Of a stretch of 24,056 nt of DNA, positions 1 to 24,056 are shown piece after piece. The stretch lies in the IMG/VR virus record IMGVR_UViG_3300037483_000257, positions 1 to 24,056 of that record; one strand, given 5' to 3'. Under the pieces are notes generated by a model, which was given only the letters and a program-made list of their open reading frames with translations, searched no databases and was not told the DNA's origin. Position numbers and translations under genes: made by a program. This stretch comes from a virus. Taxonomy: Duplodnaviria > Caudoviricetes. Position 1 is the stretch's first letter. Each line of letters begins with the position of its first letter.

Positions 1-272
1 TGGCCGTCCACCTGGCCGTCCACCTGGCCGCGCACCTGGCCGCGCACCTGGCCGTCCACCTGGCCGCCCACCTGGCCGCGCACCTGGCCGCCCACCTGGC
101 CGCCCACCTGGCCGCGCACCTGGCCGTCCACCTGGCCGCCCACCTGGCCGTCCACCTGGCCGTCCACCTGGCCGTCCACCTGGCCGCCCACCTGGCCGTC
201 CACCTGGCCGCCCACCTGGCCGCCCACCTGGCCGTCCACCTGGCCGCGCACCTGGCCGTACACCTGGCCGCG
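1..272. repeat. 12-bp coding tandem repeat TGGCCGNNCACC, 22 full units plus a partial one
   Basis: Read directly. NN = TC x9, CC x7, CG x5, TA x1. Encodes V-[D/G/R/Y]-G-Q on the minus strand. Confidence 0.98.
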
Positions 273-521
273 ACGGCGCAGAGCAGCCGCCACGATCTCC
301 GGTGCGATGGCCTGGCCGATGACTCCGGCCCACGGTGAGTCCAGCCAGATCACGATCCGGGGTGGGGTGAGCCCCGCTGCCCGGTATGCCTCGGCGAGGC
401 CCTGTTCGGCCATGGCCCGATCTGCGGGGCCGGTTGACAGGCCGATGGCCAGCCACTTGTCGCGGATGGTCGGGAGGATGGCTTCCTGCTCGGGAGTGAG
501 CGAGTTGATTCGAGTGGCCAT
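1..521 (-). CDS. DUF6745-like protein with VxGQ tetrapeptide repeats (partial, runs off the left edge)
   Basis: Not in the ORF track. ATG at 521 overlaps the upstream stop (TGATG). Translates MATRINSLTPEQEAILPTIRDKWLAIGLSTGPADRAMAEQGLAEAYRAAGLTPPRIVIWLDSPWAG...RRRGQVYGQVRGQVDGQ... The LTPEQ..KW..IGLST..ADR..AY..AGL..P..IW.DSP N-terminus followed by VxxQ repeats is the pattern I recognise from DUF6745 proteins. Confidence 0.75.
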   Translation of the reverse strand, partial: MATRINSLTPEQEAILPTIRDKWLAIGLSTGPADRAMAEQGLAEAYRAAGLTPPRIVIWLDSPWAGVIGQAIAPEIVAAALRRRGQVYGQVRGQVDGQVGGQVGGQVDGQVGGQVDGQVDGQVDGQVGGQVDGQVRGQVGGQVGGQVRGQVGGQVDGQVRGQVRGQVDGQVDG

Positions 522-814
522 CAGGCGACCTCAGCCTCGGTGTCGTGGCGGATGGGGATGGGCGTCGTGTCCGGCCCGTCGATGGCCGCGAGCGATAGCC
601 CGGCGGGTTCGGTGGGGGTGATGGGCCCATCGCGCCAGGGGTATTCCTCGCGGATGTACGCGGCGGTGATCTCGGGCTGTGACAGGGCGAGGTAGTAGGC
701 GGCGGCCAGGGTGCCGTCGGTGCGGAGCAGGTCGTCGATGGTGGGCCCGAGCTCGGCGGCGAGCTGGTCGAGGGTGGGTTCGGCTGGCCTGGTGTAGGCG
801 GTGATCGTCTTCAC
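521..814 (-). CDS. hypothetical early protein, 97 aa (VKTITAYTRP...EAEVA)
   Basis: C-terminal part of track ORF 521..1036. GTG at 814 lies just after the stop of the upstream gene, and its stop overlaps the next ATG. Confidence 0.65.
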   Translation of the reverse strand: MKTITAYTRPAEPTLDQLAAELGPTIDDLLRTDGTLAAAYYLALSQPEITAAYIREEYPWRDGPITPTEPAGLSLAAIDGPDTTPIPIRHDTEAEVA

Positions 815-818
815 CGGG

Positions 819-1265
819 TCACCCCCACGCCGCGGCCGCGGCCTGCTCGGTGGCCAGGATCGGTGTGCAGTCCCAACGGCACTCCTCGACCTCGCGGGTA
901 ACCTCAACGAGGGGGACGGCGGCGAGCGCGTCCGGGTCGGGGACGGTCTCGGTGATGGTCTTGGTGCCGGTGACGACCCGGGTGCAGGCGGAGGTCCGCC
1001 AGACGACGATCTGGTATCGGGCGTGCTGGTCCTCACTGCGCAGGGTCATGAGCTGGTCGCCGACGCCCTTGTCCCAGCGCCCGCCGAGCGCGCGGCGGAT
1101 CCGCGCCGCCTCGGTGACCTCGGAATCGCCGGTGGGCAGCCACTTGAACGTTGGCTTGCCATGGCCGATGTCCTCGATGCTGTACGGCATGTCGATGTCG
1201 GGGTCGTTGGCGAGCCGGTCGAGGACGGCGCGGATCGCGGTGATGGTGGTGTGCCGGTCGGTCAT
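819..1265 (-). CDS. hypothetical actinophage early protein, 148 aa
   Basis: ATG at 1265 preceded by GGAG. Protein-like composition (RALGGRWDK...CTRVVTGT...WDCTPIL). Confidence 0.75.
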   Translation of the reverse strand: MTDRHTTITAIRAVLDRLANDPDIDMPYSIEDIGHGKPTFKWLPTGDSEVTEAARIRRALGGRWDKGVGDQLMTLRSEDQHARYQIVVWRTSACTRVVTGTKTITETVPDPDALAAVPLVEVTREVEECRWDCTPILATEQAAAAAWG

Positions 1266-1285
1266 GGGACACTCCGTTTCGGGAT

Positions 1286-1324
1286 GGCCTTCCGCGCCTG
1301 CGTTGTGTGGTGGTGCGGGAGGCC
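1286..1324. other. 13-bp GC-rich stem-loop in a probable intergenic gap
   Basis: GGCCTTCCGCGCC...GGTGCGGGAGGCC, two G-U pairs on the + strand. Confidence 0.55.
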
Positions 1325-1333
1325 GTCTGGCTG

Positions 1334-1409
1334 TCAGGGCTTGCGGTGCGGGCACTTGGTCGGTGGCGTGCGAGTAGGACTGGCAGTGCTGGCACGGGTG
1401 GTCGTTCAC
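1334..1409 (-). pseudogene. frameshifted 24-aa CCHC zinc-knuckle micro-ORF
   Basis: GGGAGG RBS and GTG at 1409, then CQHCQSYSHATD. Removing one base near 1356-1358 gives [Q/K]CPHRKP-stop, completing CX2CX4HX4C. Confidence 0.5.
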
Positions 1410-1440
1410 GGCTTCCTCCCGGGTCGTGCACGATGTGGTC

Positions 1441-1486
1441 GGTCCCGGCGCCCGGGGGGTGTCCTGCCGGCCGGGCGCCGGGGACC
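1441..1486. other. 15-bp inverted repeat (hairpin, possible terminator or processing site)
   Basis: GGTCCCGGCGCCCGG ... CCGGGCGCCGGGGACC, with one bulge. Confidence 0.55.
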
Positions 1487-1489
1487 AGA

Positions 1490-1627
1490 TCAGGGGGACT
1501 GGACGGTGTCCTTGGGTGGTGGCAGTAGGTGTTCGATGTCGCAGCCGCCGCCGTCGATGACGAGCACGATCAGTGCGGCGGTGAGGACGGCGAGCGCGGC
1601 CGGGTGGCGGCGCAGGGTGGCGGTCAT
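1490..1627 (-). CDS. small membrane protein, 45 aa
   Basis: ATG overlaps the upstream stop (ATGA). Hydrophobic stretch ALAVLTAALIVLVI. Confidence 0.55.
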   Translation of the reverse strand: MTATLRRHPAALAVLTAALIVLVIDGGGCDIEHLLPPPKDTVQSP

Positions 1628-1893
1628 GCCGGGACCTGCAGGATCAGCAGCGCGGCGAAGACAGCGCCGGTCGCGGCCAGCAGCAGGCCCTTGGCCAGGA
1701 CGTCCCCGGCGCGGGTCCGGCGTACCGGCCGGAGGCACCTTCGGTGCAGGGTGATCGGCCCCCACAGCGGGTGGATCACGACCTGGTAGCGGCTGGTGCG
1801 CACAGGTCGGCGGCAGTGGTGGCAGCGGGTTCCGGCGATGGCCCGGCCGATGACGGCGTCCGCGCGTGCGTCGATGGCTCGGATGGGGTTCAC
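1624..1893 (-). CDS. small protein with CxxC...HxxC motif and C-terminal TM helix, 89 aa
   Basis: GTGA overlap at 1890-1893. Contains CHHC, HRRC and LLLAATGAVFAALLIL. Confidence 0.6.
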   Translation of the reverse strand: MNPIRAIDARADAVIGRAIAGTRCHHCRRPVRTSRYQVVIHPLWGPITLHRRCLRPVRRTRAGDVLAKGLLLAATGAVFAALLILQVPA

Positions 1894-2051
1894 GGTGACA
1901 CCACCAGGCCGATCGTGAGGATGCCGATGAGTGCGATCGAGGTGGCGACGGTGGCGGCGATGATCAGGCCGGCGACCTGCATGGGCCACGGCGCCGGGTA
2001 GTAGGCGGGGTCTGGGAGTGGGTGTCGGACCGGCGGCAGGGTGCGGGTCAC
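1890..2051 (-). CDS. small membrane protein, 53 aa
   Basis: GTGA overlap at 2048-2051. TM segment VAGLIIAATVATSIALIGILTIGLVV. Confidence 0.6.
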   Translation of the reverse strand: MTRTLPPVRHPLPDPAYYPAPWPMQVAGLIIAATVATSIALIGILTIGLVVSP

Positions 2052-2350
2052 CGGGCGCGGATGCAAATGATCGCGGCTTCGGTGAGGCGCACCGCGAGGG
2101 TCAGCGCGTCGTTGGGCTCGAGTTCGACGCCGTGTAGCTCGACGCCGCGCTTGTCGGCGTAGACGGCCGGGACGTCGCCGCTGGCGGGGTGCTTGTAGGT
2201 GGGTACAGGGCCGGTGAGACCGGTGACCTCCCACCCGTCGGGCAGCGCGGCCGGTGCTGGGCTGTCGAGCGCCTGGAGCACGGTCCGCCTGTCGGCGTGG
2301 TCGCGGGCGCCGGCCCGGGCCTGCTCGGTGGCCTGCTCGGCCGCGCTCAC
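2048..2350 (-). CDS. hypothetical protein, 100 aa
   Basis: GTGA overlap with the HTH gene stop at 2347-2350. Protein-like sequence (VSAAEQ...CIRAR). Confidence 0.65.
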   Translation of the reverse strand: MSAAEQATEQARAGARDHADRRTVLQALDSPAPAALPDGWEVTGLTGPVPTYKHPASGDVPAVYADKRGVELHGVELEPNDALTLAVRLTEAAIICIRAR

Positions 2351-2583
2351 GCCGCGCCTGCTGCTTGTGTGGCCTTGGCCTGGGCCTGGCGGGTGAGCGC
2401 GGCGGCGAGCGCTTCGACGTCGGCGCGGAGGAAGAGCATCGCGCCGTTCTCGCCGGATAGGCGCTGGACGGGGGTGATGCGGCCAGCGGCGGCCCACCGG
2501 CTGAGCGTTGAGCGGTCGATGGAGAGGATCTCGATGGCCTCTGTGGACCCCACGAGATCGGGGATTGCGGTGGGATCTGGCAT
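2347..2583 (-). CDS. Cro/excisionase-like helix-turn-helix protein (HTH_17 type)
   Basis: LVGSTEAIEILSIDRSTLSRWAAAGRITP...LFLRADVEAL is a typical winged-HTH Xis/Cro pattern. First gene of the early operon, divergent from the integrase remnant. Confidence 0.85.
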   Translation of the reverse strand: MPDPTAIPDLVGSTEAIEILSIDRSTLSRWAAAGRITPVQRLSGENGAMLFLRADVEALAAALTRQAQAKATQAAGAA

Positions 2584-2589
2584 GACCAG

Positions 2590-2619
2590 AGCCTTGCACA
2601 ATGTGCATCAACAGCGCAA
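2590..2619 (-). promoter_or_regulatory. candidate early (cro) promoter with operator palindrome TGCACA-A-TGTGCA (2595..2607)
   Basis: Minus strand reads TTGCGC-18 nt-AAGGCT-6 nt-ATG (leaderless geometry). The perfect palindrome lies between the boxes. The -10 match is weak. Confidence 0.5.
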
Positions 2620-2640
2620 GAGAACGTGTCATGGCGTGTT

Positions 2641-2910
2641 GCCGCATCACCCCGTCCCCGGCCGCGCGTCTGCCCCGGATCCACGTCCCGGAGGCGCAGC
2701 CCCGACCCGCATCGGACGACGACATTCGCCGTCCCGCACCAGCTGAGGCACGCTGCCGCGTCGGCCTGGCACGACGCCGGCCTGGACATGCTGGACATCC
2801 GCCCACTGCTCGGCCACGCCCGAGTCTCGACGACACAGCGATATGTCAGGGTCCGGCCCGAGCGGGCCACGAGCGCGATCGAGCAGGCCGCCCGCAGGTT
2901 CGCGGCCTGA
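2641..2910 (+). pseudogene. int: tyrosine integrase remnant (two out-of-frame fragments)
   Basis: One frame gives the linker RITPSPAARLPRIHVPEAQPRPASDDDIRR. Another gives the catalytic C-terminus PHQLRHAAASAWHDAGLDMLDIRPLLGHARVSTTQRY (HxxR, LLGH, Tyr). The N-terminal domain and box I Arg are absent. Confidence 0.85.
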
Positions 2911-2915
2911 CAGTA

Positions 2916-2944
2916 TTGACGACATCGTCTATCAGCGCTAGGGT
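2916..2944 (+). promoter_or_regulatory. sigma70/SigA-type promoter
   Basis: TTGACG (2916-2921), 17-nt spacer, TAGGGT (2939-2944). GGAGG RBS before the ATG at 2984. Confidence 0.7.
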
Positions 2945-2983
2945 CGAGTTATCGACATCGGATAATCGACACCGGAGGACACC

Positions 2984-3337
2984 ATGACCGACTACTTCGC
3001 AGCCAAGGCCCGCAGCGTCTTCACCGCAGCCTCCGGCGACCCGGACCTCAGCGGCCCGCTCGCCGCCTGGGCACGATACGCGCACGGTGTCGGCGACGCA
3101 CGCCGCGGAGTGATCGTCAGCGAGACCGGCGAGATCCTGGCCGAGACGCGCCACCACCCCGCCACGGTCAGCACCCCGGGCGCCACCTACTGCACGTCGG
3201 GCGGCGAGCGCGTGCAGGACCGTGAGCTGGGCCTGGCCATGGCCGCGCTGCAGAGCCGCACCGGCCTCAAGTGCATCCACGTCAAGTACTGGCAGGTCTG
3301 CACCGGGGCGTACCGCTTCATCCCGGCTTCCCGGTGA
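2984..3337 (+). CDS. hypothetical protein, 117 aa
   Basis: Strong RBS (GGAGGACACC-ATG), high-GC3 codon usage, GTGA overlap with the next gene. Confidence 0.8.
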   Translation: MTDYFAAKARSVFTAASGDPDLSGPLAAWARYAHGVGDARRGVIVSETGEILAETRHHPATVSTPGATYCTSGGERVQDRELGLAMAALQSRTGLKCIHVKYWQVCTGAYRFIPASR

Positions 3338-3519
3338 CCACCGAGACCAAGCGGAGGCCCGGCCGCCCCACCGTGGGCGGCCGGGTCACGGTCTCCCTCA
3401 GCCCGGACCGGCTGGCCAGGATCGACGCCGCCGCAGCGCTCGCCCGGATCAGCCGCGCGGAGATGCTCCGCCGGATCATCGACGCGGCCCTCGATGGCCG
3501 CACCATCACCGTGTCCTGA
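3334..3519 (+). CDS. ribbon-helix-helix (CopG-like) DNA-binding protein, 61 aa
   Basis: RRPGRPTVGGRVTVSLSPDRLARIDAAAALARISRAEMLRRIIDAAL shows the alternating beta-strand and SR(S/A)E-type helix motif. Confidence 0.8.
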   Translation: MTTETKRRPGRPTVGGRVTVSLSPDRLARIDAAAALARISRAEMLRRIIDAALDGRTITVS

Positions 3520-3531
3520 CAAAGCAATGGC

Positions 3532-3567
3532 GGCCCCCGGCGGGTGCGCGAACACCCACCGGAGGCC
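3532..3567. terminator. 15-bp stem-loop between the RHH and DUF2510 genes
   Basis: Minus strand GGCCTCCGGTGGGTG-TTCGCG-CACCCGCCGGGGGCC, fully paired when G-U is allowed. Confidence 0.5.
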
Positions 3568-3629
3568 TGGACCGACACGTCGGACGGGCGCGTACCGTGA
3601 CCGGCAGATCCAGTTCCCCGGGAGGGACC

Positions 3630-3905
3630 ATGAGCAGTATCCAGCACCAGAGCACGCCACCCGGCTGGTACCCGCACGGCCCGGTCATGCGCTACTGGGA
3701 CGGCCGGGCCTGGACCGAGCACACCGCGCCCGCCCAGCAGCAAGTGCAGCCCGCCACGGTGGTGCAGGTCGGCCAGCCCCGGTACGTGTCCGGGATCTCC
3801 ACGGGCGGGCACATCGTGCACATCACCCTGTCGGTCGTGACACTCGGCCTGTGGCTGCCGTTCTACGCCCTGTTCTACTGGCTGTCCCGCAAGCGGATCA
3901 CCTGA
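3630..3905 (+). CDS. DUF2510-domain membrane protein, 91 aa
   Basis: PPGWYP...RYWDGRAWTEH signature. C-terminal H..HI.LSVVTLGLWLP hydrophobic hairpin. GGAGGG RBS. Confidence 0.85.
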   Translation: MSSIQHQSTPPGWYPHGPVMRYWDGRAWTEHTAPAQQQVQPATVVQVGQPRYVSGISTGGHIVHITLSVVTLGLWLPFYALFYWLSRKRIT

Positions 3906-3906
3906 C

Positions 3907-3966
3907 CAAAACGCGGCAGCGGCCCCCCGCCTGGCCCACGGGGGGTTGGCCAGAACGGGGGGCCGC
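3907..3966 (-). terminator. late-operon terminator (possibly bidirectional)
   Basis: GCGGCCCCCCG (3919-3929) pairs with CGGGGGGCCGC (3956-3966), with an inner CTGGCC/GGCCAG stem. Lies between convergent genes, with a short T run downstream on the minus strand. Confidence 0.7.
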
Positions 3967-4014
3967 ACCATCCTGCCGCCCCGAGAGGGAACACGACAGG
4001 ACGGACTCAGAGGG

Positions 4015-4128
4015 TCAGAAGGCGGACCCGAACCGTGCCACCGCAGCGGACGGATCATCGACCGCGTCCTCGTCCCGCAGACGCTGCAATGCGGCGTCAA
4101 GCTGCGTCACCGGACAGTCGTCGCCCAT
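4015..4128 (-). CDS. FxSxx-COOH (FxsA-like) RiPP-precursor-like peptide, 37 aa
   Basis: MGDDCPVTQLDAALQRLRDEDAVDDPSAAVARFGSAF-stop. The ATG sits in a TGATG overlap. Terminal F-G-S-A-F follows an L..AL.R helix and an acidic linker. Confidence 0.7.
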   Translation of the reverse strand: MGDDCPVTQLDAALQRLRDEDAVDDPSAAVARFGSAF

Positions 4129-4151
4129 CAGGTGCCGCCCATCAGGTGCCG
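4122..4151. repeat. 14-bp perfect tandem duplication CGCCCATCAGGTGC x2, creating minigene MGGT (4128..4142, minus)
   Basis: Read directly from the sequence. Confidence 0.95.
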
Positions 4152-4387
4152 ACCTTCCGGACGGCCTGGTCGCGGATCGTCGCGCCGCCCAGGTTGTACG
4201 AACGGGTCAACGCGGTCACCGCGTTGATCACGAGCACCAGGACCGCGGCGGCGATGTTCGCGGCTGGGCCTCTCTCCCGCAGCATCGGCACCAGATCAGT
4301 CCCGGCCCACGCGGCCAGCTGCACCACCAGCATCAGCAGCAGGTCACGTGCCCACGTCGGCATCCGATCCAGCAGGCCAGGGTTCAT
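4142..4387 (-). CDS. putative holin, 81 aa, 2 TM
   Basis: ATGA overlap at 4384-4387. Two hydrophobic segments and a basic C-tail, in the lysis cassette. Confidence 0.65.
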   Translation of the reverse strand: MNPGLLDRMPTWARDLLLMLVVQLAAWAGTDLVPMLRERGPAANIAAAVLVLVINAVTALTRSYNLGGATIRDQAVRKVGT

Positions 4388-4638
4388 CGCAGCGAACCTC
4401 CCTTGATCAGGACCAGGCCGAGGACGGCCGTGATCACGGCCGTGAGCACGACGGCGATCCCCGGATAGATCACTTTCTCCAGCCGTGCCACCCGCTCGGT
4501 CAGCACGGCCATCCGCGAGACCACCTGGGACTCGACCTCTTTGATGACGTCGTCGCGGAGCGCCTCGACGGTGCTGGTGAGCCGCTCGACGCCCCGCCAC
4601 ACTTCGCCGAGGGTCACATCCTGCGGTGGGTCGGCCAT
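4384..4638 (-). CDS. lysis-associated membrane protein (coiled coil plus C-terminal TM), 84 aa
   Basis: Heptad-like N-terminus and TM segment IYPGIAVVLTAVITAVLGLVLI, directly after the endolysin. Confidence 0.7.
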   Translation of the reverse strand: MADPPQDVTLGEVWRGVERLTSTVEALRDDVIKEVESQVVSRMAVLTERVARLEKVIYPGIAVVLTAVITAVLGLVLIKGGSLR

Positions 4639-4642
4639 CGGA

Positions 4643-5362
4643 TCAGGGCTGCAGCTGGCGGATCAGCTCAGCGGCGATCTCGGCGGCAGTCGGGCCGGCC
4701 CCGGCCGGCTGGGTGGCCAACGCTGCGAGGGACGCCTTGATGGTCTTGACCTCGGCGGCGAGCGCCGTCACACCGTCGTTGGCGCGCTTGGCGTTCAGGT
4801 AGCCCAGAGCCCAGATCGCGTTGTACGACTGTTCGCCGATCCCGGACCCGAAGGTCTCCTTGTGGGCGCCGATCAGCTCGGCGTCAGCGTCAGTGATGGG
4901 CATGTCGTCCTCCAGAAGAGTGGCCAGTCCCAGGGTGCCGGACCATTCATCGGCCGCCTGCGTGTAGTCGCCGGACAGGTGCACGTGGGTGGCGTGCGGG
5001 TTGGATCCGGTGTAGTCGCGGGTCACCCACCCGTCTTTCCGGGACCAGATCCGGCCCGAATAGATGATGTACCTGAGCGGGATGTAGACGCCGCGTCGGG
5101 CGCGGCGGAGTAGGTACTGGACCACCTGCTCCATGGTCACGGTGGACTTCAGGTCCACGTCGATGTCGATGGCGCGGACCTCGTCCTTAGCGTCCCCATC
5201 CTTGTACTCGGCGTTGCCGGTCCGGTCAGGGTTGTGCCCCGAGGTGGACCCCTGGTGCGCGGTGTTCCCGACTGTCCCGTCGGACGCCCGGTCCCGGTCG
5301 GGGAACACCGCGTTGAACTCGGCGCGGACGGTGGTCAGGCCCTTGGTGAGCACCCAAGCCAT
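4643..5362 (-). CDS. endolysin, Zn-peptidase (M15-like) type
   Basis: FP.RDRASDG..G...H....SGHNPD...VRAIDID...RYIIYSGRIWS...YTGSNPH..HVHLS pattern known from actinophage lysins. GGGAGGAG RBS. Lies before the holin-like genes. Confidence 0.8.
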   Translation of the reverse strand: MAWVLTKGLTTVRAEFNAVFPDRDRASDGTVGNTAHQGSTSGHNPDRTGNAEYKDGDAKDEVRAIDIDVDLKSTVTMEQVVQYLLRRARRGVYIPLRYIIYSGRIWSRKDGWVTRDYTGSNPHATHVHLSGDYTQAADEWSGTLGLATLLEDDMPITDADAELIGAHKETFGSGIGEQSYNAIWALGYLNAKRANDGVTALAAEVKTIKASLAALATQPAGAGPTAAEIAAELIRQLQP

Positions 5363-5379
5363 TCGTTACTCCTCCCGGA

Positions 5380-6195
5380 TCACAGGTGCATCAACGCTTT
5401 CGGTGTCACCATCAGCGTCGCGAACATGCCCGGCACCGAGTGCCAGCCGACGGCGAGCCGCACGGGCGGCGCCCACGCGCCGTACGCCCGGCACGCGTTC
5501 ACCGCCCGTGCCGCGATGTCCGGGCTGCCCGGGTTGTCCCACGAATGGGTGACCTGCGCGAGCCGCGGATCCGACCAGTAGGCGGGCAGCACGTAGTGCC
5601 GCCGGTCAGAGAACCGGGCCGGGTCGTCGGCGGACAGCTGCACCAACGCCTGCCCGCACGCCACATGGTCCGGATGGTTGTCGACGACCGGCGAGTGGCC
5701 CTTGATCCGCACCGGCTGGCCGGGCGCCACCTGGTCGCAGACGGCGAGGATCGCGGCGTAGGCGGCGGCTTTCGTGACGCCGCCGTCGGGCAGGTGCGCC
5801 TCATGGTGGGTGAGCGTCCCGGGCTGGCCGGCGGCCATCGAGGTGAGCGCGGTGGCGTGCTCGGCGGCCCGCGCGGCGACGATCCCGGCCGGGTCCAGCA
5901 CCGGGTACCCCTCGAGCGCTGGGACGTGCTGCACCGCCCACCACGAGCTGACCCCGACCCCGTTCAGCACGTCGATCGCGCCGGTCGCCTCACCATCGGT
6001 CAACAGCAGCACGTGCACGTCCTGACCGGACGCTAGATGCTCGACCAGCGGCACGCCCATCGCGAGCGTCTCATCATCCGGATGCGCGACAACGAACAGG
6101 ACAGGGCCGGTGGCCATCGGCATCATCCTCTCCCCCGGTGGGATACCGATCGAGGCCACAACCGTTGCAGCAGTAAGGAACCTGCGGCGATTCAC
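5380..6195 (-). CDS. PIG-L/LmbE-family N-deacetylase with Tat-like N-terminus
   Basis: Motifs VVAHPDDE, LLTDGE, LPDG and NHPDH. N-terminus MNRRRFLTAA. Alternative start at 6117-6126. Confidence 0.88.
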   Translation of the reverse strand: MNRRRFLTAATVVASIGIPPGERMMPMATGPVLFVVAHPDDETLAMGVPLVEHLASGQDVHVLLLTDGEATGAIDVLNGVGVSSWWAVQHVPALEGYPVLDPAGIVAARAAEHATALTSMAAGQPGTLTHHEAHLPDGGVTKAAAYAAILAVCDQVAPGQPVRIKGHSPVVDNHPDHVACGQALVQLSADDPARFSDRRHYVLPAYWSDPRLAQVTHSWDNPGSPDIAARAVNACRAYGAWAPPVRLAVGWHSVPGMFATLMVTPKALMHL

Positions 6196-6731
6196 TGCGC
6201 GAGGAACCGCGCGAAGATCGAGTTATATACCGTTGACCCGGTGGCCAGGGCCAGGTTCCCGCCGGAGTCCTGCTGCCCGAACACCTCGATGTAGTCGTTC
6301 GCCGCGAAGCTCTGGCAGAACGAAACCTCTGTGGTGGTGTTCCCTACTGGCGCCGGCGCGGTCACCGCGTCCACGACGAACGTCCCGCCGGACGACGACC
6401 CGGCCGCGTTCAGCCGGACCGCGCAGATCCGCCGACCCGTCGCATTCGCAGAGAAACCCAGCTTGCAGACGACCAGATAGAACCCTGCGGTCTTGAACAC
6501 CATCCGCGAGTTGTTGGTCGTCGGGTCATGCATCGTGTCGTTGTCGAAGTTCTCTGTCGCCATCGGGATCAGCGTCATCGTGCCCGTGGTCAGCGACGTC
6601 CCAGCCGTGTTTGTGCACATCGCGGTCGGCGGGCCGAGGAGGAAGTTGATCGCGTCGCGGACCGAGTTCCCCCACGATGCAAGGGTTTTCGCCCCGGCCG
6701 CGATCGTCGCCATTACGGGAATCGTCGCCAT
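6192..6731 (-). CDS. minor tail / receptor-binding protein with C1q/TNF-like beta-sandwich, 179 aa
   Basis: True start MATIPV at 6731. Pattern LASWGNSVRDAINFL...ENFDNDTMHD...NSRMVFKTAGFYLV...NDYIEVF. Confidence 0.75.
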   Translation of the reverse strand: MATIPVMATIAAGAKTLASWGNSVRDAINFLLGPPTAMCTNTAGTSLTTGTMTLIPMATENFDNDTMHDPTTNNSRMVFKTAGFYLVVCKLGFSANATGRRICAVRLNAAGSSSGGTFVVDAVTAPAPVGNTTTEVSFCQSFAANDYIEVFGQQDSGGNLALATGSTVYNSIFARFLAQ

Positions 6732-6742
6732 AGCTCGCCCTT

Positions 6743-8875
6743 CTAGCCCATCGCCCAGTAGGCGGGCGACCAGATCCCGATCGGCTCGCCGGCCGAATGC
6801 GACCGAGCGACAGTCCCTGCCACACCACGAGTGGAGACGGTTACCGTCTGCGGGGAAGTCGACGACGCGGGCGCCGAGTTGATCGTGACCGCCTCCCCGT
6901 TGAAGTCCAGCGTCAGCGGGTAGTCCCCAGCCGTGTTCGTCAGCGGCGGATGCCCACCCGCCGTCGTGACTACGAGTGTTCCACCGGAACCTGTCGTGCC
7001 GAGTGCCGTCCCAGAGGTCACGGTCATCGACCCGGCATCCTCGGCGAACCGGGACGTGTCCCAGATCCCGTCGTTCGGGACGTCGGCCGGGATGCCGTCG
7101 AACACGAACCGCGAGGAGTCGGAGCGGTGCGCTTCGATCCAACCCGCGACGAACGAGTCCAGCGTGGTCCGGCCCACTCGCGCTGGCGGCAGCCCCGACA
7201 GGGTGACCCGCTTCCCGGGCGTCAGCCCGAACACGGCAGCCCACATGTCCGCCGTCGCTGTCACCAGATCGACGCCAACCTGGGAGACCCGCGCGATGAT
7301 CGACCGGTTCAGCCGGAAGCTGGCCACCGATTGAGCGGCGCTCACGGACCCGGCACAGGATGACCACGAGTCCGGGCGCTGCGTGATCGGCGGCCCAGCC
7401 TCGGTCACAGTGTCGATGGCCTGCGCCGAACCGAACGCGCACGACACGGTGACCCTGGTCGGCTTCGACGCCGCCGCGCGGACCAGCTGCAGCGCAGTCG
7501 ATGCGTCATCGTCCGCACCCAGGTTGATCGTCAGGGATGAGCTGGCGGGCCGGGCCAGGTCCGGCATGTTCACGGTGATTGTGTTCGTCGAGTAGTCGTG
7601 CCAGCAGTCCGCGCCGACCGTGCCGAGCACCTCATCGAGGCAGTCCAGGGCGGATCGTCCAGCGCTGTCGGTGCGGGTCACGTTCGGGTTCAGGATACCG
7701 TTCACCGTCAGTGTCAGACCGGTGTAGTCCTGGACGATCTCGCCGATCCGTGTGGATGCGGGGGTGAGCTTCACCGGGTCCAGCCAGTCCAGGAACGAGC
7801 CGATCGCAGACCTGGCCGCGATGGCCCCGAACTCGATCGACTCCGGTCCGTTGTAGCTCTTGCCCGGCAGCTTCCAGCTGTCCATCCGCGCACCGAACAC
7901 CACGTACCGGGTCAGGTCCAGCCGGGTCGCCGTCAACCAGCCCGACGGCGCCTGGTTGTACACGGCGAAACCCTGTGACCCGGTCCAGTACATCCTGGCC
8001 CGCTGCCACGACCGGTCCCCGTTGATGCCGTCCGGCTGAGGATTCGCCGTCGATGTGAGCGTGTCGTACAGGTACAGGCCGGTTTTCCCGCCAGAGAACG
8101 ACAGGTACAGCCGCCAGATCTGCGCCCCGTCAGAACGGAACCCGCACGCCAGCGTGACGTCGATACCGGCCGCGGCCTGCGCGTCGGTGGACCAGGCCAT
8201 CGTGAAGTCGTGGTTGGTGCCCAGGTCCCGGCCGAGGTCCAGGCCCAGGACGGGCCCGATACCGGACGCGCTCTGCAGCTGCACCGACCCGGACAGCAGC
8301 AGTTCACCGGACGACCCGACCGACGCGGTGCTACTGCCCAGCCCGGAGGCGTTCCGCAGCACCCGGAGTGTGCCGGTACCCGACCCTGCGTTCCGGAAGT
8401 CTGTGGATGATGCCGGATCGTCCATCTGGAACACATCGACCGTCTCGAGCGTCGCTTGGTGCTGCCAGGACTCGGCCCAGGTGTTGCCGAGGGTCCGCTG
8501 CCCGAGCCGGCCGATCCCGTCGGTCGCCGTGATCTGCACGGCTGCCGTGCCGTCCTCGAGGTTGGTCGCGGCCCAGTCGGTGATGTAGCCGAGGAACCTT
8601 ACGTCCGACGTCGCGCCATGGGTGACGGTGTACCGGATCCGCTTGCCCTCGACAACGTTGGGCCAGTAGGCGGACAGCGGGTTGTCGGGGGTCAGGTCGC
8701 CGGAGTCGTTGTAGCAGGTGCAGCTGAAGTTCCCGGCCTGGATCCCGTCGAACTGGGATGCGCGGCCGACGTTGGTGGTGGCGTCCTGGCTCTGATCCAG
8801 GCTGGTCGTCAGGTCAACGAACATGCCCGCCACGAACTCGATCTCGAGTTTGAAGGATGTAGCGAGACCGGCCAT
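6743..8875 (-). CDS. large minor tail (tip/baseplate hub) protein, 710 aa, probable LamG-like insert
   Basis: TGATG overlap with the tape measure stop. N-terminus GR.SQFD.IQAG...NDSGDLTPDNPLSAYWPNV...RFLGYITDW...ATDGIGRL is typical of actinophage post-TMP proteins. Confidence 0.8.
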   Translation of the reverse strand: MAGLATSFKLEIEFVAGMFVDLTTSLDQSQDATTNVGRASQFDGIQAGNFSCTCYNDSGDLTPDNPLSAYWPNVVEGKRIRYTVTHGATSDVRFLGYITDWAATNLEDGTAAVQITATDGIGRLGQRTLGNTWAESWQHQATLETVDVFQMDDPASSTDFRNAGSGTGTLRVLRNASGLGSSTASVGSSGELLLSGSVQLQSASGIGPVLGLDLGRDLGTNHDFTMAWSTDAQAAAGIDVTLACGFRSDGAQIWRLYLSFSGGKTGLYLYDTLTSTANPQPDGINGDRSWQRARMYWTGSQGFAVYNQAPSGWLTATRLDLTRYVVFGARMDSWKLPGKSYNGPESIEFGAIAARSAIGSFLDWLDPVKLTPASTRIGEIVQDYTGLTLTVNGILNPNVTRTDSAGRSALDCLDEVLGTVGADCWHDYSTNTITVNMPDLARPASSSLTINLGADDDASTALQLVRAAASKPTRVTVSCAFGSAQAIDTVTEAGPPITQRPDSWSSCAGSVSAAQSVASFRLNRSIIARVSQVGVDLVTATADMWAAVFGLTPGKRVTLSGLPPARVGRTTLDSFVAGWIEAHRSDSSRFVFDGIPADVPNDGIWDTSRFAEDAGSMTVTSGTALGTTGSGGTLVVTTAGGHPPLTNTAGDYPLTLDFNGEAVTINSAPASSTSPQTVTVSTRGVAGTVARSHSAGEPIGIWSPAYWAMG

Positions 8876-10560
8876 CAGGCGGCGGCCCATCCTCGGGGCG
8901 GGGTCCAGCCGCCGGCCTTCGCGCTGGCGATGGCATCAGTTACGGCCGTGGCGATGTCCCTCTTGCTGGCCAGCGCGGAGGCGACGGTCACGTACACGGT
9001 CACATTCCCGCCACCACCGCCACCGGGAACACGGGGCAGGATCCGCCCGGACTGTGCCGGCACGAACAGCTCGGGACGGTGCTCACCGACGACGTACGGC
9101 TGGCCAGCAGAGACAGGGCCACCGGCGGCGCGGGCCGTGTGACTACCCACCGACACGGACCCGTCGGGCCGCTGGATCACCGTGCTGCGCTTCCCGTTCA
9201 CCGTCACCGTGAACGCCACGTTCCGTCGCCTCGGGACCGCGTTGATGGCCCGCTGCAGCTCACGGACCTTCCGGATGGCACTGTCCAGCGGGCCGATCAT
9301 CGCCCGCCACGGCGCGCCCATCGGGCCCGGCAGGTGGGACATGGCTCCGGCCAGTGCGCGGATCCCGCCGAGGAAGCTGCCGACCGTCGACAGCGCGAAC
9401 CTCAGTCCGGGCACCAGTATGTTCTTGAAGGCGAACCCGGCCACGCGGATCGCGGCGGACATTTGGATGATTGCGACGACGATCACGGTCAGGATGATCG
9501 CGCCGAACACCTTCAGGATCGGCATCGTCGCCGACATCCAGGCCTTGAAGTTCACGCCCGAACTGGTGACGTCCTTGATGGCGGCCTTCACGTTGTTCAT
9601 GGCCAGCCGCAGCAGTGGTAGCGCCGCCTGGTAGCCGGCCTTCAGCCCGTTCCACAGCGCTGTAGCGCCGTGCCACAGAGCCTTGACCGCCGACCCTGCC
9701 GCCTTCAGGACCGGGACCAGCTTCGGGCCGGTCTCCTTGGCCCAGGCGATCGTGGCCGGGATTCCCTTGGTGGCCAGCCAGTCCGCCAGCTTGGTGACGT
9801 GCGGCAGGAGCTGCTGACCGATGGCCCGGCCCGCGTCGGACAGCGCGTCCTTCGCTCGGGCGAGACTGCCAGCGAACCCACTACCGGCGGCCTTGGCGGC
9901 TCCGCCGAACTCCTTGTTGAGCTCGGCGAGGATGAGCTTCTGGGCGCCCATCTTGTTGCCGGACTCGACCATCGCCTTGATCTGGTCCTTCTGGGACTTG
10001 GTGAAGTTCACGCCAACCCGCTGCAGCGCGGTGATCCCCTTGATGGGGTCGTTCAGGGCCTTGCCGACGTGGATCGTGCTGGCCTGCAGGTCAGTGCCGA
10101 GCGCGGCGGACATGTCGCCGATCGCAACCGTGGCCCGGTCGAAGATCTGATTGCCCTTGCCGACCTTGTTCTGCACGCCGGTGAACGTCGCCAACACGTT
10201 CTGGCTGTTGATGTACAGCTCTTCGTCGACACCACTCAGGGACTCCAGTGACGCGGCGTGCGCCTGGATCGCCTTGACCGACGTGCCCGCCGCGTTGCCC
10301 GTGGACTTCAGCACGGCGGCGGTCTTCGCCTGCAACGTCTGATAGCTGGCGGCGTCCTTCACGCCCTGAATCAGGAACGCGCCGAGCCCGCCGATCGCCG
10401 CACCCGCCGCGAGCGCACCACCCGCAACGGCCTTCATCCCCAGGCCGCCGACCTTGACCAGCGCCCCGTGGAGCTTCCCCGAGGACTTGCCCGCCGAATC
10501 GAACGCCTTCGACGCCCGGTCCCTGGCCAGGATGTCGAACGTCACCGACTTGTCAGCCAC
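8875..10560 (-). CDS. tape measure protein, 561 aa
   Basis: FDILARDRASK start, GKALNDPIKGITALQRVGV motif, Ala-rich helices, C-terminal RAAGGPV..GQPYVVGEHRPELFVP motif. Confidence 0.92.
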   Translation of the reverse strand: MADKSVTFDILARDRASKAFDSAGKSSGKLHGALVKVGGLGMKAVAGGALAAGAAIGGLGAFLIQGVKDAASYQTLQAKTAAVLKSTGNAAGTSVKAIQAHAASLESLSGVDEELYINSQNVLATFTGVQNKVGKGNQIFDRATVAIGDMSAALGTDLQASTIHVGKALNDPIKGITALQRVGVNFTKSQKDQIKAMVESGNKMGAQKLILAELNKEFGGAAKAAGSGFAGSLARAKDALSDAGRAIGQQLLPHVTKLADWLATKGIPATIAWAKETGPKLVPVLKAAGSAVKALWHGATALWNGLKAGYQAALPLLRLAMNNVKAAIKDVTSSGVNFKAWMSATMPILKVFGAIILTVIVVAIIQMSAAIRVAGFAFKNILVPGLRFALSTVGSFLGGIRALAGAMSHLPGPMGAPWRAMIGPLDSAIRKVRELQRAINAVPRRRNVAFTVTVNGKRSTVIQRPDGSVSVGSHTARAAGGPVSAGQPYVVGEHRPELFVPAQSGRILPRVPGGGGGGNVTVYVTVASALASKRDIATAVTDAIASAKAGGWTPPRGWAAA

Positions 10561-10732
10561 CGGACCCCCTCTCGGCCTCTTCCGCCATCCAGTTCGCCAG
10601 CTGCACCGCGTCCCGAATCTGCCTGCCGGTCAAGCCCTCGAGGTCGACAGGCCGTAGCCCGAGCCACTGCAGCAGGTGCAGCCAGACATCCTCAATCAGA
10701 CGGTCGGGGTCTCCGGAGCCAGATCGGTAGGG
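10553..10732 (-). CDS. tail assembly chaperone frameshift extension (gpT-like part)
   Basis: The -1 frame relative to 10696..11073 is open: PYRSGSGDPDRLIEDVWLHLLQWLGLRPVDLEGLTGRQIRDAVQLANWMAEEAERGSGG-stop, ending over the TMP start. Confidence 0.65.
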   Translation of the reverse strand, partial: PYRSGSGDPDRLIEDVWLHLLQWLGLRPVDLEGLTGRQIRDAVQLANWMAEEAERGSGG

Positions 10733-11073
10733 TCCGGCGCCTCACCCTGGTCCTCATGCAGCACCGAATCCGGGACATTCCCGCAGTCGAGGCAGCCGGT
10801 CCGCTGGCGGTTCCACACGATCGGGTGCGGTAGCGGCTCGAAGTCGTGCATCGACAGCTGATCGAAGCGGTCGATCGGCAGGATCGTGTGATCGGTGCGG
10901 CGGAGGGACAGGACTGCCCAGAGGACGAATCCTTCGGCGGTGTCCAGGTCGTCCGTGCTGGCGACCTTGAGCTGTTTCTTCGCCCATCGAAGTTCACCGA
11001 TGGTGAAGCCCTCTTGCCAGCCGACGCCGAGCGCCGGGCCGTCGAACTCCCTACCCGCGTACCTGAACCTCAC
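10696..11073 (-). CDS. tail assembly chaperone (gpG-like), 125 aa
   Basis: GGGAGG RBS, position before the TMP, acidic C-terminus ending ...PDPTDLAPETPTV. Confidence 0.7.
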   Translation of the reverse strand: MRFRYAGREFDGPALGVGWQEGFTIGELRWAKKQLKVASTDDLDTAEGFVLWAVLSLRRTDHTILPIDRFDQLSMHDFEPLPHPIVWNRQRTGCLDCGNVPDSVLHEDQGEAPDPTDLAPETPTV

Positions 11074-11095
11074 GTTGTCCTCCCGGGATGTGTTG

Positions 11096-11287
11096 CTAGC
11101 TGGCGAGTTTCGCCGCTACCTCGTCGAGCGCTTTCAGCAGCTCGACGCGCACGTCTTTCACGCCCTTCTCCATCGCCTTGTCCCAGAACCCGGGCGTGAC
11201 TGACTGGTCGTACCAGTAGCGGCGGTTGCCGAACAGCGGGTGCCTTAGTCGGCCCCGGTTGATCGACGCGAGGTCACGTTGAGCCAT
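11096..11287 (-). CDS. HK97 gp10-like neck/tail completion protein, C-terminal part
   Basis: RDLASINRGRLRHPLFGNR..WYDQ.V.PGFWD motif. In frame with the upstream ORF across a TGA. Confidence 0.7.
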   Translation of the reverse strand: MAQRDLASINRGRLRHPLFGNRRYWYDQSVTPGFWDKAMEKGVKDVRVELLKALDEVAAKLAS

Positions 11288-11290
11288 GGG

Positions 11291-11647
11291 TCAGCCCCCG
11301 TTCGCTGCGCGCCAAGCCTTCTGCCGCTTCCGCAGCTTCCGAATGTGGCGGGTCTTCTGCTTCCTGAACCCCGACGTGGCCGCCGACGTGGCGGTGGCCT
11401 TGAGCGTGACGCGAGGGTTGGCCGAGAACCGGGCCGTGGTCCGGATCTTCATGCTGTCCGCGATCTCACCGCCAAGCCCGGACGGCAGGACCGACCGTGC
11501 CTCTTCCCGGGCCAGCTCACCCAACGGTTTCGCCGCCCGGCCCAGCGACGCGTACACGCTGCGCCGCAGCTCTTTCGGTGCCGCCTTGAGCGCAGCCGTG
11601 ACCGCGCTCATCTTCTCGACGCCGACGATCCGGAAATCCTCGGCCAT
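11291..11647 (-). CDS. HK97 gp10-like neck/tail completion protein, N-terminal part
   Basis: MAEDFRIVGVEKMSAVTAALKAAPKELRR...AAKPL...AR..LP.GL pattern with a basic C-terminal extension. Confidence 0.7.
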   Translation of the reverse strand: MAEDFRIVGVEKMSAVTAALKAAPKELRRSVYASLGRAAKPLGELAREEARSVLPSGLGGEIADSMKIRTTARFSANPRVTLKATATSAATSGFRKQKTRHIRKLRKRQKAWRAANGG

Positions 11648-11652
11648 CAGGG

Positions 11653-12666
11653 CTACAGCGCGTTGTCGGCGGTGCGGGTCACGATGTACCACTCGTCGTC
11701 GGTCAGGTTGTCCAGCACCGAATAGGTGATCTCCGGGATGGACCCGTCGCCGTTCGTCAGGTCCGGGAACGCGTCCTGGTCGATGGCCATCGTCGGGATG
11801 TCCAGCTCGATCCGCTCCGTACCGGCCGACAGCGCGCCCCCGGTGAACGACCCAGAGAAACTGGTCAGCGCCTGGGCGAGCATCGCGTCCCGCGCCGTCG
11901 TGGCGTCGTAGTCCTGCTTGACCTTGAGGACGGCCTTCGGAGCGCCGACCGGCGGCCGCTGCCAGCCGCCCACCCGCGGCCGCTCGACCAGCCCCAGATC
12001 TACGTCGAGGGTCCAGCCGCGGATGTTGGTCGCCGCGGTGCCGCCGGTCGCCAGCGCGGTCGCGGTCGGCGCGGTCAGCGTCCCACCGAGCGTGGTCACG
12101 CCGGTGGTCGGGGAGAACAGCGTCGGCGTCGTCACGTAGCTGGCGCTCGCCAGCGCCGTCGCCGTGGCCACCGACGCGGCCCAGAACACGGCCTCCAGCG
12201 TCGGCGGGTTCTCGTTGTCCGGGACGTCGATGCTGAACGACTTCACCGCGCAGTCGGAGTAGGTGTAGGCGTCGACCGTGCCGCTGGCGTCGGTGCGGGG
12301 GATGCCGAGCTGGATCGTCGCCACTGGCATGAACGGGGTCGCCAGGACCGGCCGGTGCCGCTGCTGGAACGTCGTCCCAGACACGAGCGTCGACTCGGAC
12401 GTGCCCGCGATCAGCTCCAGCAGGGTGCCGAGACCCTTACTGGTCAGCTCCATCTTCAGGCTGACCTCACCGCGTCCGGTGCCGGCCAGGCGGCGCGCCG
12501 AGCGGGCGTACCGGGAGGAGACCCGCAGGCCCATCCCCTGGATGACCATCGGGTCGAACGAGTGTTTCGTGTCGGCCAGCGCCTCGATGAACCGGTCGAC
12601 GACGATCGGGGTCCCGAACGCAGTCTGCTTCTTGAACCCGACCTGCGCGTCGAGCAGCGTGGCCAT
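11653..12666 (-). CDS. major tail tube protein, 337 aa
   Basis: LDAQVGFKKQTAFGTPIVVDRFIE...QGMGLR...YTYSDCAVKSFSI...TADNAL, and its synteny. Confidence 0.85.
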   Translation of the reverse strand: MATLLDAQVGFKKQTAFGTPIVVDRFIEALADTKHSFDPMVIQGMGLRVSSRYARSARRLAGTGRGEVSLKMELTSKGLGTLLELIAGTSESTLVSGTTFQQRHRPVLATPFMPVATIQLGIPRTDASGTVDAYTYSDCAVKSFSIDVPDNENPPTLEAVFWAASVATATALASASYVTTPTLFSPTTGVTTLGGTLTAPTATALATGGTAATNIRGWTLDVDLGLVERPRVGGWQRPPVGAPKAVLKVKQDYDATTARDAMLAQALTSFSGSFTGGALSAGTERIELDIPTMAIDQDAFPDLTNGDGSIPEITYSVLDNLTDDEWYIVTRTADNAL

Positions 12667-12669
12667 CGG

Positions 12670-12888
12670 TCAGCCCTCCGGGGTGGTGTCGGCGCCCGGC
12701 TTGGCGGGCTTCTTGGGTTCGGCCCGTGCCCACAGGTCGGTCTGCTCGAGCAGGCCGTCCGCGAGCTCCGGGATGACGTCGATCGACTCGCCCGGCTTGA
12801 CCAGCTTCCAACGCTGGCCGGCGGCGTCGCGCAGTTCCCGCGGGTCCGGTCCGATCAACGTCACGCGCACGCTCGGTGCACCCATCAC
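12670..12888 (-). CDS. small hypothetical virion-region protein, 72 aa
   Basis: GAGGGAG RBS. VKPGESIDVIPELADGLLEQ...W pattern commonly seen just before tail tube genes. Confidence 0.7.
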   Translation of the reverse strand: MMGAPSVRVTLIGPDPRELRDAAGQRWKLVKPGESIDVIPELADGLLEQTDLWARAEPKKPAKPGADTTPEG

Positions 12889-12896
12889 ACGCTCCC

Positions 12897-13430
12897 TCAG
12901 ATCCTGGCCTTGTAGGTGATGGTGAAATCGATCCAGCAGACCGCGCCGTCCGCGATGAGCTGATTCACCCGGTGGTCAGTGACCAGCGCCCACAGCAGCT
13001 GCCCGTTCCCGGCGGCTGGGTTGATGCCGAGCGTTGGGCCCGGGCTCGCGCCGCGACACACAGCGTCGACCGCGGCGAGCAGGGCGTACGCCTCACCGCG
13101 GACCGTCCTGACCGTATCCGCCGACAGGGACGCCTCACCCGACTGGCACACCGCCAGGCACCGGAGCGTGCCGTTCTCCTCCGATGGGCGCGTGCCCGCG
13201 GCGAGCGCGATGATGCTCTGCCCGGCCCCGCCAGGCGATTCCGGCTGGTCATCACCGGAATGGCCGATCACCAGGTAGCGGCGCGGGTGCTCCTCCGGGA
13301 TGTCGACCTCAGGCCCGTCATAGACGGTGATCTCGCCGCTGATGGCCTCGTCCGGCCCGCGGTACCCGGGGACGGCGCGCATCGCGTCGACTAGCGCCGC
13401 GTACATCGTGGGCCACATCGGTCCCGGCAT
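12897..13430 (-). CDS. tail terminator / tail completion protein, 177 aa
   Basis: VYDGP...YLVIGH...EENGTLRC...AYALLAAVDAVCR...FTITYKARI, and its synteny. Confidence 0.75.
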   Translation of the reverse strand: MPGPMWPTMYAALVDAMRAVPGYRGPDEAISGEITVYDGPEVDIPEEHPRRYLVIGHSGDDQPESPGGAGQSIIALAAGTRPSEENGTLRCLAVCQSGEASLSADTVRTVRGEAYALLAAVDAVCRGASPGPTLGINPAAGNGQLLWALVTDHRVNQLIADGAVCWIDFTITYKARI

Positions 13431-13433
13431 CGC

Positions 13434-14297
13434 TCAGCCCACCATCGGCCCGGCGAACGGGGCGACGCCCCACAGTTCGAGGACGCGGCGCGGGACGCTG
13501 TAGCCGGTGCGCGGATCGACGAACTCATCCGGTCGGGGACTGCCCGAGCGGGGCAGGCCGGACCCGCCGCGCTGCGTGGCCCACAGGTGCTGGACGAGGA
13601 CCCGGAGGCCTTGCCGGATCGCAGGCTTCACGATCCCGTCGACCGGTGCCGCGACGTAGGTGATCGACGTGTTCTGGATTCCGTACGGCCAAGGAGCCGA
13701 GCCGGCGGTGGTGCCGTAGTGGAGGATGCCGCGTCGCCCGTCCAGCACGTAGCTGGTGGTCGCTGAGCCGCCGATCGCGACCGCAGTCACGGAGGCGACG
13801 GGCCGCCGCCACAGCTCGATCATCGACGACCGGCCGTCCGTGTCGTGGACCTCGCCGCTGATGGTCCGCCGCCGCCATGTCTGCCCGGTCTTGTCCTCGC
13901 AGACGTCCGAAGCGACCAGGAGAAGCGTGAGGATCTCCTGGTCATCGTCGGTGGCCGAGGTTCGTAGCCAGGACTTGCCCTCGGCCAGGTCCACGATCGG
14001 TGGGGCGTCGGCGGGCTCGACGTGCCAGATGCCGGTGGCGACGTCGGATGCCGCGCCGGTCCCGGTCCACGTGTACGTCCAAGCGCCTGCGGTGGTGCAG
14101 GGGATGTCCTTGGTGTAGGCGCCGGTCGATGTCTTGGTGATCTGAGCCGCGGCGTACGTGTAGGTGGTGGCGGTGCCAGCAGGGTCGGTGATGGTGAGGC
14201 TGACGGTGGTCGGGTCGGTCGGGACCCCGCCGACGGTGAACGTGTTGGTCAGTGTGGCCAGCTCGGCGGCGGCTGCGGCGTAGAACACCTGAGCCAT
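13434..14297 (-). CDS. head-tail connector (gp6-like) fused to an N-terminal Ig-like domain, 287 aa
   Basis: The C-part IVDLAEGKSWLR...DDDQEI..LL..ASDVCE..TG...IRQGL..LVQHLWATQRG is gp6-like. The N-part PTDPTTVSLTITDPAG...STGAY...AGAWTYTWTGTG is a beta-rich domain. Confidence 0.82.
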   Translation of the reverse strand: MAQVFYAAAAAELATLTNTFTVGGVPTDPTTVSLTITDPAGTATTYTYAAAQITKTSTGAYTKDIPCTTAGAWTYTWTGTGAASDVATGIWHVEPADAPPIVDLAEGKSWLRTSATDDDQEILTLLLVASDVCEDKTGQTWRRRTISGEVHDTDGRSSMIELWRRPVASVTAVAIGGSATTSYVLDGRRGILHYGTTAGSAPWPYGIQNTSITYVAAPVDGIVKPAIRQGLRVLVQHLWATQRGGSGLPRSGSPRPDEFVDPRTGYSVPRRVLELWGVAPFAGPMVG

Positions 14298-14309
14298 CGA
14301 TCGTCCCCC

Positions 14310-15899
14310 TCAAGGCTTCGTGACGCTGGTGGACGATGCGGCCTTACCGGTGACGGCGGTCGTGGCCTGCGTTGCTTGGCTGACGCTCGCGGCGCTCTGT
14401 GCTCTCACCGCGGGTACGGACGGGCCGGAGACTGTGCCGGTGGCTGACGCCGTGACGGTCACCGTCAGCCCGGCCGACCCGAGGGCCCGCCGCAGACCCG
14501 TCCCGGACACAGCCAGCGCCAGCGACGCGACCCCGGCACCGATGACCCTGGGCAGCCCGGCTGCGGCCGCGGTAAGCGCCAGGACGGCCGTCCCAGCACC
14601 GGGTGTCCGGGGCTGGCCCTGCGCGGTGGCGGTGAGCGTGAGGACCGCGCCGGCGGATCCAGTCACCGGTGGCGCCCCGGTCACGCCCTGCGCGCTGCCG
14701 GTGAACGCGACCGGAGCAGACCCGCCGCCCAGGACCCGCCGGATCCCAGCCGTAGCCGCCGTGAAGCCGACACCGGCCACACCGATGCCCAGGGCCCGGC
14801 TGACCCCAGACCCGGCGCCGACGAACCCCACCGGCGCGCCGGCCTGCCCGAGCGCCCTGTCTACACCGGTAGCAGCACCGGCGAACCCCAGCGCCGTGGA
14901 CGCCACCCCGAGTGCACGATCCACGCCAGCCGCAGCCGCCGTGAAGGCCACCGCGGCAGTACCAGCGCCGGACGTCCTGGGCTGGCCCGCGGCCGCGCCG
15001 GTGAAGGCCAACGCGGCCGACGCGACCCCGGTGACCGCACCGCCACCGGCGGCGGGCTCAACCCCGATCAACGCGGCGCCGGCAGCGCTCGAGCTGGAGA
15101 TGCTCCCGCCGGACGTCGTCAGGCTGGTGCCGGTCCCCAGCAGGTAGGAGGACTGCCCGGAATCCACGTCCGCGGTCTCGGTGAACCCGGTCGGCGGGGT
15201 GTGCGTCCCGGCGCTGTCGTTGTAGACGAAGTGCAGCGCGGCTGACCCGGCGGACAGCGCGGACAGGGTCAGGCCGCTGACGGTGCCCCACGTGCCGGTC
15301 GCGCTGGTGGTGTCCGCGCCGATCGGGTCACCCGACGCCAGCGCGCCCCGCAGCGCGATCGCCTGGATCGTCGTCCAGTACGCGGAGTCGAATCCCCACG
15401 TGTACGTGCCGGAATCGGATCCGGTGAGCCGCTTCCACCAGACCGAGTTCTTGGCGACGCCATCGCCGGAGCTCCACGAGTAGGCCTGGGTGAACCCGGT
15501 CGGCGGGGTGATGGTCGGTGTCCCGCCGCCGTTCCACTGCCCCAGGAAGCAGGCGACGATGTCGCCGGACGCCACCCCGGTGGGGACGTCGACCGCCAGG
15601 GAGGACACGCTGGCGGCGTTCCCCGTGTTCGATCCGGCGACGAAGGTGATCGCCACGGGCCCCCCTGCAGCTGTAGCCGTGAAACCGACAGTGCAGGTGG
15701 CCGATCCGACGACCGTTACCCGCCCGGTCGCTGCGCCAGCCGGCCCGAACGTCGCGACCGCGGTGCCGGTGACACTGCCCCCGGCGGCCACCGAATCAAG
15801 CGCCAGCAGCGCGCCGACACTCCCCCAGGAGCCACCCTGATCGACCAGCGCGCTCGTCCGGCCGTACCCGACCCCAAGGAGCTGGCCGATCCCGGCCAC
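14310..15899 (-). CDS. Ala/Gly/Thr-rich fibre-like virion protein with ~20-aa repeats, 529 aa
   Basis: Globular beta domain (VPTGVASGDIV...ITPPTGFT...VWWKR...GTYTW) followed by repeats of the type xAxGxxRxxGxxxxxxxFT. Confidence 0.75.
   Translation of the reverse strand: MAGIGQLLGVGYGRTSALVDQGGSWGSVGALLALDSVAAGGSVTGTAVATFGPAGAATGRVTVVGSATCTVGFTATAAGGPVAITFVAGSNTGNAASVSSLAVDVPTGVASGDIVACFLGQWNGGGTPTITPPTGFTQAYSWSSGDGVAKNSVWWKRLTGSDSGTYTWGFDSAYWTTIQAIALRGALASGDPIGADTTSATGTWGTVSGLTLSALSAGSAALHFVYNDSAGTHTPPTGFTETADVDSGQSSYLLGTGTSLTTSGGSISSSSAAGAALIGVEPAAGGGAVTGVASAALAFTGAAAGQPRTSGAGTAAVAFTAAAAGVDRALGVASTALGFAGAATGVDRALGQAGAPVGFVGAGSGVSRALGIGVAGVGFTAATAGIRRVLGGGSAPVAFTGSAQGVTGAPPVTGSAGAVLTLTATAQGQPRTPGAGTAVLALTAAAAGLPRVIGAGVASLALAVSGTGLRRALGSAGLTVTVTASATGTVSGPSVPAVRAQSAASVSQATQATTAVTGKAASSTSVTKP
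14436..15042 (-). repeat. degenerate 60-bp (20-aa) coding repeats, about 9-10 units
   Basis: GAAAGQPRTSGAGTAAVAFT / AAAAGVDRALGVASTALGFA / GAATGVDRALGQAGAPVGFV / GAGSGVSRALGIGVAGVGFT / AATAGIRRVLGGGSAPVAFT ... Confidence 0.85.
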
Positions 15900-15902
15900 C
15901 GG

Positions 15903-16715
15903 TCAGCCCTGCGCGTACGTCAGATCGAACGCAACGACCCCGACACCAGTAGCGGTGGGCATCAGCACCACCCACGGCACCGAGCCATCGAACATCCGGG
16001 GGAAACCCAGGTCGATCGCGTTCGCCGCGTACCCAGCGCTGGCCAGCGGAGTGCCGACCGACGCGACGCACCGGTACGCGACCAGGTGCACGGCACCCGC
16101 GACCAGGGACGTACCGAGGGTCACCGTCTGGATCGACCGGACCCCGGTGTCCCCGGCGGCGAGCAGGAACGGCACGAGCGTGCCGACCGCAGCCGTGGCG
16201 GGGAAAGAGCCGATGGTCGCCGTCCGCCCAGATGTGCCGTCCTGGCTGGTGTAGGACATGGTCATGTTCGTGATCGCGGACCCGTTGGTGGTCGCGGTCC
16301 GCACCTCGACGGCGACCATCACACCGTCGCCGTTCACCGTCCCGTCCCGCGATCGGGCGGGCCACGCGACCGAGTTGATCGTCTGCGCGGTCGTGGTGGT
16401 GACCACGATCCCGGAGTTGTGCCACAGCCGGTCACACAGCCGGACCATCCCGACGCCTGCGGCGCAGGTCGCCGACAGCCGGGCCACGTAGATGTTCTCG
16501 CTGCCGACAGCCGCCGGGAACTCGATCTGCCCGACGTAGCTGGTGAGCGCGGCACCGGCCATGCCCGGAGCCGGGGCAGTCGCGGCACCGGGCAGCCCGG
16601 ACGTGTAGAACGTCGAGTACAGCACCCCGGCCGCCTCAGCGGTCACCGCGGCCTTGTACCCGCACACCGGGGGGAGCATCCCGGCGACCAGCCCATCTAC
16701 CGTGGTGATCGCCAT
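15903..16715 (-). CDS. virion structural protein (fibre-associated), 270 aa
   Basis: MAITTVDGLVAG start, LCDRLWHNSG and PFLLAAGDTGVRSIQ motifs, tight packing in the late operon. Confidence 0.75.
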   Translation of the reverse strand: MAITTVDGLVAGMLPPVCGYKAAVTAEAAGVLYSTFYTSGLPGAATAPAPGMAGAALTSYVGQIEFPAAVGSENIYVARLSATCAAGVGMVRLCDRLWHNSGIVVTTTTAQTINSVAWPARSRDGTVNGDGVMVAVEVRTATTNGSAITNMTMSYTSQDGTSGRTATIGSFPATAAVGTLVPFLLAAGDTGVRSIQTVTLGTSLVAGAVHLVAYRCVASVGTPLASAGYAANAIDLGFPRMFDGSVPWVVLMPTATGVGVVAFDLTYAQG

Positions 16716-16730
16716 CCGCCCCGGATGCTC

Positions 16731-17132
16731 CTACGCCGCAGTGGAGAACGTGATGTCGAGATCCCCGATGGGGATCGAAAACTCGTCCCCCACGGTGACG
16801 GCGTTCGCGGTCATCGCTCCGCTGCACAAGAACGTCCCCGCGGTCGAGGCGTCGAACAGGGACCAGTGCGTGTAGTCCTCGGACGTGTCGACCTCACCAG
16901 CGGTCCAGGTGACCGCCACAGTGTTCGTGATCGCGCCAGACGCGGCCGTGCCCATCGCCGCCGTCAGGTCCTTCCGCGTGCCATTGCCGGCCACCGCAGT
17001 CGTACCGGCCGCGCCCGGATCCGCCGTGTGCAGCTGGATCCACACGTTCGTAGGCGCGGCACTGGTGGCCGACGCATTGCAGAGCCACTCCAGGAAGTCA
17101 TTCGCGATCGTCGCCGACAGACCGAGAGCCAT
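16731..17132 (-). CDS. fibre-base-type structural protein, 133 aa
   Basis: GGAGGAGG RBS with ATG at 17132. WIQLHTADPG...THWSLFDASTAGTFL..G...VTVGD.F.IPIGDLDITF is a widespread phage fibre-associated family pattern. Confidence 0.8.
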   Translation of the reverse strand: MALGLSATIANDFLEWLCNASATSAAPTNVWIQLHTADPGAAGTTAVAGNGTRKDLTAAMGTAASGAITNTVAVTWTAGEVDTSEDYTHWSLFDASTAGTFLCSGAMTANAVTVGDEFSIPIGDLDITFSTAA

Positions 17133-17195
17133 CGATCCTCCTCCTTGTGCTGGTAACCGGATCCGAATCATCCAACAACTCGCCCGACAGGAACC

Positions 17196-17232
17196 GTGCA
17201 CCCCTGGAGCCGCCACAACCCCAGGGGTGCAC
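17196..17232 (-). terminator. 12-bp perfect stem-loop after the capsid/decoration genes
   Basis: GTGCACCCCTGG (17196-17207) pairs with CCAGGGGTGCAC (17221-17232) in an intergenic gap. Confidence 0.65.
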
Positions 17233-17247
17233 ACCACCCGACCGGAC

Positions 17248-17811
17248 CTAGCTGGCGATCACCAACGGCACAGTCGCAACCGCAGTCCCCGAAGCGATCG
17301 TCGCCGGCGCAGTCGTCGTCAACGCCGACCCAGACGTCTGCGCCAAGACCTTCTGACCGGTGATCACCGCCGCCGAGTCGGTCGCGTCATCCACAGCCAC
17401 GCCGGCCAGCGTCGGCACAGTGGTCGCCTTCACCATGATGGCCGCGTAGTAGATGCCAGTCGTGGCCACCTTGTAGGCGGTCGCCAAAGCCACCGTCTTC
17501 GTGGTATCCGCAGCCCACGCCGTGCTGGTCTGGTCCGCGGTCTGCCCGATCAACGCCGGAGTCGTACTGGTGTCGTACAGCGCGAACCACCAGTTCGTCG
17601 GCGTGCCCGCAGCCGTCCCACCCGACCTGAACGTCAGGTTCGTGACCGTGTCACCGGCCTCCAAGTACAACGCTGCCGACAGCATCACCTGCGTCGTCAA
17701 CGCCGACAGGTCACCCTGCACGTCCATCCGGCGCATGTTCTTCCGCAGCACCGCGGCACCGTCATGCCAGAACGCCAGATCGGCTCCCGGCCGGCTCTGA
17801 GGGTTGCTCAC
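17248..17811 (-). CDS. probable capsid decoration/spike protein, 187 aa
   Basis: Thr/Ala-rich beta protein (WWFALYD, TGIYYAAIMV), two genes after the MCP and before the hairpin. Confidence 0.65.
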   Translation of the reverse strand: MSNPQSRPGADLAFWHDGAAVLRKNMRRMDVQGDLSALTTQVMLSAALYLEAGDTVTNLTFRSGGTAAGTPTNWWFALYDTSTTPALIGQTADQTSTAWAADTTKTVALATAYKVATTGIYYAAIMVKATTVPTLAGVAVDDATDSAAVITGQKVLAQTSGSALTTTAPATIASGTAVATVPLVIAS

Positions 17812-18092
17812 TTCTCACCATCTCCCTGACCCGCGCGACGGCGGGCCGTGGTCGTCTGACGCGCCTCACCAGGCGCGGCAGTAGCTGTCTCCACAGCAGC
17901 AGTCACCGACTGCGGCACCGACTCCTGACGGGCCACCTGCACCTCGACCGGCTCGAACAGGTCGCCGTGCGTCCGCAGAATCGGATCGTCATCGCCGACA
18001 AGCCGGCCCGCCGCATACACCATCGGCCCGGTCCCGGTCTGGACGGCGAACCCGCCCTTACAACGCTGCACCACGGTCACACCTCTCTTCAC
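17808..18092 (-). CDS. small post-capsid protein, ~94 aa
   Basis: G.LV.DDDPILR.H.DLFEP...VETATAAPGE.R pattern typical of the gene after an actinophage MCP. GTGA overlap. Confidence 0.75.
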   Translation of the reverse strand: MKRGVTVVQRCKGGFAVQTGTGPMVYAAGRLVGDDDPILRTHGDLFEPVEVQVARQESVPQSVTAAVETATAAPGEARQTTTARRRAGQGDGEK

Positions 18093-18105
18093 GCACCGGG
18101 TGTGA

Positions 18106-19617
18106 CTAGGTAACGTTCAGCAGTCGGAAAGCCCCGTCATCCACGGAGTCCGAACCGGTGCGGTAGTAGGCGTACACGCCGCGGGACCCGGTGGGCCGCC
18201 CGTTCGCGCCGAACAGGTGCGGGATCGGCTCGATCGAGAAGCCGATCCGGTCGGTGATCACGAAGTTGGAGAAGTCGCCATCAATGAGCATGTAGTTCTC
18301 GGCGCCAGCGTTGATGACGCCGTCCATGGCCTCGGACCGGTAGGCGCCCTGACCGACCAGGGTCGGCGGCAGGCCGTTGCCGAGGGTCTCCCACAGAGCG
18401 GCACCACCGCTGGTGTCGAACTGGCGGACCAGGTTGTACGTCTTCCGGTTCGCCAACCAGCTCGCGTTGACCTGGTGCCGCTCGGGCAGTGCACCCTCGA
18501 GCTTGTAGATGTCGGCGACGGCGAACGTGTCGGTGGTCGTCGAGGTGACGATCACCGTGGGGGACGACGCGACCAGCGCGGTCACGATCCCGGTCGGCTG
18601 ACCCGAACCGCTCCCGGTCGCGAACGCTGACCCCTCGAGGGTGTTCTTCCCTGCCGCGAGGATCCGGGCAATCTCCGTCGATGCGTTGGCCATGTCCTGC
18701 AGCGACTCGATGGAAGCGGGGATGAACCCGGCGCCCTTGTAGTTGGGGATCGACGGCTGCCCGACGACCGGGGTGTCGTCGGAGACCTGCTCGCCTTCGG
18801 CGTCCCACGACCAGGACGCTTCCGCGGCCGAGACACCGTTCCAGACGTCGCCGGTGGCGACGACCTGCCGGGCCACCTGCCGGATCCCCGAGTACGTGCC
18901 GGCCGAGGTGATGATGACGGTGGGGTCCAGCTGGAACGGGACCAGGTACCCGCCGGACGCGTCGGTCAGCGACATGGCCCGGTCCAGGATCTGCCGCTCC
19001 TCCTGGGTCATGCCCTTGTCCCGGCCGGTGATGACCTTCGACCAGGCACGCAGGTACTCCGGGCTGGAGGTGACCAGGACCATCTTCGCCAGGGTCGCGC
19101 TGCGGTCGTCCCAGGTCTCCAGGATCGCGGTGGCCGCGGAGCGGACCTTGTCGTTGGAGTTCGGCATCTTCTCGATGGCGGACAGGGCACGGGCGCGCAT
19201 CTCGGCGCCGACCTCGTCCTGCGACCGGCCGAACGTGCGGACCTCCGTGAGGTCCCACGGGTTCCGGAACCGGGCGCCCTCGATGCTGTCCGGCTCAAGG
19301 ATCGCGTCACGGTCGAAGTCGCCGACCCGCTCGACGAAACCGCGGTCCGCGGCGTCGCGCGCGGCGTCCCGGCGGCCCTCACGCGAAGACACCGACAGCG
19401 CCTCGCGTGCAGTCTTGATCCGGGCGGCCTCCGCGGCCCGCTCCAGGCCCTTGCGGTGCTCGTCGACCTCGTCGAACTCGCGGGTCAGGTCCGCGAACGC
19501 CGTCTCGTCCTCCGGGGTCAGCGGGCCCTTGACGCCCTTGCCCTGCAGCCGCTCGACCTCATCGTTGATGTCCTTCAGGCGGATCACCGCCTGGCTGTGG
19601 GTGAGTTCCACGCTCAT
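18106..19617 (-). CDS. HK97-fold major capsid protein with N-terminal delta/scaffold domain, 503 aa
   Basis: ATGA overlap at 19614-19617. Coiled-coil N-terminus, then SGGYLVP, W.AEG, F.TGSGSGQPTGI, GDFSNF.I.DR and AFRLL. Confidence 0.93.
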   Translation of the reverse strand: MSVELTHSQAVIRLKDINDEVERLQGKGVKGPLTPEDETAFADLTREFDEVDEHRKGLERAAEAARIKTAREALSVSSREGRRDAARDAADRGFVERVGDFDRDAILEPDSIEGARFRNPWDLTEVRTFGRSQDEVGAEMRARALSAIEKMPNSNDKVRSAATAILETWDDRSATLAKMVLVTSSPEYLRAWSKVITGRDKGMTQEERQILDRAMSLTDASGGYLVPFQLDPTVIITSAGTYSGIRQVARQVVATGDVWNGVSAAEASWSWDAEGEQVSDDTPVVGQPSIPNYKGAGFIPASIESLQDMANASTEIARILAAGKNTLEGSAFATGSGSGQPTGIVTALVASSPTVIVTSTTTDTFAVADIYKLEGALPERHQVNASWLANRKTYNLVRQFDTSGGAALWETLGNGLPPTLVGQGAYRSEAMDGVINAGAENYMLIDGDFSNFVITDRIGFSIEPIPHLFGANGRPTGSRGVYAYYRTGSDSVDDGAFRLLNVT

Positions 19618-20507
19618 CGGTTCAGTCCCTTCTGGGTGTTCTCGATGACGACCCGCTTGGACTTCAGCCACCCGTCCATGCGGTGGCGCAGCCCTGCGGG
19701 CTCGTCTGCTGTCACCGAGTGCTCCCCGGCCGCCTGGTCGCTGCCGGACGGCCCCTGGCCTTCGGGGTGCCCGGCGGGCGCGGCGGTGGATCGCGGCCCA
19801 GCCTTGCTACTGCTCGTCCCGTCCGCGGCGTCCACCATCAGGACGGCGCGGGCCAGGAGTGCTCTGGTGTCCGGCTCGTTCAGCCGGGACAGGTCGATCA
19901 CAGTCGGCCCGCCGTCGCGGACACCGACCGTCGTCTGTTCGTAGGCGGGCCACACGACCGGGCCGACCTCGGACAGCTTGACCTCTTGGATGGTCCGCAG
20001 CAGCAGCCCGTCGTCCGACGGATGCCACAGCATCTCCATCACCTTCTGCATGTCGGTGATCTTCTTACCGGCGGCGTCGGTCCACGACTCCCGGACCACG
20101 CTGAACCTGAAACTCATGCCGTCGATGGACCCTGCTGCGATCGCGTCCCGGACCGGCTGCACCAGCCAGTTGTCCAGGAGCCGGCCGATCACCCGCAGGC
20201 CCTGGTCGTCCTCCGCCGGGTAGCCGTCGTCGAACGCACCGATCGGAATGCTGCCGATGAGCGGGTGCCGGCCGTGGTCGAACTGCATCCGCGGGGTCCG
20301 CTCCCGCAGCGACTTCTTGAACGCGCCGCGGGCGATCTGCTCCCGGAACGTGCCTTCCCAGGAGTCGATGACCGTCTGGGCGTCGAACACAGCCCCGTAC
20401 CCGTCAAGGGTTAGGCCGTCACCGTCGGCCGGGTCGCCCATGGCACGGAACGTCGCGGTACGGACCAGATCATCACGGACGATCTCACGAACCGCAGTCA
20501 CCGTCAT
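19614..20507 (-). CDS. HK97-type prohead protease
   Basis: LDGYGAVFD, FREQIARGAFKKSL, QFDH, GMSFRF and L.EVGPVVWPAYEQT motifs. Confidence 0.93.
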   Translation of the reverse strand: MTVTAVREIVRDDLVRTATFRAMGDPADGDGLTLDGYGAVFDAQTVIDSWEGTFREQIARGAFKKSLRERTPRMQFDHGRHPLIGSIPIGAFDDGYPAEDDQGLRVIGRLLDNWLVQPVRDAIAAGSIDGMSFRFSVVRESWTDAAGKKITDMQKVMEMLWHPSDDGLLLRTIQEVKLSEVGPVVWPAYEQTTVGVRDGGPTVIDLSRLNEPDTRALLARAVLMVDAADGTSSSKAGPRSTAAPAGHPEGQGPSGSDQAAGEHSVTADEPAGLRHRMDGWLKSKRVVIENTQKGLNR

Positions 20508-21928
20508 CCGGCCTCTCCCATCTCATCGCCGACGCTGCGCGCCGCGGCAGTGGCGGAGGCCGGCGCCCCGGTCTCCGGGCGCTGCAGCTGCACCGAGTAC
20601 AGGCCCGAGTGCTGCAGCAGCGTCACGTCGTAGCTGGCCGCGACGCACGCCTTCGCCGACTCCGGAGTGAACCCGGCATCGGTGTAGTTCCTGATGATCT
20701 GCGCGTCCCGGAACGCCACATCGGCAGTGTCCTTCGCGTCATCCCGCAGGAACGCGACATCCCGCAGATCGGTCCACAACCGTGCCGGGGTGAACGCCCG
20801 CCCGCGCCCGGGCTGCGGAGGCGGGAACAGCACCTCCAGCGAGCCGGCCAGGTTCCGCCATGCCGGCCGCAACGCCCCGTCCGACGTTGACCGTTTCGCC
20901 GCCGTGTAGTTCCCCGCGTTCAGCGAGCTGCCCTGCATGCCCTCGGAGAAGCCCAGGACCACCGGGTGGATCCCGGCGGCGTTCGCGATCCGCGTCTCGC
21001 CCTTCCCGACCACGCCCGAGAAGTCCATCTCGACCATGTCCTTGCCGATGACCGTCACATCCGCGCCGCCAGCGACGTACAGGGTTCGTCCGGCGTTCGC
21101 CGCGCCGCGGTGCTTCTCCTCCATCGCCTTCTTGAACTCGCGGAACTGCTCGATCGTCACCTCACGCGGCATGCTCACCGCAAGGTTCGGTGTCGCCGCG
21201 TTCTCCAGGAACGCGCTCTTGTGCGCGGTCGCCTGCCCGTCGGCCTGGATCTCCCGGATGATCGGCGTCAGCCACGACATGCCCCGCCATGTGGCCTTCC
21301 CGTCCGGCAGGGGCGCGAAGTGCGCGACCTCATCCGGCAGGAACACCACCGGATCCGCACCCGATGACCGGCCACCCTGGTAGAAGGCGTAACCCAGCTT
21401 CTCCCAGCCGACCGCCCGGACCTGCCCACCGACGCGCAGCAGCCGCTCCTGCAGGACGATGTCAACCCAGTCCGGGCGCAGCAGGACGATCTCCGTGTCA
21501 GCTCTGGCCGCGAACGCGTTCCCCGCGAAGTCGGCATGCAGGACCATCGACGCGATCAGATCACCCGTCGTCCCGCCCGGCCACGGATGCTCCAACAACT
21601 CCAGGTCGGCCGAGGAGAACAGGTCACCCGGTCGGCCGTTCAGCATCCGCTGGAAAAGGAACCTCGCCTCGGACAGAACCCGCATCCGGAAACCCTCGAC
21701 AGCCGCGACCGGCGGGCACCCGTCCATCCCAGCCTGCAGCAGCGCCGTGAAGTCCCGGCCAACCGGCTCGGCCGGGTTCTTCCCGTACGTCGTCACCACG
21801 GGGCCCGCGCCGGGGATACCACCGAAGGCAGACCCGCCGAACGTGAAACTCACATCCTGCACGAACTGCTGCAGGCTGTACCGCTCCTCAACCTGCCGGC
21901 CGGGGATCAGCGCCGCCAGTGCACGCAC
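20504..21928 (-). CDS. HK97-type portal protein
   Basis: GNAF, LRPDWV, EVAHF, GMSWL, FLENAATP, GAANAGRTL and IANAAGIHPVVLG motifs. Confidence 0.92.
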   Translation of the reverse strand: MRALAALIPGRQVEERYSLQQFVQDVSFTFGGSAFGGIPGAGPVVTTYGKNPAEPVGRDFTALLQAGMDGCPPVAAVEGFRMRVLSEARFLFQRMLNGRPGDLFSSADLELLEHPWPGGTTGDLIASMVLHADFAGNAFAARADTEIVLLRPDWVDIVLQERLLRVGGQVRAVGWEKLGYAFYQGGRSSGADPVVFLPDEVAHFAPLPDGKATWRGMSWLTPIIREIQADGQATAHKSAFLENAATPNLAVSMPREVTIEQFREFKKAMEEKHRGAANAGRTLYVAGGADVTVIGKDMVEMDFSGVVGKGETRIANAAGIHPVVLGFSEGMQGSSLNAGNYTAAKRSTSDGALRPAWRNLAGSLEVLFPPPQPGRGRAFTPARLWTDLRDVAFLRDDAKDTADVAFRDAQIIRNYTDAGFTPESAKACVAASYDVTLLQHSGLYSVQLQRPETGAPASATAAARSVGDEMGEAG

Positions 21929-22111
21929 TCAGCGCCTCCCCTGCTGCTTCGGACCACGAGCCGCGAAGAACGCCACCACATAGCCGGCGCACACCAACTC
22001 CGCACCGCCGGTCACAAGACCAGCAGGCAGAGACCACAAGCCGACACCAGCAGCGACCAGCGACAGACCGGCCAGGACGACGACCGACGCGAACACGATC
22101 AACCAGCGCAC
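21929..22111 (-). CDS. small 2-TM membrane protein between terminase and portal, 60 aa
   Basis: LAGLSLVAAGVGLWSLPAGLVTGG pattern. Fills the TerL-portal gap exactly. Confidence 0.75.
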   Translation of the reverse strand: MRWLIVFASVVVLAGLSLVAAGVGLWSLPAGLVTGGAELVCAGYVVAFFAARGPKQQGRR

Positions 22112-22114
22112 CAG

Positions 22115-23611
22115 TCAGTCACCCCACTCCACAACCGGGACCGGGGCCGGGACCGACTCCGCGACACCGAGCGCCCACGCCGCCTCCGTCACCGCCACGA
22201 TCGGGGTGATATCCGAATCAAGCTCACCGTCGGACGTGAACACCCACCCGCGTTCCGATCCGACGTTCCGGCGCCGCGCCGACGTCAACGCCGCAGTCAC
22301 GATCGGATCACCGACATGCACCACGCCGCCATCCACCACGGCCCGGTGCAGCGCACCGGTCGCCTGCACGGCCTCCCGCAGCGACATTGGCCGCACATCC
22401 CAGCCGGCCCGCTGCAAGTCCAACACCATCGCCCCGGCCGAGCTGGCAGGGTTCAACGCCACCGACGCGCACCTGTACCGATCCCGCAGCTCGGCCATCC
22501 GGTCCAGCACCCACGCCGCGCCAGGCCGATGCTCGATCAGCGACAGATGCGCCCTGCCATCGGCCCGCCGCGACGCCCCGCCGATCGCCGCCGACCGGAA
22601 CCCAGGAGCAACCGCCAACGCAAGCAGCGGCCGCGCGTTCGGCCGCTCCAGCCCGGGCTCAGCCCGCGACAACCACAGCTCCACAGTCAACGGCACCAGC
22701 CGGCCAGCATCATCAGCCTCATCCCACAGGCCTAGCCGCTCCCGCCCGAACTTATCCGGCAACTGCACCAGCGACCGACGCTCGTTCTCCACATACGCCC
22801 GCGTAATTCCCTGCGTGCCGTCCTCGCGGTAGATCTCCCACGCCGGGTTCGACGCCGCCCACAGCGACCGGTCGTTCAGCGCGCACGCCTCATCGGCCAG
22901 CTCGTGATGGCAATCCGGCGGGCACTCCACCCGGCCGCCCCACTCCAGGTAGCACAAGCTCGCGTCACCGCCCGCCCGGCCGCGGTCCCGCAGGCCCCGC
23001 AGCTGCGACGACGCCGTTTTCCCGGCCGACGACGTGTAGACCAGCTGCGCCTCACGCTGAGTCGACAGGGTCGGCAGCATCGCCGCCATCTCCTCAGCGG
23101 AGATCGCGAACGCCTCATCGAGGATCAGCTTCCCCGACGTGAACCCGATAGCCGACTTATCCGACCGGGCCACGTACCGGAGCCGCTGCCCTGACGTCAG
23201 CTCGATCGCCTCGTTACCGGCCGCCGTAGTGACCTTCTCGACCCGCCGGGCCAGGTGCGGCGCCGACTGGATCAGCGCCCGCAGCCGGCGGAACGCCTCC
23301 GCAGCCGTCTTGAACTCATGCGCCGAATGCAGAATCAGCGGCGCCTCAGTCAAGTACAACCACGCTAGAGACAGCGCCTCCAACACGCTGCCCTTGCCGT
23401 TCTGCCTCGGCACGATCAGGCACGCCTCGAACGCAGACGGCCGACCATCGTCATGCTCGCCGAGGATCTGATCCAGCGCGTACACCTGCCACGGATCCAG
23501 CATCAGACCAGCTGACGCCGCCAGGTCAACAGCCTCGGCCCCGAACGACGACGCGGCCGGCGGCGACCAGCCGAACGTCGGCAGAACCAGATCAGCCGCT
23601 ACGTCGGGCAC
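22115..23611 (-). CDS. terL: terminase large subunit
   Basis: LDPWQ, Walker A VPRQNGKG, Walker B LILDEA, YTSSAG, W..SNP, RERLG.W and DI.P.VA motifs. Likely start GTG at 23611 after GGAG. Confidence 0.93.
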   Translation of the reverse strand: MPDVAADLVLPTFGWSPPAASSFGAEAVDLAASAGLMLDPWQVYALDQILGEHDDGRPSAFEACLIVPRQNGKGSVLEALSLAWLYLTEAPLILHSAHEFKTAAEAFRRLRALIQSAPHLARRVEKVTTAAGNEAIELTSGQRLRYVARSDKSAIGFTSGKLILDEAFAISAEEMAAMLPTLSTQREAQLVYTSSAGKTASSQLRGLRDRGRAGGDASLCYLEWGGRVECPPDCHHELADEACALNDRSLWAASNPAWEIYREDGTQGITRAYVENERRSLVQLPDKFGRERLGLWDEADDAGRLVPLTVELWLSRAEPGLERPNARPLLALAVAPGFRSAAIGGASRRADGRAHLSLIEHRPGAAWVLDRMAELRDRYRCASVALNPASSAGAMVLDLQRAGWDVRPMSLREAVQATGALHRAVVDGGVVHVGDPIVTAALTSARRRNVGSERGWVFTSDGELDSDITPIVAVTEAAWALGVAESVPAPVPVVEWGD

Positions 23612-23990
23612 GACGCCGCTCCAACAGGTCATCGACCACGTCAGCCTGCCTCGCCGCACCCTGCAACGCCCTGATCATCGACTCCGCGTGTGCCTTCACC
23701 AACGCCGCCGCACCCTGCGCGGTGTACTGCCCGGCGTCGATCAGACGGGCCAGCCGAAGCGATACGACCCCATCCGGTGAACCCTCGCGGCCGGCAGCAG
23801 ACAACTCCACTCCCGTTGCCGCCTCGACGTCACCAGGACCCCGCTGGCCACCGCCGGGCAGCAGAACGGGTTCGACCTTCGGCTTCCGCGGCGGGCTGCA
23901 TCCCTCGCAGTAGACCCTCCGCGAACCGAGCGGCCGGGAGAACTTCCGATGACACGCAGGCTTCTGGCAGGTTCGCCGCTCCGATGCCAC
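23592..23990 (-). CDS. probable terminase small subunit with N-terminal Cys4 Zn-finger
   Basis: Directly upstream of and overlapping terL. C...C..(RVY)CEGC, LRLARLID and DVVDDLLERRRARR C-terminus typical of actinophage TerS. Confidence 0.7.
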   Translation of the reverse strand: MASERRTCQKPACHRKFSRPLGSRRVYCEGCSPPRKPKVEPVLLPGGGQRGPGDVEAATGVELSAAGREGSPDGVVSLRLARLIDAGQYTAQGAAALVKAHAESMIRALQGAARQADVVDDLLERRRARRSG

Positions 23991-24056
23991 CGGCGATCAC
24001 CCCCAGTGACGGACGGCCATTCATTGCCAGGCGGACCGTAAGTAGGCGAGGGCTGT

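Follow-up and report, generated by a model that had tools for sequence, protein, structure and literature searches.

The lysis region and the short gene at its end

The window, by which we mean the whole stretch of 24,056 nucleotides that was analysed, is an entire IMG/VR record, a linear fragment estimated to be 48% complete. Its head, tail and lysis genes all lie on the minus strand. The capsid protein has 56% identity to Gordonia phages, and the lysin-like protein (positions 4643 to 5362, minus strand) is 69.7% identical to Pas66, a protein encoded ahead of an annotated holin in the Actinoplanes phage phiAsp2. These two matches point to an actinobacterial host, and a host within Micromonosporaceae is plausible. 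With the lysin as host query, matches at 32-52% identity were found in 13 of 191 genomes, none of them decisive, and further samples of 56 and 10 genomes gave none. Directly before the lysin gene is a gene for a PIG-L family deacetylase with a TAT-like N-terminus (5380 to 6117, minus strand; Pfam E 1e-14), which is kept in the related phage L163 and whose product possibly modifies cell-surface glycans.

The lysis cassette continues with an XhlA-like coiled-coil/membrane protein (4384 to 4638, minus strand; a weak Pfam XhlA match, E 0.013, below the cut-off) and with a membrane protein of 81 aa (4142 to 4387, minus strand). A reading made earlier from the sequence only had called the latter a holin; it is holin-like in position and hydrophobicity, and no family matches it, PHROGs included. 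The same reading had drawn attention to a 37-aa ORF behind these genes. Translation of the minus strand from 4128 to 4015 indeed gives the peptide that it quoted, with a net charge of -5 and a C-terminus of FGSAF followed by the stop; the plus strand of 4015 to 4128 does not encode it. The gene lies behind the lysis genes and on their strand, and its proposed placement for late expression is supported. So is the proposed late terminator: about 50 nt downstream of the peptide gene, between it and a convergent gene, is a strong terminator-like hairpin (3915 to 3966) with perfect 11-bp arms (3919-3929 and 3956-3966), a T-rich tail and a free energy of -47 kcal/mol, and one terminator-like site was observed where shuffles gave 0.1. 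The convergent gene encodes a DUF2510 membrane protein (3630 to 3905, plus strand; Pfam E 4e-10).

The connection between the holin-like gene and the peptide gene is less simple than the single TGATG overlap originally described. The ATG at 4128 does not lie directly on the holin stop (4144-4142), but is reached through a chain of two consecutive TGATG overlaps, with a mini-ORF of 4 codons (4128 to 4142, minus strand) between them. This mini-ORF is the product of an exact 14-bp tandem duplication (4122 to 4151), which lies at the holin stop, where similarity to the closest relative breaks off, and which is the sole one of its kind in the window outside the repeat gene at 1-247. We infer that translation of the peptide gene is coupled to that of the holin-like gene via the mini-ORF. 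No Shine-Dalgarno-like run was seen upstream of 4128, in contrast to the holin and lysin starts.

With 37 codons and no ribosome-binding motif, the ORF might have arisen by chance and be no gene. In codon use, the peptide frame is the best of the six (score 0.27); 11% of 110 windows from true genes fall below this score, which 2.5% of 550 off-frame windows exceed. Its GC3 of 0.78 is the lowest among the 15 genes tested (binomial P 0.045, against 0.89). Just 2 of the 429 stop-to-stop frames of at least 25 aa in the window have an F-x-S-x-x C-terminus. Judged from sequence conservation, the reality of the ORF is settled by a core common to 43 proteins. The ORF scores 61 bits (E 3e-18) against the profile of this family, in which the peptide itself is included, and independent homologues, 72-74% identical, have their stop at the matching position. 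These results bring the chance explanation near to refutation, and we consider it extremely unlikely. A contig from run X1 has letters identical to the window over 3944-6200, and is not independent because it possibly comes from the source sample.

A peptide family and its relation to FxsA

Among 1.84 billion representatives, phmmer detected a single true homologue of the peptide, 72% identical and likewise 37 aa long; a 687-aa repeat protein (P0003) was a chance match and was dropped. Three rounds of word-indexed search built a family of 43 proteins with lengths of 32-111 aa. Its core consists of a T-Q-L-D-L-A-L-x-R-L helix, an acidic linker and a terminal A-R-F-G-S-A-[FW] before the stop. 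R16, A31, F33 and S35 are invariant in all 43 members, 41 of which have the F-x-S-x-x C-terminus, and the distance from Q to F is 24 in most. The names of the 42 relatives are all uninformative, and 16 of these relatives are encoded on contigs of at least 5 kb. A precomputed PF27839 match, with no score given, is attached to the peptide and to 2 of the 42 others. Weak matches to Pfam FerA, an NCBIfam class III lanthipeptide model and a hydrolase, in 1-3 members each, were rejected. The peptide had no match in PHROGs and no usable match in the ESM Atlas.

With the 43-sequence alignment, AlphaFold2 predicts one helix at residues 9-23, at a mean pLDDT of 74, and an open tail. This predicted amphipathic helix, QLDAALQRLRDE (4060 to 4104, minus strand), has a hydrophobic moment of 0.49 and is conserved, and we regard it as a putative recognition element. 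The C-terminal core A-R-F-G-S-A-F (4018 to 4038, minus strand) carries the invariant F33 and S35.

The sequence-only reading had likened the peptide to the actinobacterial FxsA precursors, a likeness that was to be scored with TIGR04268. In this respect it failed: the peptide does not match TIGR04268 at E <= 10, where the curated cut-off is 28 bits, and the matches in 4 of the 43 family members are weak (best E 0.008). The cut-off is exceeded in 17 of 301 sampled actinobacterial genomes. The canonical set used here was drawn from 301 actinomycete genomes and consists of 23 FxsA peptides; of the 30 loci, 7 were omitted as partial matches in long frames. Against an HMM of these 23 sequences, the peptide scores 10.9 bits, aligns to model positions 19-38 and ranks first among 482 frames of the window. 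This score is attained by 1 of 2000 shuffles, or by 6 of 2000 when the shuffles retain FGSAF, and true FxsA members, shortened equally and scored in the same way with each left out in turn, range from 3.7 to 37.2. When the family and FxsA profiles are compared with hhalign, the probability is 71.6 and the score 26.5, which exceeds the scores of 200 of 200 column shuffles and also of 200 of 200 shuffles in which the core block is fixed. The part of the likeness that holds is thus homology to FxsA precursors over their C-terminal two thirds. The family is probably a distant relative of FxsA, built like it and descended from it.

The family shares with FxsA the L..AL.R helix, the linker, the terminal F-x-S-x-x and an actinobacterial setting. 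However, it differs from the canonical peptides in several respects. Arg precedes the Phe in 41 of 43 members, but in none of the 23 canonical sequences. The distance from helix to Phe is 23 in our peptide and mostly 21 in canonical FxsA, and the D-L-x-x-x-L that stands before the canonical helix is absent from the peptide, which has the conserved T-Q-L start instead. This absence agrees with the earlier remark that the longer leader is missing. However, the shortness is no sign of a decoy made by a phage: at most 14 residues precede the helix in 19 of the 43 members, and because a short N-terminus is so common in the family, it is no evidence of trimming by a phage. Five members (P0014, P0016, P0019, P0032 and P0038) keep a leader-like piece with D-L/V, and may form a bridge between the subfamily and canonical FxsA. 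Among the TIGR04268 matches themselves, L019, L020, L022, L033 and L041 have F-V-N-D/E or a similar sequence at the C-terminus in place of F-x-S, a variant core type inside the canonical family.

An exchangeable slot and the search for related loci

Three identical IMG/VR records (L162-L164) represent one related phage, the closest relative of the one studied here. In a blastn comparison, its DNA is 79% identical to the window over 4142-6194. The holin stop is precisely where the similarity ends; it returns over 3341-3538, at a gene for a ribbon-helix-helix (RHH) protein. The stretch between the holin-like gene and the RHH gene (3539 to 4141) is a variable accessory slot, in which the DUF2510 gene is a second passenger. 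In L163 (as in L164) the slot, at 3247-4252 of that record, has a convergent Ltp-family lipoprotein gene (Pfam Lipoprotein_Ltp E 5e-34) and no peptide. The peptide gene had been taken as the last gene of the lysis cassette, but it is no fixed part of that cassette, since it is absent from this nearest relative, whose holin is 93% identical. Because it is missing there, we regard the gene as accessory or optional. Like the Ltp-family gene of L163/L164, it belongs to the accessory genes behind lysis cassettes that share a slot and are exchangeable between close relatives. However, the Ltp and DUF2510 genes oppose the late operon, while the peptide gene has the same orientation as that operon, with probable coupling to the holin-like gene.

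Several smaller features lie outside the slot. Upstream of it on the plus strand (2984 to 3519) are a small gene of unassigned function and then the RHH gene; L163 retains the RHH gene, at 88% DNA identity, behind a different gene. At 2737 to 2892 (plus strand), a tyrosine integrase is reduced to its C-terminal end (Pfam E 7e-9), and in the same place L163 has a long integrase-like frame, residues 281-332 of which match the remnant at 38%. The phage of the window may no longer be able to integrate. At 3 to 521 (minus strand) is a gene for a protein that runs off the end of the record and has tandem 4-residue GQV[DRG] repeats with a 12-nt period (weak PHROG 36210).

The sequence-only reading had suggested a search for short ORFs ending in FxSxx after the holins of other phages. 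One X2 contig has the peptide locus, possibly frameshifted, but no such ORF was found in L162-L164, in phiAsp2, or after five of five related lysins (L001-L005). The peptide is also absent from 50 related phage records (50 of 85 loci, with 10 records at least 90% complete), which gave 2 weak partial matches. The X2 contig, an independent contig of a related phage, spans 3997-4381 at a depth of about 3, and has 46 substitutions relative to the window. It has a single copy of the 14-mer and, because of this, a direct TGATG overlap with the holin stop. In codons 30-31 it also carries an extra base at each of two positions, 4038 and 4040; were these 1-base insertions real, the reading frame would change immediately ahead of the core. 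If they are not errors, the insertions speak against the core being under strong selection in this group of phages. The X2 locus could accordingly be a pseudogene, a variant that lacks the core, or simply an error.

These comparisons bear on the possibility that the peptide is an accessory of lysis with no tie to Fxs systems, for example a holin regulator or a membrane-active helix, whose likeness to FxsA would be convergence. Its position and coupling, its amphipathic helix and its failure against TIGR04268 would all suit such a role. However, a lysis accessory would be missing beside a 93% identical holin, after all five related lysins and in phiAsp2; moreover, the peptide is acidic and not cationic, and its homology to the FxsA profile persists with the core block fixed. 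We judge this explanation to be very unlikely.

For other members of the family we searched cellular and viral collections. The statement that the window holds no maturase was borne out, in that the 48%-complete record has no match to TIGR04269 (FxsB). This is a difference from the canonical FxsA loci, 14 of 23 of which have a CxxxCxxC gene within 1.5 kb, whereas no FxsB adjoins the phage peptide gene. Samples of 401, 301, 301, 56, 58, 7 and 176 actinobacterial genomes, which overlap, contained no true cellular match to the family (the positive control had E 3e-18), and none of 25 probed genomes had an FxsB above the cut-off. Weak partial matches in 9 of 401 and 1 of 301 genomes were rejected, as they lie within long frames and were rescored at 10-20 bits. 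Also rejected were 14 plasmid records from a tblastn search with the relative P0013 (all E >= 2), one GenBank phage record from a tblastn search with the peptide (E 3), and 10 matches to a pattern in JGI metagenomes, all of which lie within long unrelated ORFs. The JGI metagenome collection does not hold every member of the family, because it did not return the known member P0004.

In IMG/VR, DNA patterns gave 0, 0, 1 and 1 matches, both of them due to chance within unrelated genes, and an alignment scan gave 183 candidates, of which none was confirmed. Patterns that fit 35 of the 43 members at the protein level matched no other IMG/VR contig, and 9 of the 11 JGI members on contigs of at least 5 kb would fit the patterns used on IMG/VR. 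This is a weak hint that most members of the family are cellular and lie outside the viral set, and it is weak because the collections are incomplete.

Given this hint, the peptide gene might be a passenger: a host precursor gene that was acquired in one piece with the terminator and the DUF2510 gene, and that is useless and decaying. Its absence from the closest relative and the 50 related records, the possible X2 frameshift, the low GC3, the duplication at the peptide start and the lack of a match in any other IMG/VR contig are what one would expect of such a gene. On the other hand, whether the 14-mer is present once (X2) or twice, TGATG overlap joins the start of the peptide exactly to the holin stop. 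The gene brought no host DNA along at its flanks, and the copy in the window has all invariant residues intact. We find it doubtful that the gene is a mere passenger.

Possible effects on a host Fxs system

We take MscB to be an FxsB. According to the accessible text of PMC11002830, MscB cross-links Phe C4 to Ser C-beta at positions i and i+2, and FxsB is listed among cyclophane formers in the available part of PMC10114670. In the portions available of two further sources, the processed Fxs peptide is predicted by Kaur et al. to be a toxin or signal that amplifies ternary conflict systems (PMC7159879), and the Fxs peptide, described as uncharacterised, is predicted by Li et al. to be an antiviral molecule or a diffusible alert tied to TIR-ParA apoptosis (bioRxiv 10.64898/2026.10.19.760177). 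Our peptide is of the type that these sources link to predicted apoptosis or alarm functions in the VMAP ternary systems (PMC7159879) and the TIR-ParA FxsC/FxsT systems (bioRxiv 10.64898/2026.10.19.760177). However, the record lacks their enzymes and sensors, and the loci described in the same accessible text are cellular. The supplements of PMC7159879 contain no match to the family motifs. A literature search that left most subscription papers outside found no phage-borne FxsA-like peptide.

Our preferred explanation, to which we assign a probability of roughly 45%, is that the peptide is an accessory, late-made look-alike that jams an Fxs system of the host. In this explanation, the peptide gene would be translated late through its coupling to the holin-like gene. 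The helix would be read by a host radical SAM enzyme of the FxsB type or by another Fxs component, and the free F-G-S-A-F end would sit where the core peptide of the host normally does. Cross-linked or not, the peptide would then compete with the host Fxs peptide, and this competition would dampen the predicted suicide or alarm response of TIR/ParA/STAND type. Late synthesis would suit a peptide that acts once lysis occurs or later, on nearby cells or compartments, better than an early decoy inside the cell.

Jamming is favoured because the family of 43 has a fixed spacing from helix to Phe with an invariant F and S, because its homology to canonical FxsA exceeds that of shuffled controls, and because host-interaction genes occupy the slot (DUF2510 here, the Ltp-family lipoprotein in the relative). 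The host, moreover, is actinobacterial, as is the group in which Fxs loci occur. That a phage should carry a counter-measure is plausible in view of Lanthiphage, an anti-phage RiPP of actinobacteria (bioRxiv 10.1101/2024.06.26.600839), although Lanthiphage has a different chemistry, is host-encoded, and has no phage-borne precursor mentioned in its abstract. Finally, jamming fits the available text of the two sources that predict the Fxs peptide to be antiviral or a diffusible alarm (PMC7159879; bioRxiv 10.64898/2026.10.19.760177).

It is also necessary to consider what weakens this explanation. We infer the target Fxs system rather than see it, because no cellular locus of the subfamily was found, and hence no cognate FxsB, FxsC or FxsT. 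Late timing is unusual for counter-defence. The peptide misses TIGR04268 and is optional among related phages, the X2 insertions, if real, would remove the core, and the lowest GC3 together with a fresh duplication at the start fits relaxed selection. Lastly, that Fxs systems act in immunity is itself just a prediction, in the accessible text of bioRxiv 10.64898/2026.10.19.760177.

An intact F-x-S core, as opposed to a dead mimic, would also allow the reverse effect, in which host FxsB matures the peptide and the phage uses the product as an agonist or hijacked signal. The product could bring about host death at lysis, act on competing phages in cells nearby as a poison or a deterrent, or signal from phage to phage. 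Co-expression with the lysis genes and a slot shared with a family of superinfection-exclusion type would suit such uses, and arbitrium, in the available part of PMC12360287, is a precedent for phage peptide signals. However, the record has no visible receptor or export signal, alerting neighbours is usually costly to a phage, and this explanation likewise has no known host locus. We therefore regard it as quite unlikely.

Jamming can also be given a more specific form. The ARFGSA[FW] family as a whole could be dedicated, largely phage- or element-borne look-alikes of Fxs peptides, and the copy in the window could spill out with the progeny at lysis and block a predicted diffusible Fxs alarm to the neighbour cells of a multicellular actinobacterium. 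This form is unlikely; if true, it would mean that a phage times its counter-defence to lysis and directs it at a peptide alarm passed between cells.

For FxsAB peptides and their FxsC/FxsT partners, the chemistry is known and the immune role just predicted. An enzyme-less look-alike in a phage would be a direct handle on that role, as a single peptide of 37 residues can be taken into assays of modification, binding and phage spread. Should the gene prove to be a passenger only, what is left is a gain in annotation. New here are the coupling of such a gene to a lysis operon, its visible swap with an Ltp-family gene, and a distinct, conserved subfamily of FxsA-type precursors that TIGR04268 misses and that is usable for mining cognate maturases.
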